The notes under the pieces were generated by a model that searched no databases, was not told where the DNA came from, and saw nothing but the letters and a program-made list of their open reading frames with translations. This document shows positions 1-64,000 of a DNA stretch of 64,000 bases, piece after piece. Positions within the stretch are counted from its first letter, which is position 1. The number at the start of each line of letters is the position of its first letter. This DNA is from Methylobacteriaceae bacterium. Its GTDB lineage: Bacteria; Pseudomonadota; Alphaproteobacteria; Rhizobiales; Beijerinckiaceae. Both the position numbers and the translations under genes were made by a program. The stretch is from the NCBI GenBank assembly GCA_020638195.1, contig JACKJC010000004.1, positions 413,403-477,402 of the forward strand, read 5' to 3'.

Positions 1-109
1 GTCGGGTAACCAACGAGCAACCTCCGCGATTCATACTAACGACGTCTCGCGGATCATGGCTAATGCGTAACCACAACGAGTTTGGACCGTCGTCCTGGAG
101 TGCCGTGTA

Positions 110-514
110 ATGAAGTCGCGGGATACTTTGCTGAGATTGAAGCGCTTTCAGGCGGACGAAAAACGCCGACGCGTAACCCAGCTCGAGCTCATGATCGCCG
201 AGTTCAACCGGATGGCCGGCGACCTCGATCGTGAAATCGCCACCGAGGAGCAGCGGGCGCGGATTTCCGATCCGACGCATTTCGCCTATCCGACCTATGC
301 GCGCGCCGCGCGCAGCCGACGCGACAATCTCCTCAGTTCCATCGACGAATTGCGCGGTCAGCTCGAGGAGGCCAAGGCCCGCCTCGACGAGGCCTTGGCA
401 GAGGTGTCCAAGGCGGAAACCCTCGAAGGCCGCGAGAAAACCTCCGATCGTCTGGCCGACGTGCTCCGGCCCGCCGACATGGGCCTGATGGGCATGCGCG
501 CCGCGCGCGCCTGA
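110..514 (+). CDS. fliJ: FliJ-like flagellar export coiled-coil protein
   Basis: 134-aa charged, helical ORF (LRLKRFQADEKRR..., DELRGQLEEAKARLDEA). It matches my memory of the small FliJ-annotated protein conserved near ctrA/sciP in Rhizobiales. A clean terminator follows. Confidence 0.6.
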   Translation: MKSRDTLLRLKRFQADEKRRRVTQLELMIAEFNRMAGDLDREIATEEQRARISDPTHFAYPTYARAARSRRDNLLSSIDELRGQLEEAKARLDEALAEVSKAETLEGREKTSDRLADVLRPADMGLMGMRAARA

Positions 515-534
515 GGGCCGACAGCCGCCCCCCG

Positions 535-564
535 AAACGCCGCCTCCGGGCGGCGTTTGTTTTT
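535..564 (+). terminator. rho-independent terminator after fliJ-like gene
   Basis: Stem aaacgccgcc / ggcggcgttt with loop tccg, followed by gttttt. Confidence 0.75.
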
Positions 565-634
565 GCAGCTGTCGGCTTGCGAAGCGCGGGCCCCTCGTGC
601 ATGGGTGGCCCTCGCCCGGCTCCACGGGCGCAGG

Positions 635-1624
635 ATGAGTATGAAGCGCGCCCTCGACTATTTCTGGCCGGCGCTCGGCATGGCTGCCGTGCTGGCGGCA
701 TTCTGGCTGCTGGCCCGGGAATTCCGCGGCGAGTCGGTTCGCCATGACGTGGTGGCCGCGCTCCAGGCCATCCCCCCGCATCGCTACCTGCTCGCGGCTC
801 TGTCCACGCTCGTCGCCTATGCGGCGCTCGCCTGGTACGACCGGATCGCCCTGCTCCACCTCGGCGTGAAGCACATTTCCTGGTTCTTCGTTTCGGTCTG
901 CTCGTTCACGACCTACGCTCTGTCCCACAATATCGGCGCCTCGGTCTTTTCGGGCGCGATGGTGCGTTACCGCGCCTATTCCAGCAAAGGACTCGACGCA
1001 GCGCAGGTCGCGATCCTGGTTGCGCTCTGCTCTTTCACGTTCTTTCTGGGCACGATCCTGCTCGGCGGGCTGGTGCTGGTTTTCGAGCCGCATCAACTGC
1101 AACGGCTGGAAGGCCTGCTGCCGGCCGCGCTGACCAACGTCGACACGTCGCGCTTTCTCGGCCTGGGCCTGCTCGCCATGGTCGCCCTCTATGCCACCGG
1201 CTCGATCCTGCGCTTCAAGGCCCGCCAGATCGGCAAGTTCCGGCTTGAATATCCGCGGCCCGAAATCACGCTGCGCCAGATGATCGCCGCGCCCATGGAA
1301 CTGCTCGGCGCCGCCGGCATCATCTATTTCGCCCTGCCGGCTGAAGGAAATCCGGGATTCTTCGTGATCCTTGCGGTTTTCCTCGCCTCGTTCTCAGCGG
1401 GACTGGTGTCGAACGCCCCGGGCGGCCTCGGCGTCTTCGAGCTCGTCTTCATCAAGGCGCTGCCGACGCTCGCCAAGAGCAAGGTTCTGGCGGCGCTGCT
1501 CGTATTCCGGCTGTTCTACCTACTGATCCCGCTGGCGATCGCTCTGGTTGTCGTCATCCTGTTCGAGCGTCAGCGGCTGGTCGAGCGAACTGACGAAGAG
1601 GACGCGGCCAAGACCGGCGACTGA
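635..1624 (+). CDS. multi-pass membrane protein, lysyl-phosphatidylglycerol-synthase TM-region-like (UPF0104/YbhN-type)
   Basis: Many hydrophobic spans with a C-terminal SNAPGGLGVFE-type motif. The ORF opens at 557, but that start lies inside the fliJ terminator. The ATG at 635 (MSMKRALDYFWP) is preferred; the start is uncertain. Confidence 0.55.
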   Translation: MSMKRALDYFWPALGMAAVLAAFWLLAREFRGESVRHDVVAALQAIPPHRYLLAALSTLVAYAALAWYDRIALLHLGVKHISWFFVSVCSFTTYALSHNIGASVFSGAMVRYRAYSSKGLDAAQVAILVALCSFTFFLGTILLGGLVLVFEPHQLQRLEGLLPAALTNVDTSRFLGLGLLAMVALYATGSILRFKARQIGKFRLEYPRPEITLRQMIAAPMELLGAAGIIYFALPAEGNPGFFVILAVFLASFSAGLVSNAPGGLGVFELVFIKALPTLAKSKVLAALLVFRLFYLLIPLAIALVVVILFERQRLVERTDEEDAAKTGD

Positions 1625-1644
1625 CCCCCCCGACCGGAGCGCCA

Positions 1645-1685
1645 AAGAAAAAGAGCGCCGTCTCTCGACGACGCCCTTTCTCTTC
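1645..1685. terminator. possible bidirectional terminator between convergent genes
   Basis: Imperfect hairpin gagcgccgtc/gacgacgccc (8 of 10 pairs), flanked by an A-run upstream and a T-rich tract downstream. Confidence 0.35.
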
Positions 1686-1713
1686 CGATCCGCGCGAGGC
1701 GCGTACAAATCGC

Positions 1714-1989
1714 CTACGCGCGATATTGCTGGATTCGGGTGGTGCGAAGCCCTGCGAGGCCGTGCTGGTCGATCGACATCTGCCAGCTGAGGAATTCATC
1801 GACGGTCAGCGTATAGCGGCTGCAGGCGTCTTCCAGCGACAACAGCCCGCCGCGCACCGCGGCCACCACTTCCGCCTTGCGCCGGATCACCCAGCGCTTT
1901 GTCGAGGGCGGCGGCAGATCGGCGACAGTCAACGGACTGCCATCCGGTCCGATCACATACTTGACCCTTGGGCGGTAAGCATCGGTCAT
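1714..1989 (-). CDS. sciP: CtrA inhibitor SciP (DUF1153 family transcription factor)
   Basis: KYVIGPDGSPLTVADLPPPSTKRWVIRRKAEVVAAVRGGLLSLEDACSRYTLTVDEFLSWQ is the hallmark SciP/DUF1153 sequence. Start placed at the internal ATG (MTDAYRPR), not the 2028 ATG. Confidence 0.8.
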   Translation of the reverse strand: MTDAYRPRVKYVIGPDGSPLTVADLPPPSTKRWVIRRKAEVVAAVRGGLLSLEDACSRYTLTVDEFLSWQMSIDQHGLAGLRTTRIQQYRA

Positions 1990-2044
1990 TATTTTACTCA
2001 CACACTCGACTGACCACTTCGAATGCAACTCTAGATGCGCCCGC

Positions 2045-2059
2045 TTAAGATTTACCTAA
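2045..2059 (-). promoter_or_regulatory. CtrA-box-like site (TTAA-N7-CTAA) upstream of sciP
   Basis: Plus strand reads TTAAgatttacCTAA, about 56-70 nt upstream of the sciP ATG. A TTAACCAT 8-mer lies at 2162-2169. Confidence 0.4.
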
Positions 2060-2229
2060 GCGCAGGGTCCCGGAAAACCCGAAAAATTCGTGAAAAATCT
2101 TTAGTTTAGACCCGACCCAGGTGCGTTTTCGTTCCAGTTCGGCGCAAGCCGAAATCGTCCGTTAACCATGATCGCGGCGACCACTCCGCCGCCGCGATCC
2201 TGACATAGTCCTGAAATCGCGACTCTGGA

Positions 2230-3045
2230 TCAGTGCGACAGCAGAACCGGCAGCGTCATGTGCTTGAGCATGAATCGCGAGCCGGAGCCGCGCGAAAAGC
2301 GCGGATACCCCTGCCCGCCGAACGCGCCGAGCACGAGCAGATCCGCCCCGCAATTGGCGGCTTCGTTGAGGAGGGCGTCCATCAGGCCGATGTCGGAAGC
2401 CAGCGCCTGATCGGCCTTGCCCTCGATGCCGTGCGCTTTCAGGTGTGCGACGGCAAGCTCCAACGAGCCCTTGCGATAGTCGATCGTCGGGTCGCCGGGC
2501 TTGGAGATGGAGACGACGAGCGCCTTGGCGCCCTTCGTCGTGACCCGGATACCATCGACGAAGGCGCGCGCCGCCTCGCGAGAATCATTCCAGGCGAACA
2601 TCGGGCGATGGCCGACATCGGCGAAATGGCCGGCATGAGGCACGACCAGAGCGGGACGGCCTGCGTCGACGACGACGCGCTCGATCAGGTCTCCGGGAAC
2701 GGTATGCGCCTCCGCTACCGGCTGGCCGAAAATGATGAGATCGAAATGACGGGCGAGGTCGATCGCCTGAACGATGATGTCGGATTCCTCGCCACGGTTG
2801 AGGTCCATGAAGGCGCGGTCGGCGAGCCCCTCCGTCGCGGCCATGAAAGCCGCCTCGGCCCCGTTGCGGGCAGAGACATATTCGGCGGGCGGCCAGGAAG
2901 CGGCGACGCCCGAGGTGACCGAGCGCTGGATCTGCGCGAATACGCCGACCAGCCGCGACTGCATGCGTCGTGCAAGCGCGCTCGCCAGTTCGAGCCGGCC
3001 CTTGGTCTGGGCGCTTGAATCGAGATGCACGAGCAGATTGCGCAT
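2230..3045 (-). CDS. universal stress protein, tandem UspA domains
   Basis: 271 aa. Two Usp-like halves, each ending in a G-x2-G-x9-G(S/T)-like tail (LVLGAFGGQGYPRFSRGSGSRFMLKH). Confidence 0.7.
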   Translation of the reverse strand: MRNLLVHLDSSAQTKGRLELASALARRMQSRLVGVFAQIQRSVTSGVAASWPPAEYVSARNGAEAAFMAATEGLADRAFMDLNRGEESDIIVQAIDLARHFDLIIFGQPVAEAHTVPGDLIERVVVDAGRPALVVPHAGHFADVGHRPMFAWNDSREAARAFVDGIRVTTKGAKALVVSISKPGDPTIDYRKGSLELAVAHLKAHGIEGKADQALASDIGLMDALLNEAANCGADLLVLGAFGGQGYPRFSRGSGSRFMLKHMTLPVLLSH

Positions 3046-3218
3046 ATCAGGTCTTCTCCGGGTTGCGGCGCCGGCGCGGCGCGATGCATCGGTCGTCCTT
3101 TTCGCCGCGCGCTGCCTTGCGCTGCATCAATCCGGGGCTTCCGACGTGGCCTTGTGTTTCGGCCGAGCATGCCGTTTCTTGCGCGCGTTAGGCAAGAAGC
3201 ACTTACGAGCGAGCACAC

Positions 3219-4001
3219 ATGAGCGCGGGCAGGATCGAAGCACGGGCGGACGGCCCGATCGGCTGGGTGATCTTCGACAACCAAAAGCGTCGCAATGCGA
3301 TGTCGCTCGGAATGTGGACCGGGCTGACCGCCGCGCTCGAGCGCTTCGCGGCCGACCCCGCGATCCGAGCCGTCATCCTGCGCGGCGCGGGCGAGACCGC
3401 CTTCGTCTCGGGCGCCGACATCTCGGAATTCGACGCCCACCGCTCGGACGCCGCGGCCGCGGCCGATTACGCCAGGGCTACCGACGGCGCCTGGAAGGCG
3501 CTCGGCGATTTCGAAAAGCCGATGATCGCCATGATTCAGGGCTTCTGCTTCGGCGGCGGCGTCGCGATCGCGATGAAGGCGGACCTGCGCATCGCGGCCG
3601 ACAATTCCCTCTTCGCCATCCCCGCCGCTCGTCTCGGCATCGCTTATCCCACGCACTCGGTGCGCGATCTCGTTGCGCTGGTCGGCCCGGCAAAGGGCAA
3701 GGAAATCCTGTTCACCGGGATGCGCCTCGACGCCGGCGCCGCGCTCGCGGCCGGCCTCGTCAATCGTGTCACGCCGGTCGCTCATCTCGAGGCGGAAGTC
3801 GCCAGCCTCTGCGCGACCATCGCGGAGAACGCCCCACTGACCATCCGCGCCGCCAAGGAGACGATCGACCAGATCGCGCGCGACGAACACGATCCGAAGA
3901 AAGTCGCCGAATGCGTCGCCGCCTGTTTCGACAGTGCGGACTATGCCGAGGGTCGACGCGCCTTCATGGAAAAGCGTCGACCGCAGTTCACGGGGCGCTG
4001 A
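3219..4001 (+). CDS. enoyl-CoA hydratase/isomerase (crotonase) family protein
   Basis: NQKRRNAMS...ILRGAGETAFVSGADISEF...GFCFGGG, the crotonase oxyanion-hole pattern. Confidence 0.85.
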   Translation: MSAGRIEARADGPIGWVIFDNQKRRNAMSLGMWTGLTAALERFAADPAIRAVILRGAGETAFVSGADISEFDAHRSDAAAAADYARATDGAWKALGDFEKPMIAMIQGFCFGGGVAIAMKADLRIAADNSLFAIPAARLGIAYPTHSVRDLVALVGPAKGKEILFTGMRLDAGAALAAGLVNRVTPVAHLEAEVASLCATIAENAPLTIRAAKETIDQIARDEHDPKKVAECVAACFDSADYAEGRRAFMEKRRPQFTGR

Positions 4002-4011
4002 GAAACGCGTC

Positions 4012-4905
4012 ATGCATCAAAAGCGGATAATCGCCGGCGTTCTCGACATAGCTTATCGGGAATACGGCCAGAGTGACGGCTGGCCCTGCATCCTGAGCCA
4101 CGGCTTTCCCTACGACGTGCATACCTATGCGCATACCGCGCCTCTACTCGCAGACGCTGGCGCGCGCGTGATCGTTCCATATTTGCGCGGCTACGGTCCG
4201 ACGCGTTTCCTGTCGACCGATACGCCGCGATCCGGCGAGCAGGCGGCGCTGGCCGCCGATCTGCTCGCACTGATGGACGCGTTGAACATCGATCGCGCGA
4301 CCCTCGCAGGTTACGACTGGGGCGGACGCGCGGGCTGCATCGTCGCTGCGCTCTGGCCGCACCGCGTCGAGGCTCTGGTCTCGGGAAATTCCTACAACAT
4401 CCAGGACATATCTCGCGCGATGGAGCCCGCGTCGCCACGTGAAGAGGCCGCGCTCTGGTATCAGTATTATTTCCACAACGAGCGCGGCCGGCGCGGGCTC
4501 GCCGCCGACCGGCGCGGCGTGACGCGGCTGCTCTGGAAGATGTGGTCGCCGACATGGGACTTCGACGAGGCGACGTTCGAACGCAGTGCGACGGCCTTCG
4601 ACAATCCCGACTTCGTCGAGGTCGTGATCCATTCGTACCGCCATCGCTATGGTCTCGCGGCGGGCGATCCTGCGGTCGCGCACATCGAACAGAAGCTCGT
4701 CGCGCAGCCGCCGATCCTGGTTCCCACGATTTCGATCGACGGCGATGCGGACGGCGTCAATTTCGGCACTGCACAACACGCGAAGAAATTTCGAGGCCGG
4801 CACGAACATCGAATATTTCATGCTGCAGGGCACAATCTTCCGCAGGAGCGTCCGGCTGACTGGGCGCACGCGATCCTTGATGCGCGAAGCTTTGCTCAGG
4901 ACTGA
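4012..4905 (+). CDS. alpha/beta hydrolase, epoxide-hydrolase/haloacetate-dehalogenase-like
   Basis: HGFPYDVHTY plus an Asp nucleophile elbow (GYDWGG) and a C-terminal AGHNLPQE His motif. Start moved to the ATG at 4012 (MHQKRIIAG), just after the upstream stop. Confidence 0.8.
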   Translation: MHQKRIIAGVLDIAYREYGQSDGWPCILSHGFPYDVHTYAHTAPLLADAGARVIVPYLRGYGPTRFLSTDTPRSGEQAALAADLLALMDALNIDRATLAGYDWGGRAGCIVAALWPHRVEALVSGNSYNIQDISRAMEPASPREEAALWYQYYFHNERGRRGLAADRRGVTRLLWKMWSPTWDFDEATFERSATAFDNPDFVEVVIHSYRHRYGLAAGDPAVAHIEQKLVAQPPILVPTISIDGDADGVNFGTAQHAKKFRGRHEHRIFHAAGHNLPQERPADWAHAILDARSFAQD

Positions 4906-4987
4906 TCACAAGCCGACTGTCGTCTAATTGACATAAGGTCGGGCGCGTCCGTATGAAATACGTGTCGGACGATCTTGGTGACATTTC

Positions 4988-5659
4988 ATGCCGAAAACGC
5001 TTGCCGCCAAAAGTGACGGGTCGCCTGGCGTCGTCTACCGCGGAATTGTCGACGGTCTCTATCGCGGCCGTTACGTGCCGGGCCAACGCCTCGTCGAAGC
5101 CGATCTCACGCGCGATTTCGAGGTTGGCCGAGGCTCAGTGCGCGAGGCGCTGAGCCGGCTCGCCGCCGAGGGCCTCGTGTCCATGAACCTGCATCGCTCG
5201 GCGACCATTCGTTCGCTGAGCCGCGGCGAGACGCGCGACCTCGTCGCGCTGCTCGAAGTGCTCAACGGCTTCGCGGCGCGACTGGCGGCCGAACGCGTCG
5301 AGGAGGCAAACAATCGCAAGGTGATCGCGGAAGCCTACGCAAGTCTCGCCGACCCCGAAGTGCAGCGCGACTTCCTGCGCTTCGCACGCGCGCGCAACAC
5401 GTTTTACAAGACGATGGTGGCGATGGGCGCCAACCACGAACTCGCGCGCCTGATGCCACGCACAAACGTCGATCTCATTCGCGTGCAGTTTCGCTCCTAC
5501 GCGACCGTCGACGACGATCTGCGCATGGAGGACTACCGCGCAATCTACGAAGCGATCAGCGAAGGCGCGAGCCGCAAGGCGGAGACCGCCGCGCGCAACC
5601 ACATTCGCCGCCTCGGCGACGCCATCGACAAGCTGCCGGACGCGGCGTTCAACGGCTGA
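4988..5659 (+). CDS. GntR-family transcriptional regulator (FadR/FCD subfamily)
   Basis: N-terminal winged helix (YVPGQRLVEADLTRDFEVGRGSVREALSRLAAEGLV) plus a helical FCD-like C-terminus. Confidence 0.85.
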   Translation: MPKTLAAKSDGSPGVVYRGIVDGLYRGRYVPGQRLVEADLTRDFEVGRGSVREALSRLAAEGLVSMNLHRSATIRSLSRGETRDLVALLEVLNGFAARLAAERVEEANNRKVIAEAYASLADPEVQRDFLRFARARNTFYKTMVAMGANHELARLMPRTNVDLIRVQFRSYATVDDDLRMEDYRAIYEAISEGASRKAETAARNHIRRLGDAIDKLPDAAFNG

Positions 5660-5761
5660 AGGCGCCCGGCCTCTCGGCTTGCGGGCGAAGCCCCTTGATC
5701 GTCACCTGAAATCGTCCGACAATCCTTGGAAGGCCCGGCAGCGGCCACGGAGGATTGCGCC

Positions 5762-6964
5762 ATGGATTTCGAACTCGGTTCTCGCGCGAAGGAATTGCAG
5801 GCACGCGTCGCCGCCTTCATGGCAGCCCACGTCTACCCCAACGAACATCTCTACAGCGAGCAAGCGCAAGGCGCCGCCCGCTATCGCACACCACAGATTG
5901 TGCAGGACCTGAAGAAGAAGGCGAAAGCCGAAGGACTGTGGAACCTGTTTCTGCCTGGCGATCACGGCGCCGGGCTCACCAATCTCGAATACGCCCCGCT
6001 CGCCGAACTCATGGGCCGTGTCGACTGGTCGAGCGAGGTCTTCAACTGCTCAGCGCCCGACACCGGCAATATGGAAGTGCTGACGCTCTACGGGTCTGAA
6101 GCGCAGAAGAAGCAATGGCTCGAACCGCTACTCAACGGCGAGATCCGCTCGGCCTTCTCGATGACGGAACCGGAGGTCGCCTCCTCCGACGCGACAAACA
6201 TTCAATGCACGATCCTGCGCGATGGCGACCACTACGTCATCAACGGCCGGAAGTGGTTCACGTCGGGCGCTATGAACGAGGATTGCAAGATCCTCATCGT
6301 CATGGGCAAGACCGATCCCGACAATCCCGACAAGCACAAGCAGCAATCGATGATCCTTGTGCCGAAAGATACGCCCTGCGTCAAAATCATCCGCGACCTG
6401 AAGGTCTACGGCTACGATCACGCGCCAGTCGGCCATCCCGAGATCGTCTACGACAATGTGCGCGTGCCCGCCTCAAACATGCTGCTGGGCGAAGGCCGCG
6501 GCTTCGAGATCGCGCAAGGACGTCTCGGCCCCGGCCGCATCCATCATTGCATGCGCCTGATCGGCTGCGCGCAACGCGCGCTCGAACTCATGTGCCAGCG
6601 CGCCAACAAGCGCGTCGCTTTCGGCAAGCCGCTCGGCGAGCAGGGGTCTGTGCGCGAGGATATCGCGAACTCATATTGCGAGATCGAGCAGGCGCGACTG
6701 CTGACGCTGAAGGCGGCCGACAAGATGGATCGCGAAGGCAACAAGGCCGCGCGCGATCTCATCGCCGCCGCCAAGATCGTCGTGCCCTCGATGGCGGCGC
6801 GCGTGATCGATCGCGCCATCCAGATTCACGGAGGCATGGGCGTATCGCAGGACACGTTCCTGGCGGAATCCTATACTTACGCCCGCTTCATCCGCATCGG
6901 CGACGGCCCGGACCAGGTGCATATGTCGCAGCTCGGACGAACGCTGTTGAAGAAATATGCGTAG
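5762..6964 (+). CDS. acyl-CoA dehydrogenase
   Basis: [16 protein letters not shown]...[11 protein letters not shown]...RIHHCMR...QIHGGMG are ACAD family motifs. Start at MDFELGS. Confidence 0.9.
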
Positions 6965-7012
6965 TTGTAATGGGCCGCGGGCCTTCTGGCTCACGGTCCA
7001 AGGGAGGCGCCG

Positions 7013-8335
7013 ATGTCTCGTCTCTATTCGGAAAGCGAACTCGCCGAGATCGCACGTCCCTTCGAATCGCATGCGCTCGACGCGCTGCGCGCCGGCGATC
7101 TCCAGCGTCTCCGCGCACTTCTGAACGACATGAAGAATGGACCGGCCGGCCTCGATGCCTTGTCCGGACATGCGCTCGCGCGCAAGGCGGCGAAGCTGCG
7201 ACGCGACTTCGGCGAGGCCTTCGCGCTCGACGCGCTCGCCCGCATCGGCGCCGAACTCATGCGCACATGGTCGCGGCAGTTTCAGCAAGGCGACGAGCGC
7301 GGCGCGATCGCCGATCTGGTCGCAGTCTTTCGCGAGCAGCACGGCGCGCGCCTCGCCGCCCTGCATGAAGACGAGGATTGCGTGACGCTCCACATGCCGC
7401 TCTGCGGCTCTGGCGGCAAGCTCGACAAGGCCGGCCTGCCGCAAAAACATCCGGACTGGTACGGCGGCTGGAGCGACGGCGTCGGCTCCTTCTGCCAGAT
7501 CTGCAAGGCCTGCCAGAAGGCGCTCAACGCCTCGATCGGCGCCGAATTCTGGACGACGGAAAAAGACGAAAATGGCGCCTGCCGCGCGACTTTCGCGAAG
7601 CAGGCGACAAAAGGCGACCGACTCTTTTCGGCGGGCGAACGCGAAACGCTCGTGCGCACCCGTGTCGATCAGGCGATCACGAAGCTGGACGCCCGCGAAA
7701 CCGACATCGCCCATCTGATCGACGGCCAGCGCAAGGACTGGAAGCCCTGGCACGATTTCGGAATCGTGCTGCTGGAATATTTCTACGCCATCGCGCTCGA
7801 ACAGGGCGGGGCCGACTATCTCGCCGAGGTTCTCGAGCAGACGTACGCGCCCGCCTTCAACGCCGGCTTTCCGCGCTATGCGACGATGAGCAACGACGAA
7901 CTCGTGCGCGAGATCGCGCGCACGTGGAACTACCATTGCGCGGATTTCACGATCGTCGAGGAAGATGACAGCTTTGTCTTCCGGCTCGACCCCTGCGGCT
8001 CTGGCGGCAGGTTGTTACGCGGCGCGGTCTGGCGCGACATGTTTCACTATGGCGACAGGCTCGCGCCGAAAATGGCTGGCCCGCATCGCATCAATTTCAA
8101 CCGCGCGGATGCGCCGACCTATTGCACGCATTGCGCGGCCTCCAATCGCGCGCAGCTCGAAAGCGCATCGTCGCCGGCGACCCCGCTGTTCTTCGTGATC
8201 GACGGCCATGCGCAGACCGCGCCCGGCGCGCCCTGCCGCTGCTATGTGTACAAGAAGGACGCGCGGCGCGAAGAGATCGACCCGGCGCTGTTCGAACAGA
8301 TCGGCCTCGTTCCGCCCAGGGAGAAAAGCGCATGA
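7013..8335 (+). CDS. hypothetical Cys-rich protein with internal duplication (two CGSGG...CxxC...C modules)
   Basis: 440 aa with high-GC3 codon usage. Its stop overlaps the next gene's start (ATGA), so it is operonic with the ACAD and two SDR genes. I recognise no family. Confidence 0.6.
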   Translation: MSRLYSESELAEIARPFESHALDALRAGDLQRLRALLNDMKNGPAGLDALSGHALARKAAKLRRDFGEAFALDALARIGAELMRTWSRQFQQGDERGAIADLVAVFREQHGARLAALHEDEDCVTLHMPLCGSGGKLDKAGLPQKHPDWYGGWSDGVGSFCQICKACQKALNASIGAEFWTTEKDENGACRATFAKQATKGDRLFSAGERETLVRTRVDQAITKLDARETDIAHLIDGQRKDWKPWHDFGIVLLEYFYAIALEQGGADYLAEVLEQTYAPAFNAGFPRYATMSNDELVREIARTWNYHCADFTIVEEDDSFVFRLDPCGSGGRLLRGAVWRDMFHYGDRLAPKMAGPHRINFNRADAPTYCTHCAASNRAQLESASSPATPLFFVIDGHAQTAPGAPCRCYVYKKDARREEIDPALFEQIGLVPPREKSA

Positions 8336-9102
8336 GCCTCAGAGCGAACCCGTTCGATCTTGCCGGCAAGGTCGCGCTGATCACCGGCTCCACCATGGGC
8401 ATCGGTCTCGGCGTCGCGCGTGTGCTGGCTCAGGCGGGCGCGCATGTCGTCATCTCCAGCCGCAAGCCGGAGGATTGCGCGCGCGTCGCGGCTGAACTGA
8501 CGAATGACGGCCTCAGCGCCGAGGGGCGCGCCTGTCACATCGGCCGCATGGAAGACATCGCCGCCATATCGGCGCATCTGAAGGAAAGGCGCGGCGGCCT
8601 CGACATTCTCGTCAACAATGCCGTTCTCTCGCCCTGGCGCTCGATCGACGACACCGACGAGACGCTGTTCATGAAGGCGATGGAAGTGAACATGCGCGGC
8701 AACTGGTATCTGTCGGTCGAGGCGACGAAACTGATGAAGCCGCGCGGCGGCGGCTCGATCGTCAACATATCCTCGGTTGCGGCGCTCCATCCCGACAAGA
8801 TGCTGGCGCTCTATTCCACCTTCAAGACGGCGATGATCGGCATGAGCCGATCATTCGCGCTCGAGTATGGGGAATTCGGCATCCGCGTGAACACGATCCT
8901 TCCGGGCCTCATCGACACCAAGCTGGCGAAGGCGTTCGAGGGCGAGGAGATGACGAAAATTCTCGAGGGCACGCCGTTGCGCCGCATCGGGCGGCCTGAG
9001 GAAATCGGCTTCGCCGTTCTGTATCTGAGCTCCGCCGCCGGCGCCTTCACGACCGGCGCAAGCCTCGTGATCGATGGCGGCGCGAGCATCGCGAGTCACT
9101 AG
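8332..9102 (+). CDS. SDR-family oxidoreductase
   Basis: ALITGSTMGIGLG (TGxxxGxG), NNAV, and YSTFK (YxxxK). Start is the MSLRANP ATG overlapping the upstream stop. Confidence 0.85.
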   Translation: MSLRANPFDLAGKVALITGSTMGIGLGVARVLAQAGAHVVISSRKPEDCARVAAELTNDGLSAEGRACHIGRMEDIAAISAHLKERRGGLDILVNNAVLSPWRSIDDTDETLFMKAMEVNMRGNWYLSVEATKLMKPRGGGSIVNISSVAALHPDKMLALYSTFKTAMIGMSRSFALEYGEFGIRVNTILPGLIDTKLAKAFEGEEMTKILEGTPLRRIGRPEEIGFAVLYLSSAAGAFTTGASLVIDGGASIASH

Positions 9103-9109
9103 GCGCCAC

Positions 9110-9147
9110 TGTCATCCCCGATCGGCCTGCGGCCGTCCAGGATGACA
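9110..9147. repeat. REP-like palindrome (tgtcatcc ... ggatgaca)
   Basis: Inverted repeat with an inner cggcc/ggccg hairpin. It shares termini with the elements at 9963-10098 and 17339-17428. Confidence 0.6.
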
Positions 9148-9169
9148 TTTGCGAAGCATGGAGACACTG

Positions 9170-9952
<783 letters not shown>

Positions 9953-9962
9953 CAGACGCGCG

Positions 9963-10098
9963 CTGTCATCCCGGCCGAAGCAACGCAGACAAGTTTACGC
10001 AGCCTGCGTAGACTTGCCTGTGTTGCGCAGAGCCGGAACCCAGAGGCCTCGCCCCAAAGCTGGATCCCGGATCGGCCTTCGGCCGTCCGGGATGACAG
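9963..10098. repeat. MITE/REP-like element with 12-bp terminal inverted repeats
   Basis: ctgtcatcccgg ... ccgggatgacag termini, with internal hairpins (tacgcag/ctgcgta). Sits between convergent genes. Confidence 0.65.
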
Positions 10099-10104
10099 AC
10101 ATGG

Positions 10105-12420
10105 TCAGACGCCGTTGCACGCCCGCCAAAGCTTCTCCGGCGTGATCGGCATCTCGATGTCCTTCACGCCGCGCGAAGACAGCGCGTCGATCACGGCGTT
10201 GACCAGTGTCGGCGTGCCCGCGACCGTGCCGGATTCGCCGCAGCCCTTGGCGCCCAGCGGATTGGTCTTGCACGGCGCGCCGTCGAACAGCGCGACCTCG
10301 AAGGTCGGCAGATCCTCCGCGCGCGCGACCTTGTAGTCCATCAGGCTCGAGGTCAGCAGCTGACCGTCGGCGTCATAGACGGCGCCTTCATACAATGCCT
10401 GGCCGACGCCCTGCGCGATGCCGCCGTGGATCTGGCCGCGCACCAGCATCGGATTGACGGCGACGCCGACGTCGTCGAGCGTCGCATAACGCTCGATCTT
10501 CAGCGTTCCGGTATCCGGATCGATCGCGACTTCCGCGATATGCGCTCCATTCGGCCAGCTCGGTCCGTCAACGGTCGCGGTCGACCGCACCGAAAGCCTG
10601 TGTTCGAACTCGCCGCGCGCGAGATCGCCGAGCGTGATCGACCGATCCGTGCCCGCGACCGTGAACTTGCCGGCGGCATATTCGATATCGTTATGCGCGG
10701 CCTCCAGATGTTCGGCCGCTTTTTCACGCGCCTTTTCCAGGAGATCGGCGGCGCCGACCGCGACTGCCGAACCGCCGACGAACAGCGAACGCGAGCCGAC
10801 AGAGCCCATGCCCTGCGCGAGATCGGTGTCGCCCTGCACGATCTGGACCCGCGTAATCGGAATCTCGAAGGCGGCCGCGATCATCTGCGCATAGCTCGTC
10901 TCGAGCCCCTGCCCCATCGCCTGCGTCGCCGAATGGACGACGATCTCGCCCTCGGCGGTCGCATGCACGCTCACCGTCTCCTGCAGCGTATTGCCGCCGG
11001 TCCATTCGATATAGCTCGCAAGACCGCGCCCATAGAGCAGCCCTTTGGCCTCAGCTGCGGCCTTGCGCGCGGCAAACCCATCCCAGTCGGCCGCGCCCGA
11101 CGCCTTGTCGAGCAGGTCCGCGAAAGCGCCGCTGTCGTAAATCTGCCCGACCGGCGTCGTATAGGGAAACCTGTCCGGCTTGATCGCATTGATCTTGCGG
11201 ATTTCGCGCGGGTCCATCTTCAGCTGGCGCGCCGCGGAATCCATCAGCCGTTCGATGATGTAGATCGCCTCGGGACGCCCCGCGCCACGATAGGCGCCGA
11301 TCGGCGCCGTATTGGTCATGACCGCGCTGATCTCGAAACGCACCGCCGGCACGTGATAGACGCCGACCGAGACGAAGGGCGAGAGCACGAGCGGGATCAG
11401 CACGCCGACGCCCATCGGCGTCGCGCCCGTGTTGCCGAGCGATTCCGCCCGGAACGCCAGGATGCGGCCGTCCTTGTCGAACGCCAGCTCGGCCTTGGTG
11501 TGGAGGTCGCGCCCATGCGTGCCGCCGAGGAATTCCTCGATCCGGTCCGCGCGCCAGCGCACGGGCCTGCCGAGCTTGGTCGCGGCATAGGCGACCAGCG
11601 CCTCCTCGGGATAGAGATTGGTCTTCTGACCGAAGCCGCCGCCGATATCGCCGACGAGAACATGAATGCTCTCTTTCGGCCGCTTGAGCACGGCGTCGGC
11701 GAGAATGTCGCGCGTCGTCGTCGGCGTCTGCGATTGCGTGCGCAGGATCAAGCGTCCCGTGGCCTCATCGACCTGCGCGAGCGCGCTGCGCGGCTCCAGC
11801 GCGAAGGGAATGAGCCTCTGGTTCATGATCTCGACCGAGACCACATGCGCGGCGGAAGAGAAGATCCCGTCGACCGCCGCCTTGTCGCCGTAGGAATGCG
11901 CCGCCACGAAATTGTCGGGGGCGGCGGGCCAGACCTGCGGCGCGCCGGCCTTGGCGGCCTCGCGCACGTCGGTGACAGCCGGCAGGTCGTCATAATCGAT
12001 CGAAACCAGCTCGATCGCGTCATAGGCCGCTTCGCGCGTCTCCGCGATCACGGCGACGAGCGGCTCGCCGACGAAGCGCGTCGTCTCGTCGGCGAGGATG
12101 CGGCGCGGCGGCGCCGTCATGTCAGCGCCGTCCGGCCGCTTGAACAGGGGCGGCGGCGCGGGCAGCGCGCCCACCCCGTCGGCGACGAGGTCGGCGCCCG
12201 TGTAGACGGCCACGACGCCGGTGGCGACTTTCGCCTCGGACGTGTCGACCGAGACGATCCGCGCGTGCGGGCGCGGCGAGCGCAGCAGGACCATCCAAAG
12301 CGCGCCGGCCTCGCCCCGGTCGTCGATATAGCGGCCCTGGCCCGTTAGCAGGCGCTCGTCCTCGATGCGCGTGACCGATTGATGTGCGCCGAATTTCAGG
12401 TTTGCCGGAAGTACGTCCAT
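10105..12420 (-). CDS. xanthine dehydrogenase/CoxL-family molybdopterin-binding large subunit (form-II CoxL-like)
   Basis: GGGFGQK motif and an AYRGAGRPE active-site loop; about 770 aa. Start at [11 protein letters not shown] (12420). Confidence 0.85.
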
Positions 12421-12599
12421 GTGGCCCTCGATGTCTCCGGTGGAATCCTGCCGGAATCGCGTCGCGCTGTCGATGCTTGACAGGAACGCGGCGGCCCGCG
12501 GGGCGAACTTGACACGGATCAAGGAAAGGCAGGCCGAAAACATGGTCGCTGGCATGCAGGCGCAACGCGTCCACGAATTGAGGCCGGGGGGCTTAGGAG

Positions 12600-13235
12600 A
12601 TGCACATGGAAGCAGCGACCGCGACGAGCATGGACGTATCCGCCAGACGGATGACCAAGCCGCCCGGCGCCTATCGCCATGGCGATCTGCGCAACGCGCT
12701 GATCGCGGCGGCGACCGAGCTGACCGTGCAGCGCGGCGGGCCGGATTTCACGCTGCGCGAGATCGCGGCCATCACCGGCGTCCGCCATGCGGCCGTCTAC
12801 CGGCATTTCGCGTCCAAGAGCGCGCTGCTCGAGGAAATCGCCCGCCTCGGCGTCGAGTCCCTGCGTACGCGGATCGAGGAGCAGAATGCGGCCTCGCCCG
12901 GCGACCGTCTTGAAGCCATCGCCCGTAGCTACCTCGATTTCGCGGTGTCGCGGCCCGGCGAATATCGCGTCATGGCGCAGGAAGGCGGCGTCTCCTGCAC
13001 GCAATACCGCGCCCTTCTGGACATGATGACCGCCCCGGTCGCGGCCGCGCAGTCCGCGGGCGCCCTGCGCAAGGACGTGCCGACGGACATGCTGGCGCGC
13101 CTGTGGTGGGCCGAATTGCATGGTCTCGCCATGCTGGCGCTCAACGCCGCGATGAAATCCACAGAGCTCGGCGATTGCGTGCGCGCCGTCTCGCGCGTCT
13201 GGCGCGCCGACGCGCCGGCGTTGAGCGCAGCCTGA
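12600..13235 (+). CDS. TetR-family transcriptional regulator
   Basis: HTH region FTLREIAAITGVRHAAVYRHFASK. Divergent from the CoxL-like gene. Confidence 0.8.
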   Translation: MHMEAATATSMDVSARRMTKPPGAYRHGDLRNALIAAATELTVQRGGPDFTLREIAAITGVRHAAVYRHFASKSALLEEIARLGVESLRTRIEEQNAASPGDRLEAIARSYLDFAVSRPGEYRVMAQEGGVSCTQYRALLDMMTAPVAAAQSAGALRKDVPTDMLARLWWAELHGLAMLALNAAMKSTELGDCVRAVSRVWRADAPALSAA

Positions 13236-13248
13236 ACCTGTCGGTCGG

Positions 13249-14133
13249 CTAAGCGCCGACCCCGTGCAGGAACGCCGCCGCCTCGTCCATGGCGTGGCGC
13301 GCTTCGGGCGTCCATCTGTTGGCGAAGACGAAGACGTGGGGCATGTCATGCGCCACGCAAGTCTTCGTCACGACGCCCGCTTCCTGCGCCCGCTCCGCCG
13401 CGCGCAAGGAATCGTCGAGAAGGATTTCCGTGTCGCCGACAGAGAACAGGATCGGCGGCAAGCCTGTGTAATCGCCATAGAGCGGCGAAGCCAGCGGATT
13501 GCGCGCATCGGCTCCGCCGAGATAGGCGTGCACGATCGTCTCGATACCGTCGGACACCAGCAGCGGATCGCGCTCGGCGTTGCTCTGCATCGTTCCGCCG
13601 GTGATTGCGAGATCGGTCCAGGGCGAAAAGGCGATCGCCGCGTCCGGCAGCGGCAGCCCCCTGTCGCGAAGGTTAAGCAGGAGCGCGAGCGTGAGCCCGC
13701 CGCCCGCCGAATCGCCGGCGACATAGGCGGGGCCTTGCGCCGCTGCGCGTAACGCCGTCCAGGCGGCGGTGGCGTCATCGAGAGCGGCTGGAAAAACGTG
13801 CTCGGGCGCAAGCCGATAGTCGACGGCAAAGACGCGAAAACCGCGTCGCGCGAACGCTCCGGTGATGGCGCGGTGCGTGCGCGGCGACATGCCGACATAG
13901 CCGCCGCCGTGCAGATAGAGCAGCGTTCCCGTCGCAGGCGTCGCGGCGGCCTCCACCCATTCGCCAGGGACACCGCCCAGTGTCGCGGGCGTGAAGGTCA
14001 CGCCGCGCGGCGGAAAGGACCGCGCCGAATTGAAGACCCGCCGGACGTCGTGCGGCGTCTTCGACTTGGCCAGACCGCGTTTGACGGTGTGACGCAGTGC
14101 GAAATTGATCAGATGGGCGCGCAGGCTGGTCAT
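13249..14133 (-). CDS. alpha/beta hydrolase, hormone-sensitive-lipase-type esterase
   Basis: LHGGGY oxyanion motif and a GDSAGG nucleophile elbow. Confidence 0.8.
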   Translation of the reverse strand: MTSLRAHLINFALRHTVKRGLAKSKTPHDVRRVFNSARSFPPRGVTFTPATLGGVPGEWVEAAATPATGTLLYLHGGGYVGMSPRTHRAITGAFARRGFRVFAVDYRLAPEHVFPAALDDATAAWTALRAAAQGPAYVAGDSAGGGLTLALLLNLRDRGLPLPDAAIAFSPWTDLAITGGTMQSNAERDPLLVSDGIETIVHAYLGGADARNPLASPLYGDYTGLPPILFSVGDTEILLDDSLRAAERAQEAGVVTKTCVAHDMPHVFVFANRWTPEARHAMDEAAAFLHGVGA

Positions 14134-14140
14134 GTCGTGC

Positions 14141-14965
14141 TCATTTCATCGCGCGTTCGATGCCGCGCTTCATGATCTTCCAGTAGGTTCCGGGCATCAG
14201 ACGCTGCAGGATGTCGCCGCGCCTCGCATCCGGCCCGATCAGCACGCGCGGCGTCTTGCGGTCGACGCCATCCAGAATCGTTCGCGCCGCGATCGCAGGG
14301 TCCGTCGTCAGGAACGCGTTGAATTTCTGCATCTGTTCCTGCAACTCCGTCGAATTCACGCCCGCGGGAATGCGCGCCGACAACGCGATCGAGGTTCGGA
14401 TGCCGCCGGGATGGACGACCGTGACGCCGATATTCGTGTCCCACAATTCATGTCGCAGTGATTCCGAGAAGCCGCGCAGTCCGAATTTGGCGGCGCAATA
14501 GGCGGTCTGGCCGGGCGGCGCGACGAGGCCGAACAGACTCGAAATATTCACGATATGCGCTGACGGGCGCGCCTTCAGCGCCGGCAGGAACGCCTTGCAC
14601 ATCCGCACCGGGCCGTAAAAGTTGATGTTCATCAGCCATTCGAAATCGTCGAGCCCGATCTGCTCGAACGTGCCCGCCAGCGCGACGCCGGCATTGTTGA
14701 CGAGCAAATCGACCTTGCCATGTCGCTCGATCACGACATCCGGCAGCGCGGCGACGGCCGCCGCGTCGGACATGTCGAACATGTGCTCGCTGACCTCCGC
14801 GCCGACGGCCCGGCAGGCTTCGCAGCTTTTCGCGAGCGTCTCGGGATTGCGGTCCGTCAGCGCGAGCCGCGCGCCGCGTTTCGCGAGTTCTAGCGCGAGC
14901 GCCTGCCCGAGCCCGCCGCCCGCGCCGGTGACCACCGCGACCGCGTCTCTGAACGGAAATGCCAT
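14141..14965 (-). CDS. SDR-family oxidoreductase
   Basis: VVTGAGGGLGQA, NNAG, YCAAK. Confidence 0.85.
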   Translation of the reverse strand: MAFPFRDAVAVVTGAGGGLGQALALELAKRGARLALTDRNPETLAKSCEACRAVGAEVSEHMFDMSDAAAVAALPDVVIERHGKVDLLVNNAGVALAGTFEQIGLDDFEWLMNINFYGPVRMCKAFLPALKARPSAHIVNISSLFGLVAPPGQTAYCAAKFGLRGFSESLRHELWDTNIGVTVVHPGGIRTSIALSARIPAGVNSTELQEQMQKFNAFLTTDPAIAARTILDGVDRKTPRVLIGPDARRGDILQRLMPGTYWKIMKRGIERAMK

Positions 14966-15119
14966 GCCGCGCCTCGCTTTTCTGGAGGCGCATCGTTATC
15001 CGCGCCCTTTGGGCGGCGCAACCCAATCCGCACGAGGCGGCGCTTGGCAGGCATGTGCGGCGGCGTCTTGCGGGCGCCAGCGCCGCGTGGTCCAATCCTC
15101 GCCCTTCCGGAGCCCCGCC

Positions 15120-15890
15120 TTGGACCTGCCGCACAATTCCTTCAAGCACGCCATCGCCGCCGGCCGCCAGCAGATCGGCCTGTGGTGTTCGCTCGCCAGC
15201 CATGTTTCGGTCGAGATCGTCGCGGGCTCCGGCTTCGACTGGTTGCTGCTCGACACCGAACATTCGCCGAACGAAATTCCGCAGGTCCTGTGTCAGCTGC
15301 AGGCGGCGATGGAGCACAAGGTCCATCCGATCGTGCGCCCCGCCTGGAACGACATGGTGCTGATCAAGCGTTTCCTCGACATGGGCGTGCAGACGCTGCT
15401 GCTGCCCGTGGTCAATACGGCGGAGGAAGCCGCCGCCGCTGTGGCGGCGACGCGCTACCCGCCGCGCGGCGTGCGCGGCTTTTCCGGTTCGTCGCGCTCG
15501 TCGCGCTTCGGCCGCGTCAAGGATTATCACACGCGCTGCGAGGACGAGATCTGCGTGCTCGTGCAGGTGGAAACGCAGAAGGGCCTCGACAATCTCGACG
15601 CGATCGTCGCGACCGAGGGCGTCGACGGCGTCTTCATCGGCCCCGGCGATCTTTCCGCCGCCATCGGCTATGTGGGCGACCAGAACAATCCGGCTGTTGT
15701 CGAAAGGATCGTCGACATGATCGGCCGCATCCGCAGGGGCGGCAAGGCGGCCGGCATTCTCACGCCTGACGAGGGCCTCGCGCGGCGCTATATCGAGGCC
15801 GGCACGACATTCACCGCCGTCGGCTCCGATCTCGGCCTGCTCGCGCGCCAGTCGGAAGCGCTTGCGCGGCGGTTCAAGAGCGGGGTTTGA
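15120..15890 (+). CDS. HpcH/HpaI-family aldolase (2-keto-3-deoxy-acid aldolase)
   Basis: NSFKHAIAAGRQQIGLW...GFDWLLLDTEHSPNE...RPAWND matches the HpaI N-terminus. TTG start at 15120 with GGAG upstream. The long 14622 ORF extension is not aldolase-like and would overlap the divergent SDR. Start uncertain (GTG at 15087 is an alternative). Confidence 0.75.
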   Translation: MDLPHNSFKHAIAAGRQQIGLWCSLASHVSVEIVAGSGFDWLLLDTEHSPNEIPQVLCQLQAAMEHKVHPIVRPAWNDMVLIKRFLDMGVQTLLLPVVNTAEEAAAAVAATRYPPRGVRGFSGSSRSSRFGRVKDYHTRCEDEICVLVQVETQKGLDNLDAIVATEGVDGVFIGPGDLSAAIGYVGDQNNPAVVERIVDMIGRIRRGGKAAGILTPDEGLARRYIEAGTTFTAVGSDLGLLARQSEALARRFKSGV

Positions 15891-17320
15891 GAGTGAACGC
15901 GCATTCTGATCCGTCGGCGGGCGATGTGCTCGACGAAATCGGCGCAATCGTCGGCGCCGCCAACGTCGTCACCGACGCCTTCGCCATGCAGCCCTATCTC
16001 GTGGAGGAGCGGGGCCTCTATCGCGGCGCGGCGCAAGCCATCGTGCGTCCCGGCTCCGTCGAGGAAATCTCGCGTCTGCTCGCCTTCTGCAATGCGCGTG
16101 GCGTGAAGATCGTGCCGCAGGGCGGCAATACCGGCCTCGTCGGCGGACAGGTGCCCTCGATGGCAGGCGACGAAATCGTGCTGTCGCTGCGACGTCTCAA
16201 TGCAGTGCGCGAGATCGACGCCACCGCCAACACGCTGACGGTCGACGCCGGCATAACCCTGCAGAATGCTCAAGCTACCGCCGACAAGGTCGATCGCCTG
16301 TTCCCACTGTCGCTGCCGTCGGAAGGCTCATGCACGATTGGCGGCAATCTTTCGACCAACGCAGGTGGCGTCGCCGCGCTCGCCTATGGCGTGGCGCGCG
16401 ATCTCGTCATGGGTCTCGAAGTCGTCCTCGCCGACGGGCGCGTCATGAGCGACCTCTGCAAGGTCAAGAAGAACAACACAGGCTACGATCTGAAGAACCT
16501 TTTCATCGGCGCCGAAGGCACGCTGGGCGTCATCACTGGCGCCGTTCTGAAACTCTTTCCGAGGCCGCGCGCGCGCGCCACCGGCTTCGTCGGACTCGCC
16601 TCGCCCGAGGCCGCGCTCGGCCTTCTCGGCGTCGCGCTGTCGCGCGCCGGCGCCGATGTGAAGAGCTTCGAGCTCATACCCCGGATCGGCATCGACTTCG
16701 TGCTGAAGCACGGGGCCGACGTACGCGACCCCCTGACGGAAAAGCACCCCTGGTACGTGCTGATCGAACTCGCTTCGCAGACCGATGCGGCGCTCGATGA
16801 AGAGCTGGAAAATCTTCTGGGCGAGGCCATCGAACAGGGCTTCGTCGACGACGCAGCCATCGCCGCATCGCTCGTCCAGCGCAACGACTTTTGGCGCCTG
16901 CGCGAACTGATGTCGGAAGTGCAGAAGCACGAGGGCGGCTCGATCAAGCACGACGTCTCCGTGCCGATCTCGGCGGCGCCCGCATTCCTTGCCGATGTCG
17001 CCCGCGACGTTCCCGCCGCCGTCCCCGGCGCGCGCATGGTCGCCTTCGGCCATCTCGGCGATGGCAATATCCACTGCAACATTTCGCAGCCCGTCGGCGC
17101 CGACAAGGAGGCTTTCATGGCGCGATGGGACGAAGTCCACGACATCGTCCACGGCCTCGTGCGCAAGTACGCCGGTTCCATTTCCGCCGAGCACGGGATC
17201 GGCGTCCAGAAACGCGACGAACTTCCGCACGTGAAGGACAAGGTTGCGATGGAGTTGATGCGCACGATCAAGCAGACGCTCGATCCGAACGGGATTCTCA
17301 ATCCGGGGAAGGTGCTGTAG
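15887..17320 (+). CDS. FAD-linked oxidase (GlcD / D-2-hydroxyacid dehydrogenase family)
   Basis: FAD-binding PCMH region (VPQGGNTGLVGG), a C-terminal EHGIG motif and LDPNGILNPGK. The TTG start overlaps the aldolase stop (TTGA). Confidence 0.85.
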   Translation: MRVNAHSDPSAGDVLDEIGAIVGAANVVTDAFAMQPYLVEERGLYRGAAQAIVRPGSVEEISRLLAFCNARGVKIVPQGGNTGLVGGQVPSMAGDEIVLSLRRLNAVREIDATANTLTVDAGITLQNAQATADKVDRLFPLSLPSEGSCTIGGNLSTNAGGVAALAYGVARDLVMGLEVVLADGRVMSDLCKVKKNNTGYDLKNLFIGAEGTLGVITGAVLKLFPRPRARATGFVGLASPEAALGLLGVALSRAGADVKSFELIPRIGIDFVLKHGADVRDPLTEKHPWYVLIELASQTDAALDEELENLLGEAIEQGFVDDAAIAASLVQRNDFWRLRELMSEVQKHEGGSIKHDVSVPISAAPAFLADVARDVPAAVPGARMVAFGHLGDGNIHCNISQPVGADKEAFMARWDEVHDIVHGLVRKYAGSISAEHGIGVQKRDELPHVKDKVAMELMRTIKQTLDPNGILNPGKVL

Positions 17321-17338
17321 GCGCCGACCACGACAAAG

Positions 17339-17428
17339 CTGCCATCCCCGTAAAAGCAGGGATCCAGCGCTACGATCATGACGAAACTCTGGACCCCGAT
17401 CTCCGCTTCGCGGCGTCGGGGATGACAG
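17339..17428. repeat. MITE/REP-like element, same terminal repeat family as 9963-10098
   Basis: ctgccatccccg ... cggggatgacag termini. Confidence 0.6.
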
Positions 17429-17450
17429 CAAGAACCACGGGAGCAAATCA

Positions 17451-18257
17451 ATGAAAGACCGCGTTTCCATCGAGCTGAAAGACGGCGTCGCCGACGTCAG
17501 GCTCATCCGCGCCGACAAGATGAATGCGCTGGACGAGGCCATGTTCGACGGCCTCGTCGAGGCAGGCGACAAACTGATGAACATGAAGGGTCTTCGCGCG
17601 GTGGTTTTATCAGGAGAGGGCCGCGCCTTCTGCGCCGGTCTCGACATGGGCCGGTTCGAGGCGATGAAGACGCAGGGCGCCGCGCTCCAGGGCACACGCG
17701 ACCTGCGCGCGCGCTCGCACGGCCCCGCCAACAAGCCGCAATGGGCCGCCTGGGTCTGGCGCGAACTGCCCGTGCCCGTCATCGCCGCCGTCCACGGCGT
17801 CGCGCTCGGCGGCGGCTTCCAGCTCGCGCTCGGAGCCGACATGCGCTACGCGACCCCGGACTGCAAGATGTCGATCCTGGAAATCCGCTGGGGCCTCGTG
17901 CCGGATGTCGCGGGCACGCAGATCATGCGCCATCTCGCGCGCGAGGACGTGGTCCGCGAACTCACCTACACCGGCCGCATTTTTACTGGCGAGGAAGCGT
18001 TCGGTTACGGATTCGTCACCCGCGTCACCGCCGACCCCTATGCGGCGGCGATGGAGACCGCCCGCGAGATCGCGGGCAAGAACCCCCACGCCATCCGCGC
18101 CGCCAAGCGCCTGCTCAATCTGGCGGTCACGACCGACGTCGAGACCGGGCTCACGGCCGAATCCGTCGAGCAATTCGCGCTGATCGGCAGCCCCAACCAG
18201 ATCGAGGCGGTCAAGGCCCAGATGGAGAAGCGCGCCCCGAATTTCGCGGAGCCGTAG
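17451..18257 (+). CDS. enoyl-CoA hydratase/isomerase (crotonase) family protein
   Basis: RADKMNALD...LSGEGRAFCAGLD...GVALGGG. Confidence 0.85.
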   Translation: MKDRVSIELKDGVADVRLIRADKMNALDEAMFDGLVEAGDKLMNMKGLRAVVLSGEGRAFCAGLDMGRFEAMKTQGAALQGTRDLRARSHGPANKPQWAAWVWRELPVPVIAAVHGVALGGGFQLALGADMRYATPDCKMSILEIRWGLVPDVAGTQIMRHLAREDVVRELTYTGRIFTGEEAFGYGFVTRVTADPYAAAMETAREIAGKNPHAIRAAKRLLNLAVTTDVETGLTAESVEQFALIGSPNQIEAVKAQMEKRAPNFAEP

Positions 18258-18473
18258 GACAAAAGCCGGGACCGCCGCCCTCCGGCCGGCCGCCCGCGCC
18301 CATTTTGCCGGCTGGAAGCCGGCGGTCCCGGCTTCCCCCAAAACTTGCCTACCTCAGCCCGCTTTTGCTATTGCGGCGCATCTCCCGGCCGCCCCCTTCC
18401 GGCGGCCGGACCCGTTTTGTCGCGCGCTCTCCCGCCGCGCGGCCGACCCAAGGGCGGAAACGCCCGGTTTTGA

Positions 18474-19469
<996 letters not shown>

Positions 19470-19482
19470 TCGAGCATCGGCG

Positions 19483-20445
19483 ATGTCGGTTCGCTACAAA
19501 CGCATCCTGTTGACCGGCGGCACCGGCTTCGTCGGTGGATATCTCGCGCCTGCGATCGCGGCCGCCTGGCCGGGCGCTGAACGCGTGCTGCTGCGTCGCC
19601 CCGGCGAAACGGTGCTGCGCGACGGCTGGCGCCCGCTCGACGCGGAAGTGACCGACAGCGCCGCCATCGGCCGCATCGTCGCTGACCTGAAGCCCGATCT
19701 CGTGCTGCATCTGGCCGCGCAGGCCGCGATCGGCGCGACCGCCGAAATGGCGGAAGCAACATGGCGCGTGAATTTCGGCGGCACGCTCGAACTCGCGCAC
19801 GCCTGCCAGCGGGCCTGCCCCGACACAACCTTCTTCTTCGTGAGTTCATCGGAAGTCTACGGCTGGAGTTTCCGTGACGGCGTCGCCAACGAAGACACCT
19901 GGCTGCGTCCGATGAACGCTTATGCGCGCGCCAAGGCCGCCGCCGAATCCATGCTGCCGGACGTTCTGCCGCAGGCGCGTCTCATCATCGCGCGACCATT
20001 CAACCACACCGGCCCCGGCCAGGACGTCCGCTTCGTCCTGCCCTCGCTCGCGCAGCAGATCGCCGATGTCGAGGCCGGCCGCAGGCCGCCGCGCCTCGAA
20101 CTCGGCAATCTCGAGGCGAGCCGCGATTTTCTCGACGTTCGCGACGTCTGCGCCGCCTATATCGCTATGCTGCAAAGCCCTGCAGGGCCGGCCGAACGCA
20201 GCGTCTTCAATGTCGCTTCCGGCGGTTCCTGGAAGATCGCCGATCTCGTCGAGAAGTTTCGCGCCCATGCGCGGACGCCTTTCGAAGTGACAGTAGACCC
20301 AAAGCGCCTGCGCCCGAGCGACGTGCCGATGGCGGTTGGTTCCGCGCAGCGTCTGCAGGAGGCCACCGGCTGGAAACCGACCATCGGCATAGACGCGATC
20401 GTCGAGTCGCTGCTCGCGCATTGGCGCGCGGCCGGCGGCGCGTGA
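19483..20445 (+). CDS. rmd: GDP-4-dehydro-6-deoxy-D-mannose reductase (Rmd-like, GDP-D-rhamnose forming)
   Basis: LLTGGTGFVG, ARPFNHTGPGQ, SRDFLDVRDV and TGWKP closely resemble my recollection of Pseudomonas Rmd. Immediately downstream of gmd. Confidence 0.75.
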   Translation: MSVRYKRILLTGGTGFVGGYLAPAIAAAWPGAERVLLRRPGETVLRDGWRPLDAEVTDSAAIGRIVADLKPDLVLHLAAQAAIGATAEMAEATWRVNFGGTLELAHACQRACPDTTFFFVSSSEVYGWSFRDGVANEDTWLRPMNAYARAKAAAESMLPDVLPQARLIIARPFNHTGPGQDVRFVLPSLAQQIADVEAGRRPPRLELGNLEASRDFLDVRDVCAAYIAMLQSPAGPAERSVFNVASGGSWKIADLVEKFRAHARTPFEVTVDPKRLRPSDVPMAVGSAQRLQEATGWKPTIGIDAIVESLLAHWRAAGGA

Positions 20446-20455
20446 GGAGAGCGCG

Positions 20456-21859
20456 ATGAGCGACGATCCCGCACGCGCCGACAGGAACGTCGCAGATCGC
20501 CTCCGCATTCTCGAATTCCAGGTCGACCAGCTCCGTCGCGAACTCGAACGCCTCGAAAAGCGCCACGCCGAGGCGATTTACAGCGCGGCCTGGCATTTTG
20601 GCGCGCCGGTCCGCGCAATCGAGCGCGCGATCCGAAAAGCGCTGGCGAAGCCGGCCGCGGCGCGCCAGCCCGAGCCTGTCGCTGCGATACCTTCGACGCC
20701 CGCGACAGATCCGGCGCCGGCGAAACGGCTGCTCATCGATGTCACCGCCATTGTCGCGCATGACGACAGGACGGGCATTCAACGCGTCGTGCGTCAGGTC
20801 GTGCGCGCGCTCTATGCGGAGAGCGACCTCGGCGTGACGCCGGTCGCCGTGCGCTTGCAGGACGGCAAACTCTGGATCTGCGAGGCCTATGTCGCGGCCG
20901 AAACCGGCCACGCGAAATCAGCCGAAGATTGTCCGCTCGCAATCGAAACCGGCGACCGGCTGCTGATGCTCGACAACAGCTGGAAGAATTTTTCGGCTTT
21001 TACGAACGTGTTCGCCGAAGTGCGCAAGAAGCAGGGCGCGATCGTCTCCTGCGTCTATGATCTGATTCCGCAGCTCTACAAGGGCGCCTCCGTCGGCGAC
21101 GTGCCCGAAGTGCACCTCGCCTGGCTGAAAGCCGCGCTTCTGGAAAGCGATGGAATGATTGCAATCTCGAGAACCGTGGCGGAGGAGCTTTGCGCCTTCA
21201 TCGTGGACGAGAAACTGCCGCACCGGCCGGGGCTCGAGATCGGCTGGTTTCACTGCGGCTCGGACATCGCGCCGGCCGGCGCGGGCGAACCGAACACGGC
21301 AATCCGCGCCGCATTCTTGGGCGCGAAAACCTTCCTGCTGGTCGGCACGCTCGAGCCGCGCAAGGGCCACGCTGTCGCGCTCGCCGCTTTCGATGCGCTG
21401 TGGCGCGACGGCGTGGATGCGCGGCTCGTCTTCATCGGCCGGCGCGGCTGGCACGTCGACGCCGTCATCGACGACCTCGCGTCGCATCCTGAATTCGGCC
21501 GGCGGCTATTCTGGTTCGATTCCGCCGGCGACGTCGATCTCGCCTTCGCCTACGACCATTGCGCGGCGGCCCTCGCGCCCTCCTATGCGGAAGGGTTCGG
21601 CCTGCCGATCGCGGAGGCGGCGTGGCGCGGCAAGCCGGCGCTGTGCAGCGACATTCCCGTGTTTCGCGAAATCGGCGGCGAGGGCGCGCTCTATTTCCGC
21701 GTCAACGATGCGGCGGCCCTTGCGCGGCTCGCGCGCGACTTCCTCGAAGGCCGCACTGTCGCAGATCCCGCCCGCGTCGTGCGCCCGACCTGGCGCGAAG
21801 CCGGTTTGCGGATCTTCGACGTCGTCGTGCGCAACCAATGGATGCGCACGCTGCCGTGA
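20456..21859 (+). CDS. glycosyltransferase family 4 with N-terminal coiled-coil extension
   Basis: C-terminal GT-B motifs (LLVGTLEPRKG, PSYAEGFGLPIAEA). The N-terminal ~90 aa are helical (RILEFQVDQLRRELERLEKR). Confidence 0.8.
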   Translation: MSDDPARADRNVADRLRILEFQVDQLRRELERLEKRHAEAIYSAAWHFGAPVRAIERAIRKALAKPAAARQPEPVAAIPSTPATDPAPAKRLLIDVTAIVAHDDRTGIQRVVRQVVRALYAESDLGVTPVAVRLQDGKLWICEAYVAAETGHAKSAEDCPLAIETGDRLLMLDNSWKNFSAFTNVFAEVRKKQGAIVSCVYDLIPQLYKGASVGDVPEVHLAWLKAALLESDGMIAISRTVAEELCAFIVDEKLPHRPGLEIGWFHCGSDIAPAGAGEPNTAIRAAFLGAKTFLLVGTLEPRKGHAVALAAFDALWRDGVDARLVFIGRRGWHVDAVIDDLASHPEFGRRLFWFDSAGDVDLAFAYDHCAAALAPSYAEGFGLPIAEAAWRGKPALCSDIPVFREIGGEGALYFRVNDAAALARLARDFLEGRTVADPARVVRPTWREAGLRIFDVVVRNQWMRTLP

Positions 21860-21907
21860 TGACACGGGCCGCCGTTTCACACATGCTCGCCTGAACGGAG
21901 AAGCGGG

Positions 21908-23332
21908 ATGCGCGCGAGCGATGCGATCGAGACCGAACTGGCGGGCGCGCTGGCCCGCCACGGTCTCGGCTTTGCGCGCATGGACGTCGACGGAACGCTG
22001 CTCGCGCGCGCTGGCGCCGCGCTCGACTGGCTGCCAGAAATCGGCGGCGACTGCCTCGGGACGCCCCTGCTGTTCGGCATGGCGGACGAACTCGCCGCCC
22101 TGCGCGCCGGCGCGCGCGACGTAGTCGCGCTGCCGTCGATCGGGCTCGATTCCGGAGAGAAGATCAGCGTCACGATTTCGTGGGACGAAACGCAGGAAGT
22201 CTATTCCATCGCCGCCGCGCGCGCTTTCGGCGCGAGCGAGACCGAAACCATGCTGGTGCGCGAACGTCGCGAACGCCGCCTCGCGGACGAACAAGCCGAG
22301 GCCGCACGGCGTCGCGCAAACATTAGCGATGCTCTCTATCGCGACATCGTCGAATCCTCGGCCGATCTGGTCCTGCGGATCGCGGCCGATGGAACGATCT
22401 CCTTCGCCAACACGCACGCTCAGGCCTTTTGCGGGCGCGGCCTCGATCGAATCGTCGGCGCGCGTCTCGACAATGCGCTGCGCCCGCTCGACGGCGCCGG
22501 CTGGCAGGCGCTGGCGCAACGCGCGAACGAGGAATCCTTCGAGCAGAAACTCTCCGCCGCCGATGGCCGCATCGCCTGGATTCTCTGGCGCGTCACCTGG
22601 CTCGGCGCCGCCGAGGGGCCGCCCGAGTTTCAGGCGGTTGGGCGCGATATCACACGCCTGCGCCAGCTGCAGGCGGAGGTCGAGCGCGCGCAGGCCCAGG
22701 CGCGGCAAGCGCTCGTCATGCGAGAGCGCCTGACCATCGCGCATGATCTGCACGACACGATCGTCCATGCGCTGGTCGCGGTCGTCGCGCAATTGCGCCT
22801 CGTGCGAAAACTGGCCGACCGGGCGCCGGAACGCGTACCGGAAGAGCTCGCTCGCGCCGAGGAGGCGGCAAGCGCCGGTCTCACGCGCGGACGCGAGGCG
22901 CTCGGCCAGGTTCGGTTCCAGCGCGCCGGCGACGAAGGTCTGGCGCTCGCGCTGAACCGTGCTGCCAGCAGGTTCCAGGAGCGGACCGGTCTACCCGTGG
23001 ATGTCGATATCGACGAAAAAATCGCCAGCGTTCACGGCGACTTGGCGGAACGGCTCTACCGCATCGCCGAGGAGGCCCTGCGCAATATCGAGCGCCATGC
23101 GCAGGCGAGCGGCGCCCGGATTTCGGCCGACATCTCCGGGGACGTCATCAGCATCGAGATCGCCGACGACGGCCGCGGTTTCGAGGCCGACGCCGCGCAT
23201 CCCGGGCATTACGGGCTTGCGGGCATGGCGGAACAGGCGCAAATGATCGGTGGACATTTTGTCGTGCAGACGAGCCCCGGCCAGGGCGCGCTAATCGCCA
23301 TTCGCGCGCCGCTCGTTCATCAGGAGCGTTAG
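21908..23332 (+). CDS. soluble PAS-domain sensor histidine kinase (HisKA_3/NarX-type)
   Basis: PAS (ALYRDIVESSADLVLRIAADGTISFAN), H-box (RERLTIAHDLHDTIVHAL), and HATPase N/G boxes (EEALRNIERHA, DDGRGF, GLAGM). No TM segment. Confidence 0.85.
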   Translation: MRASDAIETELAGALARHGLGFARMDVDGTLLARAGAALDWLPEIGGDCLGTPLLFGMADELAALRAGARDVVALPSIGLDSGEKISVTISWDETQEVYSIAAARAFGASETETMLVRERRERRLADEQAEAARRRANISDALYRDIVESSADLVLRIAADGTISFANTHAQAFCGRGLDRIVGARLDNALRPLDGAGWQALAQRANEESFEQKLSAADGRIAWILWRVTWLGAAEGPPEFQAVGRDITRLRQLQAEVERAQAQARQALVMRERLTIAHDLHDTIVHALVAVVAQLRLVRKLADRAPERVPEELARAEEAASAGLTRGREALGQVRFQRAGDEGLALALNRAASRFQERTGLPVDVDIDEKIASVHGDLAERLYRIAEEALRNIERHAQASGARISADISGDVISIEIADDGRGFEADAAHPGHYGLAGMAEQAQMIGGHFVVQTSPGQGALIAIRAPLVHQER

Positions 23333-23333
23333 T

Positions 23334-24002
23334 ATGCCCGGGACAACGGCCGGCAAGCCGCCGACGCGCGTCATGATCGTGGAGGATCAGCAACTGATCC
23401 GCCGTGCGTTCAAAACCATGCTGTCGCTCGAGCCAGACCTTGATGTCGTGGCGGAGGCCGGCGACGGACTGGAAGCCGTGCGGCTCGCCAGGCTGACAAA
23501 GCCCGAAGTCATCCTCATGGACCTGCAGATGCCACGCCTCGGCGGCGTGGCGGCGACACGGCAGATTCTCGCGGACCTTCCCGAAACGCGAATTATCGTC
23601 CTGACGACGTTCGACACCGACGAAATCGTGCTCGACGCGATTTCGGCGGGCGCGATCGCCTACCTGCTCAAGGACGCCGCCGAGGCCGATATTCTCGCCT
23701 CGATCCGCGGCGAAACCCGGCTTTCGCCCACCGTCGCCTCCAAGGTGCTGGGCGCGATCCGTCGCACGCACAAGACCGAGGAAAGCGCTGGCGGCGGCGA
23801 CGGTTCCGAGGAGGCTCTGACCACACGCGAGGATGCGATCCTGCGGCTGGTCGCGGTCGGGCGCAGCAACAAGGAAATAGCCAACGAGCTGAATCTCGCC
23901 GAGGGCACGGTCAAGAACTACGTCAGCCGGATCATGGACAAGCTCAATGTGCGTTCGCGCACGGAGCTCGCCGTCAAGGCCGTCAAAACCCGCCCGAAAT
24001 GA
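23334..24002 (+). CDS. NarL/FixJ (LuxR-type) response regulator
   Basis: REC (VMIVEDQ...VILMDLQMP...LTTF...YLLKD) plus a LuxR HTH (SNKEIANELNLAEGTVKNYVSRIMDKL). Start is 1 nt after the kinase stop. Confidence 0.9.
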   Translation: MPGTTAGKPPTRVMIVEDQQLIRRAFKTMLSLEPDLDVVAEAGDGLEAVRLARLTKPEVILMDLQMPRLGGVAATRQILADLPETRIIVLTTFDTDEIVLDAISAGAIAYLLKDAAEADILASIRGETRLSPTVASKVLGAIRRTHKTEESAGGGDGSEEALTTREDAILRLVAVGRSNKEIANELNLAEGTVKNYVSRIMDKLNVRSRTELAVKAVKTRPK

Positions 24003-24095
24003 CCAAAGTCATCCTCGCCGGATGACGAAGGTTAGATGTATACATATGAACCATATGAGATTGAAACGCCCGACGTTCACGAAAGGACGCCGGCC

Positions 24096-25214
24096 ATGTT
24101 CAATCCAAACGCTTCGGCGCACGATTATGCTCGCCTCGAAACCGAAAGCGCTCGCGCGCCACACGCGACGCCCATCGCTATCGTCATCGTCACCGACGAT
24201 CACGCGACCGCGCAGGCTCTGGTGAGCGCCTGCGAATTGATGCCCTCCTTCGATTGTCGCGTGCGCGTCGCCGCCTTGCGCGACGACCCCGCGGGTCTGC
24301 GGGCCCTGCCCGACGAAGTGCTGATCGTCGATGTGGCCAACGCACTGGAGCGCCGCCTCGACCCCGCGCGCTATCCCGCCTCGCCGTGCGTATCGCTCGT
24401 ACACGCGACGACGTCGGCCGAAGTCGATCATGCCGCACGTTCGCACGCGGCCATCCTGTTCGAGAACCTCTCCCCCGCCGCGCTCGAACTCGCGGTGCGC
24501 GCCGCGCTCCAGAACTGCCGCGCGCTGACCATCGCCCGCCGCACGCTGGAGGCTGCGGAACGTTCCGCGATCGCGGCCCGCGACAACCATCGACGCATGG
24601 TCGAGGAAGTCGGTCCGATCGCTCACGCGCTCGAAGGCCTTCTCGACATCATGGGAGCCGAGAACGCCGCCAACGGCGAATTGACGCCGACACAATTCGG
24701 CCTGTTGCACAACTGGACGCGCGATCTCTTGCGCCTCGTCGCGCGACACCAGGACGCCAGCGCCGCGCCAGTCGGGACGCAGGCCGATTTCGGCGCGATC
24801 GTGGAAAACTGCGTCGCACTTTTCCGGAGCAAATCCGACGGGCTCGGCCACATCGTGGTGGTTTCGAGCCCGCAGGAGCCGCTCGTCGTCGCCGTCGATC
24901 CGCGTCGCCTGCACGCCGCGATCCGGCAATTGACGGAAAGCGCGCTCGACCGCGAATTGCGCGACCGCCGCATCGACATCGTGCTGTGGCGCTCGATGGA
25001 CGAATGCCGCCTTGCGATCGTCAGCGGTCCGCCTGTACGGCGAGGAGCCGAGGCGGACGAGCAGCCCGCGCCGACGCCGGTGCGGCCGGCCGGGCCCGCC
25101 GACGAGCGCTTCGCGGGCGCGCTGGCGCAATTGCGCCAGCTCGGCGCGGTCGTCGAGACGAATTGCGCGAACGGATCGGGTTCGAGCCTGCTCGTGTCGT
25201 TGCCGATCGCCTGA
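24096..25214 (+). CDS. REC-like / degenerate histidine-kinase-like protein
   Basis: REC-like N-terminus (IVIVTDD...VLIVDV...LVHATT), an H-box-like IAHALEGLLDIM, and a C-terminal HATPase-like fold without clear N/G1/G2 boxes. Start set at MFNPN (GAAAGGA upstream). Confidence 0.5.
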   Translation: MFNPNASAHDYARLETESARAPHATPIAIVIVTDDHATAQALVSACELMPSFDCRVRVAALRDDPAGLRALPDEVLIVDVANALERRLDPARYPASPCVSLVHATTSAEVDHAARSHAAILFENLSPAALELAVRAALQNCRALTIARRTLEAAERSAIAARDNHRRMVEEVGPIAHALEGLLDIMGAENAANGELTPTQFGLLHNWTRDLLRLVARHQDASAAPVGTQADFGAIVENCVALFRSKSDGLGHIVVVSSPQEPLVVAVDPRRLHAAIRQLTESALDRELRDRRIDIVLWRSMDECRLAIVSGPPVRRGAEADEQPAPTPVRPAGPADERFAGALAQLRQLGAVVETNCANGSGSSLLVSLPIA

Positions 25215-25217
25215 TTG

Positions 25218-25718
25218 CTAGAACCCGCGCCGGACGATATCCGCGCCCATAGACTGGAACAGCGCCTGCACGCCCTCGCCCGTGCGCGCGCTGGTCCGCA
25301 CGACCTCGCCCGCCGCGAGGCCCGCGCCGGAGAAAGCGTCCGCGTCCAGATCGGCGAGATCGATCTTGTTGACGATCACGCGCGTCGGACGCCCCGGAAA
25401 GGCCTCGGCGAAGCCTGTGGCCAACCGCTCCGCCTTGGCGAGCGTCGCCGGTCGCGTCGCATCCGATACGATCAACGCGCCGGACGCGCCCTTGATGTAG
25501 ACGGTCTCGAAAATGCGCGCGCCGAAATCGCCGTCCGTGTCCCACAACATGAGTTTCAGCGTCCGCCCGTCGTCGAGCGTGATTTCGTGCGAGAGAATGT
25601 CGACGCCGATCGTCGACTTGTACTCGCCCTCGAACCTGTCGAAGACGAAGCGCCGCGCGAGCGACGACTTGCCGACGCCGATCTCGCCGAGCAGCATGAC
25701 TTTGGCCGAATACGTCAC
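25218..25718 (-). CDS. Ras/Rab-like small GTPase
   Basis: G1 GEIGVGKS, switch-I YKSTIGVD, G3 WDTDGD, G4 NKID, G5 TSARTG. The GTG start overlaps the upstream stop (GTGA). Confidence 0.85.
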   Translation of the reverse strand: MTYSAKVMLLGEIGVGKSSLARRFVFDRFEGEYKSTIGVDILSHEITLDDGRTLKLMLWDTDGDFGARIFETVYIKGASGALIVSDATRPATLAKAERLATGFAEAFPGRPTRVIVNKIDLADLDADAFSGAGLAAGEVVRTSARTGEGVQALFQSMGADIVRRGF

Positions 25719-27499
25719 GGGCGGGGCTCGTCCATCGACGCGAGTTCGAAAGTCACGCGGCGGTCGCGCGGATCGCTTTCCGCTCCGGTCTGGGCGAAGC
25801 CGGGGCGGGTGACGATCCGCAGCCGCGCCTTGTCCACGCCCTGAGAGGCGAGCAAATCGGCGACGGCGGTCGCGCGCATCTGCCCGATCACGAGATTGCG
25901 GCGCTCGCCACCGGTCGAATCCGTGTAGCCGACGACGCGTAGCGCGAGATCGTTGCCCTTGAGGGCCGCCGCGATCTGGCTCGCGCGCGTCTCCGCGATC
26001 GCCCGATCCACGAACGTATCCCGGCGTGAGAAATAGATCGCCGTGTCCGCCAGCATCGCAATCAGTTTTTCGCGCGGCGTGCGCGCTGCGGTCGCTGACA
26101 GCATGGTCAGGCGCTCCGAAATGTCGCGCGTTTCCGCGCGCAGCGCTTCGACCGATTGCTTGGTTGCGGTCGCGAGCGCCGCAAGCCGCGCATCGGCGTC
26201 GCCGACGCGCGCCGCTGTCTGCGCCGCACGCTCGGCCTCGTCCTTGCTGCGGGCTGCAAGCGTCGCGAGGCGTCCGTTCAGATCGGCCAGTTCCGCGCCG
26301 ATCTGCTCCTGCCGCTTGCGAGTCTCCTGCGCCTGCTGGACCGTGTTGATGCTCGCTGTATGAGCGACGACCTTATAGGGCGCGGCGGACGCGTCGAGCG
26401 CCTTCTTGAGCGCATCCGCTGCCGCGTCCGACGACGCGAGGCCGGCCAGCGTGACGGTCTTCGCCACATGATCGACGGAAACGCGCAGTGGAAAGGCGTC
26501 GAGCTCCGGATGCGCGATCCGCGCCTGCGCGAAGGCGGCGTCGACGCGCCGCTCGTGCAGCCCGCGCAAGACTGGCCCGCTTGCCCACCAACCGAGAAGC
26601 GCAAGCAGAGCCGCGCCGATCAATATGAGGGGCAGGCTCGACTTCTTCTCCGCCGACAGCCGCTGCTGGAACAGCGTCTCGGCCATATGCGCGAGCGCGG
26701 GCGTCGCATCGTCGGGCGCATGATCGATGCGCGACACCAGCGACAGAAATGCGTCGTCCACTTCGCGCTCGTGCTCGGGACGCAATGCGCCGGCGCATTC
26801 CGCCGCCACGAGATAGACCGGCGCGCCGCGCAGGAAGACGCGCGCCTGCCCGAGGTCGAGCGTCCGCAACTCGCCGCTGCGCGACCCGTAGACGCTCGAC
26901 GCGAATTCGGTGATCGCCGCGATCAGGCCGCTGACCAGTTCCGACTGGTCGTCGGTCTCGTCGTCGGCGTGCCAGGCAGCGACGAGTCGCCCGCTGCCGC
27001 GTTCCAGCAGCAGCAGGCGCCGCAGCTCCGGCCGCTGCGCCTCGGCGAGCGCGAGCTCGCTCAGCGGTCGCCCCGTGATCATCGAGCGAAAGCGCAACCG
27101 CCAGTATCGGGTCGACAGCGAGCGATCGAGCCGCTCGTTGAGATCGGCGACGAGATCGCGGAAAGCGTTGGCGACGGCGGCCGTCACGAGGCGACCCGTG
27201 ATCGGGTAGAGCGCCTCCACCATCATGTCCTTGGAATTCTTGATCTCGTTGCGGATCGCCGCGACCACGACCGGCGCCACCGCGCCGGCGAGTTCGCGAT
27301 GGCGCGCGATCTCGGCTTTCCGGAAGGCTTCGACCAGGATTTCGGACGTCGCCGCTTCCAGCCGGTCGGGCGTGCCGACGCGCTGATCGAGCGCGTCTAT
27401 GCGCGCCTCGCTCGCCGTCAGCCGGTCGGTCTCCGGCGCCAGCAGCAAGTGCTTGAGGCGATCGAATTCGAACTCCGACTGGCCGGCCGGCCGGTTCAT
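25715..27499 (-). CDS. bitopic envelope protein: cytoplasmic Roadblock-like region, one TM, BON-like domain, coiled coil, C-terminal OmpA/MotB peptidoglycan-binding domain
   Basis: OmpA_C signature (LRVVGYTDSTGGERRNLVIGQMRATAVADLL...RRVTFEL), TM (SSLPLILIGAALLALLGWWA), BON-like (LRVSVDHVAKTVTLAGLASSDAA). The ATG at 27499 lies 1 nt after the upstream stop. The GTG at 27517 is an alternative. Confidence 0.8.
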   Translation of the reverse strand: MNRPAGQSEFEFDRLKHLLLAPETDRLTASEARIDALDQRVGTPDRLEAATSEILVEAFRKAEIARHRELAGAVAPVVVAAIRNEIKNSKDMMVEALYPITGRLVTAAVANAFRDLVADLNERLDRSLSTRYWRLRFRSMITGRPLSELALAEAQRPELRRLLLLERGSGRLVAAWHADDETDDQSELVSGLIAAITEFASSVYGSRSGELRTLDLGQARVFLRGAPVYLVAAECAGALRPEHEREVDDAFLSLVSRIDHAPDDATPALAHMAETLFQQRLSAEKKSSLPLILIGAALLALLGWWASGPVLRGLHERRVDAAFAQARIAHPELDAFPLRVSVDHVAKTVTLAGLASSDAAADALKKALDASAAPYKVVAHTASINTVQQAQETRKRQEQIGAELADLNGRLATLAARSKDEAERAAQTAARVGDADARLAALATATKQSVEALRAETRDISERLTMLSATAARTPREKLIAMLADTAIYFSRRDTFVDRAIAETRASQIAAALKGNDLALRVVGYTDSTGGERRNLVIGQMRATAVADLLASQGVDKARLRIVTRPGFAQTGAESDPRDRRVTFELASMDEPRP

Positions 27500-27500
27500 G

Positions 27501-27824
27501 TCAGCGGGCCTTTCCACCCGCTCCCATCGCCCGGATGGTCGCGCCGAGGTCGGCGATCGCCTGCCCGATATTGTCGACGGACTGGTTGTGCTTGCTGTCG
27601 GTGTCGCGCCCCTGCTGGGCGAGCATCGCTTCCAGCGAGGCGAAACGGGCGCTCATGTCGTCGCGCAGCAGCGCGATCTGGCGATCGATATCGTCGAGCC
27701 GGGCCTCGGTCGAGCGCTTGGTGGCGCCGAAAAGCAGTTCGCGCACCTGATCGATCGCGCCTGTCTCGGTCATCGCGGCAACCTCCGCGGCGCCGTTGGC
27801 GGCGTCTGACTTGTTGTTACGCAT
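27501..27824 (-). CDS. small coiled-coil protein, first gene of the GTPase operon
   Basis: 107-aa ORF (or 90 aa from the internal ATG at 27773, which has GGAGG upstream). High GC3 and tightly coupled to the downstream gene. No recognised family. Confidence 0.5.
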   Translation of the reverse strand: MRNNKSDAANGAAEVAAMTETGAIDQVRELLFGATKRSTEARLDDIDRQIALLRDDMSARFASLEAMLAQQGRDTDSKHNQSVDNIGQAIADLGATIRAMGAGGKAR

Positions 27825-28047
27825 AGAACTTCCTTTGTCCCTGGCTGCCTAGGTTGGACCTGCCGACATTATCCGATCCGGCGCCATTGCGCTAAGCAAA
27901 ACCGCCGATACGTAAACAGGACGCCGTCCGCAATTGCTCCAGCGGGTTAATCTGCCGTCTTACGGCCCCGGGCGGTTAACTCCGGGGCAACAGCCCGCGT
28001 TTAGGCTGCGCTGCCGCCTTCGGTCGCGAGCGCCAATCGGAACCGCC

Positions 28048-28820
<773 letters not shown>

Positions 28821-28821
<1 letters not shown>

Positions 28822-30365
28822 TGAGCGCCCGCCCCGCGACCTTCCGCTGGTTCGCCGCCCACGATCTCACGCTGGCGCGCCGGCGCGTGCGCGCCTTCTT
28901 CGGCTCCTCGGGTCCGATCAAGATCGCGCTCATCCTCGGGGTCGCGATCCTCTTCTTCCACATGCTCGCCATTTTCGCTCTGGGCACGGCGCTCGAGGAT
29001 TTCGACGACGGGCGGCGAGCGCTCTACCCCTATGTCGGGTCCGCCGCGCTGTTCATCCTGCCGTGGATCGTCTCGCAGGCGCTGACGAATGCGACACGCG
29101 CGCTCTACACACGCGGCGATCTCGACATTGTGCTGTCCTCGCCCATGCCCGCGCGCCCCGTCTTCGCCGCGCGCAGCCTGGCGATCGCGCTGGAATCCAT
29201 ACTGTCCGTCGCGATCTTCATCCTGCCGATCGCCAATGCGCTCGCCCTGCTCGCGGACGGACGCTGGCTCGCGGTCTATCCCGCGCTGGCGGCCGCCGGC
29301 CTGTTCGGGACCGCGATCGGCTTCGTGCTGATGCTCGGCCTGTTCCGCTTCGTCGGCCCCCGCCGCACGCGCGTCGTCGCCAATGTGCTGGCGACGCTGA
29401 TCGGCGCTTCCTTCGCCATCGGCCTGCAGGCCTACAATATCGCGCCCGCGGCCTATCGCATGGCGATCGCGGACTGGCTCCACGGCGCGCGCGCCGGCGG
29501 GCTGCTCGATACCGACAGCGTGATCTGGCTGCCCGTGCGCGCCGCCGCAGGCGAGCCCATTGCGCTGATCGTGTGGTGCGCCATCTCGCTCGGCCTGTTC
29601 CTCGTCGCCGTCCTGTCGCTCGGAGATTTTTTCATGCGTGGCGCGGGCGCCGCCATCGGCTCGGAACGTCGCGAGGCGCCACGCGCGAAACGGGCGACGC
29701 GTTTCCAGCCGGGCGTCGGAGTGGCGCTGCGCCGCAAGGAATGGCGGCTCATCTCGCGCGATCCGGGTCTCGCCTCGCAAATCCTGCTTCAGATCATCTA
29801 CACCATGCCGATCTCGGTCGTGCTGTGGCGCGCCATGGGACCGAACGGTTCGCTGGCGCTCGCCACGGCGCCCGCCCTGGTCGCCGTGGCTTCCAACGTC
29901 TCGGCCTCGCTCGCCTGGCTCGCCATCTCCAGCGAGGACGCGCCGGAATTCCTCGCGACCGCGCCCGTTTCGCGTCGCGATATCGAGCGTCGCAAGCTCG
30001 AGGCCATCGCGCTGCCTCTCATGCTCATTGTCGCCCTGCCGCTTGCCTTCGTCTGGTCGGCCGGCTTCAAGGCGGGCGCCGTGACGACGGTCTATGTGCT
30101 CGCCGCCGCGCTCGCCGCCGCGCTGCTCAATCTATGGCATCCCGTACCCGGACGGCGCGGCGACATACTGCGCCGTCACAGCCAGTCGAAGCTCGTCGCC
30201 ATGATGGAGCACATGCTGTCCTTGCTCTGGGCGGTCGCGCTGGCGCTCACCGCCTTCGGCTCCTGGGCGGCGATCGCGCCGGTCCTGTGCGCGATATTCC
30301 TTCTGTGGACGCAGCGGCCGCGAGCTAGGCCCGCGGCTGCTGGAATCCCGCAACCCGCGCGCTAG
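28821..30365 (+). CDS. large polytopic membrane protein, putative ABC exporter permease
   Basis: 514 aa with about 10-12 hydrophobic spans. Its ATG overlaps the ATPase stop (ATGA). Confidence 0.65.
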
Positions 30366-30398
30366 GTCAGTTGGCGGAACGTCGAACTGGAGTTCCCC

Positions 30399-30710
30399 GT
30401 GCGACGCATCGCCTATCTGACGGGACTGCTGCTGGTCAGCGCATCGCCGTCGCTGGCGCAAACCCCGCCGACGCTCGACTATCGCCACGCCTGCAAGCAG
30501 ACGCCGAGGGTCGGCATGGACCGCAAGGCGACGATCAAGTCCTGTCTCGACGACGAGGCGCAGGCGAAGAAACAATTGCCGCCGGTGTGGCGCGGCGCCG
30601 ACGGCGCTTCACGCCGCATGTGCCTGGCGGAAACGACGCAGGGCGGCTTGCCGAGCTACGTCGAACTGATCGTGTGCCTCCAGAACGCCGCCGCGGTGAA
30701 GGCGCAGTAG
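30399..30710 (+). CDS. small secreted 4-Cys protein
   Basis: Signal peptide MRRIAYLTGLLLVSASPSLAQ, four Cys in the mature part. GTG start with GGAG upstream. Confidence 0.5.
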   Translation: MRRIAYLTGLLLVSASPSLAQTPPTLDYRHACKQTPRVGMDRKATIKSCLDDEAQAKKQLPPVWRGADGASRRMCLAETTQGGLPSYVELIVCLQNAAAVKAQ

Positions 30711-30711
30711 C

Positions 30712-31722
30712 TCAGCCGCGGAAAACCGGCCGCCCCTCGATCGGATAGGCCGGATCATTGTAGCCGGGCGTCGAGGGATGTCCGGTCACGACGAGTCGGT
30801 CGATCAGCGCTTCGTCCTCGGCCGTGAAGGAATGCGCGAGCGCGCCGACATAGTCGGCCCATTGCTCTTCCGTGCGCGGACCGGCGATCGCCGATGTCAC
30901 GAAGCGATTGTTGAGCACCCACAGCAACGCGAACTGCCCGGTCGTCATGCCGCGCGCTTCCGCGTGTTTCCTGATCTCCTGCGCTAGCACGAGCGATTCA
31001 GGCCGCCATTCCGTCTGCATGATGCGCGTGTCCGCGCGCCCCGCGCGCGTGCCTTCGGGCGGCGGCGCGCCGGGCTCGTACTTGCCCGACAGCACGCCGC
31101 GCGCGAGCGGCGAATAGGGCACGACGCCGATCCCGTAATTGCCGCAAGCCGGCAGATGCTCGACCTCAGGCATACGATTCATCGCATTGTAATAAGGCTG
31201 GCTGACGACCGGCCGTCCGATGCCGAGGCGATCGCAGATGTTGCAGATTTCCGCGACCCGCCACGCGCGAAAATTCGAAACGCCGAAATGCCGGATTTTT
31301 CCCGCGCGCACCAGATCGGCGATGGCAAGCACCGTCTCCTCGAGCGCGGTTCCGTGATCCTCGCGATGCAGATAGTAGACGTCGATCGCCTCGACGCCGA
31401 GCCGCCGCAGCGAGGCTTCACAAGCCTGCGTCATCCAGACGCGCGACAGGCCGCGATGATTGCGGATCTTGCTCATGGCGTTGCCGACCTTGGTCGCGAC
31501 CACCCATGCGTTGCGCGACGACTTTATGGCGCGGCCCACGATCTCCTCGGACCGCCCATCGCCATAGACGTCGGCCGAGTCGATGAAATTGATCCCCGCC
31601 TCGCGCGCCGACCCGATGATCCGCGCCGACGTCGCCTCGTCCGTCGCGCCGCCGAAATTCATGGTGCCGAGACAGATGGTCGAAACGTCAAGGCCCGACC
31701 GGCCGAGCTTGCGATACTTCAT
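30712..31722 (-). CDS. aldo/keto reductase
   Basis: MKYRKLGRSGLDVSTICLGTMNFG...IDSADVYG...YYLHRED...GVSNF. Confidence 0.9.
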   Translation of the reverse strand: MKYRKLGRSGLDVSTICLGTMNFGGATDEATSARIIGSAREAGINFIDSADVYGDGRSEEIVGRAIKSSRNAWVVATKVGNAMSKIRNHRGLSRVWMTQACEASLRRLGVEAIDVYYLHREDHGTALEETVLAIADLVRAGKIRHFGVSNFRAWRVAEICNICDRLGIGRPVVSQPYYNAMNRMPEVEHLPACGNYGIGVVPYSPLARGVLSGKYEPGAPPPEGTRAGRADTRIMQTEWRPESLVLAQEIRKHAEARGMTTGQFALLWVLNNRFVTSAIAGPRTEEQWADYVGALAHSFTAEDEALIDRLVVTGHPSTPGYNDPAYPIEGRPVFRG

Positions 31723-31937
31723 GCTTTCCCCGCCACCGTTCGGTCGGATCCCTACCGCGCGATCCTAGTCCCTCGCCGCCCCGCCTCCAAAGCTCCACCC
31801 GCGCGTTCCGCATGGCTGCCCGCGCGATGGAACATGCCGAAGCCATTGAAACGGACGGGGCGCCGCAAGATAATAAGCACACATATATAATGCCGGCTTA
31901 TGGAATGCCGGAGCAGCTATTTCCGGGACTTTCGATC

Positions 31938-32423
31938 ATGCCCTCCGGGCCCTACCAGCAGACGCTGGGCTTCATCCTCAACGACACGGCGCGCCTGCTG
32001 CGCAAGCGCTTCGAGCAGCGCGCCCGTCATCTCGGCCTCACACGCGCGCAATGGCAGGCGCTTGCCTATCTCGCTCGCAACGAGGGCATTCAGCAGGGCC
32101 TGCTCGCCGAAATTCTCGAGCTCGAGCCGATCACGCTCGGCCGCATCCTCGACCGTCTGGAGGCCGCCGAACTCATTGAGCGGCGCCGCCACGCCGCTGA
32201 CCGGCGCGTCTGGCTGTTGCACCTCAAGCCCAAGGCGCATGCGCTGATGGCGGACATGTTCGAGATCGGCGACGCCACACGCGCTGAAGCGCTCGCCGAC
32301 GTGAGCGAGGCGGATCGTGAGGCGCTGACCCGCATTCTCACGACCATGAAGGCCAATCTCGCGGAGGCCTGCAGCATGCCGGTGGAAGGCGCGGCGCCGG
32401 CGCGGAGGGCGACCCATGGCTGA
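31938..32423 (+). CDS. MarR-family transcriptional regulator
   Basis: LGFILNDTARLLRKRFEQ...LTRAQWQALAYLARNEGIQQGLLAEILELEPITLGRILDRLE. In-frame ATGs at 31890 and 31905 are alternative starts. Confidence 0.8.
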   Translation: MPSGPYQQTLGFILNDTARLLRKRFEQRARHLGLTRAQWQALAYLARNEGIQQGLLAEILELEPITLGRILDRLEAAELIERRRHAADRRVWLLHLKPKAHALMADMFEIGDATRAEALADVSEADREALTRILTTMKANLAEACSMPVEGAAPARRATHG

Positions 32424-33588
32424 GCCCGCACGGCGCATGGAGTCCGAGCCCGGCCGCCCGACGCTTCAACCGGTGACTGCGGAAGCGCCGCGCCAGGAGC
32501 AGCACGCTGACCTTCACGCGAAGCCAAAGGTCAAGAAGCCGCGCAATCTGCGCGGACCGCTGCTTATTGCCGGCCCCCTTGTCGCCATCGCGCTCGGGCT
32601 CTGGGCCTATCTCGCGGGCGGCCGCTTCGCGACGACCGACGACGCCTACGTGAAGGCCGACATCGTCAATGTCGCAAACGACATTTCCGGCATCGTCGTC
32701 GAGGTGGACGTAAAGGAGGGGCAAGACATCAGGAAGGGTGATCTGCTGTTCCGCCTCGACGACGAGCCCTATCGCATCGCGCGCGAGGGCGCCGAGGCGC
32801 AGCTCGGCATTGTCGTGAACCAGCTGCAAGCAGCCAAGGCGAACTATGCGCAGGCCAGGGCGCAGATCGAACAGGCGAAGGCCGATCTCGACTTCTACGC
32901 CAAGACGCGGTCGCGACAGACCGATCTTCTCGACCGCAAGGTTACGACGCAGGCCGCCGCCGACCAGGCGCAACGCGACTATCTCGGCGCGCAATCGCGA
33001 CTTGTCGGCGCGCGCAAACAGGTGGATTCGCTGCTCGCCCAGCTCGGCGGCAAGCCCGATCAGCCGGTAGAGAAATATGCACAATACGAGCAGGCGAAGG
33101 CCGCGCTCGACAAGACCGACCGCGATCTGCGCCGCACGCGCGTCATCGCGCCGGTCGATGGCGTCGCGACCAATGTCGCGCAGGTCCAGCCCGGCAATTA
33201 CATCGCCGCCGCGCAGACCGCGATGAACATCGTCTCGCGCGAACGTGTGTGGGTGGATGCGGCGCTCAAGGAAACCGATCTTGCCCATGTGAAGGTCGGC
33301 GATCCCGCGACCATCGCGGTCGACGCCTACGGCGGGCGCGTCTGGAAGGCCCATGTTGCTTCGATCGCGCCGGCGACAGGCTCCGAATTCGCTGTGCTGC
33401 CGGCGCAGAATTCGTCCGGCAATTGGGTCAAGGTCGTCCAGCGCCTCACTGTCCGCATAGCGGTTGAGCCGGAAAAGGACGCGCCGCCGCTACGCGCCGG
33501 CATGAGCGTGATGACCTCGATCGACACCGGCGTGAAGCGCTCGCTCGCGACACTGCCGCGCGACCTCATGCATATGGTGGGCCTGTAA
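32416..33588 (+). CDS. HlyD/EmrA-family membrane fusion protein
   Basis: N-terminal TM, TDDAYVKADIVNVANDISGIVVEVDVKEGQDIRKGDLLFRLD, coiled coil, and a C-terminal NSSGNWVKVVQRLTVRI motif. Overlaps the marR stop. Confidence 0.9.
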   Translation: MAEPARRMESEPGRPTLQPVTAEAPRQEQHADLHAKPKVKKPRNLRGPLLIAGPLVAIALGLWAYLAGGRFATTDDAYVKADIVNVANDISGIVVEVDVKEGQDIRKGDLLFRLDDEPYRIAREGAEAQLGIVVNQLQAAKANYAQARAQIEQAKADLDFYAKTRSRQTDLLDRKVTTQAAADQAQRDYLGAQSRLVGARKQVDSLLAQLGGKPDQPVEKYAQYEQAKAALDKTDRDLRRTRVIAPVDGVATNVAQVQPGNYIAAAQTAMNIVSRERVWVDAALKETDLAHVKVGDPATIAVDAYGGRVWKAHVASIAPATGSEFAVLPAQNSSGNWVKVVQRLTVRIAVEPEKDAPPLRAGMSVMTSIDTGVKRSLATLPRDLMHMVGL

Positions 33589-33590
33589 TC

Positions 33591-35120
33591 ATGTCCGAGG
33601 ACAATCCGCAGGTTCCCAATCGCGGATTGCTGACCATCTGCGTGATGGCCGCCACCATCATGCAGGCGCTCGACACCACCATTGCCAACGTCGCCCTGCC
33701 TTACATGCAGGGTTCGCTGTCGGCGACACAGGACCAGATCACCTGGGTTCTGACCTCCTACATCGTCGCGGCCGCCATCTTCATGCCGACGACCGGCTTC
33801 CTTGCCGCGCGCTTCGGCCGCAAGAAATTGCTGATTACGGCCGTCGCCGGCTTCACCATCGCATCCGGCCTGTGCGGCGCGGCCCAGACGCTCGGGCAGA
33901 TGGTGATCTTCCGCCTGCTGCAGGGCGTGTTCGGCGCCGCGCTCGTGCCAATGTCGCAGGCGATCCTTCTCGATTCCTATCCGCGTGAGAAGCACGGATC
34001 GGCGATGGCGCTGTGGGGCGTCGGCGTGATGGTCGGCCCGATCCTCGGCCCCATGCTCGGCGGCTGGCTGACCGAATATTACAACTGGCGCTGGGTCTTC
34101 TACATCAATGTGCCAATTGGCGTCGCCGTCGTTTTCGGCCTCATGGCCGTGCTGACCGAGAGCAAGATCCAGCAGATGCGTTTCGACTGGTTCGGCTTCG
34201 CTACGCTGAGCCTCGCCGTCGGCGCGCTGCAGATGATGCTCGACCGCGGCCAGCTCGTCGACTGGTTCTCGTCGACCGAGATCATATTCGAGGCCGCGCT
34301 CGCCATACTCGCGCTCTATCTCTTCCTCGTCCACATGGCGACGGCCGAGAAACCCTTCATCGACCCGCATCTCTTCACCGACCATAATTTCCGCGTCGGC
34401 ATCATGCTGATCTTTGTCGTCGGCGTGATCCTCCTCGCCAGCGTCGCGCTGCTGACGCCCTATCTGCAGACGCTGATGGGCTATCCCGTCCTCACCGCAG
34501 GTCTCATCCTCGGCCCGCGCGGCATCGGCACCATGGTCGCCATGATGATCGTCGGGCGACTGATCGGCCGCATCGATCCGCGCATCTTCCTGCTGATCGG
34601 GCTCGGCCTGTCGTCGCTGTCGCTCTATGAGATGACCGGCTTCACGCCCGATGTTTCATCAGGCACGCTGCTGATCAACGGCATCGTCCAGGGCACGGGG
34701 CTCGGATTTCTGTTCACGCCGCTGTCGACCGTCACATTCGCGACGCTGCCGACGCACCTGCGCACCCAAGCGACGGGCCTGTTCAGCTTGCTGCGCAATC
34801 TCGGCTCATCGATCGGCGTTTCCGTCGTCATGTTCATGCTCGCTCGCAACATACAGACCATGCACGCCGAACTCGTGCACAACGCCTCGCCGCTCAATCC
34901 GGCGTTGCGCATGTTTCCCGCCGATCAAATCTGGAATCTGAAGACGCTCGCCGGTCGTGCGGCGCTCAACATGGAAATCACGCGGCAGGCGGAAATCATC
35001 GCCTACATGAACGACTACAAACTCCTCGCCATTCTCACGCTCGCCGCTGCGCCGCTGGTGTTGCTGCTCGGCAAGCCGCAGGACCGCACGGTCGCTCCCG
35101 CGCATGCGGTGGTCGAGTAG
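33591..35120 (+). CDS. MFS DHA2-family (EmrB/QacA-type) 14-TMS efflux transporter
   Basis: TIANVALPYMQGSL...WVLTSYIVAAAIFMPTTGFLAARFGRKK, typical of EmrB. Confidence 0.9.
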   Translation: MSEDNPQVPNRGLLTICVMAATIMQALDTTIANVALPYMQGSLSATQDQITWVLTSYIVAAAIFMPTTGFLAARFGRKKLLITAVAGFTIASGLCGAAQTLGQMVIFRLLQGVFGAALVPMSQAILLDSYPREKHGSAMALWGVGVMVGPILGPMLGGWLTEYYNWRWVFYINVPIGVAVVFGLMAVLTESKIQQMRFDWFGFATLSLAVGALQMMLDRGQLVDWFSSTEIIFEAALAILALYLFLVHMATAEKPFIDPHLFTDHNFRVGIMLIFVVGVILLASVALLTPYLQTLMGYPVLTAGLILGPRGIGTMVAMMIVGRLIGRIDPRIFLLIGLGLSSLSLYEMTGFTPDVSSGTLLINGIVQGTGLGFLFTPLSTVTFATLPTHLRTQATGLFSLLRNLGSSIGVSVVMFMLARNIQTMHAELVHNASPLNPALRMFPADQIWNLKTLAGRAALNMEITRQAEIIAYMNDYKLLAILTLAAAPLVLLLGKPQDRTVAPAHAVVE

Positions 35121-35654
35121 CTACTTCTTCGGACGGAACGCCTGGATGTGCTTGGGATCGGTGTCGATCCACGCCCCACCCATCAGCTCCATACAATAGG
35201 GCACCGCCGCCATGATCGAATCCAGACACAGGTCGATCGAACGCGGCGAACCCGGCAGGTTGACCACCAGACACTTGCCGCGCTGCGCGGCGAGCTGGCG
35301 CGACAGGATGGCGGTCGGCGTCTGCGCCAGCGAAGCCTGACGCATTTTTTCGCCGAAGCCCGGAAATTCGCGTGGGCACGCAGCGAGCGTCGCCTCCGGC
35401 GTGAGATCGCGCGCGGAGGGCCCGGTCCCGCCAGTCGTGAGCACGAGATCGCAGCCGGCGACATCCACGAGATCGATGATCGTATCGCGCACGCTCTCGA
35501 ACCCGTCGGGGATCACGCGCCGCTCGATGCGGAACGGCGTCGTCAGCACGCGCTTGAAATAGGTTTCGATCGCGGGCCCCGAAATATCCTCGTAGACCCC
35601 CGCGCTCGCGCGGTCGGAGGCGGTGACGACGCCGATGATGGCTTCCCTGTTCAA
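35121..35654 (-). CDS. mogA: molybdopterin adenylyltransferase MogA
   Basis: IGVVTASDRASAGVYEDISGPAI...LVLTTGGTGPSARDLTPEAT...GSPRS. The TTG start overlaps the eutC stop (TTGA). The longer 35825 ORF extension is not Mog-like. Confidence 0.8.
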   Translation of the reverse strand: MNREAIIGVVTASDRASAGVYEDISGPAIETYFKRVLTTPFRIERRVIPDGFESVRDTIIDLVDVAGCDLVLTTGGTGPSARDLTPEATLAACPREFPGFGEKMRQASLAQTPTAILSRQLAAQRGKCLVVNLPGSPRSIDLCLDSIMAAVPYCMELMGGAWIDTDPKHIQAFRPKK

Positions 35655-36403
35655 CGCTTGTTTCCCTCGATTGCCGGCGCCTCGCGCGCGAAAGGCGCGA
35701 GCGCCTCGTCTTCTTTCAGCGCGACGCCCGTCTTGTTCAGACGGCGCGCAAGCGCAGCGATCGCCACGATCTTTCGCACGGCTTCGCCGATCGGCAAACC
35801 GGCAGGACGTATGTTCGAGACGCAATTGCGCTGCGCATCGCTGGTCGCGCCCGGCTTTGGCGCGAAAGTGATATAGGCGCCGAGACTGTCGGGCGAGGAA
35901 AGGCCCGGCCGCTCGCCGATCAACATGACGACGAGATCGGCGTCGAAGGCAGCGGCTATGTCGTCGCCGAGCCCCACCCGCGCCATCATCGCGATCACGG
36001 GCGGCGACCAGCGCCAGTCCGGCGACGCCGCGCGCAACGCGCGCACCAACGCGGGCCCATGCGCCTGCGCGGCGCGCGCGGAAAGTCCGTCGCCGAGAAC
36101 GAGCGCGCAGTCGAAACGGCCCGCGAGTTTTTCGCGGGAGGCGTCGGACAGGCGGCGCCCCTCGTCCGGACGTTCGAGATAGGCGCGGCGGTCGGCGGCG
36201 CGACTTTCGACGACCATAGGAGCCAGATCGGTAAGCTCCGAACTGATGCGCGCGATATCGAACGGCGCGTGGATCGCATCGCGCGCCTCAGCATGCGCCA
36301 TCTGGAATTCGAGCATACGGCGCGTCGGCAGCGAGACGCCCGTGCGCCCGAGCCCGATGCGCGCCGCGGTCAACCCGCGCAGATAGGCGAAGGGATCGCT
36401 CAT
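35651..36403 (-). CDS. eutC: ethanolamine ammonia-lyase small (light) subunit
   Basis: LRGLTAARIGLGRTGVSLPT...FQMAHAEARDAIH...LGDGLSARA. 4-nt overlap with eutB. Confidence 0.9.
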   Translation of the reverse strand: MSDPFAYLRGLTAARIGLGRTGVSLPTRRMLEFQMAHAEARDAIHAPFDIARISSELTDLAPMVVESRAADRRAYLERPDEGRRLSDASREKLAGRFDCALVLGDGLSARAAQAHGPALVRALRAASPDWRWSPPVIAMMARVGLGDDIAAAFDADLVVMLIGERPGLSSPDSLGAYITFAPKPGATSDAQRNCVSNIRPAGLPIGEAVRKIVAIAALARRLNKTGVALKEDEALAPFAREAPAIEGNKR

Positions 36404-37788
36404 GCGTCGCCCGCAAACGACAGCAGCCGCGAGGCGTCGCGCCGTGCTTCGGGCAGCATGCAGCCGGCGTCATCCATCAGTCCCATGCGCTGCAGCCAGG
36501 CCTCGAATTCCGGCGCAGGCCTGAGCCCCAGAACCTCGCGCACGTAGAGCGCATCGTGAAACGAGGTCGACTGATAGTTGAGCATGATGTCGTCGGCGCC
36601 CGGCACGCCCATCACATAGGTGCAGCCGGCGACGCCGAGCAGCGTCAGGAGATTGTCCATGTCGTCCTGGTCGGCCTCGGCGTGATTGGTGTAGCAGACG
36701 TCCACGCCCATCGGCAGGCCCATCAGCTTGCCGCAGAAATGATCCTCCAGCCCTGCGCGGATGATTTCCTTGCCGTCGTAGAGATATTCCGGCCCGATGA
36801 AGCCGACGACCGTGTTGACGAGCAGCGGCCTGTAGCGCCGCGCCACCGCATAGGCGCGCGCCTCCATCGTCTGCTGGTCGACGCCGTGATGCGCATTGGC
36901 CGACAGCGCGGAACCTTGTCCCGTCTCGAAATACATGACGTTGGACCCGAGCGTGCCTCGGTTAAGGGCTTGAGCAGCGTCATGCGCTTCATCAAGCAGC
37001 GCCAGCGATACGCCAAAAGATTCGTTCGCGGCCTGCGACCCGGCGATCGACTGGAACACGAGATCGACTGGCGCGCACTTCTCCATCGCCTGCATCATGG
37101 TCGTGACATGCGCGAGCACGCAGGTCTGGGTTGGAATGTCGTAGGTCTGCCGCAACTCGTCGAGCCGCTGCAGCAGCAGTGTCGCCTGCGCGGCGCTGTC
37201 GGTCGCCGGGTTGATGCCGATGACGGCGTCGCCCGCGCCGAGCAGCAGGCCGTCGATCACGCTGGCGGCAATGCCGCGCAGATCGTCGGTCGGATGGTTC
37301 GGCTGCAACCGCACCGACAGCCGGCCGGGCAGGCCGATCGTGTCGCGGAATTGCGTGACGACGGAAATCTTGCGCGCGACGAGAATCAGGTCCTGGTTGC
37401 GCATCAGCTTCGACACCGCGGCAGCCATTTCCGGCGTGACGCCCGGCGCGAGCGCGGAGAGCGCTTCGGTTGTCGCGGCGTCGGACAGCAGCCAGTCGCG
37501 GAATTCGCCCACGGTGAGCGAGGCAATCGGCGCGAAGGCCGCGGCGTCATGACTTTCGAAGATCAGGCGCGACACCTCATCGGTGTCGGCTGGCACGATC
37601 TCCTCGCCGAGAAGCCGCTTCAGTGGAACGTCAGCCAGCGCCATGCGCGCCGCCACACGCTCGGCGTCAGTTTCGGCGGCGAGGCCGGCGAGCCTGTCGC
37701 CGGAGCGCGCCGGCGAGGCCTTGGCCAGCAGCGTGCGTAGGTCGGGGAAGGCAGAAAACGGGGAGCCGACTGATGACGCTTGACTCAT
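36400..37788 (-). CDS. eutB: ethanolamine ammonia-lyase large (heavy) subunit
   Basis: 462 aa. LQPNHPTDD...GINPATDS...YFETGQGSALS...GLEDHFCGKLMGLPMGVDVCYTNHA are diagnostic EutB motifs. Confidence 0.95.
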   Translation of the reverse strand: MSQASSVGSPFSAFPDLRTLLAKASPARSGDRLAGLAAETDAERVAARMALADVPLKRLLGEEIVPADTDEVSRLIFESHDAAAFAPIASLTVGEFRDWLLSDAATTEALSALAPGVTPEMAAAVSKLMRNQDLILVARKISVVTQFRDTIGLPGRLSVRLQPNHPTDDLRGIAASVIDGLLLGAGDAVIGINPATDSAAQATLLLQRLDELRQTYDIPTQTCVLAHVTTMMQAMEKCAPVDLVFQSIAGSQAANESFGVSLALLDEAHDAAQALNRGTLGSNVMYFETGQGSALSANAHHGVDQQTMEARAYAVARRYRPLLVNTVVGFIGPEYLYDGKEIIRAGLEDHFCGKLMGLPMGVDVCYTNHAEADQDDMDNLLTLLGVAGCTYVMGVPGADDIMLNYQSTSFHDALYVREVLGLRPAPEFEAWLQRMGLMDDAGCMLPEARRDASRLLSFAGDA

Positions 37789-37797
37789 GATCGCAGG

Positions 37798-39339
37798 TTA
37801 CACCCCAGTGAATTGTCTACTTAGAATTTGTAGTTTTCTCTGCGAGGCATAGTCGCGGCAGAACAATGCAAACTGCTCTTCCCGTCCGGAAAATTTTTGG
37901 TCATCGCCTTCACCAAAGCGCGCCACATCCCACACGCGACACCCTGATGCGGCGCTGATCTTTAGCTTGGGTCCGATGGCGGAGGCCCGAGCGTCCCAAT
38001 ATACAAAGGCGGTTAGGTAGTCGGAAGTCCCAAGCTTCAGCGATATCGGAGAAGCGAAGATACATTTATTTTTTCCAATTTTTCCCTCGACGTTCGAATC
38101 AAAAGTGTATGTGATTGAAGTCTTGAGCTTAGAGTCGCATAGTGACATCACGCCCAATTCATCGCCTTGTTCGAATAATGTCGTGTATGGAAGCTCGATA
38201 GGCTTTGACCAGCCGATAGCTGATAGAAATGTCGAAACGATACCAGCACGCTTTGACAGCTCTTCAAAGAGCCTATTCCTGCCAACCCGTACCCCGCTAA
38301 CACGAGCAAAATTTTTCCCGTCAACGGCAAAATTGACGGTTAGACTGCCTCTTGAAGCAGCGACAATAAATTTCAGCGAACTGGCGAGCTCCGTAATCTC
38401 ATATTTTTTGTTTGGCTCCACTTCTGCAGTGAAAGCCACACTATCGTTACGCATCGTGACATTCAAAAGTGGATTGAACAATCGGGCTTTGCGAAGTTCG
38501 AACGGAAGATTGCTAAGCGGCGGAACAACAACATGCATTTGCAGCCGATCACCCGCTTTTCGGCCGGAATGCCAATGCATATCACACATCCGAGACGAGG
38601 TCGGTGTAATTTTCAAAACCCCCGCCGAGAATTTTTCTACGCTGAGCGGTATTCCAAATCGAAGCGAGGAAATTTCAATCCCCTCTACTTTTAAATCGCC
38701 GAGACCAAGCGTTGCATCTATAAAATCAGAGACCGGTACGGCACCACTCAGTGAAAATTGGAATGCACCGCTTTCATAACCTACGGTGCGAAGCCATTCC
38801 GCTTTCTTCGCAGAATAGGCTGAAGCATCCGTGCCTATGATACTCTTGACAGCGTCTGCGAGCGGCGATCCTAGTAGCACTTCCTCCGCCGCATCGGCGA
38901 CAAAGACCATGGACTGACGGTGAAGATTAGCGCCCCCCAACGCTTCACTCTGCCGGACTTTCTTCAGCGTCTGCGCAATCCACTCAAGTCCAAAGTGGCA
39001 CAAATACATTTTCGTCGGGGCGTTGGAGCCACCAAATTCATAAATAACAACGAATGCAGGAAGGATTGTTTGAGTCAGATGCAAAAAATTACTTAATTTC
39101 ATCGAAAGGCGGCGATCATCGAAATTATCGGTCGCCTTGATCTGGCAAAGAATTTTTAATGGTGGTGGCTGGGAGTCGAGGAACACTGCGGGAAGCTGAT
39201 TCCGCGGAAATTCAACAAACCAATCCCATCCCCTCTCATCATGCTTAGGAGGGGTGGCGGACAAATGAGAGTCTAAGCATTGCCTCTCGAAGAAATTCTC
39301 CCCGAGTCTCCCCAACTGCCTTGTTCTATCTTCGGCCAT
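37798..39339 (-). CDS. orphan low-GC protein: DUF4365-like PD-(D/E)xK N-terminal domain plus unrecognised ~390-aa C-terminal domain
   Basis: 513-aa ORF spanning the only strongly AT-rich block in the window. The N-terminus GRLGENFFERQC...HDERGWDWFVEFP...LCQIKAT...LPAFVVIYEF fits the DUF4365 pattern (E..G...D.G.D..vE...Q.K...P..vv.y). Confidence 0.8.
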   Translation of the reverse strand: MAEDRTRQLGRLGENFFERQCLDSHLSATPPKHDERGWDWFVEFPRNQLPAVFLDSQPPPLKILCQIKATDNFDDRRLSMKLSNFLHLTQTILPAFVVIYEFGGSNAPTKMYLCHFGLEWIAQTLKKVRQSEALGGANLHRQSMVFVADAAEEVLLGSPLADAVKSIIGTDASAYSAKKAEWLRTVGYESGAFQFSLSGAVPVSDFIDATLGLGDLKVEGIEISSLRFGIPLSVEKFSAGVLKITPTSSRMCDMHWHSGRKAGDRLQMHVVVPPLSNLPFELRKARLFNPLLNVTMRNDSVAFTAEVEPNKKYEITELASSLKFIVAASRGSLTVNFAVDGKNFARVSGVRVGRNRLFEELSKRAGIVSTFLSAIGWSKPIELPYTTLFEQGDELGVMSLCDSKLKTSITYTFDSNVEGKIGKNKCIFASPISLKLGTSDYLTAFVYWDARASAIGPKLKISAASGCRVWDVARFGEGDDQKFSGREEQFALFCRDYASQRKLQILSRQFTGV

Positions 39340-39379
39340 CGATCAAATCCGCGAATCGATGGCCGATTATAATTCCGAC

Positions 39380-41395
<2,016 letters not shown>

Positions 41396-41460
41396 TGGAA
41401 ACATAGACTTGCCACCGGTCCGCTTCAAGCGTAGCCCGGCGCCAGCTTTTCAGAGGGCCC

Positions 41461-42408
41461 ATGCACGATCACGCGCACGACCACGATCACGACCATTCCA
41501 CCCATGGACACGCGCACAGCCATTCACACGCGCCAGCCGATTTCGGCCGCGCTTTCCTGATAGGCATCGCGCTCAACACCGGCTTCGTCGGCGTCGAGGC
41601 GCTCTACGGCGTCCTCTCCAATTCCATGGCCCTGCTGGCCGACGCCGGGCACAATCTCAGCGACGTGCTTGGCCTCGCCGTCGCATGGCTCGCCCATAGC
41701 CTCGGCAAGCGCCCGCCGAGCGAGCGCTTCACCTACGGCCTGCGCGGCTCGACCATTCTGGCGGCCCTGTTCAACGCGGTTCTGCTGCTCGTCACCGTTG
41801 GCGGCCTGGGCTGGGAGGCGATCCAGCGTTTGAGCCGCCCCGAGCCCGTGGCCTCCGGAACGATGATGGTGGTGGCGGCCATCGGCATCGCCGTCAACGC
41901 CGGCACGGCCCTGCTCTTTGCTTCGGGCCGCAAGAGCGACCTCAATATCCGTGGCGCCTATCTCCACATGGCGGCCGACGCCGGCGTGTCGGTCGGCGTC
42001 GTGCTGGCCGCCATCGTCATCCGCTACACGGACTGGCTCTGGCTGGACCCGGTCGCGAGCCTCCTGATCAACGCCGTCATCGTCTGGGGCGCCTGGGGAC
42101 TGTTGCGCGAGGGAACGCGCATGTCGCTCGCAGCCGTCCCGCAGCACATCGACCCCACGGCCGTCCGCGATTTCCTGCGCGCGCGCCCTGGCGTCGTCGC
42201 CCTGCACGACCTGCATATCTGGCCGATGAGCACGACAGAGGTGGCGCTCACGGGCCATCTGGTGATCCCGAAAGGCCACCCCGGCGACGCCTTTCTTCAC
42301 GAGACAGCGCAGGAATTGAACGCGCGCTTCGGCGTGCAGCACGCCACGCTTCAGATCGAGACCGATCCGAAAGTCGTCTGCCCACTGGAGTCGGACGCTG
42401 TGGTTTGA
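41461..42408 (+). CDS. cation diffusion facilitator (CzcD/ZitB-type) metal efflux transporter
   Basis: His-rich N-terminus MHDHAHDHDHDHSTHGHAHSHSH. CDF motifs (LLADAGHNLSDV, HMAADAGVSVGV) and a C-terminal cytoplasmic domain. Confidence 0.9.
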   Translation: MHDHAHDHDHDHSTHGHAHSHSHAPADFGRAFLIGIALNTGFVGVEALYGVLSNSMALLADAGHNLSDVLGLAVAWLAHSLGKRPPSERFTYGLRGSTILAALFNAVLLLVTVGGLGWEAIQRLSRPEPVASGTMMVVAAIGIAVNAGTALLFASGRKSDLNIRGAYLHMAADAGVSVGVVLAAIVIRYTDWLWLDPVASLLINAVIVWGAWGLLREGTRMSLAAVPQHIDPTAVRDFLRARPGVVALHDLHIWPMSTTEVALTGHLVIPKGHPGDAFLHETAQELNARFGVQHATLQIETDPKVVCPLESDAVV

Positions 42409-42489
42409 GCACACGCGCCTGACAAAAGGGTCTTTTCCCGAAAGCCATATGATGTTTATGTCGGACAATTCAAAATTCGGGAGGAACGG

Positions 42490-42978
42490 ATGACGGCGAC
42501 CCCATTCAATGCTGCGCGGCCCAAGACGAGCCTCGCCGAGATCGAGGCGAGCGTCGGCAAGGAGGTCGGGGTTTCGAAGTGGTTCACGATCGATCAGGCG
42601 CTGATCACCGCCTTCGGCAAGCTGACCCAGGACGAATATTTCATCCACATGGACCCGGTTCGCGCCGCCAAGGAGACGCCCTTCGGCGGCTCCATCGCAC
42701 ACGGCTTCCTCACGCTCTCCATGATGTCGGCGATGGCCTATGACGCGCTGCCGGAAGTCGAGGGCCGCACGATGGGCATGAACTACGGCTTCGACAAGAT
42801 CCGCTTTCTCTCGCCCGTACCGGCCGGCTCGAAGGTGCGCGGCCATTTCGTAATCTCGGCGGTGGAAAAGAAGTCGCCGCAGCAGGTCGTCGTGCGCTAC
42901 GGCATTTCGGTGGAGATCGAGGGCAAGCCGAAGCCAGCGCTCGCCGCCGAATGGCTGACGGTGGCGTTTTTCGGATAA
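42490..42978 (+). CDS. MaoC-like (R)-specific enoyl-CoA hydratase/dehydratase
   Basis: Hot-dog fold motif YFIHMDPVRAAKETPFGGSIAHGFLT. Confidence 0.85.
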   Translation: MTATPFNAARPKTSLAEIEASVGKEVGVSKWFTIDQALITAFGKLTQDEYFIHMDPVRAAKETPFGGSIAHGFLTLSMMSAMAYDALPEVEGRTMGMNYGFDKIRFLSPVPAGSKVRGHFVISAVEKKSPQQVVVRYGISVEIEGKPKPALAAEWLTVAFFG

Positions 42979-42987
42979 TCCCGCTCC

Positions 42988-43081
42988 CTCATCCTGAGGC
43001 GCGATCCGCAGGATCGCGCCTCGAAGGATAGCCGCGGCGAACATCCTTCGAGACGGCGTCTTCGACGCCTCCTCAGGATGA
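42988..43081. repeat. compound palindromic REP-like element (tcatcctgagg ... cctcaggatga)
   Basis: Outer 11-bp inverted repeat enclosing nested hairpins gcgcgatcc/ggatcgcgc, tcgaaggat/atccttcga and gacggcgtc/gacgcc. Confidence 0.65.
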
Positions 43082-43120
43082 AGTATGTTGATGAAATCAG
43101 GGCGTGAGGACCCATCAGAA

Positions 43121-44041
43121 ATGACAATCTCCTTCAAGGACCGCGTCGCCATCGTCACCGGCGCCGGCAATGGCCTCGGTCGCTCGCATGCGCTGGCGCT
43201 CGCCGCGCGCGGCGCCAAGGTCGTCGTCAACGATTTCGGCGGCGCGCGCGACGGTTCGGGCGGCTCGTCGGAAGCCGCCGACAAGGTCGTCGTCGAGATC
43301 AAGGCGGCCGGCGGCGAAGCCATGGCCGCGCCCTGCAGCGTCACCGACGAAAAGGGCGTCGCCGACATGGTGCGCAGCGCCATGGAAAAGTGGGGCCGCA
43401 TCGACATCCTCATCAACAACGCCGGCATCCTGCGCGACAAGACTTTCTCCAAGATGGAGATCGCAGACTTCCGGCTGGTTCTCGACGTGCATCTGATGGG
43501 CTCGGTCATCTGCACCAAGGCCGTGTGGGACATCATGCGCGCGCAGAACTACGGCCGCATCGTGCTGACCGCGTCGTCTTCGGGCATCTACGGCAATTTC
43601 GGCCAGGCCAATTACGGCGCGGCCAAGATGGCCATGGTCGGCCTGATGAACGTGCTCTGCCAGGAAGGCGCGAAGAACAACATCCATGTCAACACGCTTG
43701 CGCCGACGGCGGCGACCCGCATGACGGAGGAGCTTCTGCCCAAGCAGGCGCTCGACCTCATGCGCCCGGAACTGATCACGCCAGGGGTGCTCTATCTCGT
43801 CAGTGAGGAAGGTCCGACGCGCTATATCATGGGCGCGGGCGCTGGCGCCTTCGCGCGCACGATCATCTACGAGACCGACGGCCTCTACATCGACGATCCC
43901 ACGCCCGAAAAGGTCGCCGCGCATTTCGCCGAAATCGGCGATCCCGCGAAGCAGGAAGCATTGCAGAACGCCTTCCAGCAGACCAACAAATATGTCGGCA
44001 AGGCCGCGGCCGCGAAGGGCGTGGCGCTGAACAAGGGCTGA
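43121..44041 (+). CDS. SDR-family 3-hydroxyacyl-CoA dehydrogenase-like (MFE-2 N-terminal-domain type)
   Basis: AIVTGAGNGLGRSHAL...VVNDFGG...NNAGILRD...YGAAKMA. Start at MTISFKDR. Confidence 0.85.
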   Translation: MTISFKDRVAIVTGAGNGLGRSHALALAARGAKVVVNDFGGARDGSGGSSEAADKVVVEIKAAGGEAMAAPCSVTDEKGVADMVRSAMEKWGRIDILINNAGILRDKTFSKMEIADFRLVLDVHLMGSVICTKAVWDIMRAQNYGRIVLTASSSGIYGNFGQANYGAAKMAMVGLMNVLCQEGAKNNIHVNTLAPTAATRMTEELLPKQALDLMRPELITPGVLYLVSEEGPTRYIMGAGAGAFARTIIYETDGLYIDDPTPEKVAAHFAEIGDPAKQEALQNAFQQTNKYVGKAAAAKGVALNKG

Positions 44042-44069
44042 GCGTTTCGCGCGCCGCTCATCATTGGAC

Positions 44070-44153
44070 GTCATTGCGAGCGAAGCGAAGCAATCCATCC
44101 ATCGGCTTTTCCGTAGGGATGGATTGCTTCGTCGCTTCGCTCCTCGCAATGAC
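44070..44153. repeat. long palindromic REP element (gtcattgcgagcgaagcgaagcaatcc family)
   Basis: About 30-bp imperfect inverted arms around a central loop. It shares the gtcattgcgag/ctcgcaatgac ends with the hairpin at 52831-52862. Confidence 0.7.
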
Positions 44154-44168
44154 GGTGAGGAGAAGCAA

Positions 44169-45200
44169 GTGTCTCTCGACGTCAAAACCCTCGACGAACC
44201 CCGTCTCGCCGCCTGGCTCGAGAAAAACCTCGACGGGTTCAAGGGCCCGCTGAAAGCGACCAAGTTTGGCGACGGCCAATCGAACCCGACATTCCTGATC
44301 GAGGCCACGAGCGGCGCCTATGTGCTGCGCCGCAAGCCGCCGGGCGTGCTGCTGAAATCCGCGCATGCCGTCGACCGCGAATTCCGCGTGCAGAAGGCGC
44401 TAGCCGACACCGGCGTGCCGGTCGCGAAAATGTATCTGCTCTGCGAGGACGACAGCGTCATCGGCACGGCCTTCTACATCATGCAGCGCCTCGTCGGCCG
44501 CATCTTCTGGAAGCCCGACCTGCCGGAAGTTTCCCGCGAGGAACGTGCGAAAATCTATGACGAGATGAACCGGGCGCTCGCCGCGCTCACCGCGCTCGAT
44601 CCGGCCAAGGTGGGCTTGTCCGACTTCGGCCGACCCGGCTCCTATTTCGAACGCCAATTCAAGCGCTGGACCGACCAGTACCGGGCCTCCGAAACCGGAA
44701 CGATCGCGGCCATGGACGACCTCATCGCCTGGCTCGGCGGCAATACGCCGGCCGACGACGGTCGCGTCTCCATCGTCCACGGCGACTACCGCCTCGACAA
44801 CATGATCTTCCATCCGACCGAGCCGCGCCTGCTCGCCGTGCTCGACTGGGAATTGTCGACGCTCGGCCACCCCTTCGCCGATATCTCCTACCAGTGCATG
44901 CAGTGGCGCACGGATTCGAAGAGCATCTTCTCCGGCCTCGGCGGCCTCGATCGCAAGGCGATCGGCGTACCGACCGAGGAAGAATATGTCGAAGCCTTCT
45001 GCAAGCGCGCGGGGCTGTCGGGCATCCCCAACTGGGATTTCTACATCGCCTTCAACTTCTTCCGACTGGCGGCAATCATCCAGGGCGTGAAAAAGCGCGC
45101 GCTCGACGGCAACGGCTCCAATCCCGAGCGCGGGCTGGCCATGGGCGAGATGGTGCCGGTGCTGGCGAAAGCGGGGCTGGAGACCATCGGCAAGGCGTGA
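44169..45200 (+). CDS. aminoglycoside-phosphotransferase-fold kinase (ACAD10/11-N-terminal / LvaA-like)
   Basis: QSNPTFLI...YVLRRKP...VHGDYRLDNMIF...VLDWELSTLGHPFADI. GTG start at 44169 downstream of GGTGAGGAG. The upstream part of the ORF is the REP element. Confidence 0.8.
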   Translation: MSLDVKTLDEPRLAAWLEKNLDGFKGPLKATKFGDGQSNPTFLIEATSGAYVLRRKPPGVLLKSAHAVDREFRVQKALADTGVPVAKMYLLCEDDSVIGTAFYIMQRLVGRIFWKPDLPEVSREERAKIYDEMNRALAALTALDPAKVGLSDFGRPGSYFERQFKRWTDQYRASETGTIAAMDDLIAWLGGNTPADDGRVSIVHGDYRLDNMIFHPTEPRLLAVLDWELSTLGHPFADISYQCMQWRTDSKSIFSGLGGLDRKAIGVPTEEEYVEAFCKRAGLSGIPNWDFYIAFNFFRLAAIIQGVKKRALDGNGSNPERGLAMGEMVPVLAKAGLETIGKA

Positions 45201-45338
45201 GGCCTGCCGACTTGTTTTCGTAGCGCGGCGGTCTATGTTGCACCGCATAACATTCGCGCGACTGAATGGGGTCGCCTACGCCTGACGGCGCAGGGGCCCC
45301 TTTGTCGCGCTTCCTCGACTTCGGCGGCCGCATCACGC

Positions 45339-46511
45339 ATGAAACGCGCAATTGTCATCGTCCTGGCTCTGGTCATCCTGCTCGGCGCGGCCGGCGGGCT
45401 CGGTTATTTCCAGATGGTCATGAAGCCGGCCATGATCAAAGGCTTCATCCAGAAGGCCGGCCAGCCGACGAGTTCCGTCGCCGCCACACAGGCCAAGACC
45501 GAAACCTGGACGCCGACGCTCACCGCCATTGGCTCGCTGCGCGCCACGCAGGGCGTCGAGATCGCCCCGCAGGTCGGCGGCGTCGTGCGCGCCATCAAGT
45601 TCGAATCCTCGCAGGACATTCAGAAGGGGGCCCTGCTCGTCGAAATCGACGATTCGACCGAGCAGGCCGACCTCAAGGCCAATCAGGCCGCGCTGCGCAA
45701 TGCGCAGGCGACCCTCGATCGCCAGTCCAAGCTCGTTTCGGGCGGCAATACCACACAGGCGAGCCTCGATCAGGCGACCGCGACGCGCGACCAGGCGGCG
45801 GCCGCCGTCGAACGCACCAAGGCGATCATCGCGCAGAAGCGCATCGTCGCGCCCTTTGACGGTCGCCTCGGCATCCGCCGCATCGACATCGGCCAATACG
45901 TCTCCCCCGGCACGCCGCTGGTGACGCTGCAGAAGCTCGATCCGATCTACGTCGACTTCCAGGCGCCCGAGCAATATTTCGCGCGCCTGGCCGTCGGCCA
46001 GACGATCACGCTGACTGTCGACGCCTTCGGCGGCAAGACGTTCAACGGCAAGGTCAAGTTCCTCGACGCGCGCATTTCCACCGACACACGCAATTTCCTT
46101 GTGCGCGGCGAAATCCAGAACGACGAAAAGAAATTACTGCCCGGCATGTTCGCCAATGTCTCCGTGTCCGCAGGCTCGCCGCGCGAAGTCGTCACGCTGC
46201 CGCGCACGGCGGTCGTCTATTCGCTCTACGGCGACAGCGTTTACGTACTGAAGACGCCCGCGCCGAAACCGGGCGAAGCGCAGGCGGCGCAGCCGCAAGC
46301 GGGTGTGAAGCCGTCCGACACGCTCTACGAGGTCGAGCGCCGTTTCGTGCGCGTCGGCGAGACGCATGGCGACCGCGTCGAGATCGCCGACGGCGTGAAG
46401 GCGGGAGAGACCGTCGTCTCGGAGGGACAGGTCAAGCTATTTCCCGGCATGCGCGTGCGCATCGACCCGAAGGCGGGCCTTCCGCCGATGAACCCCATGC
46501 CGAAGCTGTGA
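45339..46511 (+). CDS. RND efflux periplasmic adaptor (membrane fusion protein)
   Basis: N-terminal TM/lipobox-like region, a lipoyl/hairpin region (VEIAPQVGGVV...KGALLVEIDD), and FVRVG...GLKAGETVV at the C-terminus. Confidence 0.9.
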   Translation: MKRAIVIVLALVILLGAAGGLGYFQMVMKPAMIKGFIQKAGQPTSSVAATQAKTETWTPTLTAIGSLRATQGVEIAPQVGGVVRAIKFESSQDIQKGALLVEIDDSTEQADLKANQAALRNAQATLDRQSKLVSGGNTTQASLDQATATRDQAAAAVERTKAIIAQKRIVAPFDGRLGIRRIDIGQYVSPGTPLVTLQKLDPIYVDFQAPEQYFARLAVGQTITLTVDAFGGKTFNGKVKFLDARISTDTRNFLVRGEIQNDEKKLLPGMFANVSVSAGSPREVVTLPRTAVVYSLYGDSVYVLKTPAPKPGEAQAAQPQAGVKPSDTLYEVERRFVRVGETHGDRVEIADGVKAGETVVSEGQVKLFPGMRVRIDPKAGLPPMNPMPKL

Positions 46512-46521
46512 GGCCAGACGC

Positions 46522-49500
46522 GTGGGCTCGTTCACCGACCTCTTCATCCGCCGCCCGGTTCTGGCGACCGTCGTCAGCCTGCTGATCCTGCTTGTCGGCG
46601 CGCAGGCGGGCTTCAAGCTGCAAATCCGTCAATACCCGGAACTGTCGCAGACCACGATCACCATCACGACGACCTATCCCGGCGCCAACGCCGACCTCAT
46701 CAAGGGCTTCATCACCACGCCGCTCGAACAGGCCGTGGCGAGCACCGAGGGCATAGACACGCTGGTCGCAAGCTCCCAGCAGAACGTCTCAACCATCACG
46801 CTCAATATGCGCCTGAACGCGAGCCCCGATCGCGCGGTGGCCGACGTTCTTTCCAAGATCCAGCAGGTGAAGAGCCAGCTGCCGCGCGAGGCGCAGGACC
46901 CGGTCGTCGTCAAGAAGACCGGTCAAGGCTATGCGCTCCTCTACATGTCCTTCAATTCGGATGTGCTCTCCAGCGCGCAGATCACCGACTATCTGAATCG
47001 TGTCGTACAGCCGAAGTTGCAGACCCTCGATGGCGTCGCGGAAGCCCAGATTCTCGGCGGCCAGACCTTCGCCATGCGCATCTGGCTCGACCCGACCAAG
47101 ATGGCCGCGCGCGGCGTCACAGCGAGCGACGTCAGCCGGGCGCTCGCGGCCAACAATTTCACTGCCGCCGCCGGCCAGATCAAATCGGACTACACGCAGA
47201 CTTCGATCAACGCCCTCACCTCGCTCGACAGCGCCAGCGCTTTCGCACAGCTCGTGGTCGTCGCGCGCGGCGACGCGCTCGTGCGCCTCGGCGACATCGC
47301 CCGTGTCGAACTCGGACCGCAGAGCGCGGATTCCTCCTCCGTCTTCGACGGACTGAAGGCGGTGTTCATCGGTATCTATGCGACGCCGACGGCCAATCCG
47401 CTCACCGTGATTGATGAGGTCCGCAAGGCCTTCCCGAGCGTGCAGCGGGAATTGCCGGCCGGCATCCATGCCGCCATCGCCTATGACGCGACCGAATTCA
47501 TCCGCGCCTCGATCTGGGAGGTCGCCAAGACGCTCGGCGAGGCCGCGCTCATCGTCGTCGTCGTTATCTTCCTCTTCCTCGGCAATCTCCGCTCGACCCT
47601 CATCCCCATCGTCACCATCCCGCTCTCGCTGATCGGCGTGATGATGTTCCTGCTGGCGATGGGCTATTCCATTAATCTGCTCACGCTGCTCGCTTTCGTG
47701 CTGGCGATCGGCCTCGTGGTCGACGACGCGATCGTGGTCGTCGAAAACATCTGGCGCCACATCGAAGACGGCATGACGCCGCGCGACGCGGCGCTGACCG
47801 GCGCGCGCGAGATCGCCGGCCCCGTCATCTCGATGACGATTACGCTCGCCGCCGTCTATGCGCCGATCGGCTTCGTCTCAGGGCTCACCGGCGCCCTGTT
47901 CCGCGAATTCGCCTTCACGCTGGCGGGCTCCGTCATCGTCTCGGGCGTCATCGCGCTCACGCTCTCGCCGATGATGTGCTCGAAGCTGCTCAAGGCCCAC
48001 GCGCCGGGCGAGAGCGGCGGCTTCTCCGCCTGGCTCGACCGGCGCTTCGACGCGCTGCGCAATCGCTATGAGCGGCGGCTACACAAGACGCTCAACTTCC
48101 GCGCGCTGACGGTGACGATCCTCGTGGGCGTGCTCGCGATCACTGCCGTCATGTTCGTCACGACTCCAAAGGAGCTCGCGCCGGAAGAGGATCAGGGCAT
48201 TCTCCTGTCCATCCTCAAGACGCCGCAATCGGGCAATCTCGACTATACGGAAGCGGCCACGCAAAAATTGTGGCAGATCGTCGAGACGATCCCCGAACGC
48301 GCGCACCTCTTCGTCATCAACGGCTTCGCCGGCGTGCATCAGGCCTTCGCGGGCATCCTGCTGAAGCCCTGGGACCAGCGCTCGCGCACGCAGAAGCAGA
48401 TCCTGCAGAACGAATTGCAGGCCAAGCTCGCGACTATTCCGAGCGCATCCGTCTTCGCCTTCTCGCCGCCGCCGCTACCGGGCTCCACCGGCGGCCCGCC
48501 GATGCAATTCGTCATCCGCACGACCGGCGATTACCAGCGTCTCGCGCAGGTAGCGGCGGAAATGCAGAAGGCCGCGACCGCCAGCGGCATGTTTATCTTC
48601 ACCGACATCGACCTGAAGTTCGACACGCCGCAGCTCGAGTTCAAGATCGACGCCGCCAAGGCCAATCGACTCGGCTGGTCGATGCAGGAGATCGGCGGCG
48701 CGCTCGCCACCATGCTCGGCGGCAATTACGTCAATCGCTTCAATCTCTACGGCCGCTCCTACCAGGTCATCCCGCAGGCGCCGCGCGACTTCCGCGACGC
48801 CAAGGACTGGCTGACGCGCTATCAGCTTCGCACCTCCTCCGGCGAACTGGCGCCACTCTCGACGGTGGCAACCGTACAGCAGACCGTGCAGCCCAACAGC
48901 CTCAGCGAGTTCCAGCAGCTGAGCTCCGCGACCCTGTCGGGCGTGCCCTATCCCGGCCGTACGCTGGGCGAGGCCATCGACTTCCTCACCGCCAAGTCGA
49001 AGGAAATCTTCCCCGAGGGCTATACCTACGACTTCCAGGGCGACGCGCGGCAATACGTGCAGGAATCGAACGCGCTCACCATCACCTTCGTCTTCGCGCT
49101 GATCGTGATCTTCCTCGTGCTCGCCGCGCAATTCGAGAGCTTCCGCGATCCCTTCATCATCCTGATCGCCTTGCCGACGTCGATGTTCGGCGCGCTCCTG
49201 CCGCTCAACCTGATGAGCGTGATGGGATTGGCGAGCCTCAACATCTATTCGCAGATCGGTCTCGTCACGCTGATCGGACTCATCTCCAAGCACGGCATCC
49301 TCATGACGGAATTCGCCAACCGCATGCAGGAGGAGCAGCACATGAGCCGCCGCGAGGCGATCGAGCATGCCGCCGGCGTACGCCTGCGCCCGATCCTGAT
49401 GACGACGGCCGCGATGGTGGTCGGCGTCGTGCCGCTGGTGACGGCCTCGGGCGCCGGCGCGCAGAGCCGCATCGCCATCGGCATCGTGATCGCGGCCGGC

Positions 49501-49641
49501 ATGAGCATCGGCACGCTGTTCACGCTGTTCGTCACGCCCGCGATCTACACATTCATCGCCAAGGACCATTCCCACGACCGCGAGGAACGCGGCCTCGACC
49601 CCGCCAAGGCGGCGCCATTGGCGCATAACGCCGCGGAGTGA
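46522..49641 (+). CDS. RND-family (AcrB/MexB-type) inner-membrane efflux permease
   Basis: 1039 aa. FIRRPVLATVVSLLILLVG, VVDDAIVVVENI and a 12-TMS architecture. GTG start. Confidence 0.95.
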   Translation: MGSFTDLFIRRPVLATVVSLLILLVGAQAGFKLQIRQYPELSQTTITITTTYPGANADLIKGFITTPLEQAVASTEGIDTLVASSQQNVSTITLNMRLNASPDRAVADVLSKIQQVKSQLPREAQDPVVVKKTGQGYALLYMSFNSDVLSSAQITDYLNRVVQPKLQTLDGVAEAQILGGQTFAMRIWLDPTKMAARGVTASDVSRALAANNFTAAAGQIKSDYTQTSINALTSLDSASAFAQLVVVARGDALVRLGDIARVELGPQSADSSSVFDGLKAVFIGIYATPTANPLTVIDEVRKAFPSVQRELPAGIHAAIAYDATEFIRASIWEVAKTLGEAALIVVVVIFLFLGNLRSTLIPIVTIPLSLIGVMMFLLAMGYSINLLTLLAFVLAIGLVVDDAIVVVENIWRHIEDGMTPRDAALTGAREIAGPVISMTITLAAVYAPIGFVSGLTGALFREFAFTLAGSVIVSGVIALTLSPMMCSKLLKAHAPGESGGFSAWLDRRFDALRNRYERRLHKTLNFRALTVTILVGVLAITAVMFVTTPKELAPEEDQGILLSILKTPQSGNLDYTEAATQKLWQIVETIPERAHLFVINGFAGVHQAFAGILLKPWDQRSRTQKQILQNELQAKLATIPSASVFAFSPPPLPGSTGGPPMQFVIRTTGDYQRLAQVAAEMQKAATASGMFIFTDIDLKFDTPQLEFKIDAAKANRLGWSMQEIGGALATMLGGNYVNRFNLYGRSYQVIPQAPRDFRDAKDWLTRYQLRTSSGELAPLSTVATVQQTVQPNSLSEFQQLSSATLSGVPYPGRTLGEAIDFLTAKSKEIFPEGYTYDFQGDARQYVQESNALTITFVFALIVIFLVLAAQFESFRDPFIILIALPTSMFGALLPLNLMSVMGLASLNIYSQIGLVTLIGLISKHGILMTEFANRMQEEQHMSRREAIEHAAGVRLRPILMTTAAMVVGVVPLVTASGAGAQSRIAIGIVIAAGMSIGTLFTLFVTPAIYTFIAKDHSHDREERGLDPAKAAPLAHNAAE

Positions 49642-49742
49642 TAGAGAGCGCGTCGCGCCGACAGGCCCCCAAACTTTCGCTCCAGCGCTATTGTGCGAGA
49701 GGGAAAGGGAGGGCGCGGCGGCCGCGCCCGAGGACCTGAAAT

Positions 49743-51341
49743 TTGAACGCCCCGCTCGCCAAAGCCGACCCCGTCTCCCGCCGCCGCACCTTCGCGATCA
49801 TCTCGCATCCGGACGCCGGCAAGACCACGCTCACCGAAAAGCTGCTGCTGTTCGGCGGCGCGATCCAGCTTGCCGGCGAGGTGCGCGCCAAGCAGAACCG
49901 CCGCCAGACCCGCTCGGACTGGATGGGCATCGAGCGCGAGCGCGGCATTTCGGTCGTCACTTCGGTCATGACCTTCGAGTACGGCGATTGCGTCTTCAAT
50001 CTGCTCGATACGCCCGGCCACGAGGACTTCTCCGAAGACACCTATCGCACGCTGACCGCGGTCGATTCCGCCATCATGGTGATTGACGCAGCCAAGGGCA
50101 TCGAGGCGCGGACGCGAAAGCTGTTCGAGGTTTGCCGGCTGCGCGACATTCCGATCGTCACTTTCGTCAACAAGCTCGACCGCGAGGCGCGCGATCCCTT
50201 CGAGACGCTGGACGAGATCGAGAAGACGCTGGCGCTCGACACCACCCCGATGACCTGGCCGATCGGCTCGGGCCGCGCCTTCTGCGGCACCTACGACCTG
50301 CGCCACAATGTCGTACGGAAACTGGATGCCGAAGCTGACGCCGAGCCGATGAAGGTCGAAGGGCCTGAAGACCCCAAGATCGCTACGCTCGCGGGCGAGG
50401 CGCTCGCGGAACACACGGCCGGCGAGATCGAACTCGCCATGGGCGCGTCGAAGCCGTTCGACAAGCAGGCGTTTCTCGAAGGCCATCTGACGCCGGTGTT
50501 CTTCGGCTCGGCCCTGCGCAATTTCGGCGTTCGCGACCTCATCGACGCCATGGCCGAACTCGCCCCGCCGCCGCGCGGGCTGGATACTGCGAGCCGCCAC
50601 GTCGATCCGCGCGAAACGAAGATGACGGGCTTCGTTTTCAAGATCCAGGCGAACATGGACCCCAACCACCGCGACCGCATCGCCTTCCTGCGCGTCACCT
50701 CGGGCAAGCTGGCGCGCGGCATGAAGGCGAAGCTGATCCGGACGGGAAAGAACATGGCGCTCAACGCGCCGCAATTCTTTTTCGCGCAGGATCGCACCAT
50801 TGCCGATGAAGCCTTCGCGGGCGACGTCGTCGGCATTCCCAATCACGGCGTTCTACGCATCGGCGACACGCTGACCGAGGGCGAGGAATTGATTTTCCGT
50901 GGCGTGCCGAGCTTCGCGCCGGAAATCCTGCGCCGCGTCCGCATCGGCGACGCCATGAAGGCCAAAAAGCTGAAGGAGGCCCTGCAGCAGATGGCGGAAG
51001 AAGGCGTCGTGCAGGTCTTTACGCCCAACGACGGCTCGGGCTCCATGGTCGGCGTCGTCGGCGCCCTCCAGCTCGACGTGCTGGCCGAGCGGCTGAAGGC
51101 CGAATACGGGTTGGACGTGACTTTCGAACAAAGCCGTTTCGAGATCTGCCGCTGGGTCACGGCCAGCAAGGCCGAACTGGACAAGTTCCTGCGCGCCTAT
51201 CCCGCCTCCATCGCCGAAGACCTCGACGGCGCGCCGGTCTTCATGGCGACCTCGGCCTTCAACCTGCGCTACGAGGAGGAGCGCTGGCCGGACGTTGTTT
51301 TTTCCGATGTGAAGGATTATCAGGCTGCCAACCCGAAATAA
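49743..51341 (+). CDS. prfC: peptide chain release factor 3
   Basis: RRRTFAIISHPDAGKTTLTEKLLLFGGAIQLAG...DTPGHEDFSEDTYR...NKLDR. TTG start. Confidence 0.95.
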   Translation: MNAPLAKADPVSRRRTFAIISHPDAGKTTLTEKLLLFGGAIQLAGEVRAKQNRRQTRSDWMGIERERGISVVTSVMTFEYGDCVFNLLDTPGHEDFSEDTYRTLTAVDSAIMVIDAAKGIEARTRKLFEVCRLRDIPIVTFVNKLDREARDPFETLDEIEKTLALDTTPMTWPIGSGRAFCGTYDLRHNVVRKLDAEADAEPMKVEGPEDPKIATLAGEALAEHTAGEIELAMGASKPFDKQAFLEGHLTPVFFGSALRNFGVRDLIDAMAELAPPPRGLDTASRHVDPRETKMTGFVFKIQANMDPNHRDRIAFLRVTSGKLARGMKAKLIRTGKNMALNAPQFFFAQDRTIADEAFAGDVVGIPNHGVLRIGDTLTEGEELIFRGVPSFAPEILRRVRIGDAMKAKKLKEALQQMAEEGVVQVFTPNDGSGSMVGVVGALQLDVLAERLKAEYGLDVTFEQSRFEICRWVTASKAELDKFLRAYPASIAEDLDGAPVFMATSAFNLRYEEERWPDVVFSDVKDYQAANPK

Positions 51342-51402
51342 GGCCGCAGGCGGGCGGCCGGGGGCGCTGGCGCCCTGATTTCAGACGGGCGGGAAATCCT
51401 TG

Positions 51403-52815
51403 ATGACAAAGATTCTTCCGGTGATCATGTGTGGCGGCGCCGGCACGCGCGTCTGGCCAGAATCCCGCGATTCGCTACCGAAACAGTTCATCCCCCTGGT
51501 TTCCGAGCGCTCGACCTTCCAGATGCTGGTCGACATGCTCAAGGACCCGCTGTTCGAAAAGCCGATCGTCCTCACCAACGTCGACTACCGCTTTCTCGTC
51601 GTCGACCAGCTCCAGGCCATCAACGCCGAGGCAGACATCGTTCTGGAGCCGATGCGCCGCGATTCCGGCCCGGCCGTGGCTGTCGCCGCCGAAATGGCGG
51701 CCCGCCGCAGCCCGGACGCCGTGGTCGTGGTCTTCGCCGCCGATCATGTCGTGCAGGACCGTCCGAAACTCATCCAGCACTGCCGCGAGGCCGCCGAGGC
51801 CGCCGCCGCCGGCGCCATCGTGACGCTCGGCATACGCCCGACCGGACCCGCCACCGGCTACGGCTACATCCGCGCTGGCGAGCCGCTGAAAGAGGGCTCG
51901 CCCGTCCGCAAGGTCGAGGCCTTCGTCGAAAAGCCCGACCTCGCCACCGCTCAGAAATATGTGGCGCAAGGCTATTTCTGGAACTGCGGCTATTTCGTCT
52001 TCCGCGCCGACGTCATGCAGGGCGAGCTCGATAAGTACGAGCCCGCCATGCGCGAAGCCGCCGCAGCGGCGGTCGAGGCCGCCAGGCCCGACCTCAAGTT
52101 CATCGTGCTCGACGCCGAGGCCTTCGGCAAGGCGCCGAAAAAGTCGATCGACTACGCGGTGATCGAGCGCTCCGACAGACTGGCGCTGGTGCCGGCCGAT
52201 ATCGGCTGGTCGGATGTCGGCACCTGGGAAGCTGTCTGGGAACTCTCCAACCGCGATGCCGACGGCAATTCCGTGCGCGGCCATGGCGTCGTGCTCGGCG
52301 GCCGCAACGTCCACATCCGCTCCGACGAGCATCTGACCGCCGTCGTCGGCGTCGAGGACGTGGTCGTCGTCACCACGCAGGACGCGGTGCTGGTATTGCA
52401 TCGCTCGAAGTCCGATCAGGTCAAGGCGCTGGTCGATCACCTCAAGGCGACCAATCGCCGCGAGGCGGCCGAACACCGCCGCATTTTTCGCCCCTGGGGC
52501 TATTACCAGTCGATCGACAATGGCGCCCGTCACCAGGTCAAGCGCATCGTGGTGAAGCCCGGCGACCGCCTCTCGCTGCAGAAGCACTTCCATCGCGCCG
52601 AACACTGGATCGTCGTGAAGGGCACGGCGGAAGTCGACCGCGACGGCGAGCGTCATCTCGTACACGAGAACGAGTCTATCTATCTGCCGATCGGCTGCGT
52701 CCATCGCCTCGGCAATCCCGGCAAGATCGACCTCGAGCTGATCGAGGTTCAGACGGGTTCCTATCTGGGCGAGGACGACATTGTCCGCATCGAGGACGTG
52801 TACAACCGCGAATAG
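51403..52815 (+). CDS. manC: bifunctional mannose-1-phosphate guanylyltransferase / mannose-6-phosphate isomerase
   Basis: ILPVIMCGGAGTRVWPESR...GYGYI... and a C-terminal cupin (RPWGYY...KRIVVKPG..LSLQKHFHRAEHWIVVKGTA). Confidence 0.9.
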   Translation: MTKILPVIMCGGAGTRVWPESRDSLPKQFIPLVSERSTFQMLVDMLKDPLFEKPIVLTNVDYRFLVVDQLQAINAEADIVLEPMRRDSGPAVAVAAEMAARRSPDAVVVVFAADHVVQDRPKLIQHCREAAEAAAAGAIVTLGIRPTGPATGYGYIRAGEPLKEGSPVRKVEAFVEKPDLATAQKYVAQGYFWNCGYFVFRADVMQGELDKYEPAMREAAAAAVEAARPDLKFIVLDAEAFGKAPKKSIDYAVIERSDRLALVPADIGWSDVGTWEAVWELSNRDADGNSVRGHGVVLGGRNVHIRSDEHLTAVVGVEDVVVVTTQDAVLVLHRSKSDQVKALVDHLKATNRREAAEHRRIFRPWGYYQSIDNGARHQVKRIVVKPGDRLSLQKHFHRAEHWIVVKGTAEVDRDGERHLVHENESIYLPIGCVHRLGNPGKIDLELIEVQTGSYLGEDDIVRIEDVYNRE

Positions 52816-52830
52816 TTGGACCGCGAGCGG

Positions 52831-52862
52831 CCGTCATTGCGAGCGCAGCAACGCAATGACGG
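52831..52862. terminator. perfect 11-bp hairpin (REP-related) between convergent manC and the sugar transferase gene
   Basis: ccgtcattgcg-agcgcagcaa-cgcaatgacgg. GTTGGAC occurs on both sides. Confidence 0.55.
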
Positions 52863-52868
52863 GTTGGA

Positions 52869-54362
52869 CTAGACCGCGTTCCGATACGCTTTCCGCGAAA
52901 ACACGGTAAGCCACAAGATTCGCAGGTCGAGCAGCGGCGACCAATTGTCGATGTACCAGAGGTCGTGCTCGACGCGCTTGCGCATCTTGCCTTCGCCGCT
53001 CGTATCGCCGCGCAGACCGTTGACCTGCGCCCAACCGGTGATGCCGGGCTTCACATTGTGGCGGCGCGCGTAGAAGGCGATCGCCTGCTCGTACATCTGG
53101 TCGTGCGCCAGCGCGTGCGGGCGCGGCCCGACCAGCGACATTTCGCCCGAAAGCACGTTGAAGAGCTGCGGCAGTTCGTCGATGTTGGTGGCGCGCAGAA
53201 TGCGCCCGACGCGTGTGACGCGCGGATCGTCGACCTGCGCCTGCGGCACATGCCGACCATCCTCCATTGTCCGCATGGAGCGGAACTTGAAGATGCGGAA
53301 CGGCTCCTGATTGAAGCCGTAGCGTCGCTGCAGGAAGAAGACCGGCCCCGGACTGTCGAGCTTGATGGCGAGCGCGACAAGAGCCAAGAGCGGCGACAGC
53401 AGCGCGACCGCCGCCGCGGAAACCAGAACGTCGAAGGCGCGCTTGAGCGCGACTTCACTGGACGAAAGCGGCCGGCGCACGAGATGAAGGCTCGCGACGG
53501 AGCCTACACGCGAAATGCGCGCTTCCCCGAACCGGTCGAGCACGCGCTCGGGTCCCAGGTGAATGGAAGCCGGCACGCGCAGGAAAACGTCGATGCAGGC
53601 GTCGATCGTCTCGCGCTCCGACCATGGCGCGAGAATGAAGACGTCGTCGGGTCGCAGCATGCGCGCCGAAGCGGCCGCCAGCGCGAGATCTTCCTCCAGC
53701 GTTTCGCGCCCGCGCAGCACCGCGGCGGCCACGACCTGCATGCCGCTTTCCCAGGGCTGGTAGCGCGCCGCGAAGCCCTCGACGTCGGCCTCGTAGCCGA
53801 CGAGGAACACGCGCTTGAGCGGAATGCCGCCGACCGAGGCGCTTGCCCGCACAAGCCGCACGGCGCCCGCGCGCGTCGCGATCAGGCAGCCGAGGCCGAG
53901 AAAATAGAAGCCGACGATCGTCGCGCGCGAAAATTCGCCGGTCGTCTTGGTCGCGAAGCCGAAGACGAGCGCGCAGGCGAAGACGATGTTCCAGAGATGG
54001 AAGGTGCGCCGTCCATGCCCTGCCGCCTGCAGGAAGTTGGACAACGCATATTCGTCGCGCATCGTATTGGCGGTGACGAACATCAGCGAGACGAACAATC
54101 CGAGCTCAAGGAAATTCCCGACCGGACCTTCGTCGCCGTACGCGCCCCAGTGATAGAGCATGCCGACCGCGACCGCGCTGACGATGATCGCCATCGTATC
54201 GGCCAACCCCGCGAGCATCCCGAAGAAAGACCGCAGCAAGGTCGCGCGCCCACGCGGCAGCCAGTCCGACCAGTCGAGCCGCAACGGACTCGCGTCGGGA
54301 AGCGGCGCTGGCCGGATCCGATGAGCAAGAGTGTCGTTCTTGTCGTCGCCGCGTCGACGCAT
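52869..54362 (-). CDS. polyprenyl-phosphate hexose-1-phosphate transferase (WbaP/ExoY-type initiating sugar transferase)
   Basis: N-terminal TM bundle plus a C-terminal bacterial sugar transferase domain (KRAFDVL...LPQLFNVLSGEMSLVGPRP...KPGITGWAQV). Confidence 0.85.
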   Translation of the reverse strand: MRRRGDDKNDTLAHRIRPAPLPDASPLRLDWSDWLPRGRATLLRSFFGMLAGLADTMAIIVSAVAVGMLYHWGAYGDEGPVGNFLELGLFVSLMFVTANTMRDEYALSNFLQAAGHGRRTFHLWNIVFACALVFGFATKTTGEFSRATIVGFYFLGLGCLIATRAGAVRLVRASASVGGIPLKRVFLVGYEADVEGFAARYQPWESGMQVVAAAVLRGRETLEEDLALAAASARMLRPDDVFILAPWSERETIDACIDVFLRVPASIHLGPERVLDRFGEARISRVGSVASLHLVRRPLSSSEVALKRAFDVLVSAAAVALLSPLLALVALAIKLDSPGPVFFLQRRYGFNQEPFRIFKFRSMRTMEDGRHVPQAQVDDPRVTRVGRILRATNIDELPQLFNVLSGEMSLVGPRPHALAHDQMYEQAIAFYARRHNVKPGITGWAQVNGLRGDTSGEGKMRKRVEHDLWYIDNWSPLLDLRILWLTVFSRKAYRNAV

Positions 54363-54532
54363 CTTGTTCGACCCACGTTGAACGCCGCTGTCCCGTTTCG
54401 GGAATGCCGCGGTCGAAAGTTCGTTTCAGCGCAGGTGTTGCAAGAACGCCGCCAGCGCCGTTCGCGACGAGGTCAGCTTTCGTTAACCATGTTCGAATAA
54501 TCGTTAATCAATTCTTTCAGACGAAAGCGAAC

Positions 54533-56119
54533 GTGCAGAGGCGATTCCACGCTCTCGCCGGCGCGGCCGGCGCTTTGGCTTGCGGGCTCGCGGCGGCGGT
54601 CTGGTGTGCGTTCGCCCCGCCGCCTTACGTCGCCGCCGCCACGGTCGCGGTAGAGGCTTCGGCTGAAATCCCCGCCGCCTACGACGAAGCCGCCCTGCGC
54701 TCGCTTGCGGCCAGTGACGTCGTCCTGCGGGAAGCAGCGCTCGCGCCGGCGGCCGCGGCCGCGATCGCCCGGGAAGCGCGGCCCGCCGTACCGGACACGC
54801 TTCTTTCGATGCTCAGCGCGCAACCCGGTCAAACCGACAGCCTGAGCCGCGCGGCCGATCTGCTTGCGAGACGGATCGCCGTCGAACGAGGACCGACGCC
54901 CCGCAGCGCGCGCATCCGCGTGCGCATGCAGGACGCGGCGGCGGCCAAGGTCGCCGCCGACGCAGTCGCGCAGGCAGTCGTCGCCAGTCACAACGAAACC
55001 GCCGCCCGGATCGATCGTCGTCTCGACCGCGCGCGCGGCGAGAATCTCGCCCGCGCCGAACGCCTGCGCGACCTCGCCCGGACCCGACTCGCGGCGCTAC
55101 AGGCCAGTGATCGCGTCCCGACGGCGACAATCGCGTTTGCCCCGGCCCCGTCGGACAAGGCGGCGGCAGCGCTCGCAGCGGCGCAGCGCGCCTTGGCCAG
55201 CGCACAGGCGCGCCGAGCCGAGGCCGCGCGCATCTATGGCCCGCGTCATCCTGAAATGATCCAGATCGAAACGGATGCGCGTAGCGCCGAGGCCGCACTC
55301 TCGGCGGCCCGCGCCAAAATGGCCTCGACGCCCGCGCGACTGCCGCGTGCGGAAGGCGGTCCGGACCCGCGCGCCGGTGAAATCGCCGCCGCGCGGGAGG
55401 AGGCCGAGCGGGCTGAACGCGACTATGAGAGGGAAGCGCGGCGCTTCGCAACGCCCGACAGGCGCGCGCGCGTCGAACAGGTCGCCGCCGCGCCCAAGGA
55501 CCGGGACCGACCACGATCCATCTCCGTCGTCGCCGCCGCGTCGTTGCTCGGTTTCATCCTGTTCGGCGGCGCCGCCGGCCTGCGCACGCCGCTGCGCGCG
55601 CCGCCGCGTCGCGCGTCGAACCGTCGGCCGGACGCGATTGTGCAGGCAGGCGCGCTCGACCCGGCAGGCGCAGAGCATGTGGTCGCCGCGCTCGATATCG
55701 CCGCCAGCGATGGCGCGCGCCGGATTTGGATCGCTGGCGAATGCGGCCGCGAAATTCGCCAGACTGCACGGGCGCTGGCCGCCGCCTCGCTGGCGGAGGG
55801 CTGGCGCCCGCTCGTGATCGAACAATCGGGACGCCAGCACGCGGCGCGCAGCGTGGCGATCCTTGAGCGTCGCGCCTACGCTGTCTCGGCCGTCGCGGCG
55901 CGCGACGACAATCTTCTCGTCGCCCGCCCCCTCGCCACGCCGCGTGACGGATACGACGTGGACGCGGCGTTCGATCTCGTCCTGTTCGCCGACGCGTCGG
56001 CCGTCGCGCATGTCGACATTTGCGTCTGGGCCGGTCAGGCCGCGCCGGTCGTCGCCGACCCCGCGCTTGCCGAGGAAATCATCTGGATTGCGCCAGCTCA
56101 AATTGCACACGAAGCGTGA
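54533..56119 (+). CDS. polysaccharide co-polymerase (GumC/ExoP-like) with degenerate C-terminal kinase-like domain
   Basis: N-terminal TM, Ala-rich coiled coil, the GPRHPEMIQ motif typical of PCP2 proteins, and a second TM. The C-terminal P-loop position reads IWIAGECGREIRQ (no GK[ST]). GTG start at 54533 chosen because 54480-54530 looks like AT-rich promoter DNA. Start uncertain. Confidence 0.55.
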   Translation: MQRRFHALAGAAGALACGLAAAVWCAFAPPPYVAAATVAVEASAEIPAAYDEAALRSLAASDVVLREAALAPAAAAAIAREARPAVPDTLLSMLSAQPGQTDSLSRAADLLARRIAVERGPTPRSARIRVRMQDAAAAKVAADAVAQAVVASHNETAARIDRRLDRARGENLARAERLRDLARTRLAALQASDRVPTATIAFAPAPSDKAAAALAAAQRALASAQARRAEAARIYGPRHPEMIQIETDARSAEAALSAARAKMASTPARLPRAEGGPDPRAGEIAAAREEAERAERDYEREARRFATPDRRARVEQVAAAPKDRDRPRSISVVAAASLLGFILFGGAAGLRTPLRAPPRRASNRRPDAIVQAGALDPAGAEHVVAALDIAASDGARRIWIAGECGREIRQTARALAAASLAEGWRPLVIEQSGRQHAARSVAILERRAYAVSAVAARDDNLLVARPLATPRDGYDVDAAFDLVLFADASAVAHVDICVWAGQAAPVVADPALAEEIIWIAPAQIAHEA

Positions 56120-56137
56120 CCTTCGTCACGCGCGCCG

Positions 56138-56563
56138 ATGACCCGCGGCACTGTCGGCCAAATTCGGCAAGCGTTTCATATGCATATTCGAATTTGTGCA
56201 GAGTCGCCGGCCATGAAAACCTCCCATGCCTTCGATGCGTTCGAAGCAGCCCTGAAGTCGATGCGGGCAGCGCAGATCGCCGCTCTCGGAGCGACAGGAG
56301 CCGAGGGGCGCGAGGCAGCGGCCGAGCTTGCCGAAAGCCTCGCGAAGGTCCGCGTCGCCGCGATCCGTCTCTGGTCACAGCCTGCCACGGGCCCCTCGGA
56401 CCTCATCCTGAAGGCCCGCGCTCTGCGGTGGCACTTCCCCGACGGAATCGAAGTTCCCAGCCCGACATTGCTCGGCGCGGCGGACGATCCCGCGCCGGAC
56501 GCGCCGCTCGGCGCCATCGCGGTCCACTACATCGTCAAGGATCTGCTGGCGCTGTCGATGTGA
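56138..56563 (+). CDS. hypothetical protein
   Basis: High-GC3 ORF abutting the convergent flippase stop. Start ambiguous (ATGs at 56138, 56177, 56213). No recognised motifs. Confidence 0.35.
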   Translation: MTRGTVGQIRQAFHMHIRICAESPAMKTSHAFDAFEAALKSMRAAQIAALGATGAEGREAAAELAESLAKVRVAAIRLWSQPATGPSDLILKARALRWHFPDGIEVPSPTLLGAADDPAPDAPLGAIAVHYIVKDLLALSM

Positions 56564-58087
56564 TTAGCGTGCGAAAAACTGCACGACCGGCGAGAGCAGC
56601 GGCGACAGCCAGCCCGGCGCCTTGCCGGCGAGCTCCGCGAGCCGTCCGAGATCCTCGTCCGGCAGCGCGCGCGTCAACCGCGCCAGCGCGAAATAGACCG
56701 CCGCGCCGAGAACGATCGCGAGCGCGATTCCTGCAGGACCAGGCGCGACTTCAATGACGGCGCGCGCGGCGATCGCGCATCCGGCGGCCGAACCGACGAT
56801 GCGGGCGACCGATCCATATGGGCTCGCGCAATCGAGCGCGCGATGCAGGTAGACGAAGTTCGCCGCAACGATCGAGAACTGGATGAGGGAACGCGCGATC
56901 ACCGCGCCCATCAAACCGTAGGTGGGCACGACCAGCACGCCCGCCGCGACGATCGCCACCGCGCCGGCGACGCCGGTGCGCACGAGAAAATAATTGCGCT
57001 CGGTGGCGAACAACAGCGCGGACGACACGGTCGAAACGGCGCCGAAAGCCTGCGCCGCCACGAGAATGGCGGCGGCATGCGAGGCTTCAGCGAATTCGGC
57101 CCCGAACAGCGCAGGCACCAGAGCCGGCGCGATCGCCGCCATGCCGAAACAAGCCGGGAAGATCAGGAAGGACATGAACCGCACCGCCGAGGCGAAGGCG
57201 CGCTGGAGCCCCGCCTTGTCGCCGACCGCAAACAGCTGCGCGAACAGGGCCAGCAGCCCGCCCGTCATCAGCAGCGGCGCCTGGGTCGCGACGGTCGCGA
57301 GCGTATTGGCCGCCGAGTAGAGACCCGCTTCGTGCGCGCCGCGATAATGGTTGAGGAAGGCCAGTTCCGTCCGCGACCAGACGATTGCCGCGATCAGCCC
57401 GACGCCCCAGCTCGCGAGCGAGAAGCGCCATGCGCGCCGCCTCAATTCGCTGTCGACCCGTGCGCCCGGCCGGATATGCGTCAACGTATGAAGCGCGAGC
57501 AACAGACTGCCGCCGCCATAACCCACAAGCGCGCCGGCCGGTCCGAAGAAATAGCCGCCCGCCGCGACGCCGGCGAGCTGGATGACCAGCGAGATCGACG
57601 TGAGCCGCGCCGCCTCGTCGAATCTCTGCGCGCCGCGCAATTGCGACAGGCCGTAATTGCCGATCGCCTGCAACGTGAAGAGTACGGCGAGCGCCAGCCA
57701 CACCGTCGATGCGATGTCGTCGAACGGCAAAATGGGCAAATGCGCTTCGAGAGCGGGCGCGAGCTGCCACAGCGCCACGAGCGCGGCGCCGCCAGCAGCG
57801 GTCGTGGCTAGAATTGCGGGATAGAAAGCCCGCGCGAAATTGCCGGCGTCCTCGTGCAGCGCGCGCGCCTCGAGATCGGGCACGAAGCGCGCGATGGTGA
57901 TCGGAAGGCCGAGATCGCAGAGGGTGACGAGCGTGCCGACGATCCAGATGCCGAGCGCAACATTGCCGGCGCCGCCGGGACCCAGCATGCGCGCGACGAT
58001 GACGACGCTCAGCAGGCTGCCGAGCGCGGTCGACGCGCCAGCGAGGCTGGAATGCAATGTATTTCGCGCGAAGCGCGGAAGGGCCAT
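56564..58087 (-). CDS. Wzx-type oligosaccharide flippase (MOP/PST family)
   Basis: 507 aa with about 12-14 TMS. The N-terminus ARNTLHSSLAGASTALGSLLSVVIVARMLGPGGAG is typical of polysaccharide biosynthesis flippases. Confidence 0.8.
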   Translation of the reverse strand: MALPRFARNTLHSSLAGASTALGSLLSVVIVARMLGPGGAGNVALGIWIVGTLVTLCDLGLPITIARFVPDLEARALHEDAGNFARAFYPAILATTAAGGAALVALWQLAPALEAHLPILPFDDIASTVWLALAVLFTLQAIGNYGLSQLRGAQRFDEAARLTSISLVIQLAGVAAGGYFFGPAGALVGYGGGSLLLALHTLTHIRPGARVDSELRRRAWRFSLASWGVGLIAAIVWSRTELAFLNHYRGAHEAGLYSAANTLATVATQAPLLMTGGLLALFAQLFAVGDKAGLQRAFASAVRFMSFLIFPACFGMAAIAPALVPALFGAEFAEASHAAAILVAAQAFGAVSTVSSALLFATERNYFLVRTGVAGAVAIVAAGVLVVPTYGLMGAVIARSLIQFSIVAANFVYLHRALDCASPYGSVARIVGSAAGCAIAARAVIEVAPGPAGIALAIVLGAAVYFALARLTRALPDEDLGRLAELAGKAPGWLSPLLSPVVQFFAR

Positions 58088-58198
58088 GGTAAGTAACCGT
58101 TAATCTTCTCTACGCCGAACTGGCCGGACTTCTGGCGTTCTCGTCGATCATCTCTAACCTGCGAGACGGATCGCGCGCGAGTCGGAAGCAAGATCATA

Positions 58199-59275
58199 AT
58201 GAACACGCCCTGTCGGATTCGATGGACCCTCTTTACGATCGCCTGCGCGCTCGTCGTCGGTCAGCCCGCCTCGTCCCGCGAGATCGCGCGAAAACCGAAG
58301 CCCGCGGCGGGCGTCAATCTCGCCGGCGCGGAATTCGGCGCGCCTCCAGGCAAGGCCGACAAGGATTTTCATTTCCCGTCCGAAGCCGAATTCGCGTGGG
58401 CGAAGAAAAAGGGCTTTGCGGTCGTGCGCCTTCCCTTCCTCTGGGAGCGCCTGCAACCCGTGCTCGAAAAGGATTTCGACGCCGCGCATCTCGCGCTTAT
58501 CGAAGAGAGCGTCGCGCGCGCACGGGCGCAGAAACTGTCGATCATTCTCGACGTTCACAATTATGGCCGCTGGCGCGGCGGTCCGATCGGCACCGACATC
58601 GTTCCCGATCGCGCCTTCGCCGATCTCTGGCGCCGACTGGCGCATAAATTCGGCGGTCAGGGCGACGTCGTCTTCGGTCTCATGAACGAACCGCACGATA
58701 TGCCCGCCGCAACCTGGGCGAAATCGGCGCAAACCGCGATCGACGCGATACGCGCGACGGGCGCCTGCAACCTGCTGCTCGTGCCCGGCGTCAACTGGAC
58801 CGGCGCACACAGCTGGACGAAGGATGGCAAGCACGGCGTCAACAGCGAGGCGATGCGCGCGATCCACGACAAGGGCGCCCACGTTTTCGAATTCCATCAA
58901 TATCTCGACGCCGACTGGTCCGGCACGAGCGGCCAGTGCCGCAAGAAAGACGAGGTCGTCGCGGCGCTTTCCGTCGCGACCGATTGGCTGCGGCAGAACA
59001 AGAGCAAGGGCTTTCTGGGCGAATTCGGAGCCGGCGACGGCGAGCAATGCCGCGACGGGCTCGACGCCATGCTCGCGCACATGGCGGAAAACGCCGATGT
59101 GTGGACCGGCTGGACTTATTGGGCGGCCGGCGCCTGGTGGCCGAAAGATTATCCTTTGTCCATCGAGCCGAAGAACGGCGAGGACCGGCCGCAGATGAAG
59201 GTTCTCGCCAAATGGACCGGCGGCGCGCTGCCGAACGCCTGCCCTGTTGCGCACAAGACGAAAAAGAAAAAGTAG
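58199..59275 (+). CDS. secreted glycoside hydrolase family 5 (endoglucanase-like)
   Basis: Signal peptide, then GH5 catalytic motifs (MNEPHD acid/base, FLGEFG nucleophile). Confidence 0.85.
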   Translation: MNTPCRIRWTLFTIACALVVGQPASSREIARKPKPAAGVNLAGAEFGAPPGKADKDFHFPSEAEFAWAKKKGFAVVRLPFLWERLQPVLEKDFDAAHLALIEESVARARAQKLSIILDVHNYGRWRGGPIGTDIVPDRAFADLWRRLAHKFGGQGDVVFGLMNEPHDMPAATWAKSAQTAIDAIRATGACNLLLVPGVNWTGAHSWTKDGKHGVNSEAMRAIHDKGAHVFEFHQYLDADWSGTSGQCRKKDEVVAALSVATDWLRQNKSKGFLGEFGAGDGEQCRDGLDAMLAHMAENADVWTGWTYWAAGAWWPKDYPLSIEPKNGEDRPQMKVLAKWTGGALPNACPVAHKTKKKK

Positions 59276-59278
59276 ACG

Positions 59279-60388
59279 TCAATTCGCGGCTTGCGCGTAG
59301 ACCTGCATGTAGCGTTCCGCGACGCCCGGCCACGCGAAGGGCTGCGCCGCGGCCACGAGACGCGCGCGCGTGGCGGCGGGATCAGCAGCGAGGCGCGCGT
59401 GCGCGGCCATGATCGCCCCTGCGGCTATGGCCGGCTGCGCGTAGTCAGTCAGGACGACGTCGGATACGCGCTCGGCGAAAGACATGAAGGCTGCGTTCGC
59501 TTCCACCACCGGCAGCAGGCCCGCGCTCAGCGCCTCGATCAGGGAAATGCCGAAACCCTCGTGCACGCTCGCGCTGACGAACAGGCTCGCACGAGAGATG
59601 ATCTCCGCAATCTCCGCATTGCTCGCCCCGACATGCAGTCGCACCCGGGCTTCGAGGCCGCGCGCGGCAATCTCCGCGGTGAGCCTTTCGCGCGTCCAGT
59701 CGAATTCGCCGCCGATCAGATACAGCGAGAAATCCGGATCGCTCTTGCCGAGCTCGACCATCGCGTCGAGCAGTCGATCGGGCTTCTTGTTGAATGAGAA
59801 ACGCCCGATCGCGACCAGATTTTTCGTCGCCTCGCGGCTGGCGCGATCCGCGAATTTGGAAATGTCCACGCCATTCTCGATCAGCACGAGATTGTCGTGG
59901 GCGACAGCCGAGAACATATCGAAATCGGGCGAGCTGCAGGCGACGATCCGGTCGTAGCCCCGCGCCGCCGCCCGCGTGATGGTCGAAAACCACAAGCGCT
60001 TCAGACGGGCATGGGCCTCGGTATGGAAGAACCCGCCATGTGTCGTCGCCACCATCGGCCGCCGGTGCCATGGGCGCGTGAAGCTCATGAAGTCGAAGAA
60101 GAAATCGATGGCGTGGACATGCACGACATCGGCGTCGCGCACATGGCCGAGCACGGCCGGCGCGAACGGATAGCGCATCGAGCCGCGATAGGGGAACCGC
60201 ATCACCTGCGCGCCCATCCAGTCTTCGCGCGCGACCAGCCGCGTGTCCGGATCGGTGAAGATGCGGTCGAGCGTCAGCACGCGCACTTCGTGGCCGGCGC
60301 GAACCTGCGCCTCGACGAGCTGGGCGACGACTTCCTCGATCCCGCCGAGCCCTGGCGGAAACTGCCGCGTGACATGAACGATCCGCAT
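59279..60388 (-). CDS. glycosyltransferase family 4
   Basis: MRIVHVTRQFPPGLGGIEE... and SVHEGFGISLIEALSAGL (the EX7E region). Confidence 0.85.
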   Translation of the reverse strand: MRIVHVTRQFPPGLGGIEEVVAQLVEAQVRAGHEVRVLTLDRIFTDPDTRLVAREDWMGAQVMRFPYRGSMRYPFAPAVLGHVRDADVVHVHAIDFFFDFMSFTRPWHRRPMVATTHGGFFHTEAHARLKRLWFSTITRAAARGYDRIVACSSPDFDMFSAVAHDNLVLIENGVDISKFADRASREATKNLVAIGRFSFNKKPDRLLDAMVELGKSDPDFSLYLIGGEFDWTRERLTAEIAARGLEARVRLHVGASNAEIAEIISRASLFVSASVHEGFGISLIEALSAGLLPVVEANAAFMSFAERVSDVVLTDYAQPAIAAGAIMAAHARLAADPAATRARLVAAAQPFAWPGVAERYMQVYAQAAN

Positions 60389-60429
60389 ATCCGCCGCTGT
60401 TCACCCATTCGCAAGTCGAAGCCGGCAAT

Positions 60430-61362
60430 ATGCCGCCAACCCCGCAAGAAAGTCTGAACAGCCACACCCGCCCGCGAAACGAGACACACTTGAGCGACCC
60501 TGCCGCCCCGCGCCTCTCCCTCCTGTGCTGCACGGTCGGACGCACCGAAAAGCTCGGTCGCCTGCTCGACTCGCTCATTCGCCAGACGGTGCGTGACTTT
60601 GAACTCGTCGTCGTCGACCAGAACGCGCCGGGCGTGCTCGATCCCGTCCTGGCGCTCTACGCGCAAGCTCTCGACATCCGTCACGTGCGCTCGGAGAAGG
60701 GTCTTTCACGCGCCAGAAACGTCGGCCTCGGCCATTGTCGCGCGAAAATAGTGGCCTTTCCCGACGACGATTGCTGGTATCCGGATGCGCTCGTCGAAAA
60801 AATCCTGTCCATGTTCGACGTCGAGGCGCAAGCAGGCGTCATCACCGGCCGCACGGTCGACGCCGCGGGCGCGGATTCGCTCGGCCTGTTTCTGGATGCG
60901 GACGCAACGATCACGAAATCCAACGTCTGGCTGTCCGGCAATTCCAATTCGCTGTTCATCCGCACGGAAATCGCGCGAAAAATCGGCGGCTTCGACGAGA
61001 CCCTCGGCGTCGGCGCTTCCACGCCGTTCAAATCGGGCGAAGAGACCGATTTCCTGCTGCGTGCGCTGGCGACCGGCGCGCGCGGCCTCTATCGCCGCGA
61101 TTTGCGCGTCCATCACGATCAGGCCCCTGTCGGCGGCGCCGGCGGCGTGGCGCGCGCGCAGGATTACGCACGCGGGTTCGGACGGGTCCTGCGGCTGCAC
61201 GATTATGGGGCGGCTTACCTTGCGATGCGCGTGATCCGCACATCGGCGCGCGCGGCCTTGGCGCTGGCGACCGGCGACATGGCGACGGCGCGCTACAAGG
61301 CCCTGTGGGCGCTCGGGACATTCAGAGGATTTACCGCGCCTCTTCCAGCACGCGCAGCCTGA
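60430..61362 (+). CDS. glycosyltransferase family 2
   Basis: LSLLCCTVGRTE...ELVVVDQN...SRARNVGL...AFPDDDCWY (DxD). The start may be downstream of 60430 (TTG at 60490). Confidence 0.8.
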   Translation: MPPTPQESLNSHTRPRNETHLSDPAAPRLSLLCCTVGRTEKLGRLLDSLIRQTVRDFELVVVDQNAPGVLDPVLALYAQALDIRHVRSEKGLSRARNVGLGHCRAKIVAFPDDDCWYPDALVEKILSMFDVEAQAGVITGRTVDAAGADSLGLFLDADATITKSNVWLSGNSNSLFIRTEIARKIGGFDETLGVGASTPFKSGEETDFLLRALATGARGLYRRDLRVHHDQAPVGGAGGVARAQDYARGFGRVLRLHDYGAAYLAMRVIRTSARAALALATGDMATARYKALWALGTFRGFTAPLPARAA

Positions 61363-62098
61363 GAACGGCGATCAGAAAGGCCGCCGTCTCGATCGTATAG
61401 CGCCGCAGCAGTCGCCCCGGTTCCTGCGCCACCCGGAACGCCCATTCCAGTCGCGCCTTGCGCATCCAGGCCGGCGCGCGCGCGACGCGCTCGGCGACGA
61501 AGTCGAGAAGCGCGCCGACGCCGAACATCGCCTTGGCGCCCAATGCGTCGAAATGGCGCGCTATGAAGAGCTCCTGCGCGGGATTTCCAAGAGCGACCAG
61601 AAGAATGTCGGGCTTCGCCGCCGCCACCGCCTGGACGACGTCGGCTTCTTCTTCCGCGCGGAAATAGCCGTGTTGCGCGCCCACCAGCTCCAGATGCGGG
61701 AAGCGTTCGACGAAGCGCCGCCCAGCCTCCGCGGCGACGCCGGGCGCCGCGCCGAGCAGATAGATGCGCGTGCCCTTGGGCAGGACGGCAAACAACGCCG
61801 GAATGAAGTCCGTTCCATTCAGATTCTCGGGAAATCCGCGCCGCTCGAGAATGCGCACGGCGATCTCCAGCCCGATGCCGTCGTTGACGACGCAGAACTT
61901 TTCGAGCGCCTCGCGACAGGTCTTGTCCCGAAGCGCGATCTCGGCCGTATGCGCGTTGCAAAAGGCGACAGCCAGCGGATCGGCCGCCGGCGCGAGCGCT
62001 CCCAGCACCCGCAGCGTGAGATCGCGACGCGTCATCCGCTCCACATTCAGGGTTCCGATGGCGGCAAAGTCGGCGCGAGACTGTTCTGACTTCGACAT
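61331..62098 (-). CDS. WecB/TagA/CpsF-family glycosyltransferase
   Basis: FCNAHT...VVNDGIGL...YLLGA...LLVALGNPAQE...GVGALLDF...AP.WMRK..LEWAFR. Confidence 0.85.
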   Translation of the reverse strand: MSKSEQSRADFAAIGTLNVERMTRRDLTLRVLGALAPAADPLAVAFCNAHTAEIALRDKTCREALEKFCVVNDGIGLEIAVRILERRGFPENLNGTDFIPALFAVLPKGTRIYLLGAAPGVAAEAGRRFVERFPHLELVGAQHGYFRAEEEADVVQAVAAAKPDILLVALGNPAQELFIARHFDALGAKAMFGVGALLDFVAERVARAPAWMRKARLEWAFRVAQEPGRLLRRYTIETAAFLIAVLRLRVLEEAR

Positions 62099-62266
62099 GG
62101 CGTCCCAAAATGGATCACTGCAACAGCACGACAGCCTTCACAGCAGGGGCGGCGCCATCCCGACCTCCGCATCTTCGCGCAGGCCCACAAAGACGTGGTT
62201 TGGGAAACGAAACGTAAAGATCGAACGGGCAATGTGGCGCCAACGCGCATTGTGCACAGGTGAATT

Positions 62267-64000
62267 TTGTCTCACGCGGTCGCGAGGATCGCCATTGCGG
62301 ATCGAGTAGCCGACCACGCCCCGGGGCGCAGGACGGCAGCCGAACTGCGTCTGGACGCCGAGGCGATCGCGCGTCGCAACTGGCGGCTGATTCTCGCCGT
62401 CACGCTCGCCACCCTTCTGTTCGGTCTCGCCTTCGCATTGCTGTCGCCGGCCAAGTACAAGTCATCGGCGCAATTGCTGGTCGATCCGCGCGGCCTGCAG
62501 ATTCTCAAGAATGACATCACGCGCACGCCAGAAAATGCCGACGGCAATCTCGTGGATGTCGAGAACCAGCGCTACATCCTTCTGTCGCGCTCGATCCTCG
62601 GCGCCGTCGTCGATCACGAGAAACTCGCTGATAACGACGCCTTTGCCGGCCGGCCCGGCCTGATGTCCCGTCTGCTCGGCCGGCCACAGGTCGACCGGCG
62701 TACGCGCGCGATCCAGACGCTGAGCGACATGGTGGAAGTGGTGCGCGGCGAACGCGCCTATGTGCTCGACGTCGTCGTGACCTCGAAAGACGCGGAACTC
62801 TCCGCGAAACTCGCCAATGTCATCGCGCGCACCTTCCTCGAGGCCCAGATCGACGCGCGCTCGGACGCCGCCAAGCGGGCGAGCGAGGAACTGTCCAAGC
62901 GGGCTGAGGACCTGCGCCGCCAAGTGCAGAAGGCTGAAAAGGACGTCGAACGCTTTCGCGCCGAGCACGGGCTGGTGCAGACCGTGACCGGACGCCCGCT
63001 CGGCGAGCAGCAGATCACCGACCTGTCGACGCAACTCGGTCTTGTTCGCGGGCGCATCGCCGATGCGCAGGCGCGCGTCGATGCCGTCGAGAAATTCCGT
63101 CGATCCGGTCAGAACGTGGAAGCGCTGAGCGAGGCGCTGAACGCGCCCACCATCGTCAGCCTGCGTGCGCAATACGCGCAGGCGGCCCAGCAGGCGGCCT
63201 CGCTCGCAACCCAGCTCGGGCCCCGCCATCCCGCGCTCATGCAGGCGCAGGAACAGGTGCGCGACGTCCGCCGCCTCATAGCGGCGGAACTCGGCCGGAT
63301 CGCGGAAGCCGCAAGAACCGATCTCGCCCGCGCCAAGGCGAGCGAAGCCTCGCTGCTGAAGCAGAGCGGCATGGTGCGCACCGCCAACGACAACGACGGT
63401 TCGGCGCTCGTTCAACTGCGCGATCTCGAACGCGCGGCGGAAGCCAATCGCGTAGTCTATCAATCCTTCCTCGGCCGCGCGAAGGAACTCGGCGAAAGCC
63501 AGAATATCGACACCGCCAATGCGCGCGTGATCTCGCCCGCTGTGCCCGCGCTGAAGCCGGCCGGCGCGCCGGCGCCGCTCATATTGGCGGGCTCGTTGCT
63601 GTTCGGCCTCGTGCTCGGCTCCGGCCTCGCCTATGCCCGCGAGCGTCTCGACGGCGCCGTGCGCTCGCGCCGCGACCTCGCCACGCTGACCGGGTTGCCG
63701 CTGCTCGCCGTCCTGCCGGTCGCGAAGGGCAAAAAGGATCTCGTGCCGGATCAGGTCGCCTTCCGCCGTCTGCTCGCGCGCATACGTCCGGACCCCCGTG
63801 AGGGTGAAAAGACCGTCGCCTTCGTAGGTATCGCGGGAGATCGAACGTCCACCGAAATCGTCGTTACGCTCGCCGAATTCGCGCGCTGGGAAAAACTCGA
63901 CGTCGCGGTCGTCGCCAGTGGCGATCCCGACAAGATCGCCGGCGCGCTCGAAACCAGGGGGCGTCGCGTCCTCGGCCGCGGCCACGTCGAGGTGGCGCGC
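62267..64000 (+). CDS. polysaccharide co-polymerase (GumC/ExoP family), partial; runs off the window
   Basis: Not in the supplied ORF track because it has no stop inside the window. My translation of the frame with pos mod 3 = 2 gives WRLILAVTLATLLFGLAFALLSPAKYKSSAQLLVDP, a long coiled coil, GPRHPALMQAQEQV, a second TM (PLILAGSLLFGLVLGSGLAY) and a kinase-like start VAFVGIAGDRTST. TTG at 62267 is the first candidate start after the TGA at 62261. Confidence 0.75.
   Translation, partial: MSHAVARIAIADRVADHAPGRRTAAELRLDAEAIARRNWRLILAVTLATLLFGLAFALLSPAKYKSSAQLLVDPRGLQILKNDITRTPENADGNLVDVENQRYILLSRSILGAVVDHEKLADNDAFAGRPGLMSRLLGRPQVDRRTRAIQTLSDMVEVVRGERAYVLDVVVTSKDAELSAKLANVIARTFLEAQIDARSDAAKRASEELSKRAEDLRRQVQKAEKDVERFRAEHGLVQTVTGRPLGEQQITDLSTQLGLVRGRIADAQARVDAVEKFRRSGQNVEALSEALNAPTIVSLRAQYAQAAQQAASLATQLGPRHPALMQAQEQVRDVRRLIAAELGRIAEAARTDLARAKASEASLLKQSGMVRTANDNDGSALVQLRDLERAAEANRVVYQSFLGRAKELGESQNIDTANARVISPAVPALKPAGAPAPLILAGSLLFGLVLGSGLAYARERLDGAVRSRRDLATLTGLPLLAVLPVAKGKKDLVPDQVAFRRLLARIRPDPREGEKTVAFVGIAGDRTSTEIVVTLAEFARWEKLDVAVVASGDPDKIAGALETRGRRVLGRGHVEVAR

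Follow-up and report, generated by a model that had tools for sequence, protein, structure and literature searches.

The locus described here is a further example of the Group 1 Rup module, in which a small Ras/Rab-like GTPase (Rup) is genetically tied to a bitopic membrane protein with an OmpA-like domain (DUFX:OmpA), to a small helical protein (DUFY) and, as a conserved fourth component, to a histidine kinase, here encoded 1.9 kb from the operon on the opposite strand. We consider it moderately probable that these four core parts, together with a response regulator, form a signalling module in which a predicted Roadblock platform would control Rup and Rup would gate the kinase. The window, i.e., the whole stretch of 64,000 nucleotides that was analyzed, contains the following features of relevance.

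21908-23332, plus strand: soluble histidine kinase composed of PAS, HisKA_3 and HATPase_c (Pfam) after a module-specific N-terminal domain
21908-22312, plus strand: module-specific N-terminal domain of the kinase, amino acids 1-135 (homology to a Methylovirgula kinase)
23334-24002, plus strand: response regulator of the NarL/LuxR type, separated by 1 nt from the kinase gene (Response_reg 3e-24, GerE 1e-20)
24036-25214, plus strand: ORF of 392 amino acids after the regulator gene, convergent with rup, whose stop codon is 3 nt away
25218-25718, minus strand: Rup, Ras/Rab-like small GTPase of 166 amino acids, Group 1 Rup type (ORF, Pfam, GTGA overlap with DUFX)
25715-27499, minus strand: DUFX:OmpA, bitopic inner-membrane protein of 594 amino acids (ORF, homologue starts; full-length AF2 model with mean pLDDT 82.7)
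25742-26038, minus strand: OmpA-like peptidoglycan-binding domain, amino acids 494-592 (PF00691, 8.5e-10)
26087-26338, minus strand: periplasmic Ala/Arg-rich helix of 84 residues, amino acids 394-477 (AF2; length differs among homologues)
26351-26488, minus strand: periplasmic BON-like beta-beta-alpha-beta unit, amino acids 344-389 (AF2 secondary structure)
26570-26635, minus strand: single transmembrane helix, amino acids ~295-316 (Kyte-Doolittle; AF2 helix 295-335)
26720-27064, minus strand: predicted Roadblock/LC7/longin-like domain, amino acids 152-266 (AF2 domain model and Foldseek)
27074-27481, minus strand: N-terminal helical region of DUFX, amino acids 13-148 in GTG numbering (invariant columns and AF2 helices)
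27501-27824, minus strand: DUFY, small cytoplasmic helical protein of 107 amino acids, first gene of the operon (ORF; AGGAAG 6 nt before the ATG)
27868-27917, minus strand: conserved upstream element, GTTTACGTATC ... TTTTGCTTAGCGCA ... GATAAT (alignment of 13 related upstream regions)

The three ORFs of the operon all lie on the minus strand, at 27501-27824 (107 amino acids), 25715-27517 (600 amino acids from a GTG) and 25218-25718 (166 amino acids). Their coupled arrangement, already described in the earlier note, is confirmed by these coordinates and by direct reading of the junctions: DUFY and DUFX:OmpA meet at TGA(27503-27501)-c-ATG(27499-27497), while DUFX:OmpA and Rup share a GTGA overlap at 25718-25715. 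Of the two starts that had been offered for DUFX:OmpA, the c-spaced ATG at 27499 is the likely one, because homologues of the protein begin with MNRPAGQ and a 100%-identical database protein has 594 amino acids; the GTG at 27517, with its 17-nt overlap, is disfavoured. Within the operon, no terminator above background was detected. The conserved element upstream of DUFY is probably the promoter/operator of the operon; a scan for a consensus sigma-70 promoter found nothing. The divergent neighbours, previously taken for an ABC exporter pair, are indeed an ABC ATPase and a permease according to Pfam.

Rup matches the Pfam families Ras (5.7e-24) and Roc (1e-19). Its closest solved relatives are Rab5a, Rab11A, Rab18 and Rab1 (E~1e-21), with no MglA among the top 60, in agreement with the initial placement of the protein nearer to Rab/Ras than to MglA. 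The motifs read GEIGVGKS (G1), YKSTIGVD (switch I), WDTDGDF (G3), NKID (G4) and SAR (G5). G1 and G4 are intact in all of 120 close homologues and G5 in 119, and from its sequence Rup would be a switch competent for nucleotide binding. G3 takes the form WDTDG[DE] in 120/120 of these proteins; lacking the catalytic glutamine, Rup should hydrolyze GTP poorly on its own. A cysteine within the last five residues is found in just 3 of the 120, and Rup is devoid of a prenylation cysteine.

The anatomy that had been proposed for the middle protein holds for the cytoplasmic N-terminus, the one transmembrane segment, the long helix and the OmpA domain (Kyte-Doolittle, AF2 and PF00691) and is weaker for the BON-like domain. 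A single hydrophobic segment is present at residues 294-313 (19-residue Kyte-Doolittle maximum of 1.99). BON (PF04972) scores E 0.0048 on the stretch of amino acids 344-389, under the Pfam cut-off, and is matched by 14 of 63 homologues (best 9.8e-6); for DUFX:OmpA itself the assignment is weakly supported. PF00691, by comparison, is matched by all 63. Foldseek relates the OmpA-like domain to Pal, the C-terminal domain of OmpA, YfiB and YiaD (3e-6 to 1e-4), with which DUFX:OmpA has in common the C-terminal fold and the conserved Asp/Arg pair for peptidoglycan contact; Asp533 of the GYTD motif is kept in at least 90% of the aligned homologues and Arg548 is invariant. Whereas Pal, YiaD, YfiB and OmpA are outer-membrane lipoproteins or porins, DUFX:OmpA is placed in the inner membrane by an N-in transmembrane helix, as are MotB and TssL, and possesses a large cytoplasmic signalling part. 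Its periplasmic portion, consisting of the BON-like unit, the long helix and the OmpA domain, would attach the protein to peptidoglycan.

Within the cytoplasmic portion, the N-terminal helical region is conserved best, above the Roadblock-like domain, and bears the family signature (D/E)ALYPIxG. E101-P105 and G108 are invariant columns in the homologue alignment, and A96, L97, Y98, P99 and G102 stay invariant with Bacteroidota-type relatives added. AF2 places helices at residues 13-47, 50-71, 73-94 and 100-148, at a lower pLDDT of 59-76. The N-terminus of ~290 amino acids, which the earlier note had left featureless, is predicted to adopt a Roadblock/LC7/longin fold at residues ~150-270, as do regulators of small GTPases elsewhere. 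The AF2 model of the domain alone reaches a pLDDT of 85.9 and a pTM of 0.78, and two independent models agree on the topology alpha-beta-beta-alpha-beta-beta-beta-alpha for amino acids 152-266. All top 50 Foldseek PDB matches of this stretch are Roadblock/longin proteins, although at modest statistics (E 2e-4 to 2.6e-3, TM 0.35-0.55), including CopZ1, MP1-p14/LAMTOR, LC7, MglB, MglC, Sec22b, Mon1-Ccz1 and AP sigma subunits; many of the matched structures were solved in complex with small GTPases, and CopZ1 is also matched by the full-length model. At the sequence level, neither a PDB nor a Pfam match was found for the domain, and no conserved candidate catalytic residue of DUFX emerged from the alignments; R218 (ELRTLD motif) does not vary among the alphaproteobacteria, but does so across phyla.

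DUFY has no Pfam or NCBIfam family match. When aligned with the first 75 amino acids of DUFX, it yields an hhalign probability of 89% (E 2.3e-6). DUFY thus appears to resemble the DUFX N-terminal helix, a likeness that could be due to coiled-coil composition.

Genetic linkage of the trio is very strong. Among 83 related alphaproteobacterial loci, Rup lies directly downstream of DUFX on the same strand in all 79 with sequence there, and a DUFY homologue lies directly upstream of DUFX in 78/81. The order is retained at about 40% identity in genomes of Methylovirgula and Methylocystis-like bacteria. It is also found in Winogradskyella (Bacteroidota) and on two further contigs of distant origin, with a histidine kinase following in each of these three. 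Profiles constructed for DUFX, DUFY and Rup match distant members, that of DUFY also its counterparts in the distant loci L083-L085 (E 1e-9 to 1e-11). Co-conservation of the trio, which the earlier note had wanted to see tested by gene-neighbourhood analysis, is therefore evident.

The module is not confined to the three genes of the earlier note, in which the conserved histidine kinase and the NarL/LuxR regulator had been missed. The N-terminal domain of the kinase has a homologue (E 7e-9) in the Methylovirgula kinase whose gene immediately follows rup, and 10/10 sampled proteins with this domain are kinases. It is common to kinases that adjoin the module in different arrangements; the sampled carriers are all soluble, and the kinase of the window likewise shows no transmembrane segment (Kyte-Doolittle maximum 1.49). 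Fold searches with the domain gave no assignment. It occurs within 8 kb in 46 of the 83 loci, with none within that distance in 37, and a regulator homologue (E<=1e-20) is found in 46/83, including 18 without a kinase nearby; either a kinase or a NarL-type regulator is linked to the module in 64/83. The convergent ORF of 392 amino acids, described before as a pseudo-kinase, has no Pfam match and is not homologous to the Methylovirgula kinase. Its kinase likeness is faint, with amino acids 248-308 weakly similar to the RetS CA domain (E 4e-4). Found in just 11 of the 83 loci, it is a lineage-specific accessory, possibly a degenerate kinase, whose module membership is uncertain.

The composition itself is not new. 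DUFY>DUFX:OmpA>Rup is a catalogued Group 1 Rup neighbourhood (Wuichet & Søgaard-Andersen 2014, PMC4316618) and occurs in cyanobacteria, Nitrospira, Mesorhizobium loti, Sorangium, Sulfurovum, Alteromonas, and others (PMC4316618, Table S2). The same study named kinases or GGDEF/EAL proteins as outputs, reported OmpA fusions of DUFX, drew the analogy to conservons and proposed a conservon-like signalling complex; DUFX was treated as an unknown domain, and no Rup coupled to MglB was reported (PMC4316618). The earlier statement that no characterised system has this composition is thus valid for experimental work, of which none on the Group 1 Rup module was found in the searchable literature, but not for the composition, described in 2014 (PMC4316618). 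The present locus shares with Group 1 Rup the small Ras-like GTPase, whose G motifs are canonical except for the missing G3 glutamine, the upstream gene for a small, putatively coiled-coil protein, the protein consisting of unknown domain, transmembrane helix and C-terminal OmpA domain, the linked histidine kinase, distinguished by its N-terminal region, and the gene order seen in Mesorhizobium loti (mlr3243), Nostoc, Sorangium, Alteromonas, and others. It differs in that the kinase is non-contiguous, located 1.9 kb downstream on the opposite strand and accompanied by a NarL-type regulator and an extra ORF, and in the Roadblock-like fold predicted for DUFX. Further, the invariant glutamine reported in the N-terminal region of output proteins (PMC4316618) is not invariant in the alphaproteobacterial set; among 46 kinases, Gln attains 61% and 43% in its two best columns, at which the window kinase has Q129 and R118.

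The contrast to MglA/MglB of Myxococcus and Thermus, drawn in the earlier note, is narrower than first thought, because DUFX is predicted to hold a Roadblock/longin-like domain of its own. There, too, a GTPase gene adjoins a Roadblock-fold gene (MglB structures 6izw_C, 6h5b_B and 3t1s are among the Foldseek matches), and the Rup switch, like MglA, probably needs a partner for hydrolysis. However, Rup is Rab/Ras-like rather than MglA-like, and DUFX has no sequence similarity to MglB, a soluble protein of ~160 amino acids, its Roadblock-like domain being part of a 594-amino acid membrane protein anchored to peptidoglycan; the presumed output is a two-component system instead of motility polarity. 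The actinobacterial conservons (CvnA-D/Mfp) are likewise four-part modules at the membrane, in which a histidine kinase and a small GTPase are combined with a Roadblock protein and a small accessory one, but their GTPases belong to the MglA family, their kinase, with HAMP, is the membrane component (in the present module, the Roadblock-like protein is, the kinase being soluble), and their DUF742 protein has no counterpart found here. Ragulator-Rag, Mon1-Ccz1-Rab7, TRAPP and the AP/COPI sigma and zeta subunits are eukaryotic membrane-tethered Roadblock/longin platforms with Ras-superfamily partners. The predicted fold of amino acids 152-266 resembles LAMTOR2/3, Mon1-Ccz1, CopZ1 and AP sigma, and a membrane-anchored platform with a Rab/Ras-like partner GTPase is shared; yet sequence homology to DUFX is not detectable, and the DUFX anchor is a transmembrane helix plus a cell-wall domain instead of a lipid modification.

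The envelope-spanning signalling module of the earlier note is still the best reading, supported by anatomy and linkage, and we infer the following mechanism for it. A DUFX dimer, joined via its long helices, would offer a pair of Roadblock domains as a platform, GAP or GEF, on which Rup docks and is regulated. In this it would parallel MglB, which serves MglA, CvnB/MfpD, which serve the GTPases of conservons, and Ragulator and Mon1-Ccz1 with their partners Rag and Rab7. Via the single transmembrane helix, the platform would receive information on the condition of the cell wall or periplasm, and DUFY, which looks like a detached DUFX N-terminal helix, would pack on or compete with that helix, thereby tuning the platform. 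Rup in one nucleotide state would bind the N-terminal domain of the soluble kinase and change its activity; the kinase would phosphorylate the adjacent NarL/LuxR regulator, and transcription would be changed.

As to direction, outside-in and inside-out signalling are both compatible with the data. In an inside-out scheme, which we regard as unlikely, the kinase/regulator pair or another cytoplasmic cue would set the nucleotide state of Rup, and Rup-GTP would act on DUFX as its effector, altering DUFX oligomerization or the BON/OmpA grip on peptidoglycan; the output would be mechanical (tethering or stiffness) rather than transcriptional. It would account for the invariant pairing of DUFX with Rup, the kinase being absent within 8 kb in 37/83 loci, and is consistent with OmpA and BON domains being structural or tethering modules and with Roadblock/longin domains serving also as effectors or scaffolds, as does LAMTOR among the Foldseek matches. 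Bacteroidota versions are without OmpA, and the periplasmic part could therefore be an interchangeable "output-like" appendage. However, the kinase, with its module-only domain and no other obvious sensor but one PAS, fits a downstream Rup effector, across phyla, the fourth gene invariably codes for an enzyme of output type (kinases in the loci studied here, kinases or GGDEF/EAL proteins in PMC4316618), and a single transmembrane helix is a weak conduit for mechanical work.

A role as spatial landmark, suggested by the earlier note, is somewhat less probable still. Wall-fixed DUFX would mark a pole, septum or stalk, and Rup would cycle on and off and recruit proteins, with the kinase as a peripheral client. 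Peptidoglycan anchoring would indeed provide positional memory, and the nearest paradigm for a bacterial GTPase with a Roadblock partner is a polarity system, MglA cycling at MglB-marked poles. Against this, none of the genes conserved beside the module in the 83 loci has to do with cytoskeleton, motility, division or secretion, two-component proteins being the only recurrent neighbours, and the module occurs in bacteria of very different shape (Flavobacteriia, cyanobacteria, Alteromonas, methanotrophs). A third reading, in which the OmpA protein would be the plug or anchor subunit of a proton-driven machine, either stator-like or defensive, as in MotB, TolR/Pal or Zorya ZorB systems, is effectively refuted: such weak matches as the C-terminal domain has (MotB/MotD and TssL models; PADLOC ZorB, E 1e-4) are confined to the generic OmpA-like domain (amino acids ~510-593) and far under family cut-offs, no MotA, ExbB, TolQ or ZorA-like partner gene exists in the window or related loci, the transmembrane helix LPLILIGAALLALLGWWAS has no acidic residue, and DUFY and Rup have no PADLOC match.

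Summarizing, what is added here to the Group 1 Rup module is the predicted Roadblock/longin fold of the cytoplasmic domain of DUFX and the apparent likeness of DUFY to the DUFX N-terminal helix.

On the minus strand, positions 25218-27824 carry three tightly packed ORFs in the order DUFY, DUFX:OmpA and rup, and a set of plus-strand genes converges on them. The features to which the following text refers are:

27501-27824, minus strand, DUFY, a small protein of 107 amino acids
25715-27499, minus strand, DUFX:OmpA, the bitopic middle protein of 594 amino acids (600 if a GTG start is used)
25218-25718, minus strand, Rup, a GTPase of 166 amino acids
24036-25214, plus strand, an ORF of 392 amino acids
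23334-24002, plus strand, a response regulator of the NarL/LuxR type
21908-23332, plus strand, a kinase

The TGA stop codon of the DUFY gene (27503-27501) is separated by one base from the ATG of DUFX (27499-27497), and at the GTGA of 25718-25715 the GTG start of rup overlaps the DUFX stop; these couplings, described in the earlier note, can be read directly in the sequence. The ATG at 27499 is the probable start of DUFX, since all homologues of the middle protein begin with MNRPAGQ... and a 100%-identical database protein comprises 594 amino acids. Within the operon, no terminator-like site stands out above background. Alignment of 13 upstream regions revealed conserved blocks, GTTTACGTATC, TTTTGCTTAGCGCA and GATAAT, at 27868-27917, which is approximately 45-95 nt before the DUFY ATG; their conservation is highest among the closest relatives. 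They lie in a 223-nt divergent intergenic region common to the DUFY operon and the ABC genes, and likely represent a putative promoter or operator of the operon; a scan with the sigma-70 consensus found no promoter in that region. At the opposite end, the stop codons of rup and of the 392-amino acid ORF are spaced by 3 nt (25212-25220), leaving no room for a terminator between the convergent operons, the transcripts of which probably overlap.

The locus is another member of the Group 1 Rup module, which was catalogued in 2014; judged by best hits, its host is a Rhodoblastus (Beijerinckiaceae, Hyphomicrobiales). In that survey, Wuichet and Søgaard-Andersen (Genome Biol Evol 7:57, PMC4316618) recognized two families, MglA and Rup, among the small Ras-like GTPases of prokaryotes. 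Group 1 Rup GTPases were described as single-domain proteins of 150-240 amino acids with conserved G1-G5 motifs, from which the G3 glutamine is missing, and their genes as being accompanied by three conserved genes (PMC4316618). One encodes a cytoplasmic coiled-coil protein (DUFY), the second a protein with a conserved unknown domain (DUFX) that in many cases precedes a TM helix and an OmpA domain, and the third an output protein, which is a kinase or a GGDEF/EAL protein (PMC4316618). The order DUFY>DUFX:OmpA>Rup is given in Table S2 of that paper for Mesorhizobium loti mlr3243, Nostoc, Anabaena, Nitrospira, Sorangium, Sulfurovum, Alteromonas, Glaciecola and others, and DUFY>DUFX>Rup without OmpA for Flavobacteriia (PMC4316618). 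The window locus conforms to this description in its 166-residue single-domain GTPase with G1-G5 present and a G3 devoid of glutamine, and in the adjoining DUFY gene and a DUFX with TM helix and OmpA domain; a kinase is present as well, but it is located 1.9 kb from the trio and on the opposite strand. Thus, the notion of an envelope-spanning module put forward in the earlier note is reasonable, while its novelty was overstated. Later papers take "Rup1" as a reference clade, which groups in published phylogenies with eukaryotic Rab, Ras, Rho and Ran and with Asgard RasL. The searchable literature, outside of which most subscription journals lie, yielded neither experimental work on any Rup1 member or partner nor mention of a Roadblock domain in DUFX; a preprint about the sensing of peptidoglycan damage proved unrelated.

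One genome per GTDB species was scanned with a sequence pattern, which gave 79 loci, every one of them from alphaproteobacteria, and the stop-to-stop ORFs of related loci were searched with profiles made from the window proteins. In all 79 loci with sequence at that place, rup is found directly downstream of DUFX on the same strand, the other four being contig ends, and the DUFY gene directly precedes DUFX in 78 of 81. The trio is also intact in Methylovirgula and in Methylocystis-like genomes, where the middle protein is about 40% identical, and genus-level relatives among the matches include Mesorhizobium, with a DUFX fragment (P0255) scoring 6.9e-94, Nitratireductor and Chelativorans. With a profile of the DUFX cytoplasmic part alone, much more distant proteins were reached, and the order of the trio on their contigs is the same. 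Winogradskyella (Bacteroidota) possesses DUFY, a 267-residue DUFX without OmpA, Rup and a hybrid kinase, and two other distant contigs show the order DUFY>DUFX>Rup>kinase. The DUFX profile recovered, at 1e-34 to 1e-45, the DUFX of one Bacteroidota genome and of two further distant contigs, and the DUFY profile, at 1e-9 to 1e-11, the DUFY of the distant loci L083-L085. The co-occurrence of the three genes across genomes and phyla, which the earlier note had left for a neighborhood analysis, is therewith borne out. On one of the contigs (L084, 5001-6864), the interval between DUFY and rup is occupied by a gene for a 313-residue DUFX cytoplasmic part overlapping a gene for 326 amino acids with a hydrophobic N-terminal segment and an OmpA-like part; the fusion protein DUFX:OmpA is here divided over two genes. 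In an exhaustive HMMER search over 1.84 billion representatives, the cytoplasmic module turned up in 5,951 clusters (50% identity) at E<=1e-3 and in 2,565 at E<=1e-30; despite these approximately 6,000 clusters, neither Pfam nor NCBIfam has a model for it. Three long database proteins, P0339 (1159 aa), P0377 (1079 aa) and P0429 (1125 aa), match the module profile in four to nine separate stretches each and, as judged from these matches, appear to carry it in tandem repeats.

Rup is recognized by the Pfam models Ras (5.7e-24) and Roc (1e-19) and by small_GTP, TIGR00231 (3e-17). Among solved structures, Rab5a, Rab11A, Rab18 and Rab1 are nearest to it (E ~1e-21); the best 60 are all eukaryotic Rab/Ypt-type GTPases, and MglA is absent from them. 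This agrees with the initial impression that the GTPase is nearer to Rab/Ras than to MglA, and it sets the window locus apart from the MglA/MglB system, the GTPase of which is of the MglA family. The motifs are canonical, with G1 GEIGVGKS, switch I YKSTIGVD, G4 NKID and G5 SAR; among 120 close homologues, G1 and G4 are found in all and G5 in 119. The G3 motif reads WDTDGDF, which places an aspartate at the position equivalent to Gln61 of Ras, and WDTDG[DE] occurs in 120/120 close homologues. More distant members have WDIEGT, WDIAGG or WDLAGS, and none of the 78 locus-encoded Rup copies with an identified motif has the G3 glutamine; the aspartate of DxxG is retained in Rup. These motifs establish Rup as a predicted nucleotide-binding-competent switch devoid of the catalytic glutamine. 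Unlike the eukaryotic Rab family with its C-terminal prenylation cysteines, Rup ends with ...DIVRRGF and has no cysteine there (cysteine within the last five residues in 3/120 homologues). The NCBI name "Rab family GTPase" reflects best-hit similarity only.

The architecture of the middle protein was derived from an AF2 model of the full-length sequence (alignment of 63 sequences, mean pLDDT 82.7).

Predicted parts of DUFX:OmpA (residue numbers of the 600-aa form with GTG start)
aa 13-148: long cytoplasmic helices (AF2 model)
aa 152-266: alpha-beta-beta-alpha-beta-beta-beta-alpha domain (AF2 model)
aa ~294-313: single hydrophobic (TM) helix (hydrophobicity; also in the AF2 model)
aa 344-389: small beta-beta-alpha-beta unit (AF2 model)
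aa 394-477: 84-residue helix (AF2 model)
aa 494-592: OmpA fold (AF2 model)

The OmpA domain is matched by PF00691 with 39.3 bits (cut-off 27.2), and Foldseek relates its fold to Pal, the OmpA C-terminal domain, YfiB and YiaD. In the predicted peptidoglycan-contacting Asp/Arg pair, D533 is kept in at least 90% of the sequences and R548 is invariant. The BON assignment for DUFX:OmpA of the window is weak; PF04972 reaches 17.6 bits on the window stretch, below the cut-off of 27, and is matched (E<=0.01) in 14 of 63 homologues, and the predicted beta-beta-alpha-beta unit is compatible with BON.

It is the cytoplasmic domain that lends a new aspect to the module. When residues 145-288 were modelled alone (25 sequences, pLDDT 85.9, pTM 0.78) and compared with the PDB by Foldseek, each of the best 50 matches was a Roadblock/LC7 or longin protein. 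These include CopZ1 (2e-4), axonemal LC7, MP1-p14/LAMTOR, Ego3, MglC (7ct3) and MglB (6izw_C, 7.8e-4; 6h5b_B; 3t1s), and further Sec22b, Mon1-Ccz1 with Ypt7, AP sigma subunits and Rag C-terminal domains. The TM-scores range from 0.35 to 0.55 and the E-values are modest, for which reason the call is kept at the level of the fold; it is supported by the uniformity of the match list and by CopZ1 being matched independently from the full-length model. On this basis, the domain is predicted with good confidence to have a Roadblock/longin-like fold. At the sequence level, nothing was found for it in Pfam, in NCBIfam or in a profile search of PDB sequences, and the Pfam Roadblock model matched 0/63 DUFX homologues; it is for want of such a signal that the 2014 survey saw no Rup coupled to MglB. 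The likeness to MglA/MglB would hence consist in a partner with predicted Roadblock/LC7 fold, at fold level only.

Positions of DUFX that are invariant across phyla comprise an N-terminal LxxLL motif, the signature (D/E)ALYPIxG of the helical region, a beta-hairpin glycine, and the helix SG(M/L)IAAIxxF of the Roadblock-like domain; the helical region with EALYPITG is the most conserved segment. An arginine finger, considered at R218 of the ELRTLD motif, was discarded, the residue being invariant in alphaproteobacteria but replaced in Bacteroidota-type DUFX. DUFY matches no protein family. Its alignment with the first approximately 75 residues of DUFX (hhalign probability 89%, E 2.3e-6), with the common motif (I/L)xx(L/V)(R/K)xLL(F/L), is suggestive of a relationship between the two, and is graded no higher since spurious alignments can arise between helical, coiled-coil-like sequences.

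As to the output gene, the plus-strand kinase at 21908-23332 is most probably the conserved fourth partner of the trio and has a module-specific N-terminal domain. Over its first approximately 135 residues, it can be aligned with the beginning of the kinase that follows rup in Methylovirgula (E 7e-9), and according to a profile search, a carrier of this N-domain is present within 8 kb of the trio in 46 of the 83 loci, either directly after rup, or downstream by 1-3 kb and on the opposite strand (the situation in the window), or about 1 kb upstream. Ten carriers were sampled, and each is a kinase built as N-domain-[PAS]-HisKA or HisKA_3-HATPase_c. The N-domain has no Pfam match at E<=10 and none in a PDB profile search; a PAS-like nature, suspected from the sequence pattern, found no support in hhalign comparison with the PAS domains of the same kinases (probability 1%), and comparison with the DUFX Roadblock domain gave 0.3%. 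For the N-terminal region of the output proteins, an invariant glutamine has been reported (PMC4316618); among 46 alphaproteobacterial kinase N-domains no glutamine column is invariant, the best two reaching 61% and 43%. The regulator gene follows next after the kinase gene, and a homologue is linked in 46/83 loci, 18 of which are of the Methylocystis type and lack a nearby kinase; two-component genes (kinase or regulator) are found beside the trio in 64/83 loci. In the Methylocystis-type loci (L002/L003, L018, L022 and others), there is no module kinase within 8 kb and a NarL/LuxR homologue is near, which in L002/L003 is convergent and immediately after rup; the gene for their cognate kinase may lie at another genomic site. 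The Group 1 Rup system may resemble the actinobacterial conservon, as proposed in the survey (PMC4316618). The window locus differs from CvnA-D in that DUF742 (CvnC) is unmatched in any module protein, and that CvnA is a membrane kinase with HAMP, whereas the kinase of the window is free of TM segments and contains PAS instead of HAMP.

Two other neighbors were set aside. The convergent 392-amino acid ORF, called a pseudo-kinase gene in the earlier note, was rejected as the conserved fourth gene, being unlike the Methylovirgula post-rup kinase and occurring in 11/83 loci. Its sole computed similarity is a faint one to the catalytic domain of RetS (E 4e-4); by eye, a receiver-like N-terminus (IVIVTDD ... 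LIVDV) and an H-box-like central stretch are discernible, and the ORF may represent a degenerate hybrid kinase peculiar to close Rhodoblastus relatives. The ABC exporter pair was dismissed as a part of the module, its synteny being limited to 16-17 close relatives. Farther away, between eutB (36400-37788) and thiC (39380-41329), a 513-amino acid ORF (37798-39339, minus strand) takes up the single stretch of the window that is low in GC (0.53 versus ~0.65); it has no Pfam or PADLOC match and is therefore possibly a horizontally acquired orphan gene.

From these data, a picture emerges that is leaned towards by a narrow measure, in which DUFX would be a platform for Rup, and Rup would set the kinase and hence transcription. 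By analogy to MglB, CvnB/MfpD, Ragulator and Mon1-Ccz1, a DUFX dimer would provide for docking and regulation of Rup; its periplasmic part would tie it to, or sense, peptidoglycan, and DUFY would modulate the platform. In one nucleotide state, Rup would engage the kinase N-domain and set the activity of the kinase, which would act on transcription via the NarL-type regulator. The more specific proposal that DUFX is a true, very divergent Roadblock/longin domain acting as membrane-tethered GAP or GEF platform for Rup1 is tentative, falling somewhat short of an even chance. Control in the inside-out direction, with DUFX as the effector, is an unlikely alternative to the platform, and a wall-anchored spatial landmark is rather less likely still. 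A stator or defence machine is highly improbable and is rejected, because no channel-partner gene is present in the window or in related loci, the TM helix of DUFX is free of Asp and Glu, and the ZorB and MotB matches are confined to the generic OmpA domain and below cut-offs; the anchors MotB, TolR and ZorB have an acidic TM residue and a MotA, TolQ or ZorA partner, neither of which is found in the module.

Summarizing, the kind of system is not new; what is added is a predicted Roadblock/longin fold for DUFX, together with the identification of a kinase and regulator displaced from the trio. No other bacterial proteins resemble eukaryotic Rab, Ras, Rho and Ran as closely as the Rup1 GTPases, which are used as a reference point for the origin of the eukaryotic GTPase repertoire, and the conserved partners of these GTPases were previously without an assigned fold. 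The predicted fold would make DUFX a candidate GAP, GEF or docking platform and would tie Rup to the paradigm of MglB, conservon and Ragulator. The window locus is a clean and complete example from a cultivable group (Rhodoblastus and other Beijerinckiaceae/Hyphomicrobiales), in which the specific soluble kinase and the NarL-type regulator could act as read-out of the module. If the platform reading is right, bacteria would couple the state of the cell wall to a Ras-like switch. Given the published clustering of Rup1 with eukaryotic Rab/Ras/Rho/Ran and Asgard RasL, the partnership of Roadblock/longin domains with the Ras-like branch, and not only with MglA and Rag/Arf, would then have been present in bacteria before eukaryotes, in the form of a trans-envelope switch reporting cell-wall state to a two-component system.

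Follow-up and report, generated by a model that had tools for sequence, protein, structure and literature searches.

The thiC–eutBC locus and its inserted gene

We analyzed a 64-kb stretch of DNA (the window) from a Methylobacteriaceae metagenome-assembled genome (MAG), in which one complete ORF on the minus strand (37798..39339; ATG start, 513 aa plus stop) lies between thiC and eutBC. According to the ORF listing and the analyses below, it encodes a DREN/DUF4365-like nuclease domain followed by a region of ~380 aa. Both flanks are host genes: thiC upstream (39380..41329, minus strand; ORF listing, GC3 0.87), and eutB (36400-37788) and eutC (35651-36403) downstream (together 35651..37788, minus strand; GC3 0.83 and 0.80, with Pfam EutB and EutC matches on identical contigs). 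The neighbors at the locus are EutB, EutC, MoCF, MFS, and others. A TPP riboswitch of thiC occupies 41298..41396 on the minus strand (Rfam RF00059, 69.6 bits, E = 2e-12). The ORF is separated from the thiC stop by 40 nt (39340-39379) and from the eutB ATG by 9 nt (37789-37797), the spacer lengths given in a first-pass annotation of this DNA.

That annotation had also described the ORF as the only strongly AT-rich block in the window, with a compositional step at its ends, and a scan of GC, GC3, and codon usage bore this out. When the window was divided into 1-kb bins, 38001-39000 (GC 0.484) was the sole bin below 0.58. GC across the ORF was 0.45–0.51 (0.49 overall) compared with 0.61–0.72 in the flanks, and the borders of this trough fell within ~10 nt of the ORF ends; the low-GC island in the window is the ORF in its entirety. 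The GC3 of the ORF was 0.49, compared with 0.80–0.87 in eutB, eutC, thiC, and three other neighbors, and its codon log-likelihood under a host model was −1.66, compared with −0.71 to −0.97 for the same genes. Because the break in GC3 and codon usage falls at the ORF ends, we conclude that the ORF is a self-contained foreign gene of recent acquisition. The scans of the window also agreed with the earlier observation that no integrase, transposase, tRNA, or obvious direct repeat accompanies the gene: There was no tRNA across the 64 kb, no similarity to the integrases and IS66 transposase from related loci, and only chance-level repeats at the island borders.

A scan of positions 37600-39600 for terminators and promoters returned none except one weak intragenic site, and neither a terminator nor a promoter consensus lies between thiC and the insert. 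Read-through from thiC, made possible by the tight, operon-like spacing, is probably how the insert is transcribed in the host; the thiC TPP riboswitch could also govern such transcription. A stem-loop with a 13-bp perfect stem (inverted repeat I3; 39327..39371, minus strand) lies in the 40-nt thiC–ORF spacer, and its 3′ arm holds the ATG of the ORF (RNA fold −25.1 kcal/mol, z = −2.95). By burying the start codon, this hairpin probably dampens translation of the insert, possibly serving as a translational brake. The feature is local rather than characteristic of the family; as a family-wide regulatory element it was rejected, with a mean z of 0.17 over 80 other loci.

The identical protein (P0001) was found in the Methylobacteriaceae MAG and on 13 metagenome contigs; these come from several samples, and the gene's surroundings are the same in each. 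One contig (L187), the only one compared at the nucleotide level, was 100% identical to the window; it had appeared to carry a 462-aa variant, which turned out to be a different start call on the same DNA. Every contig returned by exact look-ups of EutB carried the insert, and none had an empty site. In a genome scan probed with EutB, the relatives among the matches listed had at most 76% identity, and none had thiC adjoining eutB or carried the gene.

Domains of the encoded protein

An AlphaFold model built from a deep alignment had a pLDDT of 92.4 overall. In this model, the N-terminal domain (residues 1-135; 38935..39339, minus strand) has an alpha-beta-beta-beta-alpha-beta topology with pLDDT >90, and the model, the Foldseek matches, conservation, and the DUF4365 matches of relatives together point to a PD-(D/E)xK nuclease domain. 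The putative active-site codons, all on the minus strand, are E14 (39298-39300), D39 (39223-39225), Q66 (39142-39144), and K68 (39136-39138). Across 112 relatives, D34, W38, D39, Q66, and K68 were invariant, E14 was kept in 110 sequences, and E43 in 104. The predicted structure thus assigns residues 1-135 to a DREN/DUF4365-type PD-(D/E)xK fold with an intact E14...D39...Q66-x-K68 site, that of a putative nuclease.

The first-pass annotation had proposed a PD-(D/E)xK, DUF4365-like domain with a QxK variant, and the N-terminal motif that it quoted is present in the protein. Its reading of the fold stands, with the relatives, the model, and the invariant D39, Q66, and K68 in agreement. The direct hmmscan match to PF14280 that it expected did not materialize: The window protein gave no match even at E ≤ 1. 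Matches to PF14280 were obtained for 26 of 87 relatives (E ≤ 0.01; residues ~9-115), and one of 10 relatives inspected reached the gathering score of 24.3 bits. Because the window protein itself has no match and only this one relative reaches the gathering score, the N-terminal domain is DUF4365-like and no threshold member of PF14280. The DUF4365 assignment holds through the relatives and the structure only, since the direct hmmscan gave no match.

A Foldseek search of the PDB placed SPARDA DREN-APAZ chains (NbaSPARDA, XauSPARDA, TmuRE-Ago; PDB 9jt2, 9jsz, 9qcc, 9qbq, 9vx6) at all of the top 15 ranks, making them the best structural match. The best E was 1e-6; the top 11 had a probability of ~1, and rank 15 had E = 1.7e-3 and a probability of 0.69. 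These proteins have in common with the window protein the nuclease fold and the D...QxK active site, and both have a C-terminal module of ~300 aa after a linker. The family residues D39, Q66, and K68 correspond to D41, Q60, and K62 of NbaSPARDA, whose mutation abolishes activity, and Q66 and K68 to Q62 and K64 of TmuRE. Although 14 of the 15 alignments span 500–550 columns, their TM of 0.17–0.24 (rmsd ~25 Å) makes superposition demonstrable for the nuclease domain only. Neither the full-length profile nor an N-domain-only profile retrieved a SPARDA chain from PDB sequences, the former returning only a spurious hemoglobin match. Among viral structures, Foldseek matched a phage LE1 DUF4365 protein (TMt 0.53), RecU, and PD(D/E)XK proteins.

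The other ~380 residues make up a module specific to the family, whose evolutionary rate rises toward the C-terminus. Linker helices and a middle region (residues 136-300; 38440..38934, minus strand) were delimited by conservation analysis and have no domain-library match; the family invariants here are Y175, K179, G187, G212, R227-F228 (in an RFGI motif), and R286. The distal C-terminal region (residues 301-513; 37801..38439, minus strand) is a fast-evolving mixed alpha/beta module, a candidate sensor or specificity module, modeled at pLDDT ~90–97. Its mean pairwise identity was 0.165, compared with 0.43 for the N-terminal domain. Between close enterobacterial relatives, the C-terminal part had 0.72 identity compared with 0.85 for the N-terminal domain, a mild gradient on which a hypervariable patch of the sensor kind was rejected. 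The first-pass annotation had called the C-terminal part beta-rich and without a nameable match. The model shows this part as mixed alpha/beta rather than purely beta, and the lack of a match stood, with none in Pfam, PADLOC, PHROGs, or PDB sequences. A likeness to the DnaN sliding clamp recurred in many matches and was not significant (probability ≤0.13, TM ≤0.08).

A solitary-gene family and its genomic settings

The window protein alone retrieved nothing usable from Pfam, PADLOC, NCBIfam, PHROGs, or PDB sequences. Searching exhaustively with a profile, we obtained 2,135 cluster representatives at E ≤ 1e-3, of which 1,177 also passed E ≤ 1e-30 (clusters counted at 50% identity), nearly all full length at ~520 aa; a word-indexed search with an 87-sequence profile added no further members. 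All 89 loci that were fetched encode a member of 505–540 aa. At 17%–34% identity to the family, the window protein is a divergent member. With phmmer it matched P0002 (E = 1.3e-51, 80% coverage) as well as P0003 and P0004, and tblastn alignments to plasmid members covered up to 86% of the query. Homology to the family is full length, taking in the nuclease and the C-terminal region, and every family-invariant residue is kept, among them Y175, K179, and R227-F228, which lie beyond the nuclease domain. The family ranges over Alpha- and Gammaproteobacteria, plasmids, P2-like prophages, and P4-like satellites. An E. coli allele is present in nine of 5,426 complete E. coli genomes, and the copies in E. 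coli still appear in RefSeq as "hypothetical protein."

Members of the family move as single genes with no recurrent partner: No neighbor cluster occurred in more than six of the ~50 loci with flanks. In 54 of 56 loci, the gene was poorer in GC than its surroundings (P = 6e-10), a systematic difference that indicates frequent transfer. Sharp single-gene low-GC islets were the rule, with the tract ending ≤300 nt from the ORF in 16 of 17 suitable loci (median 25–36 nt), and most family loci, the window included, lack an integrase or transposase. It is conceivable, if rather unlikely, that the gene moves between genomes alone, as a single-gene unit without a recombinase.

In P4-like satellites, the relative is the sole gene between Psu and the integrase; the E. 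coli P4-hotspot member P0153, for instance, is encoded at 672262-673815 of NZ_CP010122.1 (strain C5). In P2-like prophages, the relative is the one large ORF in the interval from gpA to the portal gene (one such interval, at locus L193, holds an additional 62-aa ORF). Both the P4 psu-int and the P2 gpA-portal intervals are published anti-phage hotspots, and six of eight P4-hotspot loci of unknown kind that were picked at random protected against phages. Other family neighbors include integrases, Mrr, BrxL, a CBASS cyclase, and an AbiEii-like ATPase, and Mrr_cat and GmrSD genes also occur in family neighborhoods. The window copy has housekeeping genes on either side and lies outside any phage or satellite hotspot, and the 64 kb contain no mobile element; many relatives likewise lie among housekeeping genes, outside defense islands. 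The first-pass annotation had named two outcomes checkable by computation that would refute its reading: no PD-(D/E)xK or DUF4365 match by profile or structure, and synteny in all relatives of the genus with no link to defense islands elsewhere. Neither was observed.

The family has been catalogued before. Table S1B of Rousset et al. 2022 (Cell Host Microbe; PMC9122126) lists a P4-hotspot system #15, "DUF4365/PDDEXK_5," with 82 occurrences and the remark "N-terminal nuclease domain." The published sequence belongs to the same family (377 bits, E = 1.6e-116 against the family HMM) and aligned by blastp to residues 12-287 of the window protein (29% identity, E = 2.6e-32). Like the window gene, it is a single gene (~517 aa) that shares the invariant motifs of the family; unlike system #15, which occupies the P4 psu-int hotspot, the window copy is a distant branch on an alphaproteobacterial chromosome. 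No phenotype or mechanism for system #15 was found in the literature, where it is a catalogue line and apparently untested. We likewise found no published phenotype for any family member, and none of the newly named P4-hotspot systems in a 2026 NAR paper has a matching architecture. The window protein is a new, divergent member of a catalogued, uncharacterized candidate defense family, and its novelty is lower than the first-pass annotation assumed because the family is large and already catalogued.

Several known systems are related in part. SPARDA needs an adjoining short Argonaute (MID-PIWI), whereas the window gene is flanked by thiC and eutB and the family has no recurring neighbor; Piwi was absent among the top neighbor Pfam families of the family loci. 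Divona (bioRxiv 10.1101/2024.07.02.601686; Darracq, Littner et al.), which lies in the chromosomal integron of Vibrio cholerae and has homologs near integrases in E. coli, is a validated single-gene anti-phage system; in V. cholerae N16961, its cassette immediately follows VCA0373. Like the window family, it joins an N-terminal DUF4365 nuclease to an unrelated C-terminal domain in one protein; that domain is described as crr6 (PF08847), a comparison made by description and not by sequence. PF08847 matched none of 87 family members at E ≤ 0.01 and none of 10 at E ≤ 0.1, and no precomputed match exists on the relatives. Divona is also an integron cassette, whereas the window has no integrase-like sequence. 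Component A of the PADLOC candidate system PDC-M02 gave weak HMM matches in ~19 of 87 relatives (best E = 2.7e-5), in which its 169-position model aligned to residues 22-73, the nuclease core, only. It is labeled as one component of a candidate system, whereas the family has no recurrent partner; the window protein matched no PADLOC model, PDC-M02A included, at E ≤ 1, and "PDC-M02" was not found in the literature. Finally, Mrr-type/Type IV and Hjc/RecU/TnsA-type nucleases share the PD-(D/E)xK core with the window family. TnsA has the same E...D...QxK arrangement, and Type IV enzymes, like the window gene, are solitary nucleases without a methyltransferase. Mrr differs in that the DREN topology is, according to the SPARDA authors, Hjc-like rather than Mrr-like, and none of these nucleases has a sequence match to the window protein, which has no recognizable DNA-binding domain.

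A candidate defense nuclease and its alternatives

We consider that the window gene probably, if far from surely, encodes a single-protein anti-phage or anti-plasmid defense nuclease. The first-pass annotation had suggested defense from the gene's architecture and insertion; context now supports that suggestion well, through the relatives at P4 psu-int and P2 gpA-portal sites and the listing by Rousset et al. 2022, and makes the gene a good candidate. In such a system, by analogy with SPARDA, the C-terminal module would hold the nuclease off until an infection cue, a phage protein or nucleic acid, is sensed; a sensor role for this part is suggested by the same analogy. Activation would then probably proceed via oligomerization that brings nuclease domains together, a step proposed because the SPARDA DREN is active only as a tetramer within an activated filament. 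The outcome would be indiscriminate DNA degradation, as in abortive infection. Given only ~29% identity to the hotspot members, the function of the window protein could differ from theirs.

A more specific version, which we regard as rather unlikely, is that the C-terminal ~330 residues are a truly APAZ-like (Argonaute N-L1-L2-like) domain that binds nucleic acid. The family would then be an Argonaute-independent, stand-alone cousin of the SPARDA effector, sensing invader nucleic acid and acting as a collateral DNase.

Some of the same observations could be read differently. The protein might be a restriction-type enzyme (Type IV or IIS-like) whose C-terminal part recognizes a DNA sequence or a base modification and whose nuclease cuts invading DNA directly; it would then neither sense a protein nor trigger abortive infection. 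Modification-dependent enzymes are typically solitary nucleases that, like this one, lack a methyltransferase partner, the middle-region residues Y175, K179, R227, and R286 could contact nucleic acid, the specificity domains of restriction enzymes likewise diverge fast, and Mrr_cat and GmrSD lie in the same neighborhoods. However, Pfam searches of 87 members and Foldseek found no SRA, PUA-like, or winged-helix domain, and the characterized SPARDA DREN is an indiscriminate collateral nuclease; we give this reading about one chance in several. A housekeeping repair or recombination enzyme, that is, an Hjc/RecU-like junction resolvase with an accessory domain, would fit the Hjc-like DREN fold and the RecU match among the viral structures, yet it is scarcely credible for a gene with a patchy distribution on plasmids, prophages, and satellites, with a systematically foreign GC, and with an E. 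coli allele as rare as the one described above.

A selfish, self-mobilizing gene of the free-standing homing-endonuclease type, inserted alone between genes without host benefit, would account for low-GC tracts that end so close to the ORF, for the lack of an integrase or transposase at most loci, and for a tightly spaced insertion between conserved housekeeping genes; the DREN tetramer also resembles the PD-(D/E)xK homing endonuclease I-Ssp6803I. Homing endonucleases are not usually as large as ~520 aa, however, nor do they usually carry a large extra module, and the way in which relatives occupy the P2 and P4 hotspots, as cargo that can be exchanged, agrees with recombination between conserved flanking sequences and not with homing. 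No empty/filled allele pair was present among the matches listed, and the insertion sites vary so widely as to argue against a specific target site, which together leave self-mobilization improbable. It is quite improbable, too, that the gene is silent or decaying in its host, unexpressed or non-functional. The GC3 has not been ameliorated, the gene has no promoter consensus of its own, and its start codon lies within a hairpin (−25 kcal/mol) absent at other family loci. Against this, the frame is intact with all family-invariant residues kept, the protein is identical in 13 of 13 contigs in the same context (with the one contig compared as DNA 100% identical), and the operon-like spacing permits read-through from thiC.

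The family is large (>2,000 clusters at 50% identity) and still annotated as "hypothetical," which makes it worth testing. It joins a SPARDA-type executing nuclease to a further module, without an Argonaute; if defensive, it would be one more compact single-gene system and would show how a DREN can be controlled by something other than Argonaute. The window copy illustrates that a gene of this type can insert precisely, as an islet of its own, into a string of metabolic genes, and one-gene insertions of this kind are missed by island-based defense finders. The sharp single-gene GC trough seen across the family raises the question of how these genes move.

A low-GC reading frame between thiC and eutB

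The 513-aa open reading frame (ORF) between thiC and eutB (37798..39339, minus strand, ATG start) was recovered at the same coordinates as in the first-pass annotation, with the eutB ATG 9 nt downstream and the thiC stop 40 nt upstream. Its composition marks it as foreign: GC content is 0.45–0.51 within the ORF versus 0.61–0.72 in the flanks, the sole GC trough of the 64-kb window (1-kb bins); GC3 is 0.49 versus 0.80–0.87 in six neighboring genes; and codon usage scores −1.66 against the host model, compared with −0.71 to −0.97 for the neighbors. The low-GC tract stops 5–8 nt from the ORF ends (200-nt smoothing window). The 64-kb window has no tRNA and no similarity to the integrases or the IS66 transposase that adjoin relatives, and repeats at the ORF borders are at chance level only. 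The original observation of a GC break coinciding with a single ORF, with no mobile genes beside it, was confirmed.

An identical protein (P0001), labeled hypothetical in a Methylobacteriaceae MAG, was found on 13 metagenome contigs, with the order thiC, gene, eutB in every one. At one locus with 100% identical DNA (L187; JGI 3300010349), another pipeline called a 462-aa product, which would remove catalytic E14 and D39; we consider this a start-call artifact, as the family alignment backs the 513-aa start. Shadow ORFs antisense to thiC (39359–41434, plus strand, 691 aa) and eutB (36556–37740, plus strand, 394 aa) were rejected as the usual artifact of GC-rich DNA.

Neither between thiC and the insert nor between the insert and eutB was a promoter or terminator consensus found. 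Upstream of thiC is a TPP riboswitch (41298–41396, minus strand; RF00059, 69.6 bits); with no terminator ahead of the insert, thiamine may exert partial control over the insert and eutBC. Immediately past the thiC stop lies a stem-loop (39327–39371, minus strand; 13-bp perfect stem, −25.1 kcal/mol, z −2.95) whose 3′ arm holds the ATG of the ORF. Other family loci lack this hairpin, which makes it particular to this locus; it may restrain translation of a nuclease that could be toxic. Read-through transcription combined with damped translation of the insert is a plausible, hypothetical scheme.

A family with a DREN-type nuclease domain

Searches with the window protein yielded nothing usable in Pfam (E ≤ 1), PADLOC, NCBIfam, PHROGs, or PDB sequences, and a word-indexed search across 5.8 billion proteins returned only three distant relatives. 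When the resulting four-sequence profile was run exhaustively with HMMER against representatives of 50%-identity clusters, 2135 family representatives emerged at E ≤ 1e-3 and 1177 at E ≤ 1e-30. Among the top 150 listed, nearly all relatives are 500–545 aa long, with the match covering most of the length from the N terminus. Judged by sequence, the window protein is a divergent family member (17%–34% identity). Across 112 sequences, D34, W38, D39, Q66, K68, Y175, K179, R227, and F228 are invariant, and E14, E43, G13, C21, T70, N84, P94, F96, H115, G187, G212, and R286 are nearly so.

The N terminus had been likened to DUF4365 (PF14280). When 87 relatives were scanned singly, 26 matched this model at residues ∼9–115 (best E 2.8e-6), in agreement with the placement predicted in the first-pass annotation, mostly below Pfam's gathering score, and the window protein itself had no Pfam match at E ≤ 1. 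The assignment is correct in substance; the window protein is DUF4365-like and not a threshold member by the strict Pfam criterion. About 19 of the 87 relatives also match PADLOC PDC-M02A, a model of 169 positions that aligns to residues 22–73 only.

AlphaFold gave a poor model with four sequences (pLDDT 59) and a confident one with 87 (pLDDT 92.4, pTM 0.78), in which the N-terminal 135 residues form an alpha-beta-beta-beta-alpha-beta PD-(D/E)xK core. In a Foldseek comparison with the PDB, all top 15 ranks were filled by DREN-APAZ chains, the effector subunit of the short-Argonaute system SPARDA; the first 11 had E-values down to 1e-6 and probability ∼1, and rank 15 had E 1.7e-3 and probability 0.69. 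A sliding-clamp likeness of the C-terminal part was discounted (Foldseek probability ≤0.13). Meaningful matches among viral models were restricted to the N-domain and comprised a Leptospira phage LE1 DUF4365 protein, RecU, and PD(D/E)XK proteins. According to the literature, DREN/DUF4365 is a PD-(D/E)xK nuclease whose topology resembles that of Hjc and whose active site resembles that of TnsA. The invariant D39, Q66, and K68 fit D41, Q60, and K62 of NbaSPARDA, whose activity is abolished by the D41A/Q60A/K62A triple mutation, and Q62 and K64 of TmuRE, predicted active-site residues mutated (Q62A/K64A) to make an inactive control. The window protein has an intact DREN-type active site.

The C-terminal ∼380 residues matched no library domain in any of the 87 members, and profile search found no sequence relatives in the PDB. 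Mean pairwise identity falls from 0.43 (residues 1–135) to 0.31 (136–190), 0.28 (191–300), and 0.165 (301–513); close enterobacterial relatives show a mild gradient (0.85 versus 0.72). Most Foldseek alignments to DREN-APAZ chains span 500–550 columns, a hint that the modeled C-terminal module may resemble APAZ. Given a global TM of 0.17–0.24 and an rmsd of ∼25 Å, it is the nuclease domain alone that demonstrably superposes.

One-gene islets and defense hotspots

We collected 89 loci (80 metagenomic, four viral, four plasmid, one other), all of which encode a full-length family member. The gene stands alone: ∼50 loci with usable flanks had no recurrent neighbor gene, and the largest neighbor cluster, integrase-like, occurred in six loci. 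Three kinds of gene make up the ∼296 neighbor ORFs: mobile-element genes (integrases, IS66, IS21, rve), defense-type genes (Mrr_cat, YhcG, BrxL twice, a CBASS cyclase, PDC-S02, an AbiEii-like ATPase, Fic four times), and ordinary housekeeping genes (SHMT, aconitase, citrate synthase, fumarase). The four Fic/DOC-domain neighbors (L101, L102, and two further metagenome loci) look frequent, as judged without a background rate, and do not cluster by sequence. On Methylocystis rosea plasmid pGW6_2 (L101, 3427–8476), genes for an ATP-binding protein and an 822-aa S8 peptidase precede the family gene on the same strand, with a 5-nt gap before it. S8 peptidases adjoin two further family members, and the three genes may form an occasional arrangement.

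The family gene is poorer in GC than its flanks at 54 of 56 loci (mean difference −8.9 points; p = 6e-10). Seventeen loci combine long flanks with a distinct trough, and in 16 of them the low-GC tract stops no more than 300 nt from the ORF. Islets of one gene, as in the window, are therefore characteristic of the family, and the gene seems to move as a single unit, often between housekeeping genes.

Some relatives occupy known phage hotspots. In a P2-like prophage (L097), whose gpA and portal are 71% and 90% identical, respectively, to those of Erwinia phage ENT90, the gene sits between gpA and the portal gene; a Brenneria tiliae prophage (L193) shows the same layout. In five P4-like satellites (L188–L192), it is the sole ORF between Psu and the integrase; four of these elements (L189–L192) are degenerate. 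On the other side of Psu in these four (3648–6641) are a 615-aa protein without a Pfam match and fragments that match GmrSD_N and EcoR124_C; all of these may be remnants of other defense cargo. The P2 gpA-portal and P4 psu-int hotspots hold anti-phage systems (Rousset et al. 2022). System #15 in Table S1B of that study ("DUF4365/PDDEXK_5," 82 occurrences, "N-terminal nuclease domain") scores 377 bits against the family and is 29% identical to the window protein, which by sequence makes it a bona fide member; we found no experimental test of it in the literature. E. coli copies occur in nine of 5426 complete genomes, annotated as hypothetical in RefSeq.

Candidate defense role and mode of action

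The proposal of a foreign nuclease-fold gene with a candidate defense role is supported. In a 2026 study, six of eight uncharacterized P4-hotspot loci, picked at random, gave protection against phages, which sets a high prior for defense. Divona, whose N terminus is a DUF4365 domain, is a validated single-gene system and a close analog, possibly also a relative; compared by description only, it differs in its crr6 domain, which was not seen in the 87 family members.

In SPARDA, DREN is autoinhibited and cuts DNA only as a tetramer in the activated filament. By analogy, the C-terminal module would keep the nuclease off, respond to an infection cue, and promote oligomerization, after which DNA would be cut indiscriminately in an abortive-infection response. 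The principal alternative is a restriction-type enzyme in which the C-terminal module instead reads DNA. The solitary, sharply bounded insertions also prompt a minority reading as a selfish homing-type gene. The window gene adds a new, divergent member to a candidate defense family that is catalogued but uncharacterized. The family is of interest for its large size, for a SPARDA-type nuclease that works with no Argonaute, and for its tendency to occur as single-gene islets.
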